Part shown: piece after piece, positions 1 to 64,000 of the stretch
How positions within the stretch are numbered: the first letter of the stretch is position 1
Layout: each line of letters opens with the position of its first letter
DNA from: Alphaproteobacteria bacterium
Lineage (GTDB): Bacteria > Pseudomonadota > Alphaproteobacteria > UBA9219
Assembly (NCBI GenBank): GCA_041908065.1
Contig: JAYRGC010000028.1
Location: 8,206-72,205, forward strand
Length of the DNA: 64,000 nt
Reading direction: 5' to 3'
Made by a program: the position numbers and the translations under genes
The notes under the pieces: generated by a model
The model's database searches: none
Seen by the model: only the letters and a program-made list of their open reading frames with translations
Told to the model about the DNA's origin: nothing

Positions 1-64
1 CCGTCTCCGATTTCTATCTCTGCCGGATGTGCCCTTATGCCGAGCGCTGCTGGAAGGAGGCCGC

Positions 65-1354
65 ATGAGCGAGTTTATGCCATCGCCATGCCAGGCCGAG
101 GCGATCCGCAAGATCAGCGAATGGTTCACGAGCCGCACGAAGGAGCAGCAGGTGTTTCGCCTGTTCGGTTATGCGGGCACGGGAAAGACCACCATCGTTC
201 GCCATGTCGTCGAAGAGCTTGGGCTGGATACGCTGGACAAACAGAACTTCTGCGACGGCGGTGTTCTTTACGGGGCGTTCACCGGCAAGGCCGCTCTCGT
301 CATGACGCGCAAGGGAACGCCAGCTTCGACGATCCACAGTTTGATCTACCGCGTGTCGGAAGCGACGCCGCAGGAAATCGAGCGCGTCGAGAAGGAGCTC
401 GCCGATCTTGTGGCACGGGTCGGCCAAATGGGGCCAGCCGAGCGCACCTTCGCCCTGACGCAAATTAAACGCCTTGAACTGCGGCTTATGGATATCCACA
501 CGCCGCGCTTCGTTTTGAACGAACAGTCCCTTGTGCGCGACGCCGATCTTCTCGTGCTCGACGAAGTCTCGATGGTCGGCGAGGAAATGGCGAACGATCT
601 GCTCGCTTTCGGCACGCCGATTCTCGTTCTAGGCGATCCCGGTCAGTTGCCGCCGATCAAAGGCGAAGGCGCGTTCACGGATACGACGCCGGACGTGATG
701 CTGACGGAAATCCATCGCCAAGCCGAAGCTAGCGCCATCATCCGCCTCGCCACCATGGCGCGGCGGAACATCGCCATTCCCTTCGGCCAGCACGATGACT
801 TCGTATGGAAGATGCCACAGCGCGACGTGACGTTTGATCAGATGTTAAACGGCGGGCAAGTCCTTTGCGGCCTGAACGCGACGCGCATTCGGCTTAACAG
901 CGGCATGAAACGGGCGGCGGGCTTCGAGGAAGCCTATCCGACGGGGCGCGGCGAAAAGATCATCTGCCTTAAGAACCGGCACGATCTCGGCATCGTCAAC
1001 GGCATGTTCCTTGAGCTTTCCGACATCCGCGACGAGGACGCTTATCGCTTCAGCGCGGAGGCCAGGACGGAAGACGGACAGCAGCTTCCCGGACGACAGC
1101 GTTTTTACAAAGGGCATTTTGACGACCACGTCCATTACGACCCGCAACGCTCGAACCGCGACTGGCGCGAGATCAAAAACCTTATCGAGACCGTCTGGGG
1201 CTACGCCATCACCTGCCACAAATCCCAAGGCTCGCAATGGGAAAACGTGATCGTGTTCGACGATAAGTTCGGACACCGCAAACCGGACATCCGCGCTCGC
1301 TGGCTTTATACGGCGATCACGCGAGCCGAGAAAGGCTTGGTGATCCTTGATTGA
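65..1354 (+). CDS. RecD/Dda-like SF1 DNA helicase (phage/plasmid type)
   Basis: Walker A GYAGTGKTT, Walker B LLVLDEVSMV, GDPGQLPPI, C-terminal AITCHKSQGSQW. ATG at 65 follows AAGGAGG (ORF open from GTG 29). Confidence 0.85.
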   Translation: MSEFMPSPCQAEAIRKISEWFTSRTKEQQVFRLFGYAGTGKTTIVRHVVEELGLDTLDKQNFCDGGVLYGAFTGKAALVMTRKGTPASTIHSLIYRVSEATPQEIERVEKELADLVARVGQMGPAERTFALTQIKRLELRLMDIHTPRFVLNEQSLVRDADLLVLDEVSMVGEEMANDLLAFGTPILVLGDPGQLPPIKGEGAFTDTTPDVMLTEIHRQAEASAIIRLATMARRNIAIPFGQHDDFVWKMPQRDVTFDQMLNGGQVLCGLNATRIRLNSGMKRAAGFEEAYPTGRGEKIICLKNRHDLGIVNGMFLELSDIRDEDAYRFSAEARTEDGQQLPGRQRFYKGHFDDHVHYDPQRSNRDWREIKNLIETVWGYAITCHKSQGSQWENVIVFDDKFGHRKPDIRARWLYTAITRAEKGLVILD

Positions 1355-1895
1355 CCTGAACGATGTTTCGCCGCCAACCCCGACGGTTCGTTACGATCTG
1401 GACGCCATAGCCGAAAGGCTGCGCGGACGGGCAGAAAGCTGGGTGCCGCAGCTGTTTCCAAACGGCACGCGCAAAGAGGACGAATGGAGGCTCGCGAACA
1501 TTCGCGGCGACGCCCCGCGCAAGATCGGCTCCTGCGTCATCACGCTTAAAGGCGAACATGCGGGCGATTGGAAAGATTTCGACGGCAACCGAAAAGGCGG
1601 CGGCCCGCTCAGCGCTATTGAACACGCGACAGGTCTCACGGGGCGCGAACTGTTCGCCTACGCTGCCGAGCTTGTCGGCTGGTCGCAGGCCGCGCCGCAA
1701 AAACAGATGCCTGCGTCCGTCTCGAAGCCCGAAAAAGACAGCGCGCGCGAAATCGACATCATCCTGTCCCGAACGCAATCAATCCACGACACGCTCATTG
1801 AGACCTATTTTGAATCGCGAGGACTGATCTGCCCCGCAACGCCCGATCTTCTCTTTCACCCCGACCTTGCGCATTGGGATACCAAGACCGGCTAA
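1347..1895 (+). pseudogene. 5' fragment of a phage primase-like gene, cut at the IS3 junction
   Basis: N-terminal region (GSCVITLKGEHAGDWKDFDG..GGPL) parallels the N-terminus of the 30550 primase/helicase (SLVVELHGDKAGLWHDFATGAGGDI). No toprim/ATPase part follows. The ORF ends where IS3 orfB sequence begins on the other strand. Confidence 0.55.
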
Positions 1896-1896
1896 A

Positions 1897-2130
1897 CACA
1901 AAGCCTTCGCGCTTGAGCATCACCGCCAGCCGCTTATAGCCAAACCGCCGACGCTCAGCCGCGATCCGCTTCATGGCGATCCGTAGGGCGTCGTCGTTCC
2001 GCTTCGTCTTGTAGTGCGCTGTCCCACGACTGAGCCCCACAATCCGCCCAGCCCGCCGCGCCGACACACCAAACAGATGTTGCAGCTTTTCTACCGCCTG
2101 CCTCTTCTGGGCAGGCTTGCTCAGTTTTTT
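1897..2130 (-). pseudogene. IS3 transposase OrfB, 5' fragment only
   Basis: The -1 frame after the slippery site reads KKLSKPAQKRQAVEKLQHLFGVSARRAGRIVGLSRGTAHYKTKRNDDALRIAMKRIAAERRRFGYKRLAVMLKREGF, then loses similarity. No DDE domain. Confidence 0.7.
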
Positions 2131-2381
2131 CTGAGTAGCTCCTTCATCATCGCTTTATCAAGCTCGGCTTCCGCCAATAGCTTCTTCAGCTTCGCATTCT
2201 CAGATTCCAGAGCCTTCAGCCGCTTGGCGTCCGACACTTCCATCCCGCCGAACTTGGCTTTCCAGTTATAAAAGGTTCCCTCGCTGATCCCGTGACGGCG
2301 GCACAGCTCGCCCGTCTTGGCCCCGGCCTCCGCTTCCTTCAACACGCGGATGATCTGTTCTTCCGTAAATCGCTTCTTCAT
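2121..2381 (-). CDS. IS3-family transposase OrfA (HTH + leucine zipper)
   Basis: MKKRFTEEQIIRVLKEAEAG..GISEGTFYNWKAKFGGMEVSDAKRLKALESENAKLKKLLAEAELD is a typical IS3 OrfA pattern. Confidence 0.9.
   Translation of the reverse strand: MKKRFTEEQIIRVLKEAEAGAKTGELCRRHGISEGTFYNWKAKFGGMEVSDAKRLKALESENAKLKKLLAEAELDKAMMKELLRKN
2124..2130 (-). promoter_or_regulatory. -1 ribosomal frameshift heptamer A_AAA_AAC of the IS3 remnant
   Basis: orfA ends AGA AAA AAC TGA. Shifting -1 at A_AAA_AAC enters the OrfB frame. Confidence 0.6.
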
Positions 2382-3175
2382 CGTCTGCTCCTTTGCTCAG
2401 GTTGCAGACTCTAAACCATTTTGGCTCAGTTTTTGGGGAGAACGTCACCGGTTTGACAAAATTTTTAATCTAAACAGGAAACCTTTTCTAGTTATGGCAG
2501 ATCAGATTCCAAAAGTGATTCAACCGGGCGAGCAATGGATGGGACAAGCATTACAAGATGCCAATATCGAAAGAATGGGATCTGAAGGATTTTTGTATGC
2601 GGTGATCATCCATTCAATGGGCAAGAAAGAAGTTTTACACAGAATCAAAATCTCGAAAGAAAAATCGTGATTCACATCAATACGTTAGCTCGATAGAAAT
2701 TGTCGTGCCAGTTACCTCTGCCCCGCCACCCATCCAAATTGGATGGGTGAAGGTCAAATTATACTAGCAATTTCAACAAGTTATAAGTGATTGAAAATTC
2801 TGCCTCAATGAGGACATTTATCCGAATTGGATTGGATAAAAATTCCTCGAGTCGGGTTCGATAAGTATGGTTATTAACGGTCAGAGATGCGAAAACTCTC
2901 TACGGAACCCGACTTTTCAGTAGAGAGAAGTTCGAACAATTTCGAAACTCAAGCGCTCGGTCAGCAGTCGTTGTGGAGCATGGTGCGTTCTAGAGTAAAC
3001 AGAGACGTGTGGGCCATGCATCGTGGCTGGATCGTTCTTGGACGTGATGCGATTAGCAGTCATGGCGCTGGCACATCTGCAGAAAGACAGTAAAAGAATC
3101 CAACATCAACGACATTGCCATTCACATGATCCGGCGCTATGGTAGTGAGTGGTTACTATCTTATGGGGATCAAAA

Positions 3176-3787
3176 GTGAAAACTCGAACGGAACACCTTT
3201 CTGCAGATAAGCGAAAAGATGCTACGATTCAGGCTGTTTTGACTTTGGCAGGCTCCCAGAATCCCAGCGAAATTACTACAGCGGCGATAGCCGAGCATAT
3301 GAATGTGACGCAAGGGGCTCTTTTTCGCCACTTCCCGAACAAAGAGGCTATTTGGGAGACGGTGCTGCAGTGGGCCGCAAAAAAACTAATCAACTGCATA
3401 GACAAAGCGACTATCGAGGATTGCTCTTTTTTGAAAGCGCTGGAGGTTTTGTTTATGAGCCATGTCAAGTTTGCGATGGAACACCCCGGTGTGCCGCGCA
3501 TGATGTTTGGCGAACTACAACGTGCCGGATCGACACCTGCTAAATGCGTTGTGCAGAAACTTATCGAGCAGTATCGTCATCGGGTTCAGGAGATCATTAA
3601 GAAGGGAAAAAAAGCAGGTGAAATCGACTCGACCCTAGATGTAGAGGCGGCTTCGATCCTGTTTATAGGTACGATACAAGGCTTGGTCATGCAGTCGCTC
3701 ATTGCGGGAGACGTATCACAGATGCAGCGCGAAGCGACAAAAGTTTTCAAGATTTATCGACGCGGAATCAGTAGAGGGATGTCATGA
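3176..3787 (+). CDS. TetR/AcrR-family transcriptional regulator
   Basis: HTH ITTAAIAEHMNVTQGALFRHFPNKEAIW. GTG 3176 after GGGGA (ORF open from 3149). Stop overlaps the next ATG (ATGA). Confidence 0.85.
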   Translation: MKTRTEHLSADKRKDATIQAVLTLAGSQNPSEITTAAIAEHMNVTQGALFRHFPNKEAIWETVLQWAAKKLINCIDKATIEDCSFLKALEVLFMSHVKFAMEHPGVPRMMFGELQRAGSTPAKCVVQKLIEQYRHRVQEIIKKGKKAGEIDSTLDVEAASILFIGTIQGLVMQSLIAGDVSQMQREATKVFKIYRRGISRGMS

Positions 3788-4935
3788 AACAGCTTGGTTT
3801 TCAGCGCCGCGTGTTTTTTGTAGGTGGCGTGCTTGGCCTCCTGCTTATTCTGTTTGTGTATGTTGGCGTGCGCTCTGGGCCTTTGGCTCCCGTTGATGTA
3901 ACAAGCACGACGGTTAAATCACAAAGAATATCCCCTGCAATCTTTGGTATTGGTATTGTTGAGGCGCGTTATACTTATAAAATTGGTCCAACGTCTTCTG
4001 GACGGATCAAAACCCTAGATGTTCATGTCGGTGATTTCGTCAAAGCAGGCCAAATTGTTGGCGAAATGGATCCGATTGATCTTGATGACAAGATCAGAGC
4101 TTTAGACTCTGCTCGTAAGAAAGCCGAGGCGTTAAGAAATGAAGCCGAAGTTCGTCGCGCTTATGCACAAACCCAAGAACAGCGCTATATGAAACTGTCG
4201 GCTTCTCGTGCAACAAGTGACGAGACGTATGTTACAAAAAAGCAAGAGTTACAAATAGCAGAGGCAGCTTTTGTTGCCGCAAACGAAGAACTTGGTCGTA
4301 CGTATGCGGAGCATGACGCGCTTCTTGCCCAACGCAATAATCTCAAACTCGTTTCCCCTGCAGATGGAATAGTTGCCCTTCGTGATGCCGATCCGGGGAC
4401 AACTATTGTCGCGGGACAGCCTATTATTGAGATTATTGATCCGCAAACCTTATGGATTAACACCCGCCTTGACCAGACGAACACACAAAATTTAACGGAA
4501 GGGTTGCCTGCCGATATTGTCTTGCGTTCTCGAAAAGAACGCCCGCTGAAGGGCCGCGTTTATCGCGTTGAACCGAAGGCGGACTCGGTAACAGAAGAAA
4601 CCATAGCCAAAATTGTTTTTCAGGAGATTCCTTCTCCTTTACCACCGACAGGAGAACTTGCGGAAATCACCATTCAATTGCCTGCGCTGGATCCTCTACC
4701 AGTCATTCCGAATGCGGCCATTCACCGCGACGAGGGAAAGACGGGCGTTTGGACGTTACAGCAAGGCCGATTGTCTTTTGTTGTTGTTAAACTGGGAGAG
4801 TCCGATCTTGATGGAAACGTTCAAGTGAAGGAGGGAATTAAGGAGGGGGAAGAAATCGTCGTATATAGCGAGAAGCCTTTGTCCCAGCGCCATAGCATTC
4901 GCATCGTTCAAGAAATTCCTACGGTTCGAAAATGA
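3784..4935 (+). CDS. HlyD-family periplasmic adaptor (MacA/DevB-like)
   Basis: N-terminal TM, lipoyl-like GRIKTLDVHVGDFVKAGQIVGEMDP, long coiled coil, LVSPADGIV. ATGA overlaps on both sides. Confidence 0.85.
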   Translation: MKQLGFQRRVFFVGGVLGLLLILFVYVGVRSGPLAPVDVTSTTVKSQRISPAIFGIGIVEARYTYKIGPTSSGRIKTLDVHVGDFVKAGQIVGEMDPIDLDDKIRALDSARKKAEALRNEAEVRRAYAQTQEQRYMKLSASRATSDETYVTKKQELQIAEAAFVAANEELGRTYAEHDALLAQRNNLKLVSPADGIVALRDADPGTTIVAGQPIIEIIDPQTLWINTRLDQTNTQNLTEGLPADIVLRSRKERPLKGRVYRVEPKADSVTEETIAKIVFQEIPSPLPPTGELAEITIQLPALDPLPVIPNAAIHRDEGKTGVWTLQQGRLSFVVVKLGESDLDGNVQVKEGIKEGEEIVVYSEKPLSQRHSIRIVQEIPTVRK

Positions 4936-6137
4936 TAAGCCTTGCCGGAAGGGATATTCTTCATTCGTGGGGTAAGTTTGTTTTTACCGGTATTGGTCTT
5001 GGCCTATTAATTGGCGTTACGCTGACTATGGCTGGCGTCTATCGCGGCATGGTTGATGACGGGAAGGCTCTTCTCAATAATAGTGGCGCTGATATGTGGG
5101 TCGTGCAAAGGGGCACGCTTGGCCCTTATGCGGAGGCATCTAATCTGAACGACGATGTTTATCGTAGTTTACTGGCTATGAAGGGCGTTTCCGAGGCTGC
5201 GAATATCACTTATCTGACGATGCAAGTTCGAAGAGGCCCAAAAGATGTTCGCGCTATGGTCGTTGGGATTGTGATGGGCCATAAAAATGGCACGCTCGGA
5301 TGGCCCCCTTATCTTGTGGCTGGAAGGCAAATTACAAGGGGACATTATGAAGCCGTTGCCGATATTGCCACGGGCTTTAATCTTGGGGATCAGATTTCTA
5401 TACGAAGAAACACCTATCAGGTTGTTGGGCTAACGAGGCGGATGGTCTCTTCAAGCGGCGACCCCATGATTTTTGTTCCCCTGAAAGATGCCCAAGAGGC
5501 GCAGTTTCTCAAAGACAACGACGCCATCTGGCAAGGACGTCGCCGCACAGAGAACAATCCCTCTTTTAATCGTCCGAATGTTCCCGATCTGCTCGACGCC
5601 GTGATCGCCTCGCAAAGCACAAACACCTTTGTCAATGCCGTGCTGATAACCGTTAAACAAGGCTACGAGCATCGCGATGTTGCGGAAGCCATTCGCCGTT
5701 GGAAACGCTTGACGGTCTATACGAAAGCAGAGATGGAAGAGATTCTTGTTGGAAAACTTATTGCAACATCAGCCAAACAAATTGCGATGTTTCTTGTTAT
5801 TCTTGCCGTTGTCAGCGCCGCGATTGTCGCCTTTATTATTTATACGCTGACGATGGACAAGATTCGAGAAATTGCAGTTCTTAAGCTCATAGGCACGCGC
5901 AACAGAACCATCGCAGCGATGATTCTTCAACAGGCCCTTGTCTTGGGAATGATCGGATTTGTTGTTGGGAAAATATCGGCAACCTATGCCGCCCCCTATT
6001 TTCCAAAATATATCTTGTTGGTGCCCATGGATTCCATCGCGGGGTTCTTCGCTGTTATGACTATATGTGTGCTGGCAAGTACGGTGGCGATACGCATAGC
6101 CCTTAAAGTTGATCCTGCCGAAGCGATAGGAGGCTAG
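4932..6137 (+). CDS. ABC exporter permease, MacB/DevC (FtsX-like) type
   Basis: N-terminal TM, large periplasmic domain, C-terminal three-TM FtsX-like region. Sits in an operon with the adaptor and ATPase. Confidence 0.85.
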   Translation: MISLAGRDILHSWGKFVFTGIGLGLLIGVTLTMAGVYRGMVDDGKALLNNSGADMWVVQRGTLGPYAEASNLNDDVYRSLLAMKGVSEAANITYLTMQVRRGPKDVRAMVVGIVMGHKNGTLGWPPYLVAGRQITRGHYEAVADIATGFNLGDQISIRRNTYQVVGLTRRMVSSSGDPMIFVPLKDAQEAQFLKDNDAIWQGRRRTENNPSFNRPNVPDLLDAVIASQSTNTFVNAVLITVKQGYEHRDVAEAIRRWKRLTVYTKAEMEEILVGKLIATSAKQIAMFLVILAVVSAAIVAFIIYTLTMDKIREIAVLKLIGTRNRTIAAMILQQALVLGMIGFVVGKISATYAAPYFPKYILLVPMDSIAGFFAVMTICVLASTVAIRIALKVDPAEAIGG

Positions 6138-6141
6138 GATC

Positions 6142-6882
6142 ATGAGAACGGGAATCCATATCCAAGGGCTTAAAAAGCGTTACGGACAAGGCGAAACGGC
6201 AGTTGACGCCCTAAAAGGGATAGATATGGAGGTGTCTTCAGGCGAAGTAGTTGGCTTGATTGGCCCCTCTGGTTCAGGAAAAAGCACGCTCCTAAAATGT
6301 CTGGGCGCTGTCATCGATCCAACGGCAGGTCGCATGACGTTAGGTGATGAAGTTATTTATAATGATGGATGGAATGTTAAAGACCTGCGTGCGTTGAGGC
6401 GAGATAAGATCGGTTTTGTCTTTCAAGCTCCCTATCTTATTCCTTTTCTGGATGTAACGGACAATGTTGCCTTGTTGCCCATGTTGGCTGGTGTTCCAAA
6501 CAAAGAGGCCCGACGGCAGGCTCTGGACTTGCTTGTTGCGCTCGACATTCAACACAGGGCGAAGGCCATGCCTTCCCAATTATCTGGGGGAGAACAGCAG
6601 CGTGTTGCCATTGCTCGCGGACTAGTCAATCATCCCCCCGTCATTCTGGCTGATGAGCCTACAGCCCCTTTGGATTCTGAGCGAGCTATGACCGTAATTC
6701 GCATCTTAAACGACATGGCGCGCCAATTTGATACAGCGGTCATCGTCGTGACGCATGACGAGAAAATAATTCCAACTTTCAAACGTATCTATCGTATACG
6801 CGATGGCGTAACGGTTGAGGAGGCTGGCGAAGGAAAAAGCTTGGCAGATTTGTCGCCCCCAACCCTTTCAAACCAAAACTAG
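6142..6882 (+). CDS. ABC transporter ATP-binding protein (MacB/LolD/DevA-like)
   Basis: Walker A GPSGSGKST, signature LSGGEQQRVAIARGL, Walker B ILADEPT, H-loop VTHD. Confidence 0.9.
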   Translation: MRTGIHIQGLKKRYGQGETAVDALKGIDMEVSSGEVVGLIGPSGSGKSTLLKCLGAVIDPTAGRMTLGDEVIYNDGWNVKDLRALRRDKIGFVFQAPYLIPFLDVTDNVALLPMLAGVPNKEARRQALDLLVALDIQHRAKAMPSQLSGGEQQRVAIARGLVNHPPVILADEPTAPLDSERAMTVIRILNDMARQFDTAVIVVTHDEKIIPTFKRIYRIRDGVTVEEAGEGKSLADLSPPTLSNQN

Positions 6883-6892
6883 TGAGGAAAAA

Positions 6893-7237
6893 ATGGAAAA
6901 CCAGACCCCCATGACAGAAAAACAGAATTTGAAACAGATGTTATCCTTTCAAGCTGGGGCCATTGTAAGCCGAATGCTGGTCAAAAACCCTTCCGGCAAC
7001 GTGACTCTGTTCGCTTTTGATGAAGGTGAAGGGCTGAGCGAGCACACGGCACCTTTTGACGCGCTGGTGATTGGCGTTGAAGGACAGGCAGAGATATCCA
7101 TTAAAGATAAAAGGCAGCTTCTTAATGAGGGAGAAACGCTGTTGCTCCTTGCCAATATCCCACACGCGGTTATGCCGCAGGGAAAATTTAAGATGTTGCT
7201 CATTATGATTCGCGGCGAGGCAAAAGCAACGACGTAA
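6893..7237 (+). CDS. cupin-domain protein
   Basis: GNVTLFAFDEGEGLSEHTAPFDALVIGVEGQAEI...LLANIPHAV resembles the two cupin motifs. ATG 6893 follows GAGGAAA. Confidence 0.7.
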   Translation: MENQTPMTEKQNLKQMLSFQAGAIVSRMLVKNPSGNVTLFAFDEGEGLSEHTAPFDALVIGVEGQAEISIKDKRQLLNEGETLLLLANIPHAVMPQGKFKMLLIMIRGEAKATT

Positions 7238-7763
7238 GTCCTAAAGGAGATTTCTGAATGCTCGCAAAGAAAGTCGTGATAGTAGGTTATTGTTATTAAA
7301 CGAGGAGAGGGCATCATCGCTCTCCCTATCGTTAGTTCGGATCCCAAACGCGCATTCGAAACGTATTAACCATCAGCCTCTTGTAGACAAAAATAAAGAC
7401 GTGCATAATCAACGCGTTAATATGGAGCATGTTCTTCCCCAGTCACGTCCGCCCCGCCATTTAACGATTGCTAACCCTTCTACAAGTTCCTGAGGGGGGT
7501 GGAATAGGCCGGTTTCGGCGCGGGATTCCCCACAAACAGCTGAACATTTACTTGCGCCAGATGGGGCTGCGCGGGACGTTTTCACCTCTCAAAGAGGCCG
7601 CTCTCTCGGCAAGTTCTGAACATCATGGCGAAATGTACGGGCGAAAATGTCCAGAGGTTTCAAGGCTCGCCATACGATCGCGCAAGTTCCCTTCGACAGC
7701 CGTTCGACACGCTCTAGGTCGGCGGCCATAGGGAACGTCGTCCTTGGGGATGCGGAGAAAAGC

Positions 7764-9767
7764 TCAGCAAGCCATGCATCGGATATTCGCGGCGGCCTCG
7801 GTGAAGTGCTTGCGTTCGCGATGCTCGCCTTTTTTGCCGATGTTGAAGCTGTCCACCGGACGGAAATAGCCCATGACCCGCGTCCAAACCTGCGTCGCGT
7901 GGCCGCATTGCGGACATTGCGGCTGCTCGCCATTCAAATAGCCGTGGGTGTCGCAAACCGAGAAAACTGGAGTGACCGTGATGTACGGCAACTGGTAGTT
8001 TTCCAGCACCGAGCGCACGAACTTGCGGCAGGAATCCGCGGAATCCAGACGCTCGTTCATGTACATGTGCAATACCGTTCCGCCGGTGTATTTGCATTGC
8101 AGGCGGTTTTGCAGCTCCAGAGCCTCGAAGGGATCGTCCGTGTGGCCGACCGGTATCTGGCTGCTGTTGGTGTAATAGACGTTGGGGTATTCCCCCGCCT
8201 GCTTGATGTCGTGGAAACGCTTGCGGTCTTCCTTGGCGAAACGATAGGTAGCCCCCTCCGCCGGAGACGCCTCTAGGTTATAGAGGTTGCCGGTCGCTTC
8301 CTGATATTGGCGCAGACGGCCACGGATATGGTCGAGAAGGCGCAGCGTCATCGCTATCCCCTCCTCGTCCGTCAAGTCGTGCCGGCCTTCGGTGAAGTTG
8401 CTCACCATCTCGTTCATGCCGCTGACTCCGATGGTGCTGAAGTGGTTGCGGAACGAGGAAAGGTAACGCCGCGTGTAGGGATAAAGGCCGCGATCGAACA
8501 TCGAGGTGACGAAGGCGCGCTTTTTCTCCAGCGTGCCGTGCGCCAGATCCATCATGCGCTCCATCTCGGCGATCAAGCCCGCCTCGTCGCCTTTGAAGCG
8601 ATAACCCAGCCGCGCCATGTTGATGGTCACGACGCCGATGGATCCGGTCATCTCGGCGGAGCCGAACAGGCCGTTGCCGCGTTTTTGCAGCTCCCGCAAA
8701 TCCAGTTGCAGACGGCAGCACATGCTGCGGACCGCCCCGGGCTTGTAGGCTTCGGGATTGGGGACGCGCTCGCCGTTTTCGCCGCGCATATACTGGCTGC
8801 CGATGAAGTTCTGGAAGTACGAGCTTCCGACCTTCGCGGCGTTGGCAAAAATCGCGTCGGCGATGCGGCTGTTCCAGTCGAAATCCTCGGTGATGTTCAC
8901 GGTGGGGATGGGGAAAGTGAACGGCTGGCCGGTGCTGTCTCCCTCGGTCATCACGTCGTAATAGGCGAGGACGATGCGCTCCATCTCCGGCACGAAGTCG
9001 CCATAGTTCATGTCTTGCAGGCTGGCGATCTCCTGCCTGCGCGCCTGCGCCAGTTTCAACAGCGCGTCAGTTTGCTTGATATGCGCGAAAAGATGCTCGC
9101 CCTTGGCCATCGGCATCTGCTGGCGCAAGTCGTCAGGCACGGTTATGTCCATCGTCACGTTGGTGAACGGCGATTGCCCCCAACGCGCCGGAACGTTCAA
9201 GTTATAGACGAACTGGCGGATCGCTTTGCGAATTTCGTTGTCGTCCAGCTGATCGCGGAAAACATAGGGCGCGAGATAGGTGTCGAAGGAGCTGAACGCC
9301 TGCGCCCCCGCCCATTCCGATTGCAAAATACCGAGAAAGTTGGCCATCTGCCCCAACGCTTCGCGGAAATGGCGCGGCGGACGGCTGGAAACCCGCCCCG
9401 TCACGCCGTTGAAACCCTCGGCCAGCAATTGGCGCAAGCTCCATCCGGCGCAGTATCCGGCAAGGCTGTCGAGATCGTGAATGTGATAGTCGCCTTCGCG
9501 GTGGGCGCGGCCTTCCTCGGCGTCGTAAACCTCGTCCAGCCAGAAATTGGCGATAACTTTTCCGGCGATGTTGTTGACCAGTCCGGCGTGGCTGTAGCCG
9601 ACGTTGGCGTTGGCGTTGATGCGCCAATCGGCCTTCGAGAGATATTCGTCCACGGTTTCAGAGCAGTTTATTCGGGTTCCGTCGAGATAGTCTTCGCTCT
9701 CTCCCTTGGCGGATTGACGGGGTTCAAAGGCGATAACCTTGGCTGAGGAAGCCGATGGATCGAGCAT
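7764..9767 (-). CDS. nrdD: anaerobic ribonucleoside-triphosphate reductase (class III)
   Basis: C-terminal CPQCGH zinc ribbon and glycyl-radical motif TRVMGYFRP, with a long class III RNR core. ATG 9767 is preceded by GGAG. Confidence 0.9.
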   Translation of the reverse strand: MLDPSASSAKVIAFEPRQSAKGESEDYLDGTRINCSETVDEYLSKADWRINANANVGYSHAGLVNNIAGKVIANFWLDEVYDAEEGRAHREGDYHIHDLDSLAGYCAGWSLRQLLAEGFNGVTGRVSSRPPRHFREALGQMANFLGILQSEWAGAQAFSSFDTYLAPYVFRDQLDDNEIRKAIRQFVYNLNVPARWGQSPFTNVTMDITVPDDLRQQMPMAKGEHLFAHIKQTDALLKLAQARRQEIASLQDMNYGDFVPEMERIVLAYYDVMTEGDSTGQPFTFPIPTVNITEDFDWNSRIADAIFANAAKVGSSYFQNFIGSQYMRGENGERVPNPEAYKPGAVRSMCCRLQLDLRELQKRGNGLFGSAEMTGSIGVVTINMARLGYRFKGDEAGLIAEMERMMDLAHGTLEKKRAFVTSMFDRGLYPYTRRYLSSFRNHFSTIGVSGMNEMVSNFTEGRHDLTDEEGIAMTLRLLDHIRGRLRQYQEATGNLYNLEASPAEGATYRFAKEDRKRFHDIKQAGEYPNVYYTNSSQIPVGHTDDPFEALELQNRLQCKYTGGTVLHMYMNERLDSADSCRKFVRSVLENYQLPYITVTPVFSVCDTHGYLNGEQPQCPQCGHATQVWTRVMGYFRPVDSFNIGKKGEHRERKHFTEAAANIRCMAC

Positions 9768-9897
9768 GAGTGACTCCACTAGACGAAACAAGGGGGGACT
9801 TGGAAAATCAGAAAACCGGAACCGCGACACGAAGCCACAACAAGCAGCGCGCTACACCTACCCTCGTCTTTGGCAGCCTCGGCGAGGAAAAACTGAA

Positions 9898-9965
9898 ACA
9901 CTACATCTTGTGGTTTGGGGCGATTTCAGACGCAATATATGCTCACATATGAAGATTCGTGTCAA
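9898..9965 (-). promoter_or_regulatory. candidate nrdD promoter with two NrdR-box-like palindromes
   Basis: -35 TTGACA (9960-9965, minus strand) with an AT-rich CATATATT -10 region 18-20 nt downstream. Box-like 16-mers ACACTACATCTTGTGG (9898-9913) and ACGCAATATATGCTCA (9930-9945) lie about 32 bp centre to centre. Confidence 0.45.
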
Positions 9966-10071
9966 GAGCTATGCGAAAAAATCCTGTTGATAAAATCGGC
10001 GCGATGCCGCAACGCATCGGCTAATTATCGGGATTAATGCGTATTTTTGGCGTCGCCAAAATCGCTGCGAT

Positions 10072-10791
10072 TTATCTCAAGTCCCAAGCGGAGACGCGAG
10101 GTATTGACGCAGGATCGTTCCGTCTAACCTCAGGCAAGCGGTCGATGATCGCGGATATTTCATTGCGCGATTTTGCTGGCAACGCCCCCAACCAATCTTT
10201 GATCACCGTCAAGACAGTTTCCGTTTGAGGTTTAGGGTATTCACCGTCAAAAAATTCTTTCCCAAGGAAATGCTCTACCCTCTCCGCCAGTGGCGGCAGT
10301 TTTTCTCCGGTTTCCCGCCGCATTGCCGCTTCTATGTCCACCGAGACTTCTCTTGAAATTGCGTATAAAAATTCCCCGAATCTGTGTGCGTCGACCAATC
10401 TATTGTGCTGATCATCGGCGTCTTGATTCGGCCAAGGATGCCCTTCGACCTCAGAGATCCTCGCTCCCAAATAAAGCGACACGGCCTCTCTGTACAATTT
10501 CTTGGAGCTGCTCGTCGCTGTCAGCACTTCAATCGCATTGGGAAAAGTGTGGGATTTTTTATGATGCCCTCGCTTCATGATTCCCTTGTCGTCGATGGCA
10601 TCGACCGACAACAGCCCCATGGCAAGGTCCTCCAAAGAAGACATCATGTCTTCGGCAGCCCCCTTAATCAGGAAGTTTGAATATTCCGCCACATCGTTCC
10701 ATCCGGAGTTTTTTAATTTTCCTATTCTCTTAAAAACGCTCACTTTATTCCCCCTAAACTTTGAAAACACCGCCGATGGTATAGCACGCAT
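10072..10791 (-). CDS. hypothetical protein (orphan, AT-richer than its neighbours)
   Basis: 239-codon ORF filling the nrdD-acs gap. No family recognised. Contains NRLVDAHRF (Rx4H). Confidence 0.5.
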   Translation of the reverse strand: MRAIPSAVFSKFRGNKVSVFKRIGKLKNSGWNDVAEYSNFLIKGAAEDMMSSLEDLAMGLLSVDAIDDKGIMKRGHHKKSHTFPNAIEVLTATSSSKKLYREAVSLYLGARISEVEGHPWPNQDADDQHNRLVDAHRFGEFLYAISREVSVDIEAAMRRETGEKLPPLAERVEHFLGKEFFDGEYPKPQTETVLTVIKDWLGALPAKSRNEISAIIDRLPEVRRNDPASIPRVSAWDLR

Positions 10792-10926
10792 TGCCGGAAA
10801 AATGAATTATTTTCACCTTATTATTACAGCCATAGACAGCGCATCATGACTATGGCGAATCGTTGCGCTTTCGGCGACTATTGACGTTATCGAGCCGAGA
10901 TTAACCATCCCCAAGGAGCGTTAACC

Positions 10927-12849
10927 ATGCCGATTATTCCGGTTCCAGAAAATCTTTCCGCCGACGCATGGATCGATGCCGGACGATATGCCGCGCTTTA
11001 TCAGAAATCGCTGTCGGATCCCGACGCTTTTTGGGGAGAGCAAGGCAAACGGCTGGATTGGATAACGCCCTATACCAAGGTCAAAAACGCCTCCTTCGCG
11101 GGCGACGTTTCCATAAAATGGTACGAGGACGGGCGGCTTAACGCCTCGGCCAACTGCATCGACCGCCACCTGCCCGCCCGCGCTTCGCAAACCGCCATCA
11201 TCTGGGAGGGGGACAGTCCGTCCGAATCCCGCCATATCAGCTATGCCGAATTGCATTCCGAGACTTGCCGCTTGGCCAATGTATTGAAATCGCGGGGCGT
11301 AAAAAAGGGCGATCGCGTCACCATATATATGCCGATGGTTCCCGAAGCCGCGTTCGCCATGCTGGCTTGCGCCCGCATCGGCGCGCCGCATTCGGTGGTG
11401 TTCGGGGGATTCTCCTCGGACAGCCTTAAGGACAGAATCCTCGACTGCGATTCCAAGGTGGTGATCACGGCGGACGAAGGGATTCGCGCAGGACGGAAGA
11501 TTCCGCTGAAGGCCAATACCGATGCCGCCCTGAAATCCTGCCCCTCCGTCGACACGGTGATAGTGGTTCGCCGCACCGGAGGACGGGTGGGATGGAACGA
11601 AGGGCGCGATCTTTGGTATCACGAAGCATGTTCGGCGGCGGCGGCGGATTGCCCTCCGGAGGCCATGGGGGCGGAGGATCCGCTGTTCATCCTCTATACC
11701 TCCGGCTCGACCGGAAAGCCCAAGGGGCTGATGCACACCACCGGCGGATATATGGTGTTCGCCTCTCTCACCCATCAATGGGTTTTCGACTACCACGAAG
11801 GGGAAGTGTACTGGTGCACGGCTGACGTGGGTTGGATAACGGGACACAGCTATATCGTTTACGGCCCGCTGGCCAACGGAGCCACAACGCTGATGTTCGA
11901 AGGCACGCCCAACTATCCCGACAGCTCGCGTTTCTGGCAGGTGGTGGATCGCCATAAGGTGAATATTTTCTATACCGCCCCCACAGCCATACGCGCCCTG
12001 ATGCGCGAAGGCGAGATGCCGGTGCGTTGCACTAGCCGCAAAAGCCTGCGTTTGTTGGGTTCGGTGGGCGAGCCGATAAACCCCGAGGCGTGGCTGTGGT
12101 ACCACAGGGTGGTAGGAGAAGAACGCTGTCCCGTCATCGATACTTGGTGGCAAACCGAAACCGGAGGCCACATGATAACCCCTTTGCCAGGGGCTATCGG
12201 ATTAAAGCCGGGTTCGGCCACCTTCCCCTTTTTCGGCGTGCAACCAATAGTGGTGGACAACGACGGCAACCGCTTGGAAGGCGAATGCGAGGGTAACCTC
12301 TGCATCGCCGAAAGCTGGCCCGGGCAGGCGCGGACAATCTATGGCGACCATGAGCGTTTCGTTCAAACCTATTTCTCGATGTACGCGGGCAAATACTTCA
12401 CCGGAGACGGATGCCGCCGCGACGCCGACGGATATTACTGGATAACCGGAAGGGTGGACGACGTGATCAACGTGGCCGGACACCGTTTCAGCACCGCCGA
12501 GATCGAAAGCGCGTTGGTGGCGCATCAGGCGGTGGCCGAAGCCGCAGTGGTGGGCTATCCCCACGACATCAAGGGTCAAGGCATATACGCCTATGTGACG
12601 CTGACGGCGGACGCCAAGCCGTCGGAGGAGCTGCGAAAGGAGCTGGTAAGCTGGGTGCGCCAAGCCATCGGGGCTATCGCCACGCCGGACGCGATCCAAT
12701 GGGCTCCCGGGCTGCCCAAAACCCGCTCCGGCAAGATTATGCGCCGCATCTTGCGTAAAATCGCCGCGCACGAGGTGGAAAATCTGGGGGACACTTCCAC
12801 GCTCGCCGATCCGGCGGTGGTCGAGGAGTTGATAAGAAATCGGGCATGA
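10927..12849 (+). CDS. acs: acetyl-CoA synthetase (acetate--CoA ligase)
   Basis: 640 aa, AMP-binding motif [12 protein letters not shown]-terminal [17 protein letters not shown], typical Acs N-terminus. Confidence 0.95.
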
Positions 12850-12923
12850 ATCAGACTCCACAACGGCTTTGCAATATGTTAGGACGCTGCGGCGGCCAAA
12901 TCGCCGCTTTGCGGAAATCCGCT

Positions 12924-12997
12924 TGGGGGATCGTCTAGCGGTAGGACAACAGATTCTGACTCTGTTTACCGTGGTTCGAATCCACGTCCCCCAGCCA
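12924..12997 (+). tRNA. tRNA-Gln (anticodon CTG)
   Basis: Cloverleaf by eye: acceptor TGGGGGA/TCCCCCA, anticodon loop TTCTGAC, T-arm CGTGGTTCGAATCCACG, encoded CCA. Confidence 0.9.
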
Positions 12998-13066
12998 ATA
13001 TCTTTTACCTTTCTGGTTCGATTGCCGTTCGATTCTTGCGCCGATAATCCGATTATCGGCTTGGAA

Positions 13067-14098
13067 ATGGGGGAAAAAATGTCGATCCTTGTCGATTGGT
13101 GGTTCGGGATAAACCGCAAGATATTGCAGTCGCTTCCTCAGGATAGGACGACGCAGGATCTGGCGACTCAGCTTATGATCGGGGCCAGAGGCGTGAAGGA
13201 CGAATTCAAAGGCCACGCCAGAATGGTTCTTTTCCGCCGCGACGGCCATCGCTTTTTGGCCAATGTCGCGAAAATATGGGCGATATTCACAAGATCCGCC
13301 TACAAGGCCTCGGCGGCGGCGTACACCGTGTTCCGCGAATACGAAAGATTGAAGGCTTTTCCGACTTGCCACGAAGAAGGCCAACGCCCGCGCTGGGCGG
13401 TGAACACCTGCGTGGATTCCAGGGTGCGCGCTATCGACAGGATGGCTCTGGTTTCCGGCGATGGGCTTATCAAAAAAGACGTGGGGGCCACCCTGCACAG
13501 CGCAGGTCGCGATCAACGTCAATTGTCGGAAGAAGCCAAAAGATGGCTGGCTCTTTCTTCCCAAAAAGGCAAAAGCGTCGACGCCATAATCCTCAGCAGC
13601 CACGGGGACTGCGGATATATACGGAAAGTCAGCGGCGAAGGGGCGAATTCCTCTCCCGACGATCCGGCGGCGCGATTGCTTGACGGAATTTCGACTGCGG
13701 ATTCTTTCCTATTGGACAAGATCAGGGAAAAAGGAGTCGATTTTTATAGAAACAAGATACGCAGGACGCCCAAAGCCGACGATACCGAGCTGTCCAGACT
13801 TCAGGACGCTTTGGAAATAGCCGGATTGCTTCATGGATGCGACTTGGTTCTGAGTTATCTGCGGGACGAATTGAAGGCCGACATTCCCGTCTATTGCGTC
13901 CACTTCGGCGTAAGCGGAGGAAATCCCCATCTGTTCCTGCCGAAACGCCCGTTCGTCGCCAACGACGAAGATGAAACGGCGATAAGGCTCACCAACTATT
14001 CGCGCAGGCTTCACGATAGGGATCACGGCATCGTCAACCTGCATCGCCCCCCTTGTTGCGAACATCATCAGTCCGAGGAAAACCGAAAGGCCGGATGA
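13067..14098 (+). CDS. hypothetical protein with beta-carbonic-anhydrase-like zinc-site motifs
   Basis: CVDSRV (13409..), SGDGLIKKDVGA and ILSSHGDCG (13601..) have the order and spacing of beta-CA CxDxR ... GDxFVxRNAG ... HxxCG. The start is trimmed to ATG 13067 to clear tRNA-Gln. Confidence 0.5.
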   Translation: MGEKMSILVDWWFGINRKILQSLPQDRTTQDLATQLMIGARGVKDEFKGHARMVLFRRDGHRFLANVAKIWAIFTRSAYKASAAAYTVFREYERLKAFPTCHEEGQRPRWAVNTCVDSRVRAIDRMALVSGDGLIKKDVGATLHSAGRDQRQLSEEAKRWLALSSQKGKSVDAIILSSHGDCGYIRKVSGEGANSSPDDPAARLLDGISTADSFLLDKIREKGVDFYRNKIRRTPKADDTELSRLQDALEIAGLLHGCDLVLSYLRDELKADIPVYCVHFGVSGGNPHLFLPKRPFVANDEDETAIRLTNYSRRLHDRDHGIVNLHRPPCCEHHQSEENRKAG

Positions 14099-14167
14099 CC
14101 ATTCAGGCTCTTTGGATGATTTGACCGCCAATAGAATCAGCAACCACCGTCATCATCGAAGTTACAC

Positions 14168-14229
14168 CCAAAGGCAGTTCGTCATTGCGAGCCGCCAAGG
14201 GGCGGCTCGCAATGACGAACTGCCTTTGG
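14168..14229. repeat. perfect 29-bp-stem / 4-nt-loop inverted repeat between convergent genes
   Basis: CCAAAGGCAGTTCGTCATTGCGAGCCGCC aagg GGCGGCTCGCAATGACGAACTGCCTTTGG. No flanking T-tract. Confidence 0.9.
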
Positions 14230-14273
14230 CCGCGCCACCCGTTTGGCATAAGAGCCATATTTATCTTCACCAG

Positions 14274-15062
14274 TCACGCCCCGCCCTTTCGGGGGACGCG
14301 GGACAGCATCGGCTCGGACAGCCATTGCGGAAGCAGCGACAACCCCATGACGGCGGCGTACATCGGCCAAGGGAAGGCTATGCGGGCGCGGCGGCCTTCC
14401 AAACCTTTGCGGATTATCGCGGCGGCCTTTTCGACTGGCATCAAAAACGGCATATGAAAACGGTTAACGTCCGTCATAGGGGTGCGGATGAATCCGGGGC
14501 AGATGACGCTTACCGCCACACCTTCCGGAGCCAACAACTGCCGCAGACCTTCGCCATATACCCGAACGGCGGCTTTGCTGGCGCAATAGGCGGGGGATCC
14601 GGCAAAGCCGTGGAATCCAGCCAAAGAACTCATGATCGCGATCTGGCCGCGCTGCCTGCTCGTCATCAACGGAATCGCCGGATCGACGGCGTTTAAAACT
14701 CCGTCCACGTTGACGGCCATTATGTTTCTTATTTGCTCTTCGCTTTCGCGTCCGCCTCCGGTTCCCGCCGAGATTCCGGCGTTGGCGATGACCAGATCCA
14801 ACGGGGCAGCGGCGTCGCGTTCGCCCAGCCATTCCTTCATATCCGAAGCATCCCGCACGTCGCCGGACTTGACCGACACTCCGGCTGCTCCGCGTCTCGC
14901 CGCCTTCTCCGCCACCTCGGCGAGGCGAACGGCGTCGCGGCCATGCAGCGACAACCTCGCGCCCTCGGCGGCATAAACTTCGGCCAACGCCGCGCCGATG
15001 CCGCTGGAGGCTCCCGTTATCAGAACGTGACGCACGGGAGCCGCCGCCGCTCCGGCGTTCAT
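14274..15062 (-). CDS. short-chain dehydrogenase/reductase (SDR)
   Basis: TGASSGIGAAL, NAG, YCASKAA (YxxxK). The ATG overlaps the gap stop (ATGA). Confidence 0.85.
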   Translation of the reverse strand: MNAGAAAAPVRHVLITGASSGIGAALAEVYAAEGARLSLHGRDAVRLAEVAEKAARRGAAGVSVKSGDVRDASDMKEWLGERDAAAPLDLVIANAGISAGTGGGRESEEQIRNIMAVNVDGVLNAVDPAIPLMTSRQRGQIAIMSSLAGFHGFAGSPAYCASKAAVRVYGEGLRQLLAPEGVAVSVICPGFIRTPMTDVNRFHMPFLMPVEKAAAIIRKGLEGRRARIAFPWPMYAAVMGLSLLPQWLSEPMLSRVPRKGGA

Positions 15063-16069
15063 TTTGCCGCCATCATCGCCACCGCCGTGTCGTGCATGCG
15101 GTTGGAAAATCCCCATTCGTTGTCGTACCAAGTCAGGATGCGGACGAACGTGCCGCCGATGACCTTGGTTTCGTTCAACGCGAAGATGGAGGAACGCTTG
15201 TCGTGGTTGAAATCGGTCGAAACCAACGCTTCGTCATAAGCCCCCAGCACGCCCTTCAACGAACCGGCGGCCGCCGCCATGCTGATGGCTTGGTTTATCT
15301 CCTCCGCCGAAGTCGGGCGTTTGGCGACGAACTTGAAATCCACCACCGAGACGTTGGGGGTGGGAACGCGCATCGCCGTGCCGTCCAGCTTGCCCTTCAA
15401 GGCCGGCAACACCTTGCCCACGGCCTTGGCCGCTCCGGTCGAGGTGGGGATCATGTTGATGGCCGAAGCGCGGGCGCGGTGCAAATCCTTGTGCGCCGTG
15501 TCGACCACGCGCTGGTCGCCGGTATAGGAATGGATGGTCGTCATAAAACCGTGTTCGATGCCGACGGCGTTATTCAGCACGAACGCGACCGGGGCCAAAC
15601 AATTGGTGGTGCATGAAGCGTTGGAAACGATTTTATGCTCGGCTTTCAGTTCCTGATGGTTCACGCCGTAGACGACAGTGATGTCCTCGTCGGTGGCGGG
15701 GGCTGAGATGAGAACCTTCTTGGCTCCGGCAACCAGATGTTTTTCGGCGTCGGCGCGGGCGGTGAATCGCCCCGAGCATTCGAAAGCCACGTCTACGCCC
15801 AAATCGCTCCACCCCAGCTTGGCCGGATCGCTGACTTGCAGAACCTTGACCCGATGGCCGTCGATAATCATGTCGTTTCCGGCCAAGTCAACCTGCCCGC
15901 CGAAACGGCCATGCACGGAATCGTATTTCAAAAGGTGGGCGTTGGTGGGAGTGTCGGTCAAATCGTTGATGGCGACGATCTCCACGTCCTTGCGTCCGGA
16001 TTCGAACAATGCCCGCAAAACCAGCCGCCCGATGCGACCGAAACCGTTGATGCCAACCCGCACAGTCAT
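15059..16069 (-). CDS. gap: type I glyceraldehyde-3-phosphate dehydrogenase
   Basis: INGFGRIGR NAD motif and active site SNASCTTNCLAP, 336 aa. Confidence 0.95.
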   Translation of the reverse strand: MTVRVGINGFGRIGRLVLRALFESGRKDVEIVAINDLTDTPTNAHLLKYDSVHGRFGGQVDLAGNDMIIDGHRVKVLQVSDPAKLGWSDLGVDVAFECSGRFTARADAEKHLVAGAKKVLISAPATDEDITVVYGVNHQELKAEHKIVSNASCTTNCLAPVAFVLNNAVGIEHGFMTTIHSYTGDQRVVDTAHKDLHRARASAINMIPTSTGAAKAVGKVLPALKGKLDGTAMRVPTPNVSVVDFKFVAKRPTSAEEINQAISMAAAAGSLKGVLGAYDEALVSTDFNHDKRSSIFALNETKVIGGTFVRILTWYDNEWGFSNRMHDTAVAMMAAK

Positions 16070-16261
16070 GGCTTGCTCCGTTGTTTTTGGGTTATCCCGT
16101 TTTATGCCTAAACACCCGTAGGCTAATTGGCGGCGATTTTATGCGGCATTTAGCCTCGTGTATACGGCAAGTTTGCGCCCGCAAAATCATTTTGCCGCGA
16201 ATTGTTTTTCCCTCTTGTGTTTTTACGCGTTTTCGGCGAAATTGCGCCTCCTCGGACGTGT

Positions 16262-16337
16262 GGGGCCATAGCTCAGCTGGGAGAGCGCGACAATGGCATT
16301 GTCGAGGTCAGGGGTTCGATCCCCCTTGGCTCCACCA
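16262..16337 (+). tRNA. tRNA-Ala (anticodon GGC)
   Basis: Acceptor GGGGCCA/TGGCTCC with G3:U70, anticodon loop ATGGCAT, T-arm AGGGGTTCGATCCCCCT, encoded CCA. Confidence 0.9.
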
Positions 16338-16415
16338 TCGAATTTCCGGTTTTTCTCATCCACTGTTCCGCAATGCCATTGTCGTTTAATGGTTCATGCG
16401 CCAAAGGCGCATTGG

Positions 16416-16459
16416 GGCATTGTCGAGGTCAGGGGTTCGATCCCCCTTGGCTCCACCAT
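16416..16459 (+). repeat. exact 44-bp direct copy of the 3' half of tRNA-Ala (att-like)
   Basis: 16416-16459 is identical to 16295-16338 (anticodon loop through CCA+1). A further 13/14 match to the anticodon arm lies at 16371-16384. Confidence 0.9.
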
Positions 16460-16468
16460 TTCTTTAAC

Positions 16469-16495
16469 AACCCACGTCAGCCCGTGGGTTTTTCT
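16469..16495 (+). terminator. rho-independent terminator after the duplicated tRNA 3' half
   Basis: AACCCACG tcagcc CGTGGGTT followed by TTTTC. Confidence 0.7.
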
Positions 16496-16789
16496 TTGTC
16501 CAAGAAGCCAATTACCGCGCTGTTTTGCATGGCGCGTTGTGGACGGTGAGAGTCCGGCGATATGCCTTTTTCTCTCACTTTTGGGGCATTCTCTCACAGC
16601 CTTCGGCTACGTTGCCCACATTCCGTCATCGTTCCAGCGCGTTGATTTTCAAGCCAATCCGCAAGGCGTGTTTTTAACATTCCAAACAATCATCGCCGCA
16701 TAATCTTCAAAATTTTTCGCGGGGTCATCGTCGCTTTTTAAGGCGGCGGCATACCGGACGGGAAGACCAACACAAGAAAGGTTCTTCCC

Positions 16790-16996
16790 ATGACTATCAC
16801 CACCCGTGATCCCGCCGATATGACCGGCCAGGAACGGATGCAGGAAATCGCAGCCATTTTAGCCGCTTGCATCCAAAGAACGATAAAAATGGAGCAAAAA
16901 CAATGCACTAAGGCCGATTTGGGGCCAAATTTGACTGGACTTTCGCCTGAAAGAGAGCGTGTCTGTGACGATACCAAGAAGCGAAACGAAGGTTAA
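16790..16996 (+). CDS. small hypothetical protein upstream of the recombinase module
   Basis: 68-codon ORF with an AAAGG-type RBS. No recognised family. Confidence 0.3.
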   Translation: MTITTRDPADMTGQERMQEIAAILAACIQRTIKMEQKQCTKADLGPNLTGLSPERERVCDDTKKRNEG

Positions 16997-17001
16997 TCAT
17001 T

Positions 17002-17499
17002 ATGACAACAAACATTCTTGCGGAATATGCCGCCCTGAACGCGATGGCCGTCAAAGACCTGCTGGTGGAATGGAACAAGTATTTTGACCGCCCACCGGCA
17101 TCGTACAAAAACAAAACCTACCTTGTGAACCAGATTATCTACCGGATTCAGGAACTGACCTATGGCGGCCTGACCCGGCGCACGATTGACCGGCTGGAAG
17201 CCTTGGCCGAAAGCAAGGCCGCCGACCAGCGCAAAAGCGATCCCAGCCGCTTGGCGGTGGGGACGCGGCTGATGCGCGAAGTCAAGGGCATCGAACATTT
17301 CGTCACGGTGCTGGCCGATGGCTACGAATATCAGGGGGCAAAATACCGGAGCCTTTCAGGGGCGGCTTTTGCCATCACCGGCACGCGCTGGAACGGGAAT
17401 GAATTTTTCGGCCTCGGCAAGAAGCCAGACAGCGAAAAGCGGCCTTATCACCGATCACGAAAATGGCAGGCGGAACAAGCAGAAAGGGCCAAATCATGA
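17002..17499 (+). CDS. DUF2924-like recombinase-associated protein
   Basis: GTRLMREVKGIEHFVTVLADGYEYQGAKYRSLSGAAFAITGTRWNGNEFFGL matches my recollection of DUF2924. Its stop overlaps the recombinase ATG (ATGA). Confidence 0.65.
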   Translation: MTTNILAEYAALNAMAVKDLLVEWNKYFDRPPASYKNKTYLVNQIIYRIQELTYGGLTRRTIDRLEALAESKAADQRKSDPSRLAVGTRLMREVKGIEHFVTVLADGYEYQGAKYRSLSGAAFAITGTRWNGNEFFGLGKKPDSEKRPYHRSRKWQAEQAERAKS

Positions 17500-18869
17500 G
17501 CAACGCGAATTTACCGGAAAAGAAAATCCTGCGCTGCGCGATTTACACCCGCGTGTCCGACGACGAACGGCTGGATCAGGAATTCAGTTCGCTGGATGCC
17601 CAGCGGGAGGCTGGCGAATATCACATCAAGGCGCAAGCCCATGCCGGATGGACGGTGCTGCCGGATCGCTACGACGATGGCGGATTTTCGGCGAAGGATT
17701 TGCACCGCCCAGCGGCGAAGCGGCTTTTACAGGACATCAAGGCTGGAAAGATTGATGTGGTGGTCGTTTACAAGATCGACCGCATGTCCCGCAATATGTT
17801 CGATTTCGTCGATCTGATGAAGCTGTTTGAACAGCACAATGTCACCTTCGTTTCCGTTACCCAGCATTTTAATACTGAAACGGCGATGGGGAAATTGATC
17901 CTGAATATCCTGCAATCCTTCGCGCAGTTTGAACGCGAAATGACCGCCGAACGCATCCGCGACAAATTCGCCGCCTCGAAAATGAAGGGCATGTGGATGG
18001 GTGGCCCGCCGCCGCTGGGTTATGACGTGGCCGACCGCAAACTCATCACCAATCCCAAGGAAGTCGCGCTGGTCAAGCATATCTTTGAACGCTATATCGC
18101 GCTGAAAAGCACCACCTTGCTGATCGACGAACTGAAACGGGACGGCTACCGCACCAAATCCTATATCAGCCGAACACAACGGCCTGTCGGCGGTCAGATA
18201 TTTTCCAGCAATGTTGTGCTGACGATGTTGCGGAACCGACTTTACATTGGAGAAGTTCACCACAGGGGCAAATACTACCCCGGCCAGCACAAGGCGATCA
18301 TTTCCCGTGCCGTGTTCGATCAGGCGCAGGAAATCCTGAACGAAAATGGCAACGTCAAGCGCAAGCGCACCTGGACGATCAAATCAAAGGCCATGCTGAA
18401 AGGGCTGCTTGTCTGCGGTGGGTGTGAAGCTGCGATGTCCCCCACGCACACGCGCAAAGGCAACAAGGATTATTGCTATTACATGACGAATGGCTACCGC
18501 CGTAATCTTTGCGAAGGCTGCCCCAACAGCCGTGTCCCCGCTGGGGAACTGGAAGCGGTGGTCAGCGGCCAGCTTAAAGCTATTCTGGCTTCGCCGCAGA
18601 TAGTCGTTGAAACGTGGCGCAAGCTGAAAACGCGCAACCCGGCCTATCAGGAAAGCGATCTTCACGATGCCATGCGGGATTTGAACAGCGTGTGGGACAG
18701 CCTGTTCCTCGAAGAACGCAAGCGCATCACCACGCTTCTGATCGACCGGGTGGTCATGCGGCCTACCGGGATCGACATCGAATACCGCGCCGATGGATTT
18801 GAGAAAATCATCGACAATCTGCAAGCAAAAGTGAACGCCAATCAGCAAATAAGGGTCGCATCAAAATGA
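17496..18869 (+). CDS. large serine recombinase (phage-integrase type)
   Basis: Resolvase-type N-domain (AIYTRVSD catalytic Ser, DRMSRN), recombinase domain, zinc ribbon CGGCEAAMSP..CYYMTNGYRRNLCEGC, C-terminal coiled coil. Confidence 0.9.
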   Translation: MSNANLPEKKILRCAIYTRVSDDERLDQEFSSLDAQREAGEYHIKAQAHAGWTVLPDRYDDGGFSAKDLHRPAAKRLLQDIKAGKIDVVVVYKIDRMSRNMFDFVDLMKLFEQHNVTFVSVTQHFNTETAMGKLILNILQSFAQFEREMTAERIRDKFAASKMKGMWMGGPPPLGYDVADRKLITNPKEVALVKHIFERYIALKSTTLLIDELKRDGYRTKSYISRTQRPVGGQIFSSNVVLTMLRNRLYIGEVHHRGKYYPGQHKAIISRAVFDQAQEILNENGNVKRKRTWTIKSKAMLKGLLVCGGCEAAMSPTHTRKGNKDYCYYMTNGYRRNLCEGCPNSRVPAGELEAVVSGQLKAILASPQIVVETWRKLKTRNPAYQESDLHDAMRDLNSVWDSLFLEERKRITTLLIDRVVMRPTGIDIEYRADGFEKIIDNLQAKVNANQQIRVASK

Positions 18870-19282
18870 ACCATGTTCGGGTCGAAGGTAGTAAAATCAT
18901 CGTCCATGTCCCGCTGAATTTGCGGACATGGGGCGGCAAGAAAGTGATCGTGGGGCCACAGGGGCAGGATTTGCGGGTGCTGGAAACGACCACGCGCCAG
19001 GACGATAAGCTGCTCAAGGCGCTGGGGCGCGCCTATCGCTGGCATAGCTGGATACTGACGGGTAAATACAAGAACGCGGATGAAATGGCCGAAAGGCAGA
19101 AAATCGACAAATCCTATATGCAGCGTGTGATGCGGATCATGCAGCTATCGCCAAAAATTATTGAAGCCATCCTTGACGGGGAACAGCCCGAAGGCTTTGC
19201 CCTGCGTGACATCGAGAGAACCTTCACCCCGATCTGGGCGGAACAAGAAAAGCAGTTCGGGTTTACTTCCCTTCGCTCATAA
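18866..19282 (+). CDS. recombinase-associated protein with a C-terminal ParB/HTH-like segment
   Basis: ATGA-coupled to the recombinase. [44 protein letters not shown] is a pattern I recall next to serine recombinases. Confidence 0.4.
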
Positions 19283-19673
19283 ACCGCTTCCGCGCGGATA
19301 TGATTGTATTGTAATTGGTGTCAGCCCAATTAACGAATTCCCATAGCGGGATGAGGAAGGATTTTCCCAAGGGTGTCAGGTTGTATTCCACGCTGGGTGG
19401 CTTCGTGGGATAAACGGTGCGATTGATCAAACCGTCCCGTTCAAGGTCTCTCAGTGCCTGCGTCAGGACGCGCTGGGAAATGCCAGGAATTTCTCTGCTC
19501 AATTCGCCAAAACGCAATGGTCCTACTGCCAATGCAATTAAAACAAATGGCCCCCATTTGGTTCCTATTTGAGCCAATACGTCTCTGGATGGACACACCG
19601 GATAATGTGGGCGGCGTTCCTTCCAGAGACGATGGTTTTCATACAATTTTCTCGCAGCTTCACAGATCGGCAT
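19263..19673 (-). CDS. HxlR-family transcriptional regulator
   Basis: [77 protein letters not shown]. Confidence 0.85.
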
Positions 19674-19711
19674 ACGACTGATACCTTTTCAGGCCAATTG
19701 CACCCGATGAC

Positions 19712-19966
19712 TTACCTGCCTTTTGCTGCTTTCTTTTCCAGGAAAACCGCATTGTCGTTGATGATTTTCAGCGCGCTGGAAAAAATCTGGCTGCTGAATT
19801 CAACTTGGTTTTGCACAATGCTGGCCAGCAAACCAAACCGCTTCTTTTGCAGTTCTGCACCCTGACTGAAGCATTGAGACGCAAAGGCGCTTTGCGCTTT
19901 CTGGATTTTCGTCAGCTTCTCCTGCGCCGAACTGGAATTCCAGAACAGATTATTTTCTATACTCAT
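19712..19966 (-). CDS. small hypothetical protein
   Basis: 84-codon helical-looking ORF between the SMR and HxlR genes on the same strand. Confidence 0.35.
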   Translation of the reverse strand: MSIENNLFWNSSSAQEKLTKIQKAQSAFASQCFSQGAELQKKRFGLLASIVQNQVEFSSQIFSSALKIINDNAVFLEKKAAKGR

Positions 19967-20004
19967 GACTTTCTCCTTTTTGGGTTTGCAAGGTTGAAGG
20001 TTCT

Positions 20005-20355
20005 TTAATGGCCTGTACTATTTGAAAAGAGATTGATGACCAGCACGCCGCCGATGATCATGGCGATGCCTGTCATGGCTGCCAGATCGAGGGTTTGCTT
20101 GAATACGAACACCCCGACCGCCGCCGTGAGGACAATGCCCAGCCCCGCCCAGATGGCGTAAGCAATGCCAAGGGGAATAATTTTGAGGGCCTGTGCCAAA
20201 AAAAAGAACGAGGCCAAGTAGAAAACCACCATCGTGGCAGTCGGCACAAATTTCGAGAATTGTTCAGACTTTTGCAAAAAGGCTGACCCCGTTACTTCAC
20301 AAAGGATAGCAAATGCCAGCATTCCGTAAGAAAACAAGGTCGGATGCAACATCAT
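20005..20355 (-). CDS. SMR-family multidrug efflux protein (EmrE/SugE-like)
   Basis: ~115 aa with four TM segments and a membrane-embedded Glu in TM1 (AILCEVTGSA). Confidence 0.85.
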   Translation of the reverse strand: MMLHPTLFSYGMLAFAILCEVTGSAFLQKSEQFSKFVPTATMVVFYLASFFFLAQALKIIPLGIAYAIWAGLGIVLTAAVGVFVFKQTLDLAAMTGIAMIIGGVLVINLFSNSTGH

Positions 20356-21764
20356 TTCCCGCCACCCAGGACTTTGTAGAGATTGACAAGGTTGGCCAGA
20401 CGTTGCTGCTGGACGGCGATTTCCGATTGTTGCGCGTTGTAAAGCTCACGCTGGGAATCCAGCGCGTTCAGGTAACTGTCCGTTCCTTGATCGTACCGCG
20501 CGCGGGAAATCTTGTAGGCATTGCTGGCCGCATTAACCAGGGCGGTTTGGGCTGAAAGCTGCTCAGTGTAGGTGCCGCGTGCTGCCAGTTCGTCCGATAC
20601 CTCGCGGAAGGCCGTCTGGATAGATTTCTCGTACTGCGCCACGGCAATTTTCTGCCCTGCGGAGGCACTATCGAGATTGGCGATATTCCGCCCGCCTTCA
20701 AAGATCGGTAGCGTGAGTTGCGGTGCAAATGACCAAGCAAGTGTCGAGCCTGATGCGAACAGATCAGAGAGGCTCGTGCTGGCAAAACCTGCCGATCCAG
20801 TTAGGCTGATCGTTGGGAAGAATGCCGCGCGGGCTGCGCCAATATTGGCATTAGCTGCCTTAAGGTTGTGTTCGGCCTGTTTGATGTCGGGTCGCTCCAG
20901 TAGAACAGCGGAAGGCAAGCCAATGGGCAAAGTATCAACCAGCTCAACCGTATCTAGTTTCAAGGTGTCTAGAACCGCCGGATCGGAGGCTGTCCCCATC
21001 AGCAACTCAAGGGCGTTTCTGTCCTGCGCTACGTTACGGACATAGCGGGCGCGGTTGGCGCGAGCCGTTTCAACAGAGGTGCGGGCCTGTTCCAGATCAA
21101 GCTGCGAGGATGTTCCCAAATCATAGCGTCGCTTGATCAGATCGTAGGATTCCTGCTGTGTCTTGAGCGTGTCTTCCGTGATGCCGAGCAGTTTCTTGTC
21201 GGCAAGATAGGTCAGGTACGCATTGGCGGTTTCCGCGATCAAAGAAATGCGTACAGTCTGTTGCACTTCTTCGGTAGCAAAATATTCTTCAAGCGCTTTT
21301 TCGTTCAGGCTGCGGATGCGTCCGAACAAATCCAGTTCAAAGGACGCGCCGACATTAGCTGTATAAGTAGAAGAAATCATCTCTTGCCCGGTGGCAGAGG
21401 CATTTTTAGGGATACCCTGACGGTTTATGTTGCCGCCTGCTTGAACAGATGGCATGAGGTCTGCTCGTTCAACCCGGTAAAGGGCGCGGGCCTTCTCTAC
21501 CTGCAATGCGGCTACCCTTAAATCCCTGTTGTTATCTAGGGCGGTCTGGATGACCTGCTGCATCTGCGGGGATTTGAAAAACGATTGCCAGTTGACTTTG
21601 GATATATCGGCTTCAGTCACGCCCGTAATGCCTTCGTAGGCTTGCCCTTGCGGCCATTGCGCCGAAACAGGCAATTCTGGGCGCTCATAATCTGGCACCA
21701 TCGTGCATCCAGTTAAAAGAGCCGCTGTCGCCGTTACCGTCAAAAAGGTTTTATAGAAACTCAT
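20352..21764 (-). CDS. RND efflux outer-membrane factor lipoprotein (NodT family)
   Basis: Lipobox LLTGC after [16 protein letters not shown], followed by TolC-like repeat architecture. Overlaps the RND pump stop. Confidence 0.85.
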
Positions 21765-24700
21765 GATTGATGCCTGTCGTCGCTGGTTTTTCTTTTCTTG
21801 AAAAAAGTTTTTGGATCGTGATGAAGAACATCGGCACAAAGAAGATCGCCAAGAAGGTGGCCGACACCATGCCGCCGATCACGCCGACACCGATAGCGTT
21901 CTGGCTGGCGGAACCCGCGCCGCTGGCGATTGCCAGAGGGGTAACGCCAAGAATAAAGGCCATAGATGTCATGAGAATGGGGCGCAGGCGCTGTTCTGCC
22001 GCATGGATGGTCGCCTTGAACAAATCCACGCCGCTGTCATATTGCGCCTTGGCGAATTCGACGATCAGAATGGCGTTTTTCGCGGACAGGCCGATGGTGG
22101 TCAAAAGCCCGACTTGGAAATAAACGTCGTTCGATAGCCCGCTGAGAGTCGTCGCCACAACCGCGCCCAAGATACCAAGCGGCACCACCAGCATAACAGC
22201 GAACGGTACTGTCCAGCTTTCATACAGGGCCGCAAGGCATAGGAACACGATCAAAAGGGAAAGCGAATAAAGTAGCGGCGTTTGTGACCCGGAGGCGCGT
22301 TCCTCATAGGAAAGTCCTGTCCATTCAAAGCCGATGCCTTCCGGCAGTTTTGAAGCCAGTTCTGCTATAATTTTCATGGCATCGCCGGAACTGACCCCCG
22401 GTGCGGGCGCACCCTGGATATTCACCGATGAAGTGCCATTAAAGCGCTCCAGTTTCGGGGAACCGTAAGACCATTCCGCCGTGGAGAAGCTGGAAAATGG
22501 CACCATTGCTCCCTCGGCGTTGCGGACATACCATTTATCCACGTCATCGGGATTCATGCGGTAATCAATATCGCCCTGCATATAGACTTTCTTGATGCGC
22601 CCTTCATGCAGGAAATCATTGACGTAGGAAGAACCCCACGCCGTTTGTAACGTCGTGTTGATATCAGCAATGGATAATCCCTGCGCCCCGGCTTTTTCAT
22701 GATCGACATGGATTTTATATTCGGGAACGTCCGCCAGACCATTCGGGCGAACACCGACCAGCCGGTGATCTTGCCCCGCCATGCCTAAAAGCTGATATTG
22801 CGCGCCCATCAAGGCTTCGTGGCCGAGGCCCGCACGGTCAAGAAGCTGCAAGTCAAAGCCAGTCGCGTTGCCGAGTTCAACAATCGGCGGCGGATAGAAA
22901 GCGAAAACGGAAGCATCTTTAATGGCGGATAATGCGCCCATTGCGCGTCCGGCCAGATCGAAAAGACTTTGCCCTTCACCGTGGCGTTCTTTCCAGTCTT
23001 TAAGTCGCACGAACGCCATGCCGGAATTCTGGCCTGCGCCCGCGAAACTCCACCCGGTTACGGAGAATATGCTTTCCACCGTGTTCTTTTCCTGTTCCAG
23101 GAAATAGGATTCAACCTGTTTCATGCTTTCCAGCGTTCTTTCCTGCGTTGAACCCGCAGGGGCTTGCGCCATCACAAACATGATCCCCTGGTCTTCATCG
23201 GGCAGGAAGGCGGTCGGAATGCGCGTAAACAACACGCCAAGGCCCACAAGTATAACCAGATAAATAATGATAAAGCGTGTAGCGCGGCTGGACACATAGC
23301 CCGCGCCCTTGCTGTATCCGCGTTTGCTTCTGTCAAAGAAGCGATTGAACCAGCCGAAAAATCCCTTCTTCTCCTCGCCGTGATGTCCCTTGCCATGAGG
23401 TTTCAGGATGGTGGCGCACAAGGCGGGGGTCAGCACAAGGGCCACCAGCACGGACAGGCCCATTGCCGAAACGATGGTCAGGGAGAATTGGCGGTAAATC
23501 GCGCCCGTTGACCCGCTGAAAAACGCCATCGGCACGAACACGGCGGATAGGACAAGCGCAATCCCGACTAGCGCACCCGTAATCTGTTTCATGGATTTCT
23601 TGGTGGCTTCCTTCGGCGGCAAGCCTTCTTCTTCCATCACGCGCTCGACGTTTTCAACCACGACAATCGCATCGTCCACCAGAAGGCCGATTGCCAGCAC
23701 CATTGCGAACATGGTTAATACGTTGATGGAAAACCCGAATGCGGCCAGAACGCCAAACGTCCCCAAGAGAACGACCGGAACGGCGATTGTCGGAATAAGC
23801 GTGGCGCGGAAATTCTGCAAGAAAAGATACATCACCGTCACGACCAGAACGATAGCTTCCAGCAGGGTTTTCACCACCGATTTGATTGAGAGTTTAACAA
23901 AGGGCGTGGTATCGTAGGGATAGACAACCTGCATCCCCGCAGGCATGAATTTTTGTAATTGTTCCAGTTTCTCTTTAACCTTGGTCGCCGTATCAAGCGC
24001 GTTTGCGCCGGTCGCAAGGCTGATGGCCAGCCCCGATGCGGGATGGCCCTGATAGCGGGAGATAAAGGTATAATCCTGCGCGCCGAGTTCGACGCGCGCC
24101 ACATCTTTCAGGCGGATTTGGGAACCGTCCTTGTTCACGCGCAAAAAGATATTCTCAAATTGCCCGACGGTTTGCAGGCGGGATTGTGCCGTGATCGTCG
24201 CGTTGAGTTGCTGGCCCTTGCGCGCCGGAACGCCGCCAAGCTGCCCGGAAGAAACATCGGCGTTCTGCGCCCGCACCGCCGCCACCACTTCCGCCGTAGT
24301 GACGTTGTAGCTGTGCATCTTGTCGGAATTGAGCCATATCCGCATGGCGTAGGGCTGGCCGAAAACCGTGATATTGCCGACGCCGGATATGCGGCTTAAC
24401 GGGTCGCGCAATTTGGAGTTCACATAGTCGCCCATTTCATCTTGCGACAGGCTTCCATCCTTGGAATAGAAGCCAATGACCATCAAGAAGCTGTCGCTGC
24501 TTTTTGAAACCGTGACACCCTGCCGCTGCACTTCTTCCGGCAAAAGGGCCATAGCCGCCTGCAATTTATTCTGCACCTGTACTTGCGCGATATCCGGGTC
24601 GGCTTCCGGCTCGAAAGTCAGCGTGATAGTTGCAGTGCCGGAAGATTCGCTGGACGATGAGAAATAGCGTAAGTAGTCGATACCGGAAAGCTGCTGCTCG

Positions 24701-24894
24701 ATCACCTGCGTCACGCCGTTTTCCAAGGTCTGCGCCGATGCACCGGGATAGGAGGCATTGATCGTGACGGAAGGCGGCGCGATTTTCGGATATTGCTCAA
24801 TAGGCAGGGTGAAAATGGCAAGAAGCCCCGCTAGCATGATAACGATGGATATGACCCATGCGAAAACGGGGCGGTCGATAAAAAACTGGGCCAT
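21751..24894 (-). CDS. RND multidrug efflux permease (AcrB/MexB, HAE1 type)
   Basis: 1047 aa starting [23 protein letters not shown]. 12-TM / two-large-loop pattern. Confidence 0.95.
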
Positions 24895-24918
24895 GAGGAT
24901 ATATCCTGCTTCCTATTG

Positions 24919-26103
24919 TTATTCCTGTTTCGCGGGTATTTGCGGCGCAGCCGATTTTTCAACCGGATTGACAAGCACCCCAGGGCCGAGTTTCGGCAGC
25001 CCTTCCACCACAATCTTGTCACCGGCCTTTAACCCGGATGAAACCAACCATTGATCGTCGATGGCGCGCGAAACGGTAATGGGGTGAATATTCGCTTTAT
25101 TCTCCGCGTCCACCAGCCAGACAGTTGTTGAACCGTCGGCATTGCGCGTCACCGCTTTTTGCGGGGCGAGAATGGCAGCGTCCGCCTGTCCTTGCGTAAC
25201 CCGCGCCTTGACGAACATACCGGGCAAAAGATCAATCTTCGGATTTTCAAACAGGATACGAAGCTGCACCGTGCCTGTTCCTTGATCGACGGTTATATCC
25301 GCGAATTGCAGGAGTCCTTTTTCGCTGTAAGGCTCAGTTTCGCCTTCAATCGTCAGCGCAGCGGAAACTTGCGGCGCACCGCCGTTTGCTGATGCACTTT
25401 CTTCATAGGCGCGGCGAAGTTTCCGCAAATCAATGATGGATTGCGTAACGTCAACGTAAATTTTGTCGAGTTGCTGTACCACCGCAAGGGCTTGAGCCTG
25501 ATTGGCTGTTACCAGCGCACCTTCCGTGACGGAGGATTTGCCGATACGCCCGGAAATCGGGGAAAAGACTTTCGTGTAATCAAGATTGATTTTTGCTGTG
25601 GCAACGGCGGCCTCGGCAATGGCGATATCGGCCTTGCTCTGTTCCAGCGCCGCAGCATTGTCGTCATATTCTTGCTTGCTGACGCCGCCGATCTTGACCA
25701 GTTGGGCATAACGCGCATGTTTTGATTGCGTCGATTTGATATTGGCTTGGGCTTTCTTCAGGTCAGCCATAGCGCTGTTATAGGCGGCCTGATAAGGTGC
25801 CGGGTCGATCTGGTAAAGCTGCTGGCCTTCCTGGACATCACTACCTTCTTCAAATAAGCGTTTGACAATGATGCCGCTCACCTGAGGGCGGATTTCTGCG
25901 ACCTTGAACGCCTGTGTCCGGCCCGGAAGTTCCTTGGATAGACTGATATTCTCCGGTTGAACGGTCTGAACAACCACCTCAATCGGGCCACCCCCACCCA
26001 TGCCGGGAGCGCCACCCTTCTGCCCTTCGCTGTGTTTTGGCCATGACAGGTAAATTCCTGCGCCGACCAGCAGCACGAGAGCTGCAATTACCACTTTTTT
26101 CAT
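24919..26103 (-). CDS. RND efflux periplasmic adaptor (AcrA/MexA-like MFP)
   Basis: Signal/TM MKKVVIAALVLLVGAG, lipoyl and alpha-hairpin segments. Lies upstream of the RND pump. Confidence 0.9.
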   Translation of the reverse strand: MKKVVIAALVLLVGAGIYLSWPKHSEGQKGGAPGMGGGGPIEVVVQTVQPENISLSKELPGRTQAFKVAEIRPQVSGIIVKRLFEEGSDVQEGQQLYQIDPAPYQAAYNSAMADLKKAQANIKSTQSKHARYAQLVKIGGVSKQEYDDNAAALEQSKADIAIAEAAVATAKINLDYTKVFSPISGRIGKSSVTEGALVTANQAQALAVVQQLDKIYVDVTQSIIDLRKLRRAYEESASANGGAPQVSAALTIEGETEPYSEKGLLQFADITVDQGTGTVQLRILFENPKIDLLPGMFVKARVTQGQADAAILAPQKAVTRNADGSTTVWLVDAENKANIHPITVSRAIDDQWLVSSGLKAGDKIVVEGLPKLGPGVLVNPVEKSAAPQIPAKQE

Positions 26104-26134
26104 GGGTTCTTTCCTTTGTTTCTGAGCGAATATT

Positions 26135-26704
26135 TCATGACGAAGTCCTGTTTGCGGGCGGCGCAACGCCATGCAAAAAGACGCGCTCCATCAAATCCGC
26201 TAATCCGGCGCGCGCTACCCTGCCGCGATATTCGGCATCGACCAGACCACTCATCAGGGCGACCCATATTTCATTTAAGGCAGCGGCGGGAATGTCGATG
26301 CGGAAGACACCCGCTTGCTGGCCGCGCAAAAACAAAGCGTCCATCTTGGCATCCCAATCAAGATCGGGCGGCGGGCATTCCTGCTCCGGCTTCCAGTAGC
26401 GCGTCATAAAAACGGTGATTTCCCAATGTTTCAGGCTGTCTTGGGTTAATCGCCGCAAGGCGTCCAACGGGGGGGCGGTATCCAGTTCCGCAGCCTCTAT
26501 GTCTGCGGTAATGACTCGGAGGCCGTAGGCAAACAGGCGTTCAAACAATTCCTCACGGGTACGGTTAAAGCGGTATAGCGTTGTTCGCCCAATCCCCACC
26601 GCTTCCGCCAATTCATTCAGGGAAGCCTTGGGCTGTTTAACCATTGCCAGCGCCAGCGCGTTCAAAAGGCCGTCATCATCCTTATGCTGATCGGGGAATG
26701 CCAT
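26135..26704 (-). CDS. TetR-like regulator of the efflux operon
   Basis: HTH LNELAEAVGIGRTTLYRFNRTREELFERL. First gene of the minus-strand efflux cluster. Confidence 0.75.
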   Translation of the reverse strand: MAFPDQHKDDDGLLNALALAMVKQPKASLNELAEAVGIGRTTLYRFNRTREELFERLFAYGLRVITADIEAAELDTAPPLDALRRLTQDSLKHWEITVFMTRYWKPEQECPPPDLDWDAKMDALFLRGQQAGVFRIDIPAAALNEIWVALMSGLVDAEYRGRVARAGLADLMERVFLHGVAPPANRTSS

Positions 26705-26730
26705 TTGTTAAACTCTCTCCGTATATGGTC

Positions 26731-26764
26731 TTGACTGAATCCAAATGGAACATTATTATTCCAT
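26731..26764 (+). promoter_or_regulatory. sigma70-like promoter overlapped by a 20-bp palindrome (candidate TetR operator)
   Basis: TTGACT (26731-26736), N17, TATTAT (26754-26759). Palindrome ATGGAAcattattaTTCCAT at 26745-26764 in the divergent TetR / NmrA-like intergenic region. Confidence 0.45.
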
Positions 26765-26819
26765 ACCAAACTTAATATAACCGCGCAAGCCCTAAAGTCT
26801 AGGGAAAAAGGAGAAAAAC

Positions 26820-27686
26820 ATGGCTATTGGCGTTACAGGCGCAACAGGGCAATTGGGGCAAAAGGTTATAAAAAGCTTAATCGGTAAGCAGCCTTCTTCC
26901 GAAATCGTGGCCATCGTGCGGAACCCTGACAAGGCTGCCCATCTCGGCGTACAGGTGCGTGCCGCCGACTACGGGAATCCTGCTGCGCTTGAACAGGCGT
27001 TTGCCGGGATCAATAAATTGCTGCTGATTTCTTCAAACTCTTTTGGTGAACGAGCAACCCATCATTCAAACGTGATAGATGCTGCAAAAAAAGCAGGCGT
27101 GGCGCACATCATATATACGGGCATTCTCCACGCCGATGCGCTCAATGTTGAGCTTGCCAGCGACCACAAGTTGACCGAAAAAAAACTGGTATCTTCCGGC
27201 CTGCCATTCACCGTTCTGCGTAACGGCTGGTATTGGGAGAACCACACAATCAGTATCGCTCCCGCGCTGACACATGGCGCACTGGTCGGCAGTTCAGGTG
27301 ATGGCCGAATTTCCTACGCATCCCGCTAGGACTTTGCCGATGCTGCCGTTGCCGTACTGACGGGCGGTGGGCATGAAGGCAAGTTGTACGAATTGGCAGG
27401 TGATCACGGCCACACGCTGTCTGACCTAGCCGCAGAGGCCGCACGGCAAAGTGGGAAGCCATTAGCGTACCACAATCTTGAAAAAACTGCTCATGCTGAA
27501 TTCCTTGCAAGCGTTGGATTACCTCCATCGTTTGCCACGATCCTTGCTGAAGTGGAATCCCGCGCTCTTGGTGCAGGACAGTTGTTTGACAACAGCCATG
27601 CGCTTTCCCGTCTGATCGGCAGACCGACCACAACGCTGGAACAGGCCGTTGCCGATGCGCTGCGAGAAATTAAGGAGAAGAAATGA
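26820..27686 (+). pseudogene. NmrA/YtfG-like NAD(P)H-binding oxidoreductase interrupted by an in-frame TAG
   Basis: GVTGATGQLG Rossmann start. ORFs 26820-27329 and 27384-27686 are in the same frame, and reading through TAG 27327-27329 gives ..YASR*DFADAAVAVLTGGGHEGKLYELAGD.., colinear with YtfG-type proteins. Confidence 0.75.
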
Positions 27687-28033
27687 TCGGTGGAATAAGC
27701 ATTGCATCCATTCTTGCCTGGGTTTTAACAGCGTTCTTTGTCGTAGGCGGGATTGTGAATTGGGCTGCGCCTGCTGGCATCAAGAAAGATTATCGACGCT
27801 GGGGCTATCCACGGTGGTTTCACTATGTAACAGCTATCCTTGAATTTTCTGTGTCAGTATTGCTGTTTTTCCCTGAAACACGGTTGTGGGGGGCCGCGAT
27901 GGGCGCCGCCGTTATGGCTGCGGCTCTCGGTACGCTTGTTATCCACCGCGAATATGCACACGCGATTGCTCCGGCAATTGTTCTTATTCTCGTCGCTTCG
28001 ACAGGATGGCTGGCATGGGAGCCTATCCCATGA
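27683..28033 (+). CDS. DoxX-like small membrane protein
   Basis: 116 aa with four hydrophobic helices. ATGA-coupled to the preceding ORF. Confidence 0.55.
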   Translation: MIGGISIASILAWVLTAFFVVGGIVNWAAPAGIKKDYRRWGYPRWFHYVTAILEFSVSVLLFFPETRLWGAAMGAAVMAAALGTLVIHREYAHAIAPAIVLILVASTGWLAWEPIP

Positions 28034-28061
28034 GTAAAACAGAAAACAAAGGAAACAGAAA

Positions 28062-28283
28062 ATGACGCCTTCCAAGAAAAAACAGATTATCACTGGTATT
28101 CTCATGACAACTGTGATGGCGCTGACGCTGTCCGGTTTCTTTTCTCTGATTTACATGGGCTTCACCCTGGAATGGGTGGGGGTCTGGGCTAGGAATTTTG
28201 CGATGGGCTGGCCCGTAGGATTCATCGTTTCACTAATTGCGGCTGGCCCTGTTCAGCGGCTGGCTGGCCGATTGGCAGACTGA
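28062..28283 (+). CDS. DUF2798-like membrane protein
   Basis: 73 aa with two TM helices. The pattern MALTLSGFFSLI..W..FAMGWPVGFIVSL resembles DUF2798 as I recall it. Confidence 0.5.
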   Translation: MTPSKKKQIITGILMTTVMALTLSGFFSLIYMGFTLEWVGVWARNFAMGWPVGFIVSLIAAGPVQRLAGRLAD

Positions 28284-28349
28284 CATGGACAACGGTATGA
28301 AGCCGAGAAAACGTGTTATCGTTATCCACCGCAATTCAAGGAAATAGCC

Positions 28350-28760
28350 ATGTTTATCGACGCTGCCCGTTTCCCCATTGTCTACATGCACCATGACCGC
28401 CCGGAAGAACCAGGCGTGGATAGTTTCACGGTGTTTGAACAGCTACTCGACCGCGAAATGCCGTTCGTGCTGATTGGTTATCCCGAAGCAGAACACAGCG
28501 AAGACCATAACCAGCGCAAGCAGGTTGTTCTTTGGATGAAAGCCAATCGCAAACGCCTTCAGCGGCTCGTTTTTGGCATGGTCCAGGTGGAGCCATCTTT
28601 GGCGAAACGCTTGGTTGCCAAGGGATTCGCTGTGGCGTTTCGCAAGTTCTGGAGCTACCCCCTGATCATTGCCGAGTCCGACCAGCAGGCGCTGTCGTTT
28701 GCCGAACGCCTGCTGGCGGGCGAGGATGCGTCAGCCTTGTCCAAGCCCATAATGGAATAG
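28350..28760 (+). CDS. hypothetical protein
   Basis: 136-codon ORF. No family recognised. Confidence 0.4.
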   Translation: MFIDAARFPIVYMHHDRPEEPGVDSFTVFEQLLDREMPFVLIGYPEAEHSEDHNQRKQVVLWMKANRKRLQRLVFGMVQVEPSLAKRLVAKGFAVAFRKFWSYPLIIAESDQQALSFAERLLAGEDASALSKPIME

Positions 28761-28788
28761 AAGAAACACTAAATAAGAAAGATAAAAT

Positions 28789-29196
28789 ATGAAGCCGCCG
28801 CGCGCTTATCATGTTTTTGCGATACTGGCCGGATTGCTCGGACTGTACGGCGTTGCGGCCAGCGCGATTGCCGCCCACGCTATCCCCGATGCCCAAGCAG
28901 CCACCCGCGTATCCACCGCCGCCTTCTATGCTCTGATTCATGCCGCAGTTTTGCTTGGCTGGCGCAGTAGAGGCTGGCCGGAAATCCTTGTAAAAGGATT
29001 GCTCGTTTGCGGCGTGGTATTTTTCAGCGGGTCTTTGACCTTGACTTATGGCGCAGACATTGGCGGCTTTACAAAGCTGGCCCCGATAGGCGGAACCGTT
29101 CTTTTATTCGGCTGGTTTTGTCTCATCCTAGCCTCGGCACGCACGGCTCTGTTTCAAAAAACTGATTCTCGCGGATGGAATTCAAGATCGCGGTAA
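28789..29196 (+). CDS. DUF423-like membrane protein
   Basis: Four TM helices. AASAIAAHA ... YALIHAAVLLG pattern. Confidence 0.6.
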   Translation: MKPPRAYHVFAILAGLLGLYGVAASAIAAHAIPDAQAATRVSTAAFYALIHAAVLLGWRSRGWPEILVKGLLVCGVVFFSGSLTLTYGADIGGFTKLAPIGGTVLLFGWFCLILASARTALFQKTDSRGWNSRSR

Positions 29197-29684
29197 AAAA
29201 TCCCCATGCCATGCAGATTTCTTCATACTCATGTATTGGCGTGAAAATATTTTCCAGCATGTTTCTCACCCTAAAATCACACTCTGATATTCATGTGCGA
29301 TTCCGTACATGGCTGAGTTCTAAGCATTAGTACAAAAATTTACCTGTTATTTTTCAAGCCATATCCGATTTGGAAGTAAGTATCAGTGTGAAAGGTGCGT
29401 CCTTGTGACGACGCGCAGCATTCATACGCTCACATCCATATCGCCGTAAAAGCACTGATATTCCGTCAGCCGCATAGCGATGAACCATCCCCGGAAAGGG
29501 AAGATGTTAGCGTCGCTATGAACAAGAACCATGCTGAACAGATTTATAATTACAACCTGAGCGGGCGTGCGCCAGCGGGGTGCGGCTTTCGTGTACCCCG
29601 TCAACACGCATGATCTGGATTCAGACCGCGTAATATCACTTCGCCGTTCTTCTTTTTTCCTGGGCCTAGTCAGGGAAAAAGAAA

Positions 29685-30257
29685 ATGGCCCGCAACCGCT
29701 ACAGCGGCGTAGATTCCTACGCCGCTTTTTTTATTGCCTATAAAGCGAAAATCCTCACCAGAATGCCGATATTCACGCTGGATGATTTTGATGATCTCCA
29801 GCAGGAATTGATGCTGGCCTATCTTCACGCATGGCCGAGCTTCGATCCCGCCAAGGGCGACCGGCGCAGCTTCATTAAAACCGTGGTCAACACGAAAGCC
29901 CTTATGTTGGTACGCGATATGGAGCGCCAGAAACGATGGACGGGCGCGCGCACCGTTTCTCTTTCTGCGCCGGTGGGCGATGGCGATGATGCCGTGACGC
30001 TGGCCGACACCATCGACCATGAAAGCGGCCTGTGGGGTGATGCGTTCCGTGAGCAAAGCCAGATTTTCGCAGAACAGAAAATGGATGTCGGGCGGATGCT
30101 GGCCGCTATGCCGGATGATCTGCGCCAGACCTATGATCTGTTGTCAGAATATGGCGTGTCCGAAGCTGCCGATCTGCTGGGCATCCCCCGCACCACCATG
30201 TCCAGCCGCCTGAAAAAGTTAAGGAAATTTGTCGAGGACTACATGGCGCAAAAATAA
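29685..30257 (+). CDS. phage-encoded sigma-70 family (ECF-like) sigma factor
   Basis: Region 2-like DLQQELMLAYLHAWPSFDPAKGDRRSFIKTVVNTKALMLVRDMERQKR and region 4 HTH LRQTYDLLSEYGVSEAADLLGIPRTTMSSRLKKLRK. Confidence 0.75.
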   Translation: MARNRYSGVDSYAAFFIAYKAKILTRMPIFTLDDFDDLQQELMLAYLHAWPSFDPAKGDRRSFIKTVVNTKALMLVRDMERQKRWTGARTVSLSAPVGDGDDAVTLADTIDHESGLWGDAFREQSQIFAEQKMDVGRMLAAMPDDLRQTYDLLSEYGVSEAADLLGIPRTTMSSRLKKLRKFVEDYMAQK

Positions 30258-30335
30258 TTCCCTGCCGCATCGTCGTTTTCAGGCCGGACGGCATACCAGC
30301 CCTGTGTGACCACCCCACACGCGAAAGGACAAGGT

Positions 30336-30545
30336 ATGGATCAGGCACAAAACAGCGAAATGGCGATGTTCAAATGGGTGCAGCACACCCCCGTGGGGCA
30401 GTTAAAAGCCCTGACGGACGAACGCTTGCAAGAAATCCGCGAAACGCTGGTCAAGGAGGTACGCGAAGTTGGTCGCGCCCTGCAATGGGTTGACGGCGTT
30501 ATCAAGCTGAAAACCATCGAGCGCGACAAGGCCGCGAAAGCGTGA
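30336..30545 (+). CDS. small hypothetical phage protein
   Basis: ATG 30336 follows AAAGGACAAGG (ORF open from GTG 30306). Confidence 0.4.
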   Translation: MDQAQNSEMAMFKWVQHTPVGQLKALTDERLQEIRETLVKEVREVGRALQWVDGVIKLKTIERDKAAKA

Positions 30546-30549
30546 TGCG

Positions 30550-32679
30550 GTGACGCTGGACAGAACAGCACCGCCGAAAATCATTCCGCTTAAGCCGCCA
30601 TCGGCTTCGGAGCTTCGCCCCCGTTTATTAAATGCCTTGCCTTCCGTTCTGCTGACGCTGTTGCCGACCGGCATTATCCGTGGCCGGAAATTCATGGTCG
30701 GGGACATCGGCGGCAATAAGGGCGACAGCCTGGTTGTTGAATTGCACGGGGACAAGGCCGGACTCTGGCATGATTTTGCCACCGGCGCTGGCGGCGATAT
30801 TTTTGACCTGTGGGCAGCGGTCAAGGGCTTCGACAAGCAAACCCAATTCCCTGCACTGTTGCAGGATATTCAAAGCCAGATCGGCGCTGGTCTGCCAGCG
30901 CAGCCCGTTTCCCGATCTTCCCCATCGACCCGCAAACTCGGAAAGCCCACCGCAAAATGGGATTACACCGATGGCGCTGGTCAGGTGATCGCATCCGTCT
31001 ATCGCTACGATCTGGCGGACGGCTCCAAGGAATTCAGGCCGTGGGATGCCGCGCGCGGGGTCATGAAAGCGCCAGAAATTCGCCCGCTTTATAACCAGCC
31101 AGGTCTGAAAACCGCCGAACAGGTTGTTCTGGTCGAAGGCGAGAAATGCGCCGAAGCCCTGATCTCGGTGGGCGTGTGCGCGACTACGGCCATGAACGGC
31201 GCGAAAGCGCCGGTGGCTAAAACGGATTGGTCGCCGCTTCAGGGCAAAAAAGTGATTATCTGGCCGGATCACGACGAGCCAGGGCTGGATTACGCACGCA
31301 ACGCGGCCAGCGCCGCCGCCCGCGCTGGCGCCATCCATGTTCACATCCTGAAAATCCCGCTCGAAAAACCGAAAGCCTGGGATGCCGCCGACGCGGTGGC
31401 TGAAGGGCTGGATATTCCGGCCATCATCCGAAGCTGGGAACGACTGGTCGCCAAGGATACGCCGCCACCACGCAAAACCCTGCCGCTATACAGCATTGCC
31501 GAATTACAGCGGGACAACAGCCCGATCCCCGACGATCTGATTTCCCCGCGCATCCTGACACCGGGCGGGTTGCTGGTATTCGGCGGTGCGCCGAAGGTGG
31601 GTAAAAGTGATTTCCTGATCACACTTCTGGCGCACATGGCGGGCGGCGCGGCATTTCTGGGCATGAGCTGCAAACGCCCGTTGCGCGTCTTTTATCTGCA
31701 AGCCGAGGTGCAATATCACTATCTGCGGGAGCGTGTGCAGCGGCTGGCATTGACCGATGCCGCAACTTTGTTCCTCAACGCCAATTTTATCGTCACGCCG
31801 CAGATTTCGATTGTGCTGGATGAAGCTGGCATTGAAGCGGTGGTGGATGCCATCCATCAGCGGTTTTCGGATGCGCCGCCCGACATCATTGCCATCGACC
31901 CGCTGCGTAACGTGTTCGACGGCGGTGGTCTGGGCGGTGAAAACGATAATGACGCGATGATGTTTTTTCTGGCGCAGCGCCTTGAAGAACTGCGCCGCCG
32001 CGTCAATCCCAGCGCCGGAATCATCCTCGCGCATCACACCCGCAAACTGTTCAAGAAAACGGCGGAAGAAGACCCGTTTCAGGCGTTAAGCGGCGCTGGT
32101 GCGCTGCGTTCCTATTACACCTCCGGCATCATGCTCCATCGGCTTGATGAAAAGCGGCCAGAGCGGTTGTTGCTTTTTGAATTACGGAACGGGCCGGAAT
32201 TGCCACCAAAGATGGTCGTGCGCGCCGCGCGGGGCTGGGAAGAAGTCGAAAACTACGCCGCGCGTCTGGCTTTCAAAGAGCAAGGCGAACGCCAGGATGC
32301 CGAACGGCTGCGAAAGACCGACACCATCATCCACCTGATTTATGAACAGGCGCAAACGGGAAAGATTTATACCGCCAACCAGTTTGCGGAAACTTTCGAG
32401 AACAAGGAGGGCTTGGGCGGCAGCCGCACCATCCGCGAACGGTTGAGCGTGCTGGCCACCAAGGGCCATGTAAAATTCTTCAAGAACGCCGACGCTTATG
32501 GCCTGCCGCTGCTGGCGCGCAGCCGCCAAGGGTATCTCTGCGTCGATGGCATGATGCTGAACACGGGCCGCCTAGTCATGCCGACGCATTACAAGGATTC
32601 ACAATCCGGCGAAATCCTGCCCGTGGTTTACACGCCCAGCCTCCCGTTTTCCGCCGCCGATGGCGAGGAGGAATCGTGA
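30550..32679 (+). CDS. bifunctional primase / RepA-DnaB-like helicase
   Basis: Toprim VVLVEGEKCAEAL ... IIWPDHDEPG. P-loop FGGAPKVGKSDF and IIAIDPL of AAA_25/RepA type. 709 aa. Confidence 0.85.
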   Translation: MTLDRTAPPKIIPLKPPSASELRPRLLNALPSVLLTLLPTGIIRGRKFMVGDIGGNKGDSLVVELHGDKAGLWHDFATGAGGDIFDLWAAVKGFDKQTQFPALLQDIQSQIGAGLPAQPVSRSSPSTRKLGKPTAKWDYTDGAGQVIASVYRYDLADGSKEFRPWDAARGVMKAPEIRPLYNQPGLKTAEQVVLVEGEKCAEALISVGVCATTAMNGAKAPVAKTDWSPLQGKKVIIWPDHDEPGLDYARNAASAAARAGAIHVHILKIPLEKPKAWDAADAVAEGLDIPAIIRSWERLVAKDTPPPRKTLPLYSIAELQRDNSPIPDDLISPRILTPGGLLVFGGAPKVGKSDFLITLLAHMAGGAAFLGMSCKRPLRVFYLQAEVQYHYLRERVQRLALTDAATLFLNANFIVTPQISIVLDEAGIEAVVDAIHQRFSDAPPDIIAIDPLRNVFDGGGLGGENDNDAMMFFLAQRLEELRRRVNPSAGIILAHHTRKLFKKTAEEDPFQALSGAGALRSYYTSGIMLHRLDEKRPERLLLFELRNGPELPPKMVVRAARGWEEVENYAARLAFKEQGERQDAERLRKTDTIIHLIYEQAQTGKIYTANQFAETFENKEGLGGSRTIRERLSVLATKGHVKFFKNADAYGLPLLARSRQGYLCVDGMMLNTGRLVMPTHYKDSQSGEILPVVYTPSLPFSAADGEEES

Positions 32680-32685
32680 TGCGCG

Positions 32686-32860
32686 TTTTTGCCAACTGCC
32701 GACTGACTGCCAACGCCTTGCCGACTGAATCCCGCGCAAGACCGCGTGGCACAACGCTTTCCCTTCAAAATCCAGTCGGCAGCTTCCGACTGATTTTGCC
32801 AACTTGCCGACTGGCGATAAGCCAGCGTTTTCAGCGTGTTCCGTCAGTCGGCAGTCGGCA
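32686..32860. repeat. iteron cluster (candidate phage replication origin)
   Basis: TGCCGACTG or its complement at 32697, 32719, 32773(-), 32784 (8/9), 32805, 32845(-) and 32852(-). A longer unit TTTTGCCAACT(T)GCCGACTG occurs at 32687 and 32794. Confidence 0.6.
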
Positions 32861-32884
32861 GACATCCCCTTACTCCTACGGAGT

Positions 32885-32918
32885 AATGCCGCCGCCATCT
32901 GACATGGCGGCGGGCATT
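32885..32918 (+). other. GC-rich hairpin after the iterons
   Basis: AATGCCGCCGCCAT ctgac ATGGCGGCGGGCATT (14-bp stem, one bulge). No T-tract. Confidence 0.6.
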
Positions 32919-32949
32919 CCCCATCCACCCACCGTGAAAGGACAGCCGC

Positions 32950-33348
32950 ATGTACGATGATGAAAAACAGAAGAAACAACTGAACGAACGAGAGTCTTTT
33001 GTCGAAGATCGCATTCAATCCGCCGCGCGCACGCTGCGCCGGTTGCCGGATACCCGCGTGCAGGGATATTTCAACACCTGGCCCGCGATCATCCGCGAAC
33101 CGCTGGAAATCTTGCAGATGGAACCGGAACGGATGCGCGTGCGTCCGTCGCAGCAGGACATTACCGACATGGAAGAAGTTTTGTTCATCTGGCTGAAGTG
33201 GCTGGATCCCGACGAACGCCGCCTGGTTTGGCTACGGGCCGAGCGTGTGCGCTGGAAACTGATCTGTGGGCGCTTCGGTGTGGGACGCACCAAGGCGTGG
33301 GAAATGTACCGCCGCGCGCTGGCGCGGATAGCCGCAAAATTGCGATGA
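32950..33348 (+). CDS. conserved phage/ICE protein (DUF6362-like)
   Basis: ...DITDMEEVLFIWLKWLDPDERRLVWLRAERVRWKLICGRFGVGRTKAWEMYRRAL has a C-terminal HTH-like segment. Family assignment is from memory. Confidence 0.4.
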   Translation: MYDDEKQKKQLNERESFVEDRIQSAARTLRRLPDTRVQGYFNTWPAIIREPLEILQMEPERMRVRPSQQDITDMEEVLFIWLKWLDPDERRLVWLRAERVRWKLICGRFGVGRTKAWEMYRRALARIAAKLR

Positions 33349-33414
33349 ATTTTAGGATAATCAAATGATCGTCTATGGCCGATTTTTGCAATCATTTCAT
33401 AGCCTTATTCGCTT

Positions 33415-33443
33415 GATAAGTGCCGCGAATGAAGCGTTCATGG
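33415..33443 (+). promoter_or_regulatory. 29-bp conserved element, copy 1, upstream of gene 33467
   Basis: GATAAGTGCCGCGAATGAAGCGTTCATGG matches the reverse complement of 38676-38704 at 28/29. Contains the palindrome TGAAgcgTTCA. Confidence 0.55.
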
Positions 33444-33466
33444 ATGTATAAGCAAAGGAGAAAACC

Positions 33467-33985
33467 ATGAAAAACACCGCAATTTTACCGACCGAAAACA
33501 AAGAATGGGGCTTCTGGGGAACCAGCGCCCGCAACGGCTACGATGCCGAACTGACATGGGATGCCGCCAGCCGCTTTTTGGCAGCCGAATTTGAATTAAC
33601 CCCCGAACAGGCCCGCGACGTGCTGGACGCGCGCTTCGGCCGCCACCTTGCCGATGACCTGAGCTTCATCGAGAACGGCAAGGACAACGCCAAAGGCCCG
33701 ATCAACACCGCCGCCATCACCAAGCACCTGACGATGCGGGTGGCGGACAGAGGCTGGCGCGATTGCTTTGAAAACGCCATACGCGAAGCCACGGGCAAAA
33801 CCTTCCCGCGCAAAGCGCCGATGACCAAGGACGCGCTTTTTACGCTGATCGCCCAGCAGCATCTCAGCATTGAAACGCTGGTCGAGCGCAAATCAGATGG
33901 GTTGGATTTTCACGATGTCGCGGTTTGGAGCGTCAAGGACGCGCTGGAAGCCGCTTACGAAGCTGGCCGCAAGGCGCGGAAATAA
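33467..33985 (+). CDS. conserved hypothetical phage protein
   Basis: 172 aa with a strong AAGGAG RBS. No family confidently recognised. Confidence 0.5.
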   Translation: MKNTAILPTENKEWGFWGTSARNGYDAELTWDAASRFLAAEFELTPEQARDVLDARFGRHLADDLSFIENGKDNAKGPINTAAITKHLTMRVADRGWRDCFENAIREATGKTFPRKAPMTKDALFTLIAQQHLSIETLVERKSDGLDFHDVAVWSVKDALEAAYEAGRKARK

Positions 33986-33996
33986 GGGAGGCAATA

Positions 33997-34434
33997 ATGA
34001 AGCTGCATTTTTCTTGGAACGAAATCGAAAAACTGATTGAAGAAGTCAACACAGCCAAGACCGCCCGAACCCTTTACGAGGAAGAGACAGGCAAAGGCCT
34101 GTGGCTGGTTGGCGATCACGGCGTGTACCTGATGCCCAACACGACTGACGGGGTTCACCACAGCAATCTGGGCAAGGACGACCACCGCCTTGTCGTCTAC
34201 GCCAGAGAATGCAATCCCGATACGATGGAGTTTGACGACTGGTGGGATAACAAGCGTCGCTCCTTCGGTGGTGACGATGGCGTGGAGTTCCTGGATTTGA
34301 AAGAAATTCAGGCGCTGGCCGCGCGCGGATCCGTGGACGGCCACAGGCCGGACAGCCTCGCCCTCAGCTTTTCCCCCGGCCAGTTTGCCTTGAGCGTTGT
34401 GTTCAAGCTGCCGAAGAAAAATGTCCGAACATAA
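33997..34434 (+). CDS. DUF3085-like protein
   Basis: KGLWLVGDHGVYLMPN ... VVYARECNP ... FGGDDGVEFL matches my recollection of DUF3085. ATG 33997 follows AGGGAGG. Confidence 0.6.
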   Translation: MKLHFSWNEIEKLIEEVNTAKTARTLYEEETGKGLWLVGDHGVYLMPNTTDGVHHSNLGKDDHRLVVYARECNPDTMEFDDWWDNKRRSFGGDDGVEFLDLKEIQALAARGSVDGHRPDSLALSFSPGQFALSVVFKLPKKNVRT

Positions 34435-34481
34435 TTCTTACGGACAACGCGAACAATTCCTGGCATCTTAATACCTATCCT

Positions 34482-34517
34482 GGCGCGACGTGCGGTTACA
34501 ATCGTCGCGCCTTTTTC
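34482..34517 (+). terminator. rho-independent terminator
   Basis: GGCGCGACG (12-nt loop) CGTCGCGCC followed by TTTTTC. Confidence 0.75.
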
Positions 34518-34617
34518 ATGTCCTCCCTAACCCTTTGAAATCTTGGGTCCCTCCTGCGCGAAAACCAATGCGGGGGGGCAAGGCCCGGCAGTTTTCTAGC
34601 GTCAGGCCCGCAAAACG

Positions 34618-34655
34618 GGTTACAGCGCGGTTACAGGTTACAGGGCGAGTTACAA
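34618..34655 (+). repeat. clustered GGTTACAG octamers upstream of the methylase genes
   Basis: GGTTACAG at 34618, 34629 and 34636. AGTTACAA at 34648. GGTTACAA in the terminator loop at 34494. Confidence 0.7.
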
Positions 34656-34672
34656 CAAAGCGGAGTTTTAGT

Positions 34673-35989
34673 TTGGATGGTTTGGCTTTTCCTGCCGCCG
34701 GATGCGATCGAGCATGCGCGGAAGGGCGAAGTCTGTTCGGAATTTCCCTCTGCGCCGGGGCTGGTGGTCTCGATCTCGGACTCCACATCGCCATCCCAGA
34801 ATATCGAACTGTGGCTTACGTCGAACGGGAAGCCTACGCAGCGGCAACTATCGTGGCGCGGATGGAAGATGCGGCCTTGGATCGCGCTCCTGTCTGGGAC
34901 GATGTTGCCACCTTCGACGGCAGACCGTGGCGCGGCCTGGTGGATATCGTGCATGGCGGCTATCCGTGCCAACCATTCTCCGTTGCCGGACGCCAGCTCG
35001 GCGACAAAGACCCACGACATCTCTGGCCGCACATCGCCCGCATCGTTTCAGAAATCCAGCCTCCCCTATGCTTCTTCGAAAACGTCAGCGGACATTTACG
35101 ACTGGGCTTCGAGCAAGTCCACGATGACCTTCGACAAATGGGTTATTGCGTTAAGGCGGGGCTGTTTACTGCGGAGGAAATCGGCGCTCCCCACCGGCGC
35201 GAACGGCTCTTCATCTTGGCTTACACCGAGGGCGCAGGAAACCAGCGAAAAGCAGGAGACCTTTGTCCGGCGCAACGGCGACCGGACGGATCAGTGCTTC
35301 GGCTCCCTGACGGCGCAAACGGCGTTGTGGCCGACCGTGACGGCCACGGACGGACTCAAGGGCGGCCCCAACAGTCGCCACGGCAGCGGCAGCCTTCACC
35401 TCCCGGCAGCGGCGGTGCAGCAGCAATGGTACACGCCGAATGTGCCGAACGGCGGCAGGAGCAACCCGAAGGATATGTCTGCGACGGGCGCGTTGCCGAA
35501 CGGCAAAAAACGCCAGGTCGGACTGGAGAACCAGGCCATCCAAATCTGGCCAACACCTATGGCCAATCCGAATTCCAATCGTCAGACGAAGCCAACGCCT
35601 TCGCAATTGAAGGGGGAGCATGGCCTCAATCTGGCGATGGTGGCGGTGACGCACGCATGGCCAACGCCGCGCGCCTGTTCGGGCAAACGCTCCAGCGGGG
35701 CGAACCGGACGGAGCTGGTGCGCTCATGGGCAACGCCGACGACGCGGGACTGGAAGGACGGCACGGCGACGGCGGATGTGGAAACGAATTGCCTGCTTGG
35801 CCGCCAAGCCCCGCGGAGCATGAACGATGGGACGGAATCCCGGCTGACCTTAAACCCGCTGTTCGTCGAATGGCTAATGGGATGGCCTATCGGGTGGACA
35901 GATTGCGCCTCTGCGGCAACGGGGTTGTCCCGCTGGTTGCAGCTTATGCATTCCGAACTCTCGCGGCTGCTGCAAACATCAACCGATGA
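34673..35989 (+). CDS. DNA (cytosine-5)-methyltransferase, ORF in the frame of 34490
   Basis: Motif I FGISLCAGAGGLDLG, IV GGYPCQPFS, VI FFENV, VIII HRRERLFILA and C-terminal motif X-like RVDRLRLCGNGVVPLVAAYAF. Possible TTG start at 34673 after GGAG. The central part shows weak third-position GC bias. Confidence 0.6.
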   Translation: MDGLAFPAAGCDRACAEGRSLFGISLCAGAGGLDLGLHIAIPEYRTVAYVEREAYAAATIVARMEDAALDRAPVWDDVATFDGRPWRGLVDIVHGGYPCQPFSVAGRQLGDKDPRHLWPHIARIVSEIQPPLCFFENVSGHLRLGFEQVHDDLRQMGYCVKAGLFTAEEIGAPHRRERLFILAYTEGAGNQRKAGDLCPAQRRPDGSVLRLPDGANGVVADRDGHGRTQGRPQQSPRQRQPSPPGSGGAAAMVHAECAERRQEQPEGYVCDGRVAERQKTPGRTGEPGHPNLANTYGQSEFQSSDEANAFAIEGGAWPQSGDGGGDARMANAARLFGQTLQRGEPDGAGALMGNADDAGLEGRHGDGGCGNELPAWPPSPAEHERWDGIPADLKPAVRRMANGMAYRVDRLRLCGNGVVPLVAAYAFRTLAAAANINR

Positions 35990-36011
35990 ACAACTCGATC
36001 TTTTTTCATGA
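35217..36011 (+). CDS. overlapping +1-frame ORF: W-x-T-P repeat region plus LNPLFVEWLMGWPIGWT (C5-MTase TRD/motif IX-like)
   Basis: WLTP, WPTV, WYTP, WPTP, WPTP and WATP repeats. Strong third-position G+C bias in this frame. Its stop overlaps the ATG of the next methylase (ATGA at 36008-36011). The ORF is open from 34677. Confidence 0.5.
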   Translation, partial: WLTPRAQETSEKQETFVRRNGDRTDQCFGSLTAQTALWPTVTATDGLKGGPNSRHGSGSLHLPAAAVQQQWYTPNVPNGGRSNPKDMSATGALPNGKKRQVGLENQAIQIWPTPMANPNSNRQTKPTPSQLKGEHGLNLAMVAVTHAWPTPRACSGKRSSGANRTELVRSWATPTTRDWKDGTATADVETNCLLGRQAPRSMNDGTESRLTLNPLFVEWLMGWPIGWTDCASAATGLSRWLQLMHSELSRLLQTSTDEQLDLFS

Positions 36012-36988
36012 GCGTCCGTATATTACAGGGAGATTGCCGCGATCTGCTGAAGACGTTGCCGGACGGCTCCGTGCATTGCTGCGTGACATCGCCGCCGTAT
36101 TTCGGGCTGCGCGATTATGGCATCGACGGCCAGATGGGATTGGAGGAAACGCCGGACGATTACGTTCAGCAGCTCGTTTCCCTCTTTGATGAAATCTGGC
36201 GAGTTCTGCGGGACGATGGAACTCTGTGGCTCAATCTCGGCGACAGCTATGCCGGGAGCGGCAAAGGCCGCAATGCTGACGGAACGCATAGCATTGGCGG
36301 AAAGCAGGATACAAATGTCGGCACCAATATCGGCAAGCTGACAAAGGCAGCGGCGCCGTGCTGCAAGCCCAAAGATTTGATCGGCATTCCTTGGCGCGTT
36401 GCATTTGCGCTGCAGAAAGCTGGCTGGTATTTGCGGAGCGACATCATCTGGCACAAGCCAAATCAGATGCCGGAGTCAGTGACGGATCGCCCGACCAAGG
36501 CGCATGAATACATTTTTTTGTTTAGCAAATCGCCGACCTACTTTTATGACGCCGCGGCGATCCGCGAAGAACAAACAGAATCCTCTCGTGTTCGCTCCCA
36601 ATATACATGGCGCGGACGCACAGATGACGGCAGCAATGGCGCGCGCGGCGGTTCGACTTTCAAGCGCACGGCCGCCAGCGGTGAAAAGATCGGCACAATC
36701 CCAGCAGACGGCAAGCGCAACAAGCGCAGCGTCTGGACGGTCGGAACGCGCCCCTTTAAGGGCGCGCATTTTGCGACTTTTCCGACGACGCTGATTGAGC
36801 CGTGCATCCTCGCCGGCTGCCCGGAAGGCGGCACGGTGCTGGATCCCTTTGGCGGTGCTGGCACCACCGGACTTGTGGCCGAGCGCCTGCGGCGCAACGC
36901 CATTCTGATTGAATTGAACCCCCGTTACGCGGCAATGGCCGAGGAACGGATTAGAACGGACGCGCCGATGCTGGCGCAACAGGATTAA
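36008..36988 (+). CDS. N4/N6 DNA methyltransferase (beta-class, SPPY motif)
   Basis: Motif IV VTSPPYFG precedes motif I VLDPFGGAGTTGLVAE. IIWHKPNQMPES. Confidence 0.85.
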   Translation: MSVRILQGDCRDLLKTLPDGSVHCCVTSPPYFGLRDYGIDGQMGLEETPDDYVQQLVSLFDEIWRVLRDDGTLWLNLGDSYAGSGKGRNADGTHSIGGKQDTNVGTNIGKLTKAAAPCCKPKDLIGIPWRVAFALQKAGWYLRSDIIWHKPNQMPESVTDRPTKAHEYIFLFSKSPTYFYDAAAIREEQTESSRVRSQYTWRGRTDDGSNGARGGSTFKRTAASGEKIGTIPADGKRNKRSVWTVGTRPFKGAHFATFPTTLIEPCILAGCPEGGTVLDPFGGAGTTGLVAERLRRNAILIELNPRYAAMAEERIRTDAPMLAQQD

Positions 36989-36991
36989 GGC

Positions 36992-38239
36992 ATGACTGAA
37001 ACAAACACACGCATGGCTGATCGCATTGAGATTTGGCCAGTGGGAAAACTTGTCCCTTACGACAAGAACCCGCGCACCCATTCGACGGAACAGGTCAATC
37101 AAATTGCGGCAAGCATCGCTGAGTTTGGCTTTTTGAATCCTATTCTCGTCGACACGACGGCAGGGATCATTGCAGGGCATGGCCGCCTCCAGGCGGCAAA
37201 ACAACTCGGCCTCGCGCAAGTCCCTGTCGTCGTTCTGGATCATCTGACGGAAGCGCAAAAACGCGCCTACGTCATCGCCGATAACAAGCTGGCGCTTAAC
37301 GCTGGCTGGGACGAAGATTTACTGCGCTCGGAAATGGCGGCGCTGGCGGCAGAGGATTTTGATTTGCCTGTCATCGGCTTTTCAGACGACGAGCTGGCGG
37401 ATTTGCTGGCCGATCCGAATGTTGTCGAAGGCCAGACGGACGAAGATGCCGTGCCGGAAGCGCCGGAGGTTCCGGTCAGCAAGCCCGGCGATCTCTGGCG
37501 GCTGGGCAACCACCTCTTGCTTTGCGGGGACAGCACCGTGCTGGCCAATGTCGAACGGGCGCTGGGCGGGATGCTGGCCGACATGGTGTTTACCGATCCG
37601 CCCTATAATGTGGATTACGGCAACGCAGCCAAGGACAAGATGCGCGGCAACAAGCGCACCATCATGAACGACAATCTGGGCGAAGGCTTCGAGAAGTTCC
37701 TTTACGATGCTTGCGTCAACATGCTGACCGTCTGCAAGGGGGCAATCTATGTTTGCATGTCCTCAAGCGAATTGCATTCCTTGCAAAAGGCTTTCACGGA
37801 CGCTGGCGGCAAATGGTCGACCTTCGTCATTTGGGCGAAAAACACCTTCACGCTGGGACGCGCGGATTATCAGCGCCAGTACGAGCCGATCCTCTACGGC
37901 TGGAAACAAGGCACGGATCATTACTGGTGCGGCGCGCGCGACCAGGGCGATGTGTGGTTCGTCAACAAGCCGGTGCGGAACGAATTGCATCCGACCATGA
38001 AGCCGGTGGAGCTGGTGGAACGTGCCATCAGCAACAGCAGCAAGAGCCGTGACATCGTGCTGGACTGTTTCGGCGGCTCCGGCACCACGCTGATCGCGTG
38101 TGAAAAGCTGAACCGCCAATGCCGGATGATCGAGCTGGATCCCAAATATGTCGATGTGATCGTCAAGCGCTGGGAAGAATTTACGGGCCGCAAGGCGGAG
38201 TTGATTTCACCTGAAGAAAAAACCGCGCCGGACGATTGA
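36992..38239 (+). CDS. ParB-like nuclease domain fused to an N6/N4 DNA methyltransferase (DPPY motif)
   Basis: ParB-N KNPRTHS ... GHGRLQAAKQLG. Motif IV FTDPPYNV and motif I VLDCFGGSGTTLIACE. Confidence 0.85.
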   Translation: MTETNTRMADRIEIWPVGKLVPYDKNPRTHSTEQVNQIAASIAEFGFLNPILVDTTAGIIAGHGRLQAAKQLGLAQVPVVVLDHLTEAQKRAYVIADNKLALNAGWDEDLLRSEMAALAAEDFDLPVIGFSDDELADLLADPNVVEGQTDEDAVPEAPEVPVSKPGDLWRLGNHLLLCGDSTVLANVERALGGMLADMVFTDPPYNVDYGNAAKDKMRGNKRTIMNDNLGEGFEKFLYDACVNMLTVCKGAIYVCMSSSELHSLQKAFTDAGGKWSTFVIWAKNTFTLGRADYQRQYEPILYGWKQGTDHYWCGARDQGDVWFVNKPVRNELHPTMKPVELVERAISNSSKSRDIVLDCFGGSGTTLIACEKLNRQCRMIELDPKYVDVIVKRWEEFTGRKAELISPEEKTAPDD

Positions 38240-38263
38240 TGATCATCCGGCGCGGCGGTGGTG

Positions 38264-38656
38264 TTATTGATTTTCAGCGCTGGCTTGTTTCTTTGCGCTG
38301 GGGCCGGAAGCGATTTTGTAAATGCGCTGTTCGCCCTTGGGTTTATCAGACACGATTTCGTAGCCGCGCTTCTTGGCCAGCGCATGGGACAAAGCGCTAC
38401 GGATCGTGTGTTTTTGCCAGCCTGTTGCGGCCACCATGTCCTCAATGGTGGCGCCTTCGGGGCGCGATAGCAATTGAATGACCGCTTCCAGCTTGCTTTC
38501 CTTGCGGACGGGCATGTTGGCAACGGCATCTAGCGCCGCCTTCATAGGCGGGGACAGTTTTTTCGGTACGCTCTTTTTGGGAGCGGGCTTGGCAGTGGTT
38601 TTGGCCTTGGCCGTTTTCACGGATTTGGCCTTTTTGGCTTTGGGTTTTGTGGGCAT
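38264..38656 (-). CDS. DUF3489-like protein with a lysine-rich N-terminus
   Basis: SKLEAVIQLLSRPEGATIEDMVAATGWQKHTIRSALS..LAKKRGYEI resembles DUF3489 as I recall it. It is the only minus-strand gene in the prophage core. Confidence 0.6.
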   Translation of the reverse strand: MPTKPKAKKAKSVKTAKAKTTAKPAPKKSVPKKLSPPMKAALDAVANMPVRKESKLEAVIQLLSRPEGATIEDMVAATGWQKHTIRSALSHALAKKRGYEIVSDKPKGEQRIYKIASGPSAKKQASAENQ

Positions 38657-38675
38657 AAGCGTTCTCCTTTCTTCA

Positions 38676-38704
38676 CCATGAACGCTTCATTCCCGGCACT
38701 TATC
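38676..38704 (-). promoter_or_regulatory. 29-bp conserved element, copy 2, upstream of the DUF3489-like gene
   Basis: The reverse complement GATAAGTGCCGGGAATGAAGCGTTCATGG lies 20 nt upstream of the ATG at 38656, in the same orientation relative to its gene as copy 1. Confidence 0.55.
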
Positions 38705-38767
38705 CAGTCAATTATCGAGCAATCTGATGGCTTTATTCGGCCACAATGGATCATGGAATGATGTACT

Positions 38768-39319
38768 TTGAGCGAAGGTTTATCGATTACAGCGTATGCA
38801 CGCCATCGCGGCGTGAGCCACGTCGCCGTGTTAAAGGCGATAAAGGCCGGACGCATCGAAAAGGAGCCAGACGGCACCATCAATCCCGCGAAAGCCGACG
38901 CCGCGTGGGAACGAAACACAAATCAGGCACAAAAGCGCAAGCCGACAAAATCGAGCGAACCGCCGCGCCATGAACATGCGCCGGAGCCACAGGGAGAAAC
39001 GCCTGTTGGCCCGCCCATCGTCAACAGCGGCCCCAGCTTCGCGCAAAGCCGTGCGATCAAGGAAGCCTACAATGCGCGGCTGGCCAAGCTGGCTTATGAA
39101 GAAAAATCCGGTGCGCTGGTGCGAACCGACAGCGTCAAGGTGGCCTGGTTCAATACGTTGCGCGTGATCCGCGACCGCGCATTGAATTTGCCGGATCGTC
39201 TTGCACCGCTGCTGGCGGCCGAGACTGATCCGAAAGTTGTGCGCGATCTGCTGGAGGAGGAATTACGCACCATCCTGAATGACGCAGCCGATGCGATAGC
39301 GAATTTGGAGATCGGCTGA
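38768..39319 (+). CDS. terminase small subunit (HTH type)
   Basis: N-terminal HTH ITAYARHRGVSHVAVLKAIKAGRI. Sits directly upstream of the large terminase. TTG start. Confidence 0.7.
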   Translation: MSEGLSITAYARHRGVSHVAVLKAIKAGRIEKEPDGTINPAKADAAWERNTNQAQKRKPTKSSEPPRHEHAPEPQGETPVGPPIVNSGPSFAQSRAIKEAYNARLAKLAYEEKSGALVRTDSVKVAWFNTLRVIRDRALNLPDRLAPLLAAETDPKVVRDLLEEELRTILNDAADAIANLEIG

Positions 39320-39321
39320 TC

Positions 39322-41217
39322 ATGGAAGCCTTGCAGGAATGTTTGACGCACGCCGCGCTGGCGCTGCGACCGGATCCCCGTTTGTCGGTTTCGGAATGGG
39401 CGGATGCACATCGTTATCTGTCCCAGACCGCCTCCGGCGAACCCGGCCCGTGGCGCACGGATCGCACGCCGTACATGCGCGAGATCATGGATTGCCTTTC
39501 GCCTTCGTCCCCCGTGGAGAAGGTGATCTTCATGAAAGGTGCCCAGATCGGCGGCACCGAGGCTGGTAACAACTGGATCGGTTACGTCATACACCACTCG
39601 CCGGGGCCGATGCTGGCGGTGCAGCCGACCGTGGAAATGGCCAAGCGCTGGTCGAAGCAGCGCGTGGCATCTTTGATCGACAGCACGCCTGTCCTGCGGG
39701 AGCGCGTAAAGGAGGCGCGTTCCCGCGACAGCGGAAACACGGTGCAGAGCAAAGAATTTCCGGGCGGCATCCTGGTCATGACGGGTGCGAACAGCGCGGT
39801 GGGCTTGCGCTCCATGCCTGTGCGTTACCTCTTTCTTGATGAGGTGGACGCTTACGATTTCGACGTGGATGGTGAAGGTGATCCGGTGTCGTTGGCCAGC
39901 CAACGCACTATCACGTTTGCCAACCGGAAAATCTTTCTGGTTTCCACGCCGACAATCCAGGGCTTCAGCCGGATCGAGCTGGAATACGATGCTTCCGACC
40001 GCCGCCGCTGGTGGGTGCCATGCCCGGAATGCGGTGATTATCAGGTGCTGGAAGAAAAGCGCTTGCAGTGGCCGAAGGATCAGCCGGAACAGGCTGCTTA
40101 TTATTGCGTTCATTGCGGCGTTGCCATCCCGACGCACCGCAAGGCGTGGATGAATGCGCGGGGCGAATGGCGTGCGGATGCGCCTGGGCCTGGCAAGGCG
40201 GCGGGGTTTCACCTCTCCGGCCTGAACAGCCCGTGGCTCACCTGGGCGCAGATCGCCGAACGCAAGGTGGCCGCCAAAGATGATGCGGCAATGAAGGTGT
40301 ATGTCAACACCATCGAGGCGCGCACCTGGACAGAATCCGGTGAAGCGCCGGAATGGCAGCGGCTTTACGACCGCCGCGAAGATTATCGCATCGGCGAAGT
40401 GCCGGAGGGAGGCTTATTCCTCACCGCCGGTGTCGACGTGCAAAAAGATCGCATTGAGCTGGAGATTGTGGCTTGGGGCCGCGACCGCGAAAGCTGGTCG
40501 GTGGATTATCGTGTGTTGCAGGGTGATCCGGTCAAACCGGATGTCTGGCGGCAGCTTGACGGCGTGCTGGCAGAAACTTTCACGCATGCAGGGAACACGG
40601 AGCTTTCAATTCTGCGGCTTGCCATTGATACGGGCTATGCCACGCAGGAGGTTTACGATTGGGTACGCCGGCAGCAATCAGATCGCGTCATCGCCATCAA
40701 AGGCGTTGAACGTCTGGGCGCGGCCATCGGCACGCCAAGCCATATCGATGTCACGACAAGCGGCAAGCGCAAACGGCGCGGGTTGCTGGTTTGGCCGGTG
40801 GGTTCGTCTTTTTGCAAGTCGGAACTTTACGGCTGTCTGCGGAAAGACAAGCCCACCGATGAGCAATTAGCGAATGGCGAAACATATCCGGCAGGGTTTT
40901 GTCATTTTCCGAAGCATGGCGAGGAATATTTCAAGCAGCTCACCGCCGAACGGCTGGTGACAGTCAAAGACAAGCGCGGCTTTCCCCGAAGGGAATGGCG
41001 CAAGCTGCGGGAACGTAACGAGGCGCTGGATTGCCGGATTTATGCCCGTGCGGCGGCATCCGCGCTGGGGATTGACCGATTTGGCGATGCGACATGGGAG
41101 AAACTGGAGCGTGCGCTGGGTCGGAATATCCAGGCGCACGTAGCTGCGCCGGAAACACAGAAACCAACACCGACAACGCCCGCCACACGGCGCGTGATCA
41201 GGAGTGATTATCTATGA
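39322..41217 (+). CDS. terminase large subunit (lambda GpA family)
   Basis: 631 aa. WADAHRYLS..GEPGPWRTDRTPYMREIMD..FMKGAQIGGTE, zinc-finger-like CPECGDYQ...YCVHCG. Confidence 0.9.
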   Translation: MEALQECLTHAALALRPDPRLSVSEWADAHRYLSQTASGEPGPWRTDRTPYMREIMDCLSPSSPVEKVIFMKGAQIGGTEAGNNWIGYVIHHSPGPMLAVQPTVEMAKRWSKQRVASLIDSTPVLRERVKEARSRDSGNTVQSKEFPGGILVMTGANSAVGLRSMPVRYLFLDEVDAYDFDVDGEGDPVSLASQRTITFANRKIFLVSTPTIQGFSRIELEYDASDRRRWWVPCPECGDYQVLEEKRLQWPKDQPEQAAYYCVHCGVAIPTHRKAWMNARGEWRADAPGPGKAAGFHLSGLNSPWLTWAQIAERKVAAKDDAAMKVYVNTIEARTWTESGEAPEWQRLYDRREDYRIGEVPEGGLFLTAGVDVQKDRIELEIVAWGRDRESWSVDYRVLQGDPVKPDVWRQLDGVLAETFTHAGNTELSILRLAIDTGYATQEVYDWVRRQQSDRVIAIKGVERLGAAIGTPSHIDVTTSGKRKRRGLLVWPVGSSFCKSELYGCLRKDKPTDEQLANGETYPAGFCHFPKHGEEYFKQLTAERLVTVKDKRGFPRREWRKLRERNEALDCRIYARAAASALGIDRFGDATWEKLERALGRNIQAHVAAPETQKPTPTTPATRRVIRSDYL

Positions 41218-41420
41218 CCTACACCACCGCACAGCGTGATGCCTTGCGACAGGCCATCGTCAGCGGCGTTCTGCGCCTGTCCTATGACGGCAAGAATGTC
41301 GAATACCGCTCGATGGCCGAACTAAAGGCTGCGCTGAACGAAATCGAATCCGCCCTGGCACGCGATAGCGGCCAGCCGCAAACCCGTCAAATCAAAATCT
41401 ACGCCGACAAGGATTTATAA
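41214..41420 (+). CDS. head-tail joining protein (gpW-like)
   Basis: 68 aa between terminase and portal. LRLSYDGKNVEYRSMAELKAAL pattern. Confidence 0.7.
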   Translation: MTYTTAQRDALRQAIVSGVLRLSYDGKNVEYRSMAELKAALNEIESALARDSGQPQTRQIKIYADKDL

Positions 41421-42929
41421 GTGAACCTGTTCTCCCGTATCAGCGCCGCGATGAAATTCGCGGCGACCGGAAGGCTGTCCGCATCCGCCTTTGAAGGCGC
41501 GATGCAAAACCGCCGCCTGATCGCCTGGAAAGCCACGCAGGAAAATATCAATTCCCTGCTGTCTTCCGGTGGTGATCTCCTGCGCGCGCGTGCGCGGCAG
41601 ATCGTGCGGTCAAATCCTTATGCCTCCAACGCTGCCGACAGTTTCGTCGCCAATGCGGTGGGCGCTGGGATCGTGCCATCGAGCCTGATTTCAGACACGG
41701 CACTGAAGGATGAATTGCAGCGGGTGTGGTTGGCGTGGACGGATGAAGCCGACGCCGACGACCTGACTGATTTCTACGGCCTGCAGGCGCTGGCCGCACG
41801 AGCTATGTTCGAGGCGGGCGAGTGTTTCGTGCGCTTCCGTCCCCGCCGTCCAGAAGATGGATTGACCGTGCCGCTGCAGCTTCAACTGCTGGAGTCCGAA
41901 CATTTGCCTTTTGAGAAAAACGAAATCGGCAGTAACGGCAATCAAATCCGGTGCGGTATCGAATTTGATAAAATCGGGCGGCGCGTTGCATATCATTTTT
42001 ACCGGAAGCATCCAGGCGATGCGACCGACCAGAGCAATAAAGGCGAGATCGTGCGCGTTCTCGCCAGCGAGGTTCTGCACCTCTATCGCCCGCAACGTCC
42101 CGGCCAAATCCGTGGTGTGCCGTGGATTTCGCCTGCGCTGGTGAAGCTCTATCTGCTTGACCAGTATGATGATGCCGAACTTGACCGCAAGAAGGTCGCG
42201 GCGCTGTTCGCCGGGTTCATTACCAAGAACGCGCCGGAGGATAATCTGCTGGGCGAAGGCGCACCGGATACGGCGGGCGCCGCCGTGGCGGGGCTGTCTC
42301 CCGGCACGATGCAAGTCCTGCTTCCCGGTGAGGATGTAAAATTCTCGTCGCCTGCCGATGTGGGCGGCTCGTATGAAATGTTCCAATACCGCACGCTGCT
42401 TGCCATCGCGGCGGCGCTGGGTGTGCCGTACACAAACGTCACCGGCGATCTGAAGGCTGCGAATTATTCCAGTATCCGCGCTGGGACGGTGGAATTCCGT
42501 CGCCGGATGGATCAGTTCCAGCACGCGACGCTGATTTATCAGCTCTGCCGTCCGGTGTGGAAGCGCTGGATGGAAACCGCCGTGCTTTCAGGTGCGCTCC
42601 GTTTTTCAGGCTTTGCCAATGATCCCGCAAAATATACGGCGGTCAAATGGATAACCCCGAAATGGGAATGGGTGGATCCTCTCAAAGACCGTCAGGCCGA
42701 AAAGATCGCGCAGGAATGCGGCTGGAAAGCGCCGTCCGACATCATCGAAGCCGAAGGCTATGACGTGGACGAAACCTACCGCCGCATTGCCGCCGACCAG
42801 AAACGGGCCGATGCGCTGGGTATTCGCCTGGGCAAACCGGAACAGGCCGCTCCTGCACCAGAGCCGGTGCCGCAAGAGGACGACGACAAACCGCAACCAT
42901 CTGAAAAAACCGAAGAAGGACAACAATGA
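41421..42929 (+). CDS. portal protein (lambda family)
   Basis: 502 aa, positioned after gpW, acidic C-terminus. GTG start. Confidence 0.85.
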   Translation: MNLFSRISAAMKFAATGRLSASAFEGAMQNRRLIAWKATQENINSLLSSGGDLLRARARQIVRSNPYASNAADSFVANAVGAGIVPSSLISDTALKDELQRVWLAWTDEADADDLTDFYGLQALAARAMFEAGECFVRFRPRRPEDGLTVPLQLQLLESEHLPFEKNEIGSNGNQIRCGIEFDKIGRRVAYHFYRKHPGDATDQSNKGEIVRVLASEVLHLYRPQRPGQIRGVPWISPALVKLYLLDQYDDAELDRKKVAALFAGFITKNAPEDNLLGEGAPDTAGAAVAGLSPGTMQVLLPGEDVKFSSPADVGGSYEMFQYRTLLAIAAALGVPYTNVTGDLKAANYSSIRAGTVEFRRRMDQFQHATLIYQLCRPVWKRWMETAVLSGALRFSGFANDPAKYTAVKWITPKWEWVDPLKDRQAEKIAQECGWKAPSDIIEAEGYDVDETYRRIAADQKRADALGIRLGKPEQAAPAPEPVPQEDDDKPQPSEKTEEGQQ

Positions 42930-44146
42930 CCATTCTGCCACACATCGCCGGGCGCGTATTCGACACGCCCCTTCTGATTGTCCGTGCCAAGCTCGATACC
43001 ATTCTGGCCGTTCTCGCTCCGCGCCTGCGCGGTGAAAATATCCCGTTCGGTAGCAAGCCCGGCGCGCGGGATTACGAACTGGCGGACGGCATCGCCATTA
43101 TCCCCGTGGTCGGCACACTGGTGCGCCGGACGGTGGGGTTGGAGGCGCAAAGCGGATTGATGAGCTATGGCGTAATTGCCGACCGGCTGGACGCGGCGCT
43201 GCAGGACAATGCCGTCAAAGGTATCCTGCTTGATATCGACAGCCCCGGCGGTGAAGCTGGTGGCGTATTCGATCTGGCCGACAAGATTTTCGCGTCACGC
43301 AAAAGCAAGCCGATCTGGGCAGTCGTCAATGATGAAGCCTTTTCTGCTGCCTATGCCATTGCGGCCGCCACGGATAAAATTTATCTGTCCCGCACAGGCG
43401 GCGTTGGTTCCGTTGGTGTCATTGCCGTTCATCTCGACCAGAGCGTTGCTGAATCTGATGCTGGGTTGAAATACACGGCGGTCTATGCCGGTGGGCATAA
43501 AAACGATTTTTCGCCCCATGAACCCCTTAGCGATCCCGCCCGCGAACAACTGCAGACGGAAGTGGATCGCGTCTACGAGATTTTCACAACATCCGTCGCG
43601 CGCATGCGTGGCCTGGAACTCGCCGCTGTCAAGGCGACGGAGGCGGCTCTTTATTTTGGTGATCAGTCGATTGCCGCGGGGCTTGCAGACCGGATCGGGA
43701 CGATGGGCGACGCCTTATCCGATCTCACGAAAAAAGTCGCCCGCCCTTCGTCACCATCCACCCGAACCCTGAAAAGAAAGGAAGCTCCCATGACGGAAAC
43801 AAACCAACCTGCCGAGGACGTGAATCCTGAAAAGGAAACCGCGCCCGATCTTGAAACCATGAAAGCTGGCTTCAAGGAAGAGGCAAAAACCGAGGCGATG
43901 GCATACGTCGCCGAAGTGACCGAGCTGTGCCAGCTCGCTGGCGTGCCGGATAAAGCTGCAGCGTTTATCGCCAAAGCCATTCCGACTGCCGATGTGCGTA
44001 AAGCGCTTCTCGAAGCGCGTGCCACACAGGCGGAAGCGACAGCCATCGCTGGTCAAGTCCCCGCCAATACCAACCCCACCAACAACGCGGAACCGAAAAT
44101 CGATACGGCGGCGATCTACGCGGCCCGCAACAAGAAAGGAAACTAA
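42926..44146 (+). CDS. prohead protease/scaffold (S49 ClpP/SppA-like, gpC-like)
   Basis: GILLDIDSPGGEAGG ... NDEAFSAAYAIAAATDKIY. ATGA-coupled to the portal gene. Confidence 0.85.
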   Translation: MTILPHIAGRVFDTPLLIVRAKLDTILAVLAPRLRGENIPFGSKPGARDYELADGIAIIPVVGTLVRRTVGLEAQSGLMSYGVIADRLDAALQDNAVKGILLDIDSPGGEAGGVFDLADKIFASRKSKPIWAVVNDEAFSAAYAIAAATDKIYLSRTGGVGSVGVIAVHLDQSVAESDAGLKYTAVYAGGHKNDFSPHEPLSDPAREQLQTEVDRVYEIFTTSVARMRGLELAAVKATEAALYFGDQSIAAGLADRIGTMGDALSDLTKKVARPSSPSTRTLKRKEAPMTETNQPAEDVNPEKETAPDLETMKAGFKEEAKTEAMAYVAEVTELCQLAGVPDKAAAFIAKAIPTADVRKALLEARATQAEATAIAGQVPANTNPTNNAEPKIDTAAIYAARNKKGN

Positions 44147-44148
44147 CC

Positions 44149-44790
44149 ATGCCTGAACTTACCGAAGGCCAGCATAAGGCCGAATTTATCGTGACAGAAG
44201 CCAATGGCCGTCTGTCGCGTGAGATCGTGACAATCCTGTCCGGTCAAAACCTCAAACCTGGCCATGTGCTGGGTAAGGCGGCCGTTGGCGCCGCGACGGG
44301 CGCTGCCGTCTCCGGCAATACCGGCAACGGCGCGATCAGCGCGGTTTCTGCGGGCAACACCGCAAAAGCTGGCGTTTACACCGCAACCTGTATCGAGCCT
44401 GCCTCCAACGGCGGCACGTTCTCGGTTGAGGATCCTGACGGTGTAGTCGTTGGCACGGCTGTTGTCGCCACGCCTTTCGCTGGGCCTGTCAACTTTACCA
44501 TCGGTGATGGCGGGACGGATTTCGTGGCGGGTGACCGTTTCGCAATCACGGTCGCCCCTGGCTCCGGCAAATATAAGGAATACAACCCCGCCAACACGGA
44601 CGGTTCGCAAACCGCCGTGGCGATCTTGCTCGACGCTGTGGATGCCACCGGCGGCGACAAGGAAGGCGTGATTGTTGCCCGCCATGCCGAAGTCAATGCC
44701 GCAGAACTGATCTGGTTCTCCGGCGCTGATGCAAACCAGAAAACCGCCGGTCTCGCCAATCTTGCCGCGGCGACGATCATCGGACGCTAA
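44149..44790 (+). CDS. head decoration protein
   Basis: Lies between protease and major capsid genes. N-terminal region LSREIVTILSGQNLKPGHVLGK is typical of decoration proteins. Confidence 0.65.
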   Translation: MPELTEGQHKAEFIVTEANGRLSREIVTILSGQNLKPGHVLGKAAVGAATGAAVSGNTGNGAISAVSAGNTAKAGVYTATCIEPASNGGTFSVEDPDGVVVGTAVVATPFAGPVNFTIGDGGTDFVAGDRFAITVAPGSGKYKEYNPANTDGSQTAVAILLDAVDATGGDKEGVIVARHAEVNAAELIWFSGADANQKTAGLANLAAATIIGR

Positions 44791-44810
44791 CCGTTCAAAA
44801 ACTCAAACCG

Positions 44811-44842
44811 AAGCCCCGCCCTAAAAAGCGGGGCTTTTTATT
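44811..44842 (+). terminator. rho-independent terminator/attenuator between the decoration and capsid genes
   Basis: AAGCCCCGC (8-nt loop) GCGGGGCTT followed by TTTATT. Confidence 0.7.
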
Positions 44843-44863
44843 CCCACCCGAAAGGAGCCTCGC

Positions 44864-45880
44864 ATGCCTACCCTTGATATTTTTTCCAACAATGCCTTTT
44901 CGGTGATCTCACTCACCGATGCGGTCAACAAAATGCCGTTTGTTCCTGGCCGTATCGGCCAGCTCGGCCTTTTTGAAGAAAAAGGCGTATCCACGACCTC
45001 AATCATGATCGAAGAGAAAGAAGGTTCTCTGACGCTCATTGAAACCAGCCAGCGTGGCGCGCCTGCCCAGCAAAACAAGCACAACAAGCGTAAAGCACGC
45101 TCGTTGGCGATTCCGCATATCGCGCTGGAAGACACGATTCAAGCCGACGAAATCCAGAATGTCCGCTCTTTCGGGAGCGAGGCCCAACTGGAAGGCGTGC
45201 AAAGCGTCGTGAATTCCCGCCTTTCCGAAATCATGCCCAAGCATGATGCCACGCTGGAGCATTTGCGGATCGGCGCGATCAAAGGGCAAATCCTCGATGC
45301 CGATGGCGTGACGGTTCTCTACGATCTGTTCACGGAATTCGGCGTGTCGCAAGTCGCGGAGGTGGATTTCGACCTTGATAACGCCACTCCGGCCAAAGGA
45401 GCGGTGCGCAAGAAATGCCACGACGTGATCCGCAAGATCGAGGATGAACTTGGTTCGGCACCGTACACTTACATTCATGCGATGTGTTCGGCGGAATTCT
45501 TCGACGATCTTGTGTCTCATCCCGAAGTCGAGGAAGCCTATCGCCGCTTTCAGGAAAGCGCTTTCCTGCGCGCTGGTCTTGCCCGCAAGAGTTTTGAGTA
45601 TGCGGGCATTACCTTCGAGGAATATCGCGGCAAAGTTGGCGGGGTGGATTTCATTCCCGCGAACAAAGCGCATTTCTTCCCGGTTGGCGTGCCTGGACTG
45701 TTCAAGCAGTACAACGCGCCGGCAGACTTCGTGGAAACGGCGAATACCATTGGCCTGCCGCGTTACGCCAAACAGGCCATTGATCAGGAGTTCGGTCGCT
45801 GGGTTAAGCTGCACACGCAGTCAAACCCGCTGCCGATCTGCACCCGCCCGAAAGTGTTGATCAAAGCCAAGCGGACGTAA
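44864..45880 (+). CDS. major capsid protein (lambda gpE family)
   Basis: 338 aa. MPTLDIFSNNAFSVISLTDAVNKMPFVPGRIGQLGLFEEKGVSTTSI is a typical gpE N-terminus. Confidence 0.9.
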   Translation: MPTLDIFSNNAFSVISLTDAVNKMPFVPGRIGQLGLFEEKGVSTTSIMIEEKEGSLTLIETSQRGAPAQQNKHNKRKARSLAIPHIALEDTIQADEIQNVRSFGSEAQLEGVQSVVNSRLSEIMPKHDATLEHLRIGAIKGQILDADGVTVLYDLFTEFGVSQVAEVDFDLDNATPAKGAVRKKCHDVIRKIEDELGSAPYTYIHAMCSAEFFDDLVSHPEVEEAYRRFQESAFLRAGLARKSFEYAGITFEEYRGKVGGVDFIPANKAHFFPVGVPGLFKQYNAPADFVETANTIGLPRYAKQAIDQEFGRWVKLHTQSNPLPICTRPKVLIKAKRT

Positions 45881-45884
45881 GACC

Positions 45885-46196
45885 GTGGCTTTTCCCGGCA
45901 TGATCGACCAGCTTTTTACGGATCCCGTATTGAGCAAGCCCGCCACCTATCTGGCATTTGGCACATCCACACCGTATCCGGTGCGGGTGATTTCAAAGCA
46001 GCCGGATACGGTGGTGGGATTCGGCGACGGACAGTTGCATGTGTCGACAGTTTTGTTCGACGTGCGCAGCCTGGACGTTCCTGAACCCGCCAAAGGTGAC
46101 CAAATCACCTGTGAGGGCATCACCTATGTCGTGCAATCCGAACCCAAAGCAGACCGTGAGCGCCTTGTCTGGACGCTCGATGTGAGGCCCGCATGA
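45885..46196 (+). CDS. head completion / connector protein (hypothetical)
   Basis: 103-codon ORF just after the capsid gene. Call is by position only. Confidence 0.35.
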   Translation: MAFPGMIDQLFTDPVLSKPATYLAFGTSTPYPVRVISKQPDTVVGFGDGQLHVSTVLFDVRSLDVPEPAKGDQITCEGITYVVQSEPKADRERLVWTLDVRPA

Positions 46197-46840
46197 GACT
46201 GCAAGCCGCCATTCAAGGCAATTTGAAAGCCATGATGGCAACCGAAGTCAAAGCCGCTGAAAAAGCTGTCAGCGGTGGGGTGCGCCAGGCCACGGACGGT
46301 TTGAAGAACGAATTGCGCAGCCAGGTGACGGGCGCTGGGCTTGGAGAACGCCTTGCCAAAAGCTGGCGCGGCGATCTCTATCCCAAAGGCGGCATGAGCA
46401 TCAACGCTGCTGGGTTTATTTATACGAAAGCGCCGGAAATTATCGGGGCATTTGCCTACGGGGTAACTATCCGCAGCAAGAGCGGACGGTTTCTGGCAAT
46501 CCCTACGCAATACGTCACGCGCCGTCAAAATAAGAAAGTCACGCCTGCTGATTTTGCCGAGGCTGGCATTCCGCTTCGCTATGTGCCGCCGAAAGGTGCG
46601 CGGCGTGTCGGATTGCTGGTCGTCGATGATTTCCGCATCACCAGCAAAGGCAAAGCGCGTGTCGCCAGTGATCGAGCGAAAAAGACAGGACGCGGTTTAA
46701 CCACCGTCGTCATGTTTATCCTTGTGCCGCAAGCGCAACTGAAAAAACGCTTCGATATCGACAGCGTTGCCAAGAAATGGATCGAGCGTTTGCCGTCACT
46801 CGTCACGGCAAGCTGGCCCGACGAAAAGGAAGAAAAATGA
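46193..46840 (+). CDS. phage morphogenesis protein (hypothetical)
   Basis: 215 aa, coupled to its neighbours by overlaps. Call is by position in the head-tail joining region. Confidence 0.4.
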   Translation: MRLQAAIQGNLKAMMATEVKAAEKAVSGGVRQATDGLKNELRSQVTGAGLGERLAKSWRGDLYPKGGMSINAAGFIYTKAPEIIGAFAYGVTIRSKSGRFLAIPTQYVTRRQNKKVTPADFAEAGIPLRYVPPKGARRVGLLVVDDFRITSKGKARVASDRAKKTGRGLTTVVMFILVPQAQLKKRFDIDSVAKKWIERLPSLVTASWPDEKEEK

Positions 46841-47265
46841 CCGATAGAGAAGCCATCCTGCAGGCGCTGTTCGCGCTTTTGCAGACGATCACTGACGCCA
46901 CCATTTTGCGCAACGAGGCATTGCCGGAGCGTATTCCGGATGGCGGCCTGATTATTCTGCGCGACGGCGATCCTGGCGAACCGGAAACGCTGCTTTCGCC
47001 TGTTTCCTATTACTGGCAGCACCGCGCGCTGGTGGAAGCTATTGTTCAAAAAGGCGATCAGGCCGCGCGTGATCTCGCGCTGGACGGCCTGTATCGCAAG
47101 ATTTCCCTCGCCATCGCGGGCGACCGCACGTTGGGCGGCCTTTGCGACCGTGTCACACCGCAAGCGCCGGACAGCAATGTGCTGGCGGTCGAGGGATCGC
47201 CGCAAATCAAGGGCGCAATCATTCCCGTCGAACTCATCTACGTCACCGCCGATCCCCTCGGCTGA
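46837..47265 (+). CDS. tail completion / terminator-like protein (hypothetical)
   Basis: ATGA-coupled. Lies immediately upstream of the putative tail tube gene. Confidence 0.35.
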   Translation: MTDREAILQALFALLQTITDATILRNEALPERIPDGGLIILRDGDPGEPETLLSPVSYYWQHRALVEAIVQKGDQAARDLALDGLYRKISLAIAGDRTLGGLCDRVTPQAPDSNVLAVEGSPQIKGAIIPVELIYVTADPLG

Positions 47266-47295
47266 TTTCTTTCAACTCAAACATAGGAGGTAAAC

Positions 47296-48237
47296 ATGGC
47301 TCGTGCATACGGCGCCAATGCCCAGCTATTGGGTAAATTCGAAACGGTTTACGGCACACCGCCGACCGGAAACTATATCAAGTTTCCGTTCGTCTCGTCC
47401 GATCTCGGCTCTGAACAGGGTTTGATCGCATCCGATCTACTCGGTCAGGGGCGTGACCCCGCACAACCCATCCGCGATGTCATCCGCGTGGAAGGCAACG
47501 TGGTGGTGCCTGTCGATCTGCGCAACTTCGGCCATTGGCTGAAGGCGCTTCTCGGCGCACCGACAACCACCGGCAGCGGGCCTTACACCCACACTTTCGT
47601 TTCCGGTGCATCGAGCCTGCCCAGCATCGCGCTGGAAGTCGGTATGCCAGAAGTACCGATTTTCTTCATGGAAGCTGGTGTGCGTGTTAATTCCGCGCAG
47701 TTGAGTTTCGCGCGCTCCGGTGCGGCCAACGCGACGCTGAATTGTATCGCTCAGGGAGAAACCGATGCGACGACAACGGGCGGCGGTACGCCAACCGTGG
47801 CATCGCTGACGCGCTTCAATCAGTTCCAGGGATCGATCAAGAAGGATGGCGTGCAGCTTGGCAACGTAACCGGCGCGCAGTTGACCTATACCAACAACCT
47901 GGAGCGGATCGAAACCATCCGTTCGGACGGCAAGATCGACGGCGCGGATCCGACCATCGCCGCGCTGACCGGAAACATCGAAGTCCGGTTTGCGGATACC
48001 GCGCTGATCGATGCGGCCACCGACAACACGCCGCTGGAATTGGCGTTCGCTTACACCATCGATGCCGATAAATCGCTGACGTTTACGGCGCACGAAGTGT
48101 ATTTGCCGAAGCCGAAACTGGCGATCTCCGGCCCTGGCGGTGTCCAGGCCACCTTTGACTGGCAGGCGGCGAAGGCGACAAGCCCCGCGCGCATGCTGAC
48201 TGTTGTCCTCAAAAACGATGTAGCGAGTTACGCATGA
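47296..48237 (+). CDS. major tail (tube) protein
   Basis: 313 aa with a strong RBS (AGGAGG). Lies directly upstream of the G/GT chaperone pair. Confidence 0.55.
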   Translation: MARAYGANAQLLGKFETVYGTPPTGNYIKFPFVSSDLGSEQGLIASDLLGQGRDPAQPIRDVIRVEGNVVVPVDLRNFGHWLKALLGAPTTTGSGPYTHTFVSGASSLPSIALEVGMPEVPIFFMEAGVRVNSAQLSFARSGAANATLNCIAQGETDATTTGGGTPTVASLTRFNQFQGSIKKDGVQLGNVTGAQLTYTNNLERIETIRSDGKIDGADPTIAALTGNIEVRFADTALIDAATDNTPLELAFAYTIDADKSLTFTAHEVYLPKPKLAISGPGGVQATFDWQAAKATSPARMLTVVLKNDVASYA

Positions 48238-48572
48238 TTACCTTGAACCTCAAACGTGAAAACTACTGGCTGGATCTCATTCATGGCGTGCGCGTGCATG
48301 TGCGTCCGGCTTCCACCGCCCTTGTCATGGCCGCGCGCGTCGAAGCCCTGAAAGAAGAAGCGGAACCAGCAGCCCGTAGCACCGCCCTTATTAAACGCTT
48401 GGCGCAGCTTGCCATCGTTGAATGGGACGGCATTGGAGGCAAAGACGGTGAACCTCTTCCGGTCACGCCGGAGGGCGTATTTGCCCTTATGGATTTGTGG
48501 CCTATCGCCGAAGCCTTCGAGCGTCTTTATCTCGGCCCCGCGCTGTTGCTGGAACAGGAAAAAAACGTCTAA
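48234..48572 (+). CDS. tail assembly chaperone (gpG-like)
   Basis: 112 aa between the tail tube and tape measure genes. Ends just after a slippery heptamer. Confidence 0.7.
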   Translation: MITLNLKRENYWLDLIHGVRVHVRPASTALVMAARVEALKEEAEPAARSTALIKRLAQLAIVEWDGIGGKDGEPLPVTPEGVFALMDLWPIAEAFERLYLGPALLLEQEKNV

Positions 48573-48937
48573 CGGCTCGTTGCCGCTGGCACTTTGGCGG
48601 CGGGCCGGATTACTGCGCTTCCTGCCAGGATGCGGATTTGCCTTGTGCGCGGGGCGAACCCAATGCGGAAGGCGAGCTTTGTCCGTACCGGGCGCAAGAA
48701 CCGCAAAGCATGGAAGCGTGGCAGGCCTGGGATTTGGCACTGCGGTGCGGCGGGCAATTGCGCCTGAGTCAAATGGTCGCCATCGGCATGGATTTTTCGG
48801 CGGCGCTGCAAGTTGCGGCATCGCTCGGCCATGACGCAAACGCCACGGCGGAGTTCCTTCCCGCCATCGAAGCCGGAATGACCTCGGCGTTTAACGAAAA
48901 ACTTAGTAGCGAGATCAAAACCCATGGCCGAACGTAA
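48234..48937 (+). CDS. gpGT-like frameshift-extended tail chaperone
   Basis: The second ORF lies in the -1 frame, has no convincing start of its own and ends inside the tape measure start region. Confidence 0.6.
48560..48566 (+). promoter_or_regulatory. -1 programmed frameshift site A_AAA_AAC (G/GT type)
   Basis: The zero frame reads GAA AAA AAC GTC TAA. A -1 shift continues as KKRLTARCRWHFGG... into ORF 48497-48937. Confidence 0.65.
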
Positions 48938-51467
48938 TCTTGCCATCCGATTGAGCGTCCTCGACGGCGGCAGGGTGAAGGCCGAACTGCGCGAAGTCGG
49001 TGAAACGGGCGAAAAGTCGCTCAAGAAAATCGAACTGGCAGGACAGCCTGCCTCAAAATCGTTGCTGGCGCTGAATGCGGCCGCCAATGATGTTAAAGGC
49101 TCGGTTGTCGGCCTGACGGGCAACCTTGGGCCTTTGGGATCTGCGCTGGGTGCAATTGGCCCTGTTGGTCTTGCGGTTGGCGCGGCTTTGGCGATTGTCA
49201 CGCTGGGCCTGAAATCAGCGCTGGAAAACGCCGCCGAGGCCGAACAGTCCTTCAATCGCTTGCAGGCCGTTTTGCGCGCCACGGGCAACACAACAGGCCT
49301 GTCCGGCAAACAGATCGCGGCCTTTGCCGATCAGATTGAATCCTCCACCTTGGCGACCGCCGAACAGGTGCAGGACGCGGCGGGCGTTATGGCCACGTTC
49401 CGCTCTGTCACAGGGGAAACTTTCACCCGCGCAATGACGCTGGCGCAGGATATGTCTGCCGTGTTCGGCACGGATTTGCGCGGCAGCGTCACCCAGCTTG
49501 GCAAGGCTCTGGAAAATCCTGCTGAGGGTCTGACGGCGCTGCGCCGGATCGGAATCCTGTTCACTGACAGCCAGAAGGATTTAATCCAATCGCTGGTCGA
49601 CACGGGAAAGCAGGCCGAAGCCCAGAAAGTCATTCTGGATGCGCTGGAATCCAAAGTCGGCGGCGCTGGTGCAGGCGAAGCCACAGGTTTGACGGGCGCC
49701 ACCAACCGCCTGTCCGATGCCTGGGGCAATCTGATGGAGGATATCGGGCAAACCCGCGTTGTAGCTGGTTCTGCGGAAGGCGCACTGAGCGGTCTTTCGT
49801 TTGTCGTCGAAGGTCTGCGCAATTTGATGAAGGATGATCCCATCGGCAAGCAGCTGATGGATGCCCAGCAGGACTTGGCAAAGCAGGAAGAACGTCTAAA
49901 ACGACTGCAGAATTATAATCCTGTCCTGCCGTTCACGGACATGAGTCCGATGGTCGAGCGCCAGGAAGGGCGCGTGGCGAAACTGCGCGAGGAGATGAAC
50001 AGCCTTTTGGCGCAGGCCCGCCAGGAAGCACAGGAATACGAAGCAGAACAGCAAAAGCTGCAGGCCGCCCAAGAACAGGCCGCGCGTGACCGACGCGCCG
50101 ATCTTTTAAGTGAACAGCGCAAAAAGCTGGACGATGCCGTCGACAAACTGGCGACCGATCCTGCCGACCGCATTGCCAAGGTCAACAAAGAGCTGGAAAC
50201 CACCAAACAACGCCTTGAAGCCTTGCGTGAAAAAGACGGCAGCAACGCCGGTGCGGTGGAGACAGCGCTGCAGCAAGCGGAAGAAATCTCTCGCCGCCAG
50301 ATCGAAGCGATTGAAAAGCCTGCCCGTGAAGCGGCCACCCGCGTCATGGAGGCAAACAGTAAGGTTGTGGCCGATCTCCAGCGTCAAATGCTGGGCCTTT
50401 CAGACAAGCGCCAAGCCTTCATCGATCAGGCCGTGGGTCGCCTTTCTAAAGACGCGGGCGATGCGCAGCGCGAACAAACGCGCAAACTCGCGGCACAGCT
50501 TTTTGACAGCCAGGCTTATTCCGAAGCGCAAAAAGTCGTCGAGGATTTGACTAAGCAGATTGAACGCCTGACCGATAAACGCGCCGCATTCATTCAAGAT
50601 GCGGTTGGCCGCTTGTCGGATAACGCAACATCGTCACAGCGCGCCGAAGTCGAAAAGCTGGCTGCCGCCCTTTACGATCAGGGTGAAGCCCAGCAGAAGC
50701 TGAACAAGCTGAAACAGGAAGGTGAACAAGTCACCAATGCCACGCGCACGGCGACGGAAACCTACGCGGCGGAGCTGGAGCGTCTTAAAAACATGCTCGA
50801 CGCTGGTGCGATCAGCCAGGAAACCTATAACCGCGCGGTCGCCAATGCTGAAAAACAGCAGCTTGACGCGCGCAAGGATGCCGAGGCTGGAGCATTGCGG
50901 GCCTTCCGCAATTACCGTGAACAAGCCGAGGATGCAGCATCGGCGGTCGAAAAAGCCTTCACCGAGGGCATGAAGGCAACCGAGGACGCGATTGTGGATT
51001 TTGTCACTTCCGGTGGCAAAAGCCTGAAAAGCCTGGGCGACATGGCAAATTCCATCGTGGCCGACATCACACGCATGGCCGTGCAAAAGTCGATCACGGG
51101 GCCGCTCTTCAACATGCTGGGCAGTAGCATGGGTGGTGGCGGTTTCCTGGACAGCATTTTCAGCAGCATCTTCCACGAAGGTGGCGAGGTTGGCGGATCA
51201 GCGCCCCAGCGCCGTGTGCCTGCCTATGTGTTTGCCAACGCGCCGCGCTATCACACGGGCGGCGTGGCGGGTCTGAAGCCGGGGGAAATCCCCGCCATTC
51301 TAGAGCGCGGCGAGATCGTTTTACCGAAGGACGGCACTCGTATGGGATCGCCTGTCAACGTCGTCATGAACATCACAACGCCGGATGCCAGCAGCTTCCG
51401 CATGAGCCAGTCGCAAATCACGGCTGAAGCGGCGCGTGGCATTCAACGTGCCAAGAGGAATCTGTAA
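48924..51467 (+). CDS. tail tape measure protein
   Basis: 847 aa, helical/coiled-coil rich, with an internal 57-aa duplication. Lies after G/GT. Confidence 0.9.
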   Translation: MAERNLAIRLSVLDGGRVKAELREVGETGEKSLKKIELAGQPASKSLLALNAAANDVKGSVVGLTGNLGPLGSALGAIGPVGLAVGAALAIVTLGLKSALENAAEAEQSFNRLQAVLRATGNTTGLSGKQIAAFADQIESSTLATAEQVQDAAGVMATFRSVTGETFTRAMTLAQDMSAVFGTDLRGSVTQLGKALENPAEGLTALRRIGILFTDSQKDLIQSLVDTGKQAEAQKVILDALESKVGGAGAGEATGLTGATNRLSDAWGNLMEDIGQTRVVAGSAEGALSGLSFVVEGLRNLMKDDPIGKQLMDAQQDLAKQEERLKRLQNYNPVLPFTDMSPMVERQEGRVAKLREEMNSLLAQARQEAQEYEAEQQKLQAAQEQAARDRRADLLSEQRKKLDDAVDKLATDPADRIAKVNKELETTKQRLEALREKDGSNAGAVETALQQAEEISRRQIEAIEKPAREAATRVMEANSKVVADLQRQMLGLSDKRQAFIDQAVGRLSKDAGDAQREQTRKLAAQLFDSQAYSEAQKVVEDLTKQIERLTDKRAAFIQDAVGRLSDNATSSQRAEVEKLAAALYDQGEAQQKLNKLKQEGEQVTNATRTATETYAAELERLKNMLDAGAISQETYNRAVANAEKQQLDARKDAEAGALRAFRNYREQAEDAASAVEKAFTEGMKATEDAIVDFVTSGGKSLKSLGDMANSIVADITRMAVQKSITGPLFNMLGSSMGGGGFLDSIFSSIFHEGGEVGGSAPQRRVPAYVFANAPRYHTGGVAGLKPGEIPAILERGEIVLPKDGTRMGSPVNVVMNITTPDASSFRMSQSQITAEAARGIQRAKRNL

Positions 51468-52066
51468 TGGCCTTCCACGAAGTGCAATTTCCGAACGATA
51501 TTGCCTATGGGGCAACGGGCGGGCCGGAGTTTGCGACCAGCGTCGTTGCCACGGCCTCTGGCTATGAACAGCGCAATATCAATTGGTCGGCAGCGCGTGG
51601 GCGGTGGGATGTTGCCTCCGGCCTTAAAAAGCAGACGCAGCTGGACACGCTGATCGCCTTCTTCCGCGCGCGCAAAGGCCGTGCGCATGGATTCCGGTTC
51701 AAGGACTGGACGGATTACAAGGCGACCGCGCAGGCGCTAGGCACGGGCAACGGCACGGTCACCACGTTCCAGCTAATCCGCACTTATTCATCGGGTGGTA
51801 GCACGGACGTGCGCACCATTACCAAGCCCGTGACTGGTACGGTCAAGGTTTATCTGGCAGGCGTGCAACAGATGTCCGGCTGGTCGGTCAACACCACCAC
51901 CGGCGTCATCACTTTTTCGACTGCGCCGGGAAATGGCGTGGCCGTATCGGCTGACTATGAATTCGACGTGCCGGTGCGTTTCGATACCGACCGCATGGCC
52001 GTCACTATCGAGCAGATCAACCTTCATCAATGGTCGGGCATCCCGATTGTGGAGATCAGAGTATGA
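51467..52066 (+). CDS. distal tail protein (DUF2460/TIGR02217-like, RcGTA g12-like)
   Basis: MAFHEVQFPNDIAYGATGGPEFATSVV..SGYEQRNINW is a typical family N-terminus. Confidence 0.75.
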   Translation: MAFHEVQFPNDIAYGATGGPEFATSVVATASGYEQRNINWSAARGRWDVASGLKKQTQLDTLIAFFRARKGRAHGFRFKDWTDYKATAQALGTGNGTVTTFQLIRTYSSGGSTDVRTITKPVTGTVKVYLAGVQQMSGWSVNTTTGVITFSTAPGNGVAVSADYEFDVPVRFDTDRMAVTIEQINLHQWSGIPIVEIRV

Positions 52067-52908
52067 AAACCGCTGGGTCACCTCTTGTTACCCATATCGG
52101 TGGCGAGACAACCACACTTGCAACATGCTGGAAAGTCACGCGCAGAGATGGGTCGATCTTCGGCTTTACGGACTTCGATAAAAATTTGACCGTGGACAGC
52201 TTGGTTTACCAGGCGCGTTCCGGCTATACGCGCTCGGCCATTCACACCATCGCTAACCTTGCCGTCGATAATCTAGATATCGAAAGCGCCATCGACAGCG
52301 AAACCTTAAGCGCTCCCGACCTTCGCGCTGGTGTGTGGGATGGCGCGACGGTCGAGATTTTCCTTGTCAACTGGAGCAATATCGCCAATGGCAAGATCAT
52401 CCTGAAGCGCGGCACCATCGGCGAAGTGGAATTGAAAGATACGGTGTTCCGTGCCGAATTGCGCGGCTTGTCGCAGGCGCTTTCGCAGCAAATCGTCGAG
52501 CTTTACACGCCTGATTGCCGCGCCGATCTAGGCGATACGCGCTGCAAAATCAATCTGGTGGCGCTGACGGTAACGGGCGCGATCACCGCCGTTACCGATA
52601 GACGCAGTTTCGCCGATACGACACGCGGAGAGTCGGTCAATCACTGGAATGGCGGCCTATTGACATGGACGAGCGGCGCGAATGTGGGTCGCAAGATGGA
52701 AGTGAAAGCCTTCGCCAGCGGCGGTGCTTTCACGCTTTTCTTGCCTATGCCGAGCGTGGTGGCGGTGGGTGACAATTACAGCCTGCGCCCTGGCTGCGAC
52801 AAGAAATTTTCCACCTGCAAAGACAGGTACAACAACGTCAAGAATTTCAGGGGCGAACCGAACGTCCCCGGCAACGATCAGGTTTTGGCTTATCCCGATG
52901 GCAAATAA
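52063..52908 (+). CDS. DUF2163/BR0599-like tail protein (RcGTA g13-like)
   Basis: TTLATCWKVTRRDGSIFGFTDFDKNLTVD pattern. ATGA-coupled. Confidence 0.75.
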   Translation: MKTAGSPLVTHIGGETTTLATCWKVTRRDGSIFGFTDFDKNLTVDSLVYQARSGYTRSAIHTIANLAVDNLDIESAIDSETLSAPDLRAGVWDGATVEIFLVNWSNIANGKIILKRGTIGEVELKDTVFRAELRGLSQALSQQIVELYTPDCRADLGDTRCKINLVALTVTGAITAVTDRRSFADTTRGESVNHWNGGLLTWTSGANVGRKMEVKAFASGGAFTLFLPMPSVVAVGDNYSLRPGCDKKFSTCKDRYNNVKNFRGEPNVPGNDQVLAYPDGK

Positions 52909-53350
52909 ACTTACCCGCATGGATATTGTGCGCGAGGCGCGTGAATGGATTAACACGCCGTTCAAGCACCAAGGGCACCTCAAAGGCGTCGCTTGCGACT
53001 GCATTGGCCTCATCAAAGCCATCGGTATGCAGCACAAGTTGATGGACTACGACCCGAATTCTCCGGAGGCACTGTCCTACGCCAATTATTCCATGATGCC
53101 GGATAGCCGTCGCATGCGTGAAGCCCTGAGCCGCTGGTTTGTCTCCATTCCGGTAGATGATGCTCTGGCGGCCGATTTTTATTTCATGGCCTGGGGTCGT
53201 GAACCTCAGCATGTCGCGCTGGTCACCGATCGCGGAATCATTCACAGCTATTCCGGTGTCGGCAAAGTGGTTGAACACAGCTTAGATGACCGCTGGCGGC
53301 AGCGTATTGCGGCGGCCTATCGCTTTCCTTATTTCGTGGAAGGTGCCTGA
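52898..53350 (+). CDS. NlpC/P60-family peptidase (RcGTA g14-like)
   Basis: Catalytic Cys in GVACDCIGLI and His in QHVALV. Confidence 0.75.
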   Translation: MANKLTRMDIVREAREWINTPFKHQGHLKGVACDCIGLIKAIGMQHKLMDYDPNSPEALSYANYSMMPDSRRMREALSRWFVSIPVDDALAADFYFMAWGREPQHVALVTDRGIIHSYSGVGKVVEHSLDDRWRQRIAAAYRFPYFVEGA

Positions 53351-56300
53351 TGGCTGTTCTTGCTCTTGGTGTGGTCGGATCCGCGCTGGGTTCTGCCATC
53401 GGGATCGGCGCGTCCGCTGGCTGGCTGGGTGGCGTTTTGCTGGGGAACCTTCTCTTCGGTGGCGGCAAAGGCCAAAATATCGAAGGCCCGCGCATTGACG
53501 ATCTGTCCGTGCAAACCTCGACCTATGGCGCACCTATCCCGCTGGTCTACGGCACGATGCGGATTTCCGGCAACGTCATCTGGGCAACGCCACTCAAAGA
53601 AAAACGCACCGTCACTCGTTCCAGCGGCGGCAAAGGCGGTGGTGGCAAGAAGTCTTCGCAGACTACCTATAGCTATTCCGTATCTTTCGCGGTTGGGCTT
53701 TGCCTTGGGCCTGTGGCAACCGTGCGCCGAATCTGGGCCGATACGAAGGTCATATATGACGCGACCGCCAGCAATACACAGTCCACCGAAAAATATCCTG
53801 GCGTGATCCGCATTCATCGTGGCGGCGAAGATGAAGAACCAGACGCGACAATAGAAATGCACCTTGGCGCTGGTAATGTGCCTGCATTTCGGGGCTTGTG
53901 CTACCTGGTGTTTGACGATTTGCAGCTCAAGGATTTCGCCAACCGTATTCCGAATATCAGCGCGGAAGTCGTAGCTCAAGGTTCTATGCAGAGCGATATT
54001 TTTGTTTTCCCGCCTGCAACGACCATGACAGTAGAAGGCGGGATTCTCGATCAGGCGCGCGGCACGATGATCGGCACAGGAGCCGATCATGTTTGGAAAT
54101 ACGATTGCGTCAACAACCGCTTCGTGTTGGAGCGTGGTTTAGAAGACCCGAATTGGGCGCCAATCTACCCTGGCGCCGATGACGTCTATGGCGATGTCTG
54201 CGGTATGGATAGCCAAGGCTATTATTATCATGCGACTGACGCTCACGGCGTGACCATGCGCCTCGTGAAACGGCATCCTGAAACGCTGGGCATTGTGGCG
54301 ATCAGTAGCCCGAAAATCAGCTTCAGCGTTAATGGCTGCGTGCGGCGTGATAAAATCTTCTGCTACGGCACACGCGAAGTTTATGACACGAATCTCAAGC
54401 TGATTATTGATCTATCGGATTATTTCCCGTCCGTCATGTTTGGCGGGCCGATGTGCGACGACCCTTATGGCCGCTATTGGCAAGTCACGGGCGGGTATGT
54501 GCGGAAGTTTGTTCCGAACGGCTTTGGCACGGGCGAACTGACCGAATGGAGCAGCACGGCTTGGACGGATGGAGAATTGCCGCGCACCGTATTCTGGGAC
54601 GATTTCACAGGGCATGTCTATTTCACGCTGGGCCTTGGCGGCCGCATCGTCAAATGGCACCCCGATAACGGCTATGCAGGGCATTGTGACGATGTCGCCA
54701 TCCCCGCTGGCTGGGGCATCCAGTCTGATTATAATTATCCGATTAACGGCAGGTATTGGGCTGCAGCTGATTACGATGTGACTCTGGTCAATCTCGTTAC
54801 GATGAAGATTGAGCGCGAGATCGACTTGACAGATTTTGCAACCACGTTTCCGGCTCATCTCGGCGGAACTTACGAAAAGTTCACGCACTCCGCCATCATC
54901 ATGACCTACGATGGCATGTTCAAGTACCCGCTGGAGCGTTACGGGAATAACGCCGTGGCCTTATCTGGTGTTTTGACGGATATCTGCCTGAAGGCGGGCA
55001 TGGCTCCCACGAGCGTCATTTCCAGCGCTGTCAGTCAGTCCCTGCGCGGGTACGTGGTCAGCCGCCGCATGGCCGCACGGGAGGCGCTGGAGCCGCTTCT
55101 GGGGTCATTCTTTATCGATGCCGTGGAAACAGACGGCATTCTGCGTTTCGTACCGCGCGGCGGCGCGTCTGTGGCCACCGTTGGAAAGGACGATTTGGGA
55201 GCGGATGACAGCGGGTCGGATGAATTAACCCGAATTTCGGAAACCCGCGTTCAGGATGTGGAGTTGCCGCAACGGCTGGATATCGTGCATGTCGATCCGA
55301 CCCGCGACCACCAGCCGAACACTCAGCATGCCGCCCGCATCACCGATGCCATCATCACGCGGGAAAAGCAGACCAGGGAAATTTCGATCTCGCTGACGCC
55401 GGACGAAGCAAAGCAGATCGCCGAGCGCACGCTTTATAACGCCTGGGTCGAACGCAACCAGTATAAATTCAGCTTGCCGCCGAAATGGTTGCGGCTGGAT
55501 CCTTCGGACGTCCTCACGATCAACCTGGACGATATTTCGCTGAAGCTGCGCTTAAATAAAGTGGACTTTGGCGGCAACAACGTCGTGTCCTGTGAAGCCG
55601 TAGCGGAAGATGAGATTGTTTATATCTCGAATTCAACAGGCTCCGGTGGCGGTCTACCGACTATCCCAATCAGCAACACGGGGCCGACTCCGTTGCTGCT
55701 CATGGATTTGCCCATGCTGCGGTATGAGGACGATACGCTGGGCATGTATTACGCCTTCGGTTTCCGCGACAACACCGTCACGGGCGCTTCGATGTATCGC
55801 TCGCCGGATGAGCTGGCATGGGAAGTTCTCGGCACGGGCAATGACGGCCCCACCTTCGGCTGGGCGGCCACCATTTTGCCAAATATTGCCAGCCCTTGGA
55901 CATGGGATGAGATCAGCAAGGTACAGATTGCGCTGACGCAAGGAACACTCGACAGCAAAACTGCGCTGGAAGTCCTAAATTGGGCCAACGTAGCGCTTCT
56001 TGGCGATGAAATCATTCAATGGCGCAATGCCACCGTGTTGGCCAGCGGTCTTTACGAGTTGTCCGGCCTGTTGCGCGGACGGCGCGGCACAGAATGGGCA
56101 ATGGGATCGCACACGACAGGGGAACGCTTTGTTTTGCTCATTAATGATGGCCTTTATCGCGCGCCGCTGCCGATGACTGAGATCAGCCGGACAGCCTATT
56201 ACAAAGGCATTCCAGATGGTGGAAATTGGGATGACGCGCCTTCCATGCCTTTCGTATTCAAGGGCAACAGCCTGCGTTGTTACGCGCCGGTGCAAGTACG

Positions 56301-56598
56301 CGGCGCGCGCGACGGCGGCGGCAATCTGACTGTGACATGGAAGCGTCGCACGCGCTGGTATGGGGAATGGCAAGACGAAACCGATGTGCCGCTTTTCGAG
56401 GCCAGCGAGAATTACGAAATCGACATTCTGTCCGGCACCGAGGTGAAACGCACGATCTCGGCCACGACGCCGAGTACCGTGTATAGCGCCGCCGATCAAG
56501 TCGCCGATTTCGGATCAGCCCAAAGCGCGATCACGGTTGCCGTTTACCAGCTCAACGCCGTGGTCGGGCGCGGCCAGGTCAAACAAGCCACCATTTGA
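53350..56598 (+). CDS. host-specificity / central tail fibre protein (RcGTA g15-like)
   Basis: 1082 aa following the g12-g14-like genes. Glycine-rich N-terminal TM-like segment. Confidence 0.8.
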   Translation: MAVLALGVVGSALGSAIGIGASAGWLGGVLLGNLLFGGGKGQNIEGPRIDDLSVQTSTYGAPIPLVYGTMRISGNVIWATPLKEKRTVTRSSGGKGGGGKKSSQTTYSYSVSFAVGLCLGPVATVRRIWADTKVIYDATASNTQSTEKYPGVIRIHRGGEDEEPDATIEMHLGAGNVPAFRGLCYLVFDDLQLKDFANRIPNISAEVVAQGSMQSDIFVFPPATTMTVEGGILDQARGTMIGTGADHVWKYDCVNNRFVLERGLEDPNWAPIYPGADDVYGDVCGMDSQGYYYHATDAHGVTMRLVKRHPETLGIVAISSPKISFSVNGCVRRDKIFCYGTREVYDTNLKLIIDLSDYFPSVMFGGPMCDDPYGRYWQVTGGYVRKFVPNGFGTGELTEWSSTAWTDGELPRTVFWDDFTGHVYFTLGLGGRIVKWHPDNGYAGHCDDVAIPAGWGIQSDYNYPINGRYWAAADYDVTLVNLVTMKIEREIDLTDFATTFPAHLGGTYEKFTHSAIIMTYDGMFKYPLERYGNNAVALSGVLTDICLKAGMAPTSVISSAVSQSLRGYVVSRRMAAREALEPLLGSFFIDAVETDGILRFVPRGGASVATVGKDDLGADDSGSDELTRISETRVQDVELPQRLDIVHVDPTRDHQPNTQHAARITDAIITREKQTREISISLTPDEAKQIAERTLYNAWVERNQYKFSLPPKWLRLDPSDVLTINLDDISLKLRLNKVDFGGNNVVSCEAVAEDEIVYISNSTGSGGGLPTIPISNTGPTPLLLMDLPMLRYEDDTLGMYYAFGFRDNTVTGASMYRSPDELAWEVLGTGNDGPTFGWAATILPNIASPWTWDEISKVQIALTQGTLDSKTALEVLNWANVALLGDEIIQWRNATVLASGLYELSGLLRGRRGTEWAMGSHTTGERFVLLINDGLYRAPLPMTEISRTAYYKGIPDGGNWDDAPSMPFVFKGNSLRCYAPVQVRGARDGGGNLTVTWKRRTRWYGEWQDETDVPLFEASENYEIDILSGTEVKRTISATTPSTVYSAADQVADFGSAQSAITVAVYQLNAVVGRGQVKQATI

Positions 56599-56607
56599 GG
56601 ACGAAAC

Positions 56608-57336
56608 ATGCCAACACCCAATCTTGCGATTGAATATATCGCCGCAAACCAGGCGCAGAAGGAAGTCACGGCCAACGCCGCTTTCGACGCGCTGGACAAG
56701 GCGCTGTGCCAGCTTACCAGTATCGCTATTGCCGATGTGGATACCACGCTGACCGACGCGCAAATGCTCGGCACCCTGTCGATGAAATTCACAGGGACGC
56801 TGACGGCGGGCCGGACGATCACCGTTCCGGCCAAGACCAAGCTGCTGATGGTAGAAAACAACACCACAGGCGGCTTTACGCTTTTGGTTAAGACGCCTTC
56901 CGGTACGGCCATTTCGTTCGCAGTTGGTGATCGGAAGCTGCTTTATTGCGACGGCACCACCTTTCAGATCGTGGCCGAAACTACCGTGGGGGTCAGCATC
57001 CCTTACGATATCGGAGGCACTTTGGCGGGCGTGCCAACAGGCGGCTCGGTTGTGCTGCGCTATCCAGTACCGCGCGCGGTGCGCTTTCCCGCTGGCATGG
57101 CGAATAGCCGCGGTGTGGCCGGAACGGTGTCGGGCGCGACGGCTACGTTTTCCATCCGTAAAAACGGGACACAGTTTGCCACCATGCAATTCGCGGCTGG
57201 TGCCAGTACACCGACATTTACGGCTGCCACTCTTACGGATTTCGTTGCGGGTGATGTGTTGACCATCCTCGCTCCAAGCCCCGCCGACAGCACACTGGCC
57301 GATATCGGCTTCGCGCTGGCAGGCATTCGACTTTAA
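56608..57336 (+). CDS. DUF2793-like tail-associated protein
   Basis: The N-terminus PNLAIEYIAANQAQKEVTANAAFDALDKAL resembles DUF2793. Confidence 0.55.
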   Translation: MPTPNLAIEYIAANQAQKEVTANAAFDALDKALCQLTSIAIADVDTTLTDAQMLGTLSMKFTGTLTAGRTITVPAKTKLLMVENNTTGGFTLLVKTPSGTAISFAVGDRKLLYCDGTTFQIVAETTVGVSIPYDIGGTLAGVPTGGSVVLRYPVPRAVRFPAGMANSRGVAGTVSGATATFSIRKNGTQFATMQFAAGASTPTFTAATLTDFVAGDVLTILAPSPADSTLADIGFALAGIRL

Positions 57337-57346
57337 GGAGAAAAAC

Positions 57347-58372
57347 ATGGCATTACGCTTCATTGATGGCTTTGAACATTATGCGATCCCCAGCCAAATC
57401 CCGCTTAAATATACCTCTTATAATGACAGCGGCGGGTCGAGCGGTATCACGACCACAACGGGCCGTCGCCCCGGCAGCACGGCTTTGCTGTTTCGTACCT
57501 CGGCTGATTTCATCGGCCTGACCTTTGACCCACAATCGACGTGGATCATCGGTTTCGGCCTTTATATGCTCTCCACCGAAACGACGGAATTGCTGCGCTT
57601 CTCAGATGAAGCAGGCACCATCCAAGGTGCGCTTTCCATCGGGAACGATGGCACGATCCGTGTTTACCGCAACTCGGTGACAAGCGGCACTTTGCTGGCA
57701 ACATCCACCAACGCGCTGCCGATTCTAACTTGGAATTATATTGAGGTGAAGCTCACCGTCGCGGATAGCGGCGGGAATTGGGAGGTGCGCGTCAACGAAA
57801 GCACCTGGATCAACTTCACGGGCGATACCAAGCAATCCACCACGCTCTCAACCGTTGCCCGTATCCAGATTTGGGGCCGAGGCTCCGACAACGCCATCGA
57901 CGATTTATATGTCTGCGATAGTACGGGCAGCGCCAATAATACCTTCCTCGGCGACGTGCGCGTCGATACGGTGCGGCCTATCGGCGCTGGAAACCATTCA
58001 GAATTCAGCAAAGTTGGAAGCGCCAGCAACTGGGATAACCTTGACGACACGACGCTGGATAGCGACTCCACCTACAACCACAGCAACACGGTCGGACAGC
58101 GTGACACGCTGGATTGCGGAAACCTTCCGACCATCACAGGCAGCATCTTTGGCGTCCAGGTCAACATGGCCGCGCGTAAAGACGATGCGGGCGGACGCAC
58201 ACTCCGCTCCCTCACAAGGGTGTCAGGCAGTGATTACGAGGGTGACTCGCAAAATGTCGCCACCGATTATCGCTTTTATCGCCAGATCATCGAGCAGAAT
58301 CCGGATACCACTGCCGCTTGGACGGAAAGCGAAATCAATGGCGCTGAATTTGGCTACAAGGTTCACGCATAA
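57347..58372 (+). CDS. tail fibre/baseplate-associated hypothetical protein
   Basis: 341 aa. Call is by position in the tail module only. Confidence 0.4.
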   Translation: MALRFIDGFEHYAIPSQIPLKYTSYNDSGGSSGITTTTGRRPGSTALLFRTSADFIGLTFDPQSTWIIGFGLYMLSTETTELLRFSDEAGTIQGALSIGNDGTIRVYRNSVTSGTLLATSTNALPILTWNYIEVKLTVADSGGNWEVRVNESTWINFTGDTKQSTTLSTVARIQIWGRGSDNAIDDLYVCDSTGSANNTFLGDVRVDTVRPIGAGNHSEFSKVGSASNWDNLDDTTLDSDSTYNHSNTVGQRDTLDCGNLPTITGSIFGVQVNMAARKDDAGGRTLRSLTRVSGSDYEGDSQNVATDYRFYRQIIEQNPDTTAAWTESEINGAEFGYKVHA

Positions 58373-59199
58373 TGACAAAGCTTTATCCATCAGCATCCGG
58401 CGTGGCTTTCACGCCGACGACGATCCGTGGCGCATGGGAGAAAACCACAGGCCATGCTCTTTGCGGCATGGGCGCCAAGGATTTGTCCGGCTTGGGCGGG
58501 CCATTGTCCATCGGCAGCGCAGAAACCGTTTCCTCAGCCGATTATGATGTTCTGCTTCTGCGCTGTGTATCGGCTCCGCTGGCGGCGGATCATAATTTTT
58601 CCGGCACGCTCAATCTTATGCTGGGTGTGCAGGAGTCCAACTCTGCAGCCGACATGGCTTATTATATTCATGTCTTTGTTACCCAAGGCGACACGGACAA
58701 TCTGCGCGGTACGCTGCTGGCCAATTATGCTGATCCTGGCACCAATGAATGGGGAACGACCGCGCTGGGCAAGGCTTTATCGGCAGCGGCGACCTTAACC
58801 GCCGTCGCAGCCTTAACGGGCGACCGGATTGTCGTCGAAATTGGCTATCGTTCTCGCAACACGGTGACCACCAGTCGTACAGGAACGATCTGGTACGGCG
58901 GCAGCGGTTCCGATCTTACCAGCGGCGGCGCGGCGGAGAGTGGAGTTGGTTACTTTGATTTCTCGGACACGTTCACGCTCGTCGACAATCCCGTTCTGCG
59001 AGTCAGTCAAGTGGCTGTCGAAACGGTGCGGCGTCCTACGCAGGCACGCCTACAAGTCAGCCAGCTTGCTGTTGAAACTGCACGGCGACCCACCAGTGCA
59101 AATATGCGCCTAAGTCAGCTTGCCGTCGAAGTTGTTCGCCGAAATGGTTCGCCGCCTTCTACCGGACAAGGCGGCATGCTGATCGTCGTTGCCGGCTAA
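58372..59199 (+). CDS. tail-associated hypothetical protein with a C-terminal triple repeat
   Basis: 275 aa. SQ(V/L)AVE(T/V)xRR occurs three times near the C-terminus. Confidence 0.4.
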   Translation: MTKLYPSASGVAFTPTTIRGAWEKTTGHALCGMGAKDLSGLGGPLSIGSAETVSSADYDVLLLRCVSAPLAADHNFSGTLNLMLGVQESNSAADMAYYIHVFVTQGDTDNLRGTLLANYADPGTNEWGTTALGKALSAAATLTAVAALTGDRIVVEIGYRSRNTVTTSRTGTIWYGGSGSDLTSGGAAESGVGYFDFSDTFTLVDNPVLRVSQVAVETVRRPTQARLQVSQLAVETARRPTSANMRLSQLAVEVVRRNGSPPSTGQGGMLIVVAG

Positions 59200-59211
59200 G
59201 AGGAAAATCCC

Positions 59212-59499
59212 ATGAACCCCAAAAATTTGAACCCCGCCTTGGATGGGCGGGAACAGGAGAACGCGCCCATGACAGAGCCTGAATATTTCCGCGCCATTGG
59301 CAGGCTGGAAGCCCAAGTCCAGATGCTGACGACGGCGATCACCGAGCTGAAAACCAATGTCGAAAGCATGGAGACGAAGCTGGGCGACCTCGACCGCATG
59401 GCGAACCGCTGGAAAGGCGGCTTCGCGGTGGTGTTGGCGCTGGGTGCCATCGCGGGCGTGGTGCTTGAACAACTCATCAAACCGTTTTTCAACCGCTGA
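59212..59499 (+). CDS. small coiled-coil protein with a C-terminal TM (holin candidate)
   Basis: 95 aa with TM GGFAVVLALGAIAGVVL. Lies immediately upstream of the lysin. Confidence 0.4.
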   Translation: MNPKNLNPALDGREQENAPMTEPEYFRAIGRLEAQVQMLTTAITELKTNVESMETKLGDLDRMANRWKGGFAVVLALGAIAGVVLEQLIKPFFNR

Positions 59500-59512
59500 A
59501 AAGGAGAAGACC

Positions 59513-60187
59513 ATGACAGCAAAAAACGAAAACCGCCCGTTGCCGCGCGGTATCCGCAACCATAACCCCGGCAATATCCGGCGCAATGGCGACCCGTGGC
59601 AGGGGCTGGCCGAACGCCAAGGCGATGTGGAGTTCTTTACCTTCAAAGACCCCATTTACGGCATTCGTGCGCTGGCGCGGACGCTGATCGCCTATCAAGA
59701 CAAACACGGTCTGCGCTCTATTCGCCAGATCATCTCGCGCTGGGCGCCGCCGGTGGAGAACAATACCAATGCCTATGTTCGGGCGGTGGCGGCCAATACG
59801 GGATTGGATGCAGATCAGCCTCTCGACATGCACCGTTTCGATCATCTTCTGCCTCTGGCGAAGGCGATCATCCGGCATGAGAACGGCCAGCAGCCCTACA
59901 CCGACACGCAACTCACCAAGGCGCTGGTATTGGCGGGTGTAGAACCGGCAAAACCCAGCCTGCAGCAAACCCGTACCGTCAAGGGCGGACAGGCCGCGAC
60001 GGCTGCCACGGCAGGCTTGGGCGTGGTGGAAGCCGTTCAGCAGACTATTGATCCTGCCCGCGACGCGCTGGTGGGGCTTGCTCCGTACCTGGAAACCGCA
60101 AAATGGCTGTTGCTGGCCGTCACTTTGATCGGCATCGGCGTCATGCTCTGGGCGCGGATCGATGACCGCCGCAAAGGGCTGCGCTGA
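59513..60187 (+). CDS. putative peptidoglycan hydrolase (phage P5-like lysin) with a C-terminal membrane anchor
   Basis: RGIRNHNPGNIR..PWQG...F..PIYGIRALARTLIAYQDKHGL is a pattern I associate with phage muramidase-like proteins. TM WLLLAVTLIGIGVMLWA near the C-terminus. AAGGAG RBS. Confidence 0.5.
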   Translation: MTAKNENRPLPRGIRNHNPGNIRRNGDPWQGLAERQGDVEFFTFKDPIYGIRALARTLIAYQDKHGLRSIRQIISRWAPPVENNTNAYVRAVAANTGLDADQPLDMHRFDHLLPLAKAIIRHENGQQPYTDTQLTKALVLAGVEPAKPSLQQTRTVKGGQAATAATAGLGVVEAVQQTIDPARDALVGLAPYLETAKWLLLAVTLIGIGVMLWARIDDRRKGLR

Positions 60188-60426
60188 TGTGGACGGTCAT
60201 TAAAGCCTGGCTCTCCGGCAACGCGCTGCGCCTTATCGGGTGGAGCGTGGCGGCGTTGTCGGTGGCCGCGGTGCTGTTCGGTGCGCGGCAGGCTGGCCGC
60301 AATGCCGAGCGTGTCGATCAACTTAGAAAATCATTGGAGGTAAAAGATGCTCAACTTCGTGCGACGTTGGATGCTCCTCGCAATCGCGGTGAGCTTGTTG
60401 ACCGCCTGCGCGACGGCAAATTCTGA
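60187..60426 (+). CDS. i-spanin-like protein
   Basis: N-terminal TM LRLIGWSVAALSVAAVLF followed by a charged helical periplasmic part. ATGA-coupled to the lysin. Confidence 0.6.
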   Translation: MWTVIKAWLSGNALRLIGWSVAALSVAAVLFGARQAGRNAERVDQLRKSLEVKDAQLRATLDAPRNRGELVDRLRDGKF

Positions 60427-60583
60427 TCCGGCCTGCGTTTGCCCACCGATCAGGAAGTATGACCGGGAATTTCAACGTAAGTTGGCTGAAGAAATCGAGG
60501 TCGCGTCTGCCGATGCGGCTTTTCCGATCGCGCTGCAGGATTACGCTTTGCTAAGGATACAAATCCGCAAGGGGTGTCCTTAG
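60347..60583 (+). CDS. o-spanin-like outer-membrane lipoprotein
   Basis: Signal peptide plus lipobox LLTAC. Starts inside the i-spanin gene in another frame and extends beyond it. Confidence 0.65.
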   Translation: MLNFVRRWMLLAIAVSLLTACATANSDPACVCPPIRKYDREFQRKLAEEIEVASADAAFPIALQDYALLRIQIRKGCP

Positions 60584-60828
60584 CAATGAATTCCCGGCAA
60601 AAAATAACCATAACGCCACTTTCGTTAATTGCTAAGAAGGGTTTGATTGTCTAATATACACTCACGCCAGCGAAAAAGGCTGGCCTGGGGCTTAATAACC
60701 TCTCATGGCGGGCAATGCATCAGCCCGTAAATCTCCGATGCGCCTTCTCGATTACGGTCGGGGTGGCGGCGGAATACAATAGCGCTCGCGTGAATACGCT
60801 GCGCCGTCCATGACGGTTATTAACACCC

Positions 60829-60866
60829 CGATCACCAGAGATCTTCTCTGGTGATCGTTTGGTTTT
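60829..60866 (+). terminator. 13-bp-stem perfect hairpin plus T-tract (terminator/attenuator or operator)
   Basis: CGATCACCAGAGA tct TCTCTGGTGATCG followed by TTTGGTTTT, about 12 nt upstream of the RBS of ORF 60879. Confidence 0.55.
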
Positions 60867-60878
60867 AAGGAGACCGTT

Positions 60879-61085
60879 ATGACGAATGATAATAAAAAAG
60901 ACCCCATGCGCGCTGGACTGGACGGCGCGGCAAATTCCCCTGAAATCATCGCGGCGGAGTTAAGGCTGATGGCTGCAGGGGATGATCGATATCAGCGCTT
61001 TACTTATATGTCGCCGTGGATCAAGAACATCTGGAATGCCGCTGCCGATATTATTGAAGACTTAAATAAAAAGCAGATGCATTAA
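60879..61085 (+). CDS. small hypothetical protein
   Basis: 68 aa with an AAGGAG RBS. Convergent with the ATPase gene, with the stops 6 nt apart. Confidence 0.4.
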   Translation: MTNDNKKDPMRAGLDGAANSPEIIAAELRLMAAGDDRYQRFTYMSPWIKNIWNAAADIIEDLNKKQMH

Positions 61086-61091
61086 GTCTAT

Positions 61092-63557
61092 CTATGATTT
61101 GGCGACCAGATTGATATTGATATCCCCGCAGCCGCATCTCAGCGCTTCCTTATCACCGCGATCCGGAACCACATAAAGCAGCTCGTTACATTTCTGGCAC
61201 TCGAACAGCTCTGTCAGTTTTTTGAAGCCACTGGCAACTGGCTGAAAGTCGTTTTTATTCAGGGATGCCCATTGCTCATTGTAATGAACCGAGCCGTTTA
61301 TCTGCCATTGATCAAGATCGGTTTCTTTTTTTGCCTCATCTATGGCTGTATCCAAAGCTTCAATTTGGGTTTTCTTGTCCGCTTGTCCCCATGAATCTGC
61401 GGCTTTTTTTCCATCCTTCAAAAGATTTTTTAGGCGCGATACGCCGGGCGGCATTAAATCACCAAGTGTGAATTGTGCGTCACCACGGAAAACGACTTGC
61501 GCGCGCAGGCGGTGGCAGGCCTCTTTCGAGAAATACTCTAGATAATGCCGCAACAGGCTGGCTGCCGCTCTGACATCGTTTTTAGCGAGATCGGCTTCAA
61601 TTTCCTTCCATACGTCACGGCCATTCCATTCTGTCGGGCCGAGATCAACGCTCCATGTTCTGAAATGCGCGAATCCTGCGTTCTTCTTGATCAAACCCGC
61701 GCTTTGCATGTGCCGGAGCCAGATATCATCATGTGTCGTCATTATGAATTGGGTATTCGGGAACTTCTGTTTTAACAGGCTGCACACTTCACGCCGATGC
61801 GCGGAATCAACCGACATAAGAACGTCATCGAGAACGGCGAAGGTGAAATTCTTGCCGAGCAAATGCTCCATGAGCGCAAGATAAAGGCAAAGACCCATGC
61901 CGTCCTGGTGGCCTTCGCTATGATATGCGCCGGGCGGGAAAAAGCCGCGCCCGTAAAAGTCGACGCCAAAGCCGAGCTTGCCCATCGAAGGAGTCAACTG
62001 CGCTTCAAATTTGCTTTCATCGTCTTGATTGATAATGCGGTAAAGATTTCTGAAAGCGGTTTCGACGTTCTTGTAAATAGTGTTGAGTTCGGCGGTTACG
62101 ACTTCCCCATACTTTTCTAGCACCTTCGCAGAATGTTCTGCTGCCGCCTTGCATGTTTCCAGTTGCCGCGACTGGGTGCGGAAATTCTCCAGCCGTACTT
62201 GCCCCTCGACAAGATAATCGCGGGCCGCAACCTGCAGGGATGGTTCAGGGATTTCAGTTACGGCTTTGTTGATTTCGCTAAGTTTTTCTTCAATGGCGGC
62301 AATGTTGCATGCATCGCCTTCAAACGCTTTTATTGTGTCTGCCAAAGGCAAGAATGCCCGTATCTGTCTGGCAGCATCCGTCAGCGTCTTGCTTTCATCC
62401 TTGAGCGCCTGCACATCGATCGGTGCCGTGAAAAGCGGGCCGTATTTCGCCACGGTACCGAGCGCGGCCGCCAAGCCTTCCAACGACGCAGCGATGGGCA
62501 AAATCCGTTTTTCCAGCTTTTCCTTTTTTTCTTTTACTGCGGCCAGCTTTTGAAGTTTCTGATTTACAACAGACTTGAATTCTTCCGGCTTCCATTCCGT
62601 ATCGCACACAGGGCAATGTTCATCGTCATATAATTTTAATGCCGATTGCAGAAGGCTTTCATGCGTCAGCTTGCCGAGACTATCGGCATCCGCGTTCAAA
62701 TCAGTGAGGTCTTTCAAAATAGCCGCGCGGGATTCGATAAAGGCTTTTTCTTTCAACCCGTCGAGCAGTTTTTGCAAAGCCTCAATGTCTTTAAGCGCCT
62801 GCGCTTTCGGCACACGCGATGCCGCCGTTTGACTGCCTTCCGCCGTTGCCAGGCCATCTTTAAAAGATGTATCTTTTTCAATATCTTTCAGCTCTGGCAA
62901 TCCTAAAATGACGCGGCGCTTATTGACTTCAACCAAAACCTCCGGCGTCGACCATTTTGCAATGCCTAACGCTGTGATCAGACTTTCCTTCGCTACGTTC
63001 CTGGCATTTTCGAGAGGTTTGACTCCCTTGGTGTGCGCGTTGCAAATCTTCTGCAATGTGCCGCGCAGGGCTTCAATTTTTTCCAGCCGCAAAAGCGCTT
63101 GGACTTCCTCCGACCGCTTGCTCGGTTCCGCCAAAACATACTGAATAAGCTCACGGCGCGATAATACGAATTCGGGGTGTTGCGCCATATGTTCAATCGC
63201 GGCTTTAACGTCCGCGTCATCCGGAGTAATGGTTGGCTTGCTCGGAGCCTTTACCGTCCGTGTGATAGTCGCTTCTTTATTTAGCGGAAAAATTTTGAAA
63301 GTCAGTGCAACAAAAGCCTGTTCGGGTTTGGAGCGGCTGTCAACGTGCGGGCCGTGGTCTTTGACGGATAATTCGCCGGTGCCGCGACCAGAAAGGCGGG
63401 AGATATTGCCCGTGAGCGCGAATTCGATTGCGTCGACTACGCCGCTTTTGCCTGTGCCATTCGGCCCGCAAACCGCGAAATTTTCCCCGCCTAAATCCAG
63501 GGTCAGATCACGAATGCCTCGGAATTCATGGATTTGGATTTTCTGGATGCGGATCAT
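61092..63557 (-). CDS. Rad50-hook ABC/SMC-like ATPase with a PrrC/RloC-like C-terminal domain (candidate anticodon nuclease / defence protein)
   Basis: Walker A GPNGTGKSG, Walker B/D-loop FAVLDDVLMSVD, H-loop IMTTHD. About 380 aa of helical insert with central HCPVCDTEW. C-terminal LLRHYLEYF ... WQINGSVHY, plus terminal CQKC..CGCG. Confidence 0.55.
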   Translation of the reverse strand: MIRIQKIQIHEFRGIRDLTLDLGGENFAVCGPNGTGKSGVVDAIEFALTGNISRLSGRGTGELSVKDHGPHVDSRSKPEQAFVALTFKIFPLNKEATITRTVKAPSKPTITPDDADVKAAIEHMAQHPEFVLSRRELIQYVLAEPSKRSEEVQALLRLEKIEALRGTLQKICNAHTKGVKPLENARNVAKESLITALGIAKWSTPEVLVEVNKRRVILGLPELKDIEKDTSFKDGLATAEGSQTAASRVPKAQALKDIEALQKLLDGLKEKAFIESRAAILKDLTDLNADADSLGKLTHESLLQSALKLYDDEHCPVCDTEWKPEEFKSVVNQKLQKLAAVKEKKEKLEKRILPIAASLEGLAAALGTVAKYGPLFTAPIDVQALKDESKTLTDAARQIRAFLPLADTIKAFEGDACNIAAIEEKLSEINKAVTEIPEPSLQVAARDYLVEGQVRLENFRTQSRQLETCKAAAEHSAKVLEKYGEVVTAELNTIYKNVETAFRNLYRIINQDDESKFEAQLTPSMGKLGFGVDFYGRGFFPPGAYHSEGHQDGMGLCLYLALMEHLLGKNFTFAVLDDVLMSVDSAHRREVCSLLKQKFPNTQFIMTTHDDIWLRHMQSAGLIKKNAGFAHFRTWSVDLGPTEWNGRDVWKEIEADLAKNDVRAAASLLRHYLEYFSKEACHRLRAQVVFRGDAQFTLGDLMPPGVSRLKNLLKDGKKAADSWGQADKKTQIEALDTAIDEAKKETDLDQWQINGSVHYNEQWASLNKNDFQPVASGFKKLTELFECQKCNELLYVVPDRGDKEALRCGCGDININLVAKS

Positions 63558-63739
63558 GCGTCGCTTTCTCCGAATAAAGCGTCGCGGATCGATTTCTCGC
63601 TGGTTGATTTATCTTCGAGGACGGCTTTTCTCAGGCGCACGGCAGTCTCTTCAAACCCTTTCTCGACAGCGAGAGTCTGAAGAAACTTATCAATGATTTT
63701 TTCCGACACCGTCTGCGGTTCGGCCTTATCGCTGGCCAT
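63554..63739 (-). CDS. small acidic helical protein translationally coupled to the ATPase
   Basis: 61 codons. Its stop overlaps the ATPase ATG (ATGA at 63554-63557). No family recognised. Confidence 0.45.
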   Translation of the reverse strand: MASDKAEPQTVSEKIIDKFLQTLAVEKGFEETAVRLRKAVLEDKSTSEKSIRDALFGESDA

Positions 63740-63789
63740 TTTAAATCCTGTCTCTCGGTTATTTTAATGGGTACCATCTTAATACACGA

Positions 63790-63844
63790 CAGAATGACGC
63801 TTTACAAGATGACAAAATGACGTTATTTAAGATGTCAGAATGAC
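63790..63844. repeat. 23-bp-periodic ATGAC repeat array in a divergent promoter region
   Basis: ATGAC at 63794, 63809, 63817 and 63840, and ATGTC at 63832 (spacing 15, 8, 15, 8). CAGAATGAC is exact at 63790 and 63836. Confidence 0.8.
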
Positions 63845-63859
63845 CACAAGGAGAGCGCC

Positions 63860-64000
63860 ATGACCCAGAGCCAAGCGGCCAGCATTTTCGACTATCAGCC
63901 CACCCCAGAGGAAATTACAGAATCCTTCCGCGCGGATCTGGCAGAGCTGGAGGAATCCATGGTCGAGCTTGCCAAGCGCATGCAGGATATGGGCGACCAT
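63860..64000 (+). CDS. hypothetical protein, 5' part only (runs off the window)
   Basis: ATG 63860 follows AAGGAG. MTQSQAASIFDYQPTPEEITESFRADLAELEES... Confidence 0.4.
   Translation, partial: MTQSQAASIFDYQPTPEEITESFRADLAELEESMVELAKRMQDMGDH

Follow-up and report, generated by a model that had tools for sequence, protein, structure and literature searches.

Two reading frames at a prophage methyltransferase locus

The window, by which we mean the whole stretch of 64,000 nucleotides that was analysed, contains a prophage C5-methyltransferase gene with two open reading frames (ORFs) on the same strand, both open for about 1.3 kb and overlapping completely. The longest ORF in the first frame, frame A, runs from 34490 to 35989 and has a length of 499 aa, while the ORF in frame B, which lies +1 relative to A, runs from 34677 to 36011 with a length of 444 aa. 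All coordinates refer to the forward strand. An earlier note on this DNA, made from the sequence alone, had listed the same two ORFs as overlapping almost fully, and its coordinates were confirmed.

Frame A was identified as a C5-methyltransferase by four motifs that occur in order: motif I (FxGxG; FGISLCAGAGGLDLG, 34736 to 34780), motif IV with the catalytic Cys of PCQ (GGYPCQPFS, 34955 to 34981), motif VI (ENV; FFENV, 35072 to 35086) and motif VIII (QxRxR; HRRERLFILA, 35192 to 35221). Towards its end, the frame encodes AWPPSP (35795 to 35812) and the motif X-like RVDRLRLCGNGVVPLVAAYAF (35891 to 35953). Starting at 34673, frame A would give a putative alpha subunit of 438 aa (34673 to 35989) composed of motifs I-VIII, an unselected spacer and motif X, with the C5-methyltransferase motifs at residues 24-190. 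Frame B, the putative beta subunit of 444 aa (34677 to 36011), opens with a conserved N-terminal peptide and an unselected spacer; the six W-x-T-P modules come next, then a motif-IX-like helix and finally a tail. The six W-x-T-P/V units lie at 35217, 35328, 35427, 35547, 35658 and 35727, and they are followed by LNPLFVEWLMGWPIGWT (35850 to 35900), which includes the motif-IX-like LNPLFVEWLMGWPIGW (35850 to 35897). Near this point the two frames read GWTD (B, 35892 to 35903) and RVDR (A, 35891 to 35902) from the same nucleotides. Finally, the stop codon of frame B overlaps the ATG of the next methylase gene (PF01555) in an ATGA at 36008 to 36011. These features had already been pointed out in the earlier note. 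The four catalytic motifs and the motif X-like end were indeed found in frame A, and the six repeats and the IX-like segment in frame B from 35217; the shared nucleotides, which it had placed at about 35890-35905, lie at 35891-35903, and the ATGA overlap was present. Its hand count of third-position G+C, roughly three quarters in the second frame and half in the first, also came close to the computed values over 35220 to 35900, which were 0.78 for frame B and 0.57 for frame A.

Profile searches gave a consistent assignment for the catalytic half. PF00145 matched only residues 85-251 of the 499-aa frame-A ORF, at positions 4-167 of the 324 in the profile, with an E-value of about 1e-31 (1.1e-31 to 1.6e-31). 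TIGR00675 matched frame A with an E-value of 3e-25, which is below the curated cut-off of that family. A profile comparison with M.HhaI (E 7e-23) was strong for motifs I, IV, VI and VIII, and among the PHROG families phrog_363 covered frame A from end to end (E 2e-55), while phrog_1008 and phrog_27243 matched frame B. No Pfam domain was found in frame B, in line with the view of the earlier note that the catalytic motifs exist in the first frame only. Frame B was also compared with the PDB, in a plain sequence search and in a profile search, and neither gave anything meaningful.

The assignment of motifs IX and X is less certain. The two do not follow a variable region within one polypeptide, since the X-like CGNGVVP lies in A and the IX-like LNPLFVEWLMGWPIGW in B, and neither gave a significant match by Pfam or PDB profiles. 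A collinear alignment below threshold placed the motif-IX-like segment on motif IX of M.HhaI and CGNGVV on FGNSVV (M.HhaI 266-307). The C-terminal half of PF00145 also remained undetected by Pfam in every frame, in a spliced model and in relatives with IX and X in one frame.

A conserved pair of start codons

A GGAG element resembling a Shine-Dalgarno sequence (34662 to 34665) lies 7 nt before the A start and 11 nt before the B start, and GGAG or GAGG is found at the same place in relatives. Frame A most likely begins at the TTG at 34673 to 34675, and frame B starts with the ATG at 34677 to 34679. Overall, 84 of 87 unique sequences have their two starts set 4 nt apart in this way (NTG-N-ATG), with a single Shine-Dalgarno in front. 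At the A position the relatives carry ATG (64), TTG (17) or GTG (3), and the B start itself was ATG in all 87, often with an in-frame TGA directly before it. A Pseudomonas phage likewise carries ATGAATG behind GGAGG. The first 12 codons of B (M-x-W-L-Y/F-L-P-P) are under purifying selection in that frame, with an omega of 0.28 for B and 1.7 for A. The first 61 codons of the ORF from 34490 contain a cluster of GGTTACA repeats, show no codon-position G+C bias and probably form a leader that is not translated.

Alternating selection on the two frames

We utilized two measures of selection: codon-position variability, compared across 21 close relatives and 89 at a greater distance, and overlap-aware dN/dS (omega). 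The comparison set comprised about 110 non-redundant related loci, and stop codons were counted on 103. Purifying selection alternates between frames A and B: it runs from A to B and back to A along the gene, with switches near 35217 and 35897. Over the catalytic half with motifs I-VIII (34736 to 35221), the third position of A is the most variable and omega A, taken over 34737 to 35216, is 0.12. In frame B across this half (34713 to 35216) the second position, which is the third of A, is the most variable, and the amino acids are unselected although always free of stops. Over the six W-x-T-P modules and the motif-IX-like helix (35217 to 35897), it is the third position of B that varies most, with an omega B of 0.20. 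Frame A evolves neutrally over 35217 to 35890 (omega A 0.9-1.2), where its codons from 35222 to 35890 form an unselected spacer that is kept open. Over motif X and the C-terminus (35891 to 35986), the third position of A is the most variable again and omega A, taken over 35898 to 35986, is 0.23. The 21 close relatives, the 89 of Rhodobacterales type and a clade of four members all show this mosaic.

From the base composition, the earlier note had inferred selection on the second frame between 35.22 and 35.90 kb, and both measures agree with it (omega B 0.20, omega A 1.2). It had also reasoned that a canonical motif order would need a +1 shift near 35217 and a -1 shift near 35900, which is exactly where the selection switches fall.

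The unselected frames are kept open

Over the catalytic half, frame B contained no stop codon in 103 of 103 loci, compared with 1.2-1.8 expected. It was also stop-free there in all 28 representatives with less than 88% identity, although chance alone would give this outcome with an average probability of 0.17 per representative. The chance probability ranged from 0.02 to 0.46 per lineage, so that this openness is only moderately improbable for any one of them, and the lineages in the test are not fully independent. Over the middle of the gene, frame A was stop-free in 97 of the 103 loci, compared with 4.2 stops expected (chance about 0.015 per locus). For the gene in the window, about 4.9 frame-A stops were expected in the middle, and because none of 300 resamples of synonymous codons in the selected frame was stop-free, the double openness is not due to chance. 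The third frame was broken in every locus and was never open in the middle. Off-frames A and B are thus under pressure to stay open, and the comparison proposed in the earlier note, dN/dS and openness per frame across orthologous loci, yielded frames that are open (B in 103/103, A in 97/103) under alternating selection.

Long frame-B ORFs at 48-52% G+C are telling, because chance ORFs are short at low G+C. In a Paenibacillus phage (48% G+C), the frame-B ORF has 236 codons and is preceded by a GGAGGTG of its own, 10 nt upstream of the ATG, and in a Lacticaseibacillus phage a nested frame-B ORF has 201 codons. GenBank labels the ORF of the Paenibacillus phage 'g55 internal gene'.

Spread and variation among relatives

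The two-frame layout was found in phages of Burkholderia, Pseudomonas, Klebsiella, Synechococcus, Paenibacillus, Lacticaseibacillus and Gordonia; the hosts so far belong to Proteobacteria, Cyanobacteria, Firmicutes and Actinobacteria. A second ORF in another frame is kept alongside the methylase gene in about 160 loci. Among about 170 loci, none had a single frame with all motifs: A holds I-VIII and X, and B holds the variable region and the IX-like helix. An exception to this layout is the Gordonia phage Float294, a distant relative in which A ends directly past motif VIII and TRD, IX and X lie in B. The Float294 locus has one junction only, and its annotation shows two methylase genes. SchottB has its second junction upstream of motif IX.

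One clade (L007-9, L012, L013 and L087; the L007 clade) differs in the middle of frame A, which contains 4-12 stops, as many as expected under neutrality. Despite these stops, the last 90-150 codons of frame A are open and A-selected, and in 3 of 4 lineages the last middle stop lies 4 codons before the ATG of MGNAD, where a frame-A ORF of 87 residues begins. An alpha chain in this clade cannot reach motif X, and therefore a model with alpha and beta chains needs internal initiation or a shift there. The earlier note had named, as a refuting case, relatives in which one frame is riddled with stops and the other carries all motifs. The stops did turn up in this clade; the frame with all motifs did not.

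The W-x-T-P modules were gained and lost as units among relatives, and distinct conserved types appeared in differing combinations. One type, W-x-T-P-N-V-P-N/S-G-G-R...K-x-x-V-G-L-E, is also present in phi1026b and Alfacinha1.

We also looked for natural single-frame homologues of the spliced model, and the matches with '100% coverage' were the usual products of frame A, whose alignment ran through the spacer. Scattered database proteins (P0141, P0157, P0158, P0163 and P0165) hop between frames at odd positions; they look like indels or sequencing errors rather than a canonical ancestor.

A proposed enzyme of two chains and its alternatives

We propose, with a probability of roughly 0.6, that the locus encodes one C5 DNA methyltransferase made of two fully overlapping polypeptides that assemble together, a reading that relies on sequence features and on analogy. 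One ribosome-binding site would feed two starts, the TTG at 34673 for A and the ATG at 34677 for B. The alpha chain from frame A would provide the catalytic and AdoMet-binding motifs I-VIII, continue through about 220 unselected codons and end with motif X. The beta chain from frame B would begin with the short conserved peptide, continue for about 165 codons that overlap the catalytic half and are not selected, and then supply the real DNA-recognition region, formed by the six W-x-T-P modules, together with the motif-IX helix. Alpha and beta would join non-covalently into the usual enzyme of large and small domain, as in M.EcoHK31I. We infer, rather than observe, that the two proteins are made and assemble, that methylation needs both and that the modules are recognition domains. 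Because the modules are shuffled between relatives, the enzyme may be multispecific.

Support for the production of both polypeptides is only indirect and consists of the open frames, the start codons and the Shine-Dalgarno element; direct evidence for either product is absent, which counts against the proposal. About half of each chain is unselected, which seems wasteful. AlphaFold2 did not give a confident fold for the spliced A/B/A model with a mixed alignment (mean pLDDT 50.9) or for the W-x-T-P region of frame B with 120 homologues (mean pLDDT 56.3), and structural support is absent because both models are of low confidence.

The earlier note had left four options for the double openness, namely a pseudogene, an assembly error, translational recoding and an overprinted gene, of which the last is now the best supported. 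The recoding option would take the form of double programmed frameshifting by ribosomes that start in frame A, with a +1 shift past motif VIII (about 35205-35220) and a -1 shift past GWPIGW (about 35890-35900) giving one chain of about 435 aa, in which the order I-VIII / TRD / IX / X would be restored. We regard it as unlikely. A single spliced chain predicts exactly the observed selection mosaic, motif X is still A-selected in the L007 clade with its stops in mid-A, and the nucleotides of junction 2, CGGGTGGAC, are nearly invariant. Nevertheless, junction 2 (ATC GGG TGG ACA) contains no X_XXY_YYZ heptamer and differs in phi1026b-type phages (ACG TGG TGG ACG in phi1026b), junction 1 likewise lacks a slippery site and has no shift signal common to the clades, and the number and position of the junctions vary by clade, as Float294 and SchottB illustrate. 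Frameshifting would not require open off-frames, and it leaves unexplained both the openness of B back to a conserved ATG with a Shine-Dalgarno and that of mid-A in 97/103 loci. We know of no precedent for two opposite shifts within one gene. Recoding is thus weakened by the missing slippery site and the open off-frames, yet not excluded. Quite unlikely, too, is a split in three pieces or as in M.AquI, in which A is needed only to motif VIII, B provides TRD and IX, motif X is made separately and mid-A is dispensable. Internal initiation in A (e.g. at the ATG of 'MGNAD', 35727) or a local shift could be the source of motif X. The many mid-A stops tolerated in the L007 clade, the last of them near the MGNAD ATG, would suit such a split, as would Float294 with TRD, IX and X together in B, and M.AquI offers a proven case of two subunits divided between VIII and IX (PMC3404938). 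The split is opposed by the 97/103 loci in which mid-A is stop-free against about 4 stops expected; because mid-A is kept open there, read-through to motif X appears to be normally used. Moreover, the Rhodobacterales-type group does not conserve the MGNAD ATG; its frame A reads VDDAD/G at this position.

It is far harder to maintain that frame A is the sole gene, a 'DNA cytosine methyltransferase', and frame B a compositional shadow. NCBI annotates A in most genomes, and a G+C content of 58-70% lengthens chance ORFs, but the middle of B has an omega of 0.20 and wobble variability against a neutral A (omega 1.2), mid-A holds stops in the L007 clade, the third frame is always broken, and long frame-B ORFs survive at 48-52% G+C. 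That the gene is a pseudogene in which two indels compensate each other, or that the window was misassembled, can practically be dismissed. Viewed as a single sequence, the gene does look like a scrambled TRD between two frame changes, and some database proteins do hop frames (P0141, P0157, P0163 and P0165). The same frames, however, recur in an independent MAG (L086) with 93% identity and in about 160 other loci, which come from isolates, MAGs and viral contigs. Cultured phages whose hosts belong to six other genera have them too, and each segment is still under purifying selection. Both options of the earlier note are refuted by this recurrence in independent assemblies and in distantly related phages.

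Implications

Bacteria and their viruses rarely have long same-strand overlaps under selection. If the two-chain reading is true, this would be among the longest selection-maintained same-strand gene overlaps in prokaryotic viruses. Its clean partition of frames by segment makes the locus a good test case for the origin and upkeep of overprinting. We give an even chance to the broader notion that the NTG-N-ATG start pair, with 1.3 kb read from end to end in two frames, is an ancient and widespread phage solution, in which the two products, each half enzyme and half spacer, come together as one C5-methyltransferase that may be multispecific. The data suggest that the two-chain architecture of M.EcoHK31I is a common phage design rather than a curiosity, and that the second frame holds the true recognition domain. 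In the literature, we found no paper describing this two-frame family or any frameshifting phage cytosine methylase.

There are also consequences for annotation. Gene callers choose one frame, and the frame-B family phrog_1008 is itself labelled 'DNA methyltransferase'. Frame-B products amounted to 11,289 clusters at 50% identity (E <= 1e-3), and if the proposal holds, thousands of database entries would be mis-annotated as one gene or the other. Frame-A products would have been deposited as complete methyltransferases though their middle third is unselected sequence, specificity prediction from the annotated protein would use the wrong frame, and recoded cloning of 'the ORF' alone would silently destroy the partner frame.

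Comparison with known systems

In its layout, the locus comes closest to M.EcoHK31I, a rare enzyme of two subunits for which a single case, from E. coli, is known. In this enzyme of E. coli HK31 (YGGCCR), beta is encoded wholly in another frame inside the alpha gene on the same strand, alpha carries I-VIII and X, beta carries IX, and both chains are needed for activity (PMC2836561, PMC3404938). The locus in the window shares the second same-strand ORF in another frame within a methylase gene and the division of motifs, although IX and X are assigned at motif level only. It differs in that the overlap is complete, with about 440 codons each and starts 4 nt apart, whereas beta of M.EcoHK31I is nested in alpha. 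In addition, published work assigns the TRD of M.EcoHK31I to alpha, while the whole variable region in the window is selected in the beta frame. M.AquI of Agmenellum quadruplicatum is a natural heterodimer split past motif VIII, with its ORFs in different frames (PMC3404938), and Float294 has the same split layout. By contrast, the small subunit of M.AquI holds both IX and X and both subunits contain parts of the variable region, whereas at the present locus motif X returns to the first frame, where it is A-selected, and the overlap spans the whole gene.

When the selected segments are joined, they give the order I-VIII / variable region / IX / X of the monomeric PF00145 enzymes M.HhaI and M.HaeIII, though the window has no single frame that holds all motifs. 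The variable number of 25-45-residue modules between VIII and IX, which are gained, lost and common to otherwise distant enzymes, is reminiscent of the multispecific Bacillus-phage enzymes SPR and phi3T, for which a published account sets out the concept of tandem TRDs (PMC8936443). Unlike in those enzymes, the modules in the window start with W-x-T-P, lie off the catalytic frame and have no known target specificity. Genes with programmed frameshifts (prfB with +1, dnaX with -1, phage tail chaperones) likewise split their information over two frames of one mRNA. In those genes there is a slippery site, the zero frame soon stops and the second frame is closed upstream, whereas at the present locus A continues for about 220 codons (97/103 loci) and B is open back to its ATG (103/103).

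Motifs of the methyltransferase are divided between two frames

The C5-methyltransferase gene is open in two same-strand frames, A (34490-35989) and B (34677-36011, +1 relative to A), which the ORF scan recovered as the almost completely overlapping pair described in the earlier note. All motifs quoted there for either frame were present. Frame A carries motifs I (34736-34780), IV (34955-34981), VI (35072-35086) and VIII (35192-35221), together with RVDRLRLCGNGVVPLVAAYAF (35891-35953). Frame B carries six W-x-T-P/V units between 35217 and 35738, called modules below, and LNPLFVEWLMGWPIGWT (35850-35900). When each frame was compared with Pfam, PF00145 matched frame A over the first half of the profile only (E 1.6e-31), and nothing was found in frame B. 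Third-codon-position G+C over 35220-35900 was 0.78 in frame B against 0.57 in frame A, in line with the earlier hand estimate of about three quarters and one half.

Codon-position bias was absent over 34490-34672. Because of this and of a cluster of GGTTACA repeats there, we take this segment to be a leader and TTG 34673 to be the frame-A start. All four GGTTACA copies of the 64-kb window lie within 150 nt (34494-34642) immediately before the methylase start, and a 25-nt stretch holds three of them. AGTTACA is additionally found at 34649-34655, and GTTACA occurs upstream of the methylase gene in some relatives too. The cluster probably serves the methylase operon as an operator or as a regulatory repeat of another kind.

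The gene sits in a lambda-like prophage, with a Toprim/AAA_25 primase-helicase gene (30550-32679) and two DUF genes upstream. Two methylase genes follow directly, one matching PF01555 N4/N6 (36008-36988) and one with ParB_N fused to PF01555 (36992-38239), so that three DNA methyltransferases stand in a row, between the replication and packaging modules. Further downstream are genes for terminase gpA, a lambda-family portal, an S49 protease, major capsid protein E and a tape-measure protein. Some 18-22 kb before the methylase lie genes for tRNA-Gln(CTG) (12924-12997) and tRNA-Ala(GGC) (16262-16337).

The selected frame alternates along the gene

We measured nucleotide diversity per codon phase in sliding windows over codon alignments of 21 close relatives and 89 Rhodobacterales-type relatives. 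The most variable position was the third position of B over the first ~12 codons of that frame, of A over 34737-35216, of B over 35217-~35890 (the middle) and of A over 35890-35986, marking B, A, B and A in turn as the selected frame. An overlap-aware dN/dS, which sets changes non-synonymous in both frames against those synonymous in one frame only, gave the same picture. Omega for A and B, respectively, was 1.7 and 0.28 over 34677-34712, 0.12 and 0.44 over the catalytic half, 1.2 and 0.20 over the middle, 0.9 and 0.43 just before motif X, and 0.23 and 0.61 at the C-terminus. The off-frame values 0.44 and 0.61 are read as a known bias of the estimator and not as selection, since the most harmful changes are those that fall on second positions of the selected frame. 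Together, the two measures indicate that the selected information is an A / B / A mosaic. The earlier inferences that selection acts on the second frame at about 35.22-35.90 kb, and that the frame switches near 35217 (junction 1) and 35900 (junction 2, ~35890-35900), were therefore upheld.

The two-frame layout is widespread

Among 160 related loci collected from viral contigs and genomes, nearly all kept A and B open for 390-450 codons with the third frame broken. The closest genome match was a Dongiaceae (Alphaproteobacteria) MAG, 93% identical in frame B. Both frames were open over the whole gene in Burkholderia phage phi1026b, Acidovorax phage Alfacinha1, a Synechococcus phage, a Klebsiella phage, a D3-like Pseudomonas phage and low-G+C Lacticaseibacillus and Paenibacillus phages. 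Annotation follows either frame: gp67 of phi1026b is frame A, the 'cytosine-specific methyltransferase' of Alfacinha1 is frame B, and in the D3-like phage frame B alone is annotated, as hypothetical. For Paenibacillus phage Shelly (gp56, L172 1250-1954), the frame-B ORF appears in GenBank as 'g55 internal gene' and in RefSeq as 'DNA methyltransferase'; it is not discussed in the genome papers that we searched for these phages. In phi1026b, frame B begins MVWLFIPS and runs without a stop up to the ParB-like gene that follows (L001 2337-4457); the result is a 706-codon ORF with a ParB fusion.

A search with frame B returned at least 1071 scored homologues, with no Pfam domain among the 1071 matches listed. 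An exhaustive search gave 11,289 clusters (50% identity) at E <= 1e-3 and 3,479 at E <= 1e-10. PHROGs holds separate families for frame A (phrog_363, phrog_116) and frame B (phrog_1008, phrog_27243).

Off-frames are kept free of stops

The number of stops expected was obtained by resampling synonymous codons of the selected frame with each gene's own codon usage. Over the catalytic half, frame B had no stop in any of 103 loci (1.2-1.8 expected), and all 28 representatives less than 88% identical were stop-free at a mean zero-stop probability of 0.17. Over the middle, frame A was stop-free in 97 of the 103 loci, with 4.2 stops expected and a zero-stop probability of ~0.015. In the third frame the number of stops was close to expectation or above it, and this frame was never open in the middle. 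Stops are therefore selected against in regions in which a frame's own amino-acid sequence varies freely, as would be expected if ribosomes really traverse those regions in those frames. Many Rhodobacterales-type loci (66-70% G+C) have 235 open codons in the third frame as well over the catalytic half (for example L018 2504-3209).

The two start codons are paired or nested

The frame-B ATG was invariant in 87 unique sequences; an in-frame TGA often stands immediately before it, making it the first possible start. The frame-A start lies 4 nt upstream (ATG in 64, TTG in 17, GTG in 3), except in three sequences with an ATG or GTG 5 nt downstream of the frame-B ATG instead. A GGAG/GAGG element precedes the A start by 5-9 nt. 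The window has GGAG at 34662-34665, TTG at 34673 (A) and ATG at 34677 (B), and a Pseudomonas phage has GGAGG-acag-ATGAATG. The frame-B start of a Paenibacillus phage is nested ~180 nt within frame A and has a GGAGGTG of its own in front of it.

Variant layouts and competing explanations

In one clade (L007-9, L012, L013, L087), the middle of frame A contains 4-12 stops, the neutral expectation (for example L007 3061-3730). Frame A is still open there over the catalytic half and over its last 90-150 codons, frame-A wobble variability is retained at the C-terminus, and in 3/4 lineages the last frame-A stop falls four codons before an ATG (MGNAD). Given these stops, expression of motif X in this clade is unexplained by frame A alone. 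In Gordonia phage Float294 (L170 1237-2470), frame A terminates directly behind motif VIII, and the modules lie in frame B together with the motif-IX-like helix and motif X; the locus is annotated as two methylase genes, and the split resembles M.AquI. Gordonia phage SchottB (L168 1315-2385) has the modules in frame B, with IX and X back in frame A. What stays constant across all clades is therefore a post-motif-VIII variable region in the +1 frame; the return point varies. A few database proteins leave A for B at scattered points (P0141, P0157, P0158, P0163, P0165). In P0141 (L166 3001-4335, a 380-kb contig), motif VIII and the modules are brought into one continuous frame by a one-base difference, with motif X remaining in another. 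These single observations may be real mutants, indels or sequencing errors.

We favor, at a probability of roughly 0.6, the reading that the locus encodes two overlapping polypeptides, alpha from frame A and beta from frame B, which would assemble into one C5-methyltransferase. On this reading the mosaic, the openness of the off-frames and the pairing or nesting of the starts are all explained. The overprinted gene listed as an option in the earlier note is therefore preferred to its translational recoding, which would take the form of double frameshifting. Such shifting would explain the mosaic and also the clade with stops; nevertheless, we consider it unlikely, as it leaves unexplained the open off-frames, the conserved frame-B start and the absence of shift signals. 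No common signal was seen at junction 1 across the compared lineages, in many of which the motif VIII strand F-I-L-A-Y (A) and the first S-S-W-P-T (B) share nucleotides. Junction 2 is nearly invariant in its nucleotides, CGGGTGGAC, with a different sequence in the phi1026b group; it does not fit a slippery heptamer, and none was found there. A three-piece variant is a little more doubtful still and may apply in the clade with stops. A shadow ORF is contradicted by selection on frame B in the middle (omega B 0.20, omega A 1.2). The pseudogene and the assembly error, also raised earlier, are contradicted by the recurrence of the layout, with both frames open in nearly all 160 loci.

Relation to known C5-methyltransferases

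A profile of the spliced models matched M.HhaI strongly over motifs IV-VIII (E 7e-23). Its tLNPlFveaLMGWPigW...rLrlcGNGvv also aligned with M.HhaI 266-307, RKLHPRECARVMGYPDSY...FGNSVV, collinearly and below threshold, spanning motifs IX and X. This is a correspondence of motifs inferred from sequence and is not proven; Pfam did not detect it, and structure prediction was uninformative. The modules are of distinct conserved types, present or absent in different combinations among relatives, and some types are common to enzymes otherwise only about 30-45% identical. By inference only, this pattern is similar to that of the tandem recognition domains in multispecific methylases of Bacillus phages. 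M.BatI of a Bacillus anthracis prophage, whose recognition domain is reported to be shorter than a single normal TRD (PMC8936443), may conceivably belong here too, with a partner concealed in a second frame.

C5-methyltransferases of two chains from overlapping frames are already known, namely M.EcoHK31I and M.AquI. In the searched literature we found no description of a full-length overlap with paired start codons, of selection alternating between frames, of enforced openness of unselected segments, of recognition modules placed in the second frame, or of how widely the family is spread over phage lineages. One enzyme, M.EcoHK31I, has been described with the logic of our locus: its beta chain is encoded wholly in another frame of the alpha gene, motifs I-VIII and X lie in alpha and IX in beta, and both chains are required (PMC2836561; PMC3404938). 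Our locus fits this scheme. Unlike M.EcoHK31I, however, its overlap is complete, its starts are paired, and selection on its variable region acts in the beta rather than the alpha frame.

Follow-up and report, generated by a model that had tools for sequence, protein, structure and literature searches.

A Rad50-like ATPase with a putative zinc hook, a fused candidate effector and an obligate small partner: probably an undescribed mobile-element defence module

The window analysed here, a stretch of 64,000 nucleotides of alphaproteobacterial DNA, contains two overlapping genes on the minus strand. One encodes an 821-aa ATPase (61092-63557) that belongs to a family conserved over its full length, and the other a protein of 61 aa (63554-63739), whose stop codon overlaps the ATPase start codon (ATGA). 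The two genes lie directly past the lysis cassette of a prophage, which comprises an endolysin gene (59513-60187; phrog_873, E = 1.3e-63) and two overlapping spanin-like open reading frames, and their GC content (0.45-0.54) is lower than that of the phage late region (0.55-0.61). A preliminary description, made from the sequence alone, had listed these reading frames, their overlap and the positions of their motifs, every one of which we reproduced, and had interpreted the AT-richer composition and the site just past the lysis genes as typical of a prophage moron. Both observations held, and the same position after the endolysin gene recurs in a second, different prophage (L170).

The ATPase possesses a split ABC/SMC head, as previously proposed. 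Its Walker A motif (GPNGTGKSG, residues 31-39; 63441..63467) is complemented by a C-terminal half-head (61728..61923) with a signature-like HSEGHQD sequence (residues 546-552), the Walker B/D-loop segment FAVLDDVLMSVD (573-584) and the H-loop TTHD (607-610, within IMTTHD at 605-610). Across 157 sequences, K37, S38, S547, G549, Q551, D577, D578, D584 and H609 are invariant, with Walker B reading 'DD' instead of 'DE'. In the AlphaFold model of the full-length protein, the head is interrupted by an antiparallel coiled-coil insert of 377 residues (~134-510; 62028..63158), in agreement with the helical interruption of ~380 residues anticipated earlier, and a non-helical loop at its apex (310-323) holds the sequence HCPVCDTEW (314-322). 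The central C315-P316-V317-C318 (62604..62615) constitutes a putative zinc-hook motif, in which C315, P316 and C318 are at least 99% conserved. Pfam matched SMC_N (1.1e-18) and AAA_23 (4.3e-13) to the protein; AAA_13 gave no match at E <= 1. NCBIfam scores ranged from 13 to 40 bits against cut-offs of 478-1420 (Rad50_Sulf, 39.5 versus 1000). Among the PADLOC models, LmuB ranked first (PDLC03859, 4.6e-28, covering residues 149-617 only), followed by mad3 (1.3e-22), with other LmuB models at 1e-8 to 1e-15, and the LmuB, mad3, PtuA and SMC models all scored better on the head than PrrC or PDC-S06. Foldseek placed Rad50 (7zr1, 2.9e-11) at the top of its matches and also retrieved SMC proteins, with LmuB (9ux7) at rank 32. 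The ATPase belongs to the Rad50/SMC/LmuB clade, and its likeness to LmuB lies at the level of the clade rather than the family.

Beyond the head, the protein carries, as predicted, a distinct C-terminal region of ~190 residues. It starts with an all-alpha domain (residues 649-783; 61209..61613), the candidate effector, which reached a pLDDT of 82 when modelled alone. Its helices span residues 649-658, 662-684, 698-722 and 726-753 and, kinked, 759-783. The second of them carries R670 and E674 as part of motif 1 (LLRHYLEYF, 668-676; 61530..61556), whereas N754 and H758, in motif 2 (WQINGSVHY, 751-759; 61281..61307), sit in a flexible loop between the last two helices, a stretch with a pLDDT below 50 both in the domain-alone and in the full-length model. 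Among 157 members that share 30-60% identity, W635, G640, P641, L669, R670, E674, W751 (98%), N754, H758, W763 and four cysteines are invariant. The preliminary description had singled out R670, E674 and H758, all of which are fully conserved, as is N754; R670-x3-E674 and N754-x3-H758 are in fact the only invariant polar residues of the domain. An alternative reading of these conserved positions is that they belong to a surface for binding. The terminal cysteine knuckle noted earlier proved to be a conserved zinc ribbon (787-816; 61110..61199) of the form CxxC...CxC, built on three short beta-strands (795-799, 803-807 and 814-816). Its cysteines C787 and C790 (CQKC, 787-790) and C808 and C810 (CGCG, 808-811) are at least 99% conserved.

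Sequence and structure comparisons revealed nothing significantly similar to the all-alpha domain outside its own family. A profile of the domain retrieved 883 cluster representatives at 50% identity, all confined to this architecture, and it matched nothing in Pfam and PADLOC at E <= 10. Foldseek returned no significant match, with best E values of 0.76 in the PDB and 0.83 in BFVD, and its non-significant matches include 1ufb and 2q00 (TM 0.30-0.44), which we take to be HEPN proteins. The order of secondary-structure elements in the AlphaFold model fits that of HEPN domains, four-helix up-down bundles in which an insert separates helices 2 and 3 and helix 4 is kinked, and the invariant E674 in helix 662-684 corresponds to the conserved acidic residue of HEPN helix 2, upstream of the histidine motif. 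The HEPN catalytic motif Rx4-6H is absent from the family, whose motif 2 follows the pattern W-[Q/A/S]-x-N-x3-H and has no arginine at positions -5 to -7. Some HEPN families, such as Parep1/8, likewise lack this arginine (PMC3710099).

In the small protein, a polar tail that varies among homologues precedes a core of ~48 aa composed of three short amphipathic helices. It is mildly acidic (pI 4.85; 13 D/E versus 10 K/R), and an alignment of its homologues contains almost no invariant residues. Searches of Pfam, PADLOC, PHROG and the PDB found no relatives, and all 85 database homologues examined are stand-alone proteins of 51-108 aa. The suggestion that this reading frame encodes a partner of the ATPase was confirmed by its co-occurrence with ATPase homologues. 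A profile of the small protein matched in 77 of 80 loci (E = 1e-7 to 1e-28); two of the other three have no upstream DNA and the third (L075) is a 5'-truncated copy. In 77/77 intact loci with upstream DNA, from more than 10 phyla, the gene immediately preceding that of the ATPase thus encodes a homologue, and in 71 of these the two genes share a 4-nt overlap. The pairing is therefore obligate and translationally coupled, and it is virtually certain that the two genes form a genuine module. No other flanking family was found in more than five of the 80 loci.

The module is sparsely but widely distributed. A word-index search for the large protein yielded 1903 full-length matches at least 53% identical, and 222 of ~185,000 species representatives carry the gene. 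These belong to more than 10 phyla and range from Alphaproteobacteria and Legionella to Patescibacteria, Nitrospirota and Leptospira. An identity of 45-60% over such distances points to horizontal mobility under strong constraint. In addition to the two prophages, the carriers include Legionella integrative and conjugative elements (ICEs), in which the module directly follows the genes for SSB and ArdA, another ICE with ArdC nearby, an island containing a type I restriction-modification (R-M) system and a Piwi (pAgo) gene, chromosomal islands with adjacent integrases and 40 plasmids. The context of one further locus (L171) is not obviously that of a mobile element. The SSB-ArdA neighbourhoods, which resemble leading regions, are compatible, too, with a part in anti-defence or in maintenance of the element. 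Database records annotate the two products only as "AAA family ATPase / hypothetical protein". Neither Pfam nor NCBIfam holds a specific model, PADLOC-DB v2 lacks the module, and our literature search found no paper describing it.

Collectively, these features suggest that the two genes are probably an undescribed mobile-element defence module, and a role in conflict or defence appears likely. The ATPase probably forms dimers, held together at the heads and at the CPxC zinc hook, and would, like Rad50, LmuB and RloC, serve as the sensor, with foreign or aberrant DNA as the most likely signal. R670-x3-E674 and N754-x3-H758 could then form, in cis, a metal-independent active site of the HEPN/PrrC-like RNase type, while the zinc ribbon would probably bind nucleic acid. 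The chances that the C-terminal domain is a nuclease using these four residues are, in our view, evenly balanced. The small protein, which translational coupling would keep in a fixed ratio to the ATPase, would act as an obligate regulatory subunit: until the ATPase is triggered, it most likely silences the effector or else links it with the coiled coil or head, akin to an antitoxin or to LmuC of Lamassu. Once activated, the effector would cut RNA, bring translation to a stop and so block a superinfecting phage or a competing element. ABC-ATPase sensors with RNase or tRNase effectors, such as PrrC, RloC, PARIS AriB and OLD, provide precedents. They would suggest tRNA as the target, although it is rather doubtful that the substrate is the anticodon loop. 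The complete scheme, a self-contained defence or abortive-infection module of mobile elements composed of an ATPase sensor, a fused RNase and a small regulator, has in our estimate slightly less than an even chance of being right. We see the module, whose function we infer, as a novel version of a familiar defence scheme in which an ABC-ATPase sensor carries a nuclease as a fusion. More tentatively, it may represent an unnamed pan-bacterial defence system in which a Rad50-hook ATPase independently acquired a novel type of RNase at its C-terminus, a HEPN-like bundle with R-x3-E and W-x2-N-x3-H motifs, no canonical arginine, a zinc ribbon and, lacking known relatives, an obligate helical 60-aa gate, making it a minimal, fused-effector counterpart of Lamassu that converged with RloC.

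If confirmed, the module would extend the expanding range of SMC/ABC-ATPase immune sensors by a compact, two-gene member. With sensor and putative effector joined in one chain and just one very small regulator beside them, it is tractable for studies of signalling from hook and head to nuclease. A further question that it could address is whether a tryptophan can stand in for the hallmark arginine in a working HEPN-type site.

Among known systems, Lamassu (LmuA-LmuC-LmuB, or DdmABC) offers a parallel in organisation. Like the module, it combines a Rad50-like SMC ATPase that has a zinc hook with a small accessory subunit and is carried by mobile elements; its logic, in which an effector is held inactive until DNA is sensed, is the one proposed here for the module. 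However, the module lacks a separate LmuA gene and has its candidate effector fused to the SMC C-terminus. Moreover, its small protein is far smaller than LmuC, unrelated to it in sequence and encoded upstream, and the match to the LmuB model is partial. In structure, the head, coiled coil and hook are matched best by Rad50/SbcC proteins, but the coiled coil of the module is much shorter, an additional C-terminal domain is present and none of the 80 loci has an Mre11/SbcD nuclease as a neighbour.

These similarities underlie the most serious alternative, namely that the ATPase is a sensor of the Lamassu or Rad50 kind to which no nuclease is fused. The C-terminal domain and the zinc ribbon would then serve as a non-catalytic module for DNA or RNA binding or for oligomerisation, and the toxic or protective output would come from the ATPase itself (by DNA clamping or compaction), from the released small protein or from a host nuclease recruited in trans. 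Such an arrangement would be in line with the rank of LmuB as the best defence-model match, its retrieval by Foldseek and the lack of a detectable nuclease fold in the C-terminal domain among the PDB and BFVD matches. Zinc ribbons commonly bind nucleic acids, which also fits. In Lamassu, LmuB has a zinc hook, and the small LmuC subunit binds near it (bioRxiv 2025.03.14.643221). However, neither an LmuA-type effector gene nor any other conserved third gene was found in the 80 loci, and the small protein has no match to LmuC or any other PADLOC model. With 60 aa and almost no invariant residues, the latter is unlikely to be an enzyme or a toxin. Furthermore, the domain varies at most positions but keeps R, E, N and H invariant, a pattern that suggests catalysis more than an interface. 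We therefore regard a sensor without a nuclease as unlikely. If the C-terminal domain is nevertheless not a nuclease, the strong constraint on this cargo of phages, ICEs and plasmids still calls for an explanation.

Instead of defending the host, the module might benefit its carrier, as a factor of the SMC/Rad50 type for DNA maintenance, establishment or anti-defence that assists the element's replication, segregation or entry into new hosts. Its position after ssb and ardA in the Legionella ICEs, and near ArdC in another, is typical of transfer leading regions, and the module is present on many large plasmids; the database names 'chromosome segregation protein SMC' and 'RecF', which also point in this direction, reflect the fold. 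By contrast, its location at prophage ends, after the lysis genes and on the opposite strand, is that of a moron, and it also occurs in R-M/pAgo islands and beside the integrases of chromosomal islands. Its sporadic occurrence is typical of defence genes, and no Mre11/SbcD-type or kleisin-type partner was found in the 80 loci. A function for the element's own benefit thus appears distinctly improbable, and we favour the reading as a defence module.

The preliminary description had called the ATPase RloC/PrrC-like. RloC, a zinc-hook ABC ATPase of the Rad50 type (Pfam AAA_13) that carries a HEPN anticodon nuclease, indeed resembles it in layout: a split ABC head, a coiled coil of ~380 aa whose centre holds a CxxC and an all-alpha domain at the C-terminus follow in the same order and at a similar overall size (658-897 aa for RloC; PMC2610378). 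The two also share a conserved R-x3-E followed by N-x3-H, a Walker B 'DD', which together with a D-loop 'SxD' is likewise found in PrrC, and a sporadic occurrence on mobile elements, including prophages, and near anti-restriction genes such as ArdC. PrrC, an ABC ATPase with a C-terminal nuclease, depends on R320/E324 and N352/H356 and strictly on Arg349 (PMC3025547); R670-x3-E674 and N754-x3-H758 mirror the former residues, and the context of motif 1, LLR[N/H]xxE, recalls the LLRNLYEK of PrrC.

Despite these parallels, the tests for homology were negative. The PADLOC PrrC model was absent from the matches to the full-length protein and did not match its C-terminal domain, while it recognised genuine PrrC (8e-136) and the genuine PrrC nuclease domain (3e-47). 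With filters off, a PrrC nuclease HMM matched 0 of ~85 family members at E <= 10, and hhalign of the C-terminal domain against PrrC nuclease domains gave probabilities of 0.2-0.5%, no better than reversed-sequence controls. The sole region in common was the Walker B/H-loop segment, with residues 569-613 aligned to PrrC 203-251 at 52% probability. Profile and structural similarity to PrrC/RloC was thus lacking, even though R670, E674 and H758 are conserved. In addition, the motif 'WxNxGSH' given in the preliminary description is not that of PrrC, which reads R-x2-N-x2-S-H: all PrrC sequences examined conform to R-x2-N-x3-H, and the position of Arg349, also conserved in RloC, is aligned with W751 of the module. 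The Glu-to-His distance from E674 to H758 amounts to 83 residues, as compared with 36-52 in the RloC triad, defined as Arg-X3-Glu-X36-52-His (PMC2610378), and with 31-52 in the comparison with PrrC. The module further differs from RloC in its additional four-Cys zinc ribbon, in the obligate, coupled 60-70-aa partner, RloC being a single-gene system, and in its head, which is nearer to LmuB/SMC than to PrrC. No solved RloC structure was among the PDB matches. Judged from PrrC sequences and from the published description of RloC, the module is analogous to RloC in layout, not a detectable member of its family; the spacing of 83, the tryptophan in place of arginine and the absence of AAA_13 led us to reject membership. 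A divergent RloC orthologue by descent, a wobble-nucleotide-excising anticodon nuclease to which only a helical insertion, the zinc ribbon and the small partner were added, is therefore very unlikely.

PrrC itself is set apart by its size of ~380-400 aa, without a coiled coil or hook, and by its setting between hsdS and hsdM/hsdR (7/7 plasmid examples), where the R-M enzyme silences it. The module, in contrast, has its own small partner and is not embedded in an R-M system: there are no hsd genes in the window or in loci L001 and L002, and the HsdM family appears in only 5/80 flanks. As described by Anantharaman et al. (2013), whose text mentions no hook, zinc ribbon or small partner for them, the APECO1_4465 and ERFG_01251 families follow a similar principle, in which a HEPN RNase forms the C-terminal part of an ABC ATPase; some of these fusions are prophage-borne.

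The module near the right end of the window is best interpreted as an undescribed two-gene conflict module of mobile elements, whose mechanism we infer; a literature search retrieved no paper describing it. It comprises a gene for an 821-aa Rad50-like ATPase (61092-63557, minus strand) and, 5' of it, a 61-aa ORF (63554-63739, minus strand), whose stop codon overlaps the ATG of the large gene as ATGA, in agreement with the preliminary description. Each of the motifs reported there for the 821-aa protein was found at its residue, namely Walker A (GPNGTGKSG, residues 31-39), HCPVCDTEW (314-322, with C315/C318 at nt 62604-62615), FAVLDDVLMSVD (573-584), IMTTHD (605-610), LLRHYLEYF (668-676), WQINGSVHY (751-759), CQKC (787-790) and CGCG (808-811). 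The proposed anatomy of the ATPase was right as well. In an AlphaFold model of the full-length protein (pLDDT 76.5), an N-terminal half-head (residues 1-125) is followed by coiled-coil helices (134-510) with a non-helical apex loop containing CPVC (310-323), a C-terminal half-head (520-645), a helical domain (649-783) and a three-stranded zinc ribbon (795-816), the latter two referred to below as the C-domain.

The suggestion that the small ORF encodes a partner of the ATPase is borne out by their co-occurrence. The ATPases form a large, length-conserved family of ~818 aa, and scanning one genome for each species revealed relatives in 222 species. The best 80 of these 222 show 45-60% identity over their full length and derive from Alpha-, Beta- and Gammaproteobacteria, including Legionella, as well as from Leptospira, Bacteroidota, Patescibacteria, Acidobacteriota, Nitrospirota, Verrucomicrobiota, Omnitrophota, Elusimicrobiota and a Mycobacterium. 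A small-protein homologue, detected by HMM, lies directly upstream of the ATPase gene in 77 of the 80 loci, with a 4-nt overlap at the junction in 71 of the 77. The exceptions are two loci without any upstream DNA (L095, L126) and a copy from Vineibacter terrae (L075:5400-6200) that lacks the first ~30 codons together with the small ORF; since the upstream sequence is unrelated, this copy is 5'-truncated and probably inactivated. When all flanking ORFs were clustered, other families each occurred in at most five of the 80 loci, the commonest being HsdM, serine recombinases, integrases and R-M helicases. Moreover, each of the 85 database homologues of the small protein stands alone, with a length of 51-108 aa and an annotation as hypothetical. 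Given that no third flanking family recurs in more than five loci and that the small protein's homologues all stand alone, the module consists of exactly two genes.

Judged by profile libraries, the ATPase is an ABC protein of the SMC/Rad50 group. Pfam searches with the 821-aa protein returned SMC_N (1.1e-18, residues 4-620) and AAA_23 (4.3e-13), with no match to AAA_13, while the best PADLOC models were LmuB (PDLC03859, 4.6e-28, residues 149-617) and mad3 (1.3e-22); many PtuA models came next, matching via the Walker A region. NCBIfam yielded matches to RecF, Rad50, SbcC and SMC only, all far below threshold, and PHROGs the SbcC-like phrog_77. When searched alone, the C-terminal half-head again matched mad3, LmuB and PtuA best, not PrrC or PDC-S06. 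In a Foldseek search of the PDB with the full-length model, the first match was Rad50 of the MRN complex (7zr1, 2.9e-11), followed by a YydD model and then by SMC, condensin, cohesin and Smc5/6 heads, with Lamassu LmuB (9ux7) at rank 32.

The preliminary description had likened the ATPase to the anticodon nucleases PrrC and RloC. RloC combines an ABC head and a CXXC-containing coiled-coil insert with a C-terminal Arg-X3-Glu-X36-52-His triad in proteins of 658-897 aa (PMC2610378), and the essential nuclease residues of PrrC include R320, N321, E324, R349, N352 and H356 (PMC3025547). For a direct comparison, PrrC sequences were retrieved from metagenomes with the back-translated LARP peptide as query and confirmed by matches to AAA_13 and the PADLOC PrrC model (8e-136); the set was then widened with PrrCs from viral contigs and from plasmids, the latter at 30-35% identity. 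These PrrC-seeded searches gave PrrC only, with no RloC among the first 138 loci collected, so that RloC was compared by its published description. The plasmid PrrCs all lie between hsdS and hsdM/hsdR (7/7). The viral set comprises 24 IMG/VR contigs (L139-L162) with bona fide PrrC anticodon-nuclease genes; PrrC-type genes thus occur on contigs classed as viral, too.

The universal PrrC motifs, LR-x3-E and R-x2-N-x2-S-H, have counterparts in the ATPase family that read LLR[R/H/N]xxE and W-x2-N-x3-H. The C-domain alone matched nothing in Pfam or PADLOC at E <= 10. AAA_13 also misses a genuine PrrC C-domain and is therefore uninformative for the nuclease domain, so that the comparison was based on our own profiles together with the PADLOC PrrC model. 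The PADLOC model recognized the PrrC C-domain (3e-47) but not the family C-domain at E <= 10, and a PrrC nuclease-domain HMM, run with filters off, matched none of ~85 family members at the same cutoff. Alignment of the PrrC and family C-domains with hhalign gave probabilities of 0.2-0.5% (E = 0.11-0.29), compared with 0.18-0.44 for reversed controls, and stayed at control level after deletion of the helical segment 706-746 or with single-motif segments; between full-length profiles, the sole aligned region extended from Walker B to the H-loop (52% probability). Foldseek searches with a well-defined C-domain model (pLDDT 82, pTM 0.80) gave no significant match in PDB or BFVD, and an exhaustive profile search found the C-domain only in the ATPase architecture or fragments thereof. 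Because of these negative profile and structural results, the assignment of the ATPase to the PrrC/RloC family is unsupported. By contrast, the likeness to RloC stands as a reasonable functional analogy.

The nuclease domain of PrrC and RloC is a HEPN domain, a fold whose hallmark is an Rx4-6H motif (PMC3710099). In 157 sequences sharing 30-60% identity with the window protein (median 43%), the C-domain is invariant only at W635, G640, P641, L669, R670, E674, W751, N754, H758, W763 and four cysteines, leaving R-x3-E and N-x3-H as the only invariant polar residues. In their residue pairs and spacings, these correspond to the essential R320/E324 and N352/H356 of PrrC, whereas an invariant Trp occupies the position of the essential Arg349; the Glu-to-His spacing is 83. 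HEPN families in which the His is kept and the Arg is absent are on record (Parep1/8; PMC3710099). In addition, the order of helices in the C-domain model fits the published HEPN blueprint: helix 2 (662-684) bears the acidic residue, a helical insert (698-722) separates it from helix 3, the His motif (751-758) falls in a flexible stretch of low confidence where helix 3 ends, and helix 4 (759-783) is kinked. On the basis of motifs and predicted topology rather than homology, we consider the chances roughly balanced that the C-domain is a HEPN-like RNase effector.

In the small protein, a polar N-terminal tail, which is variable, precedes a ~48-residue core with three short amphipathic helices (VPxxVFxxFLxxL, ExxxRLRKxLLxD and ExALxxALFxE). 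Its hydrophobic pattern is kept with hardly any invariant residue, as is usual for a binding subunit but not for an enzyme. Searches of Pfam, PADLOC, PHROGs and the PDB returned no relatives, lending no support to a kinship with LmuC, the Rad50-binding helix-loop-helix of Mre11 or a known antitoxin; the sole matches were designed helical repeats, attributable to composition. By analogy, its obligate, translationally coupled place upstream of a potentially toxic effector would fit the role of an antitoxin-like silencer or LmuC-like adaptor. Membership of the module in Lamassu, whose SMC ATPase LmuB gave the best PADLOC match, is rejected because a gene for the effector LmuA is absent from the 80 loci. 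Our best reading places the module, as a new variant, within the known "ABC-ATPase sensor plus nuclease effector" theme; the hook ATPase of the Rad50/LmuB clade would act as the sensor, the candidate HEPN-like nuclease and zinc ribbon, fused to it in cis, would serve as the effector, and the tiny obligate small protein would regulate the module.

The module is found in diverse mobile and defence-related contexts. In a typical defence island, an 89%-identical copy (L003:1-7711) has as neighbours a type I R-M operon and a gene for a Piwi-domain protein (prokaryotic Argonaute). In ICEs of Legionella pneumophila (L004-L006:6626-8004), ssb and the anti-restriction gene ardA are located immediately 5' of the module, with a MobA relaxase nearby. 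Another ICE (L173) carries TraG/TrwB, a serine recombinase and ArdC, the latter ~6 kb from the module, which recalls the ArdC linkage of RloC (PMC2610378). Further copies reside in islands adjoining integrases, and 40 plasmid records contain the module, annotated only as "AAA family ATPase | hypothetical protein". On a Rhizobium etli plasmid (L010, 11706-18457), it is accompanied by an Eco57I-type methyltransferase, a patatin-like protein and a further, unrelated ATPase (SMC_N/AAA_23/AAA_21, >714 aa), a group that may constitute another defence cluster. A tblastn search of a phage collection found the module in none of the sequenced phages there.

In the window, the module follows RcGTA-type tail genes (Phage-tail_3/Rcc01698_C, Phage_BR0599, DUF2460, tape measure) and, as described previously, sits just past the lysis genes and is AT-richer than the phage, with a GC content of 0.45-0.54 compared with 0.55-0.61 in the late genes. 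The endolysin gene (59513-60187; phrog_873, 1.3e-63) is followed by two overlapping small plus-strand ORFs (60187-60426, phrog_27122; 60347-60583, phrog_26778), the second with a lipoprotein-like N-terminus (LLTAC), which look like an overlapping i-spanin/o-spanin pair. A terminator-like hairpin after this cassette (60829-60857, plus strand; 13-bp stem with seven GC pairs, T-rich tail) is probably where the phage late operon ends, just before the convergent module. The 68-aa ORF between the hairpin and the ATPase 3' end (60879-61085, plus strand) is among the genes called in L001 and L002, two identical loci that both represent the window's prophage; it has no PHROG match and was not seen beside other members of the ATPase family. 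On the other side, 120 bp upstream of the small ORF, a divergent 171-aa ORF without Pfam or PHROG family begins at 63860 (plus strand) and runs through 64000 to ~64375 in L001 (L001:91-606, minus strand), which carries the contig ~465 nt past the window end, where the contig stops. A 60%-identical module occupies the same position in a different GTA-tail-type prophage (L170:9001-20454), where it follows a different, Phage_lysozyme-type endolysin, converges with the late genes and, on its far side, adjoins genes of host metabolism. Together, the two prophages suggest that GTA-tail-type siphophages have a hotspot at which morons insert recurrently. To the left, in a part of the window that is apparently not phage, lie genes for tRNA-Gln(CTG) (12924-12997, plus strand) and tRNA-Ala(GGC) (16262-16337, plus strand).
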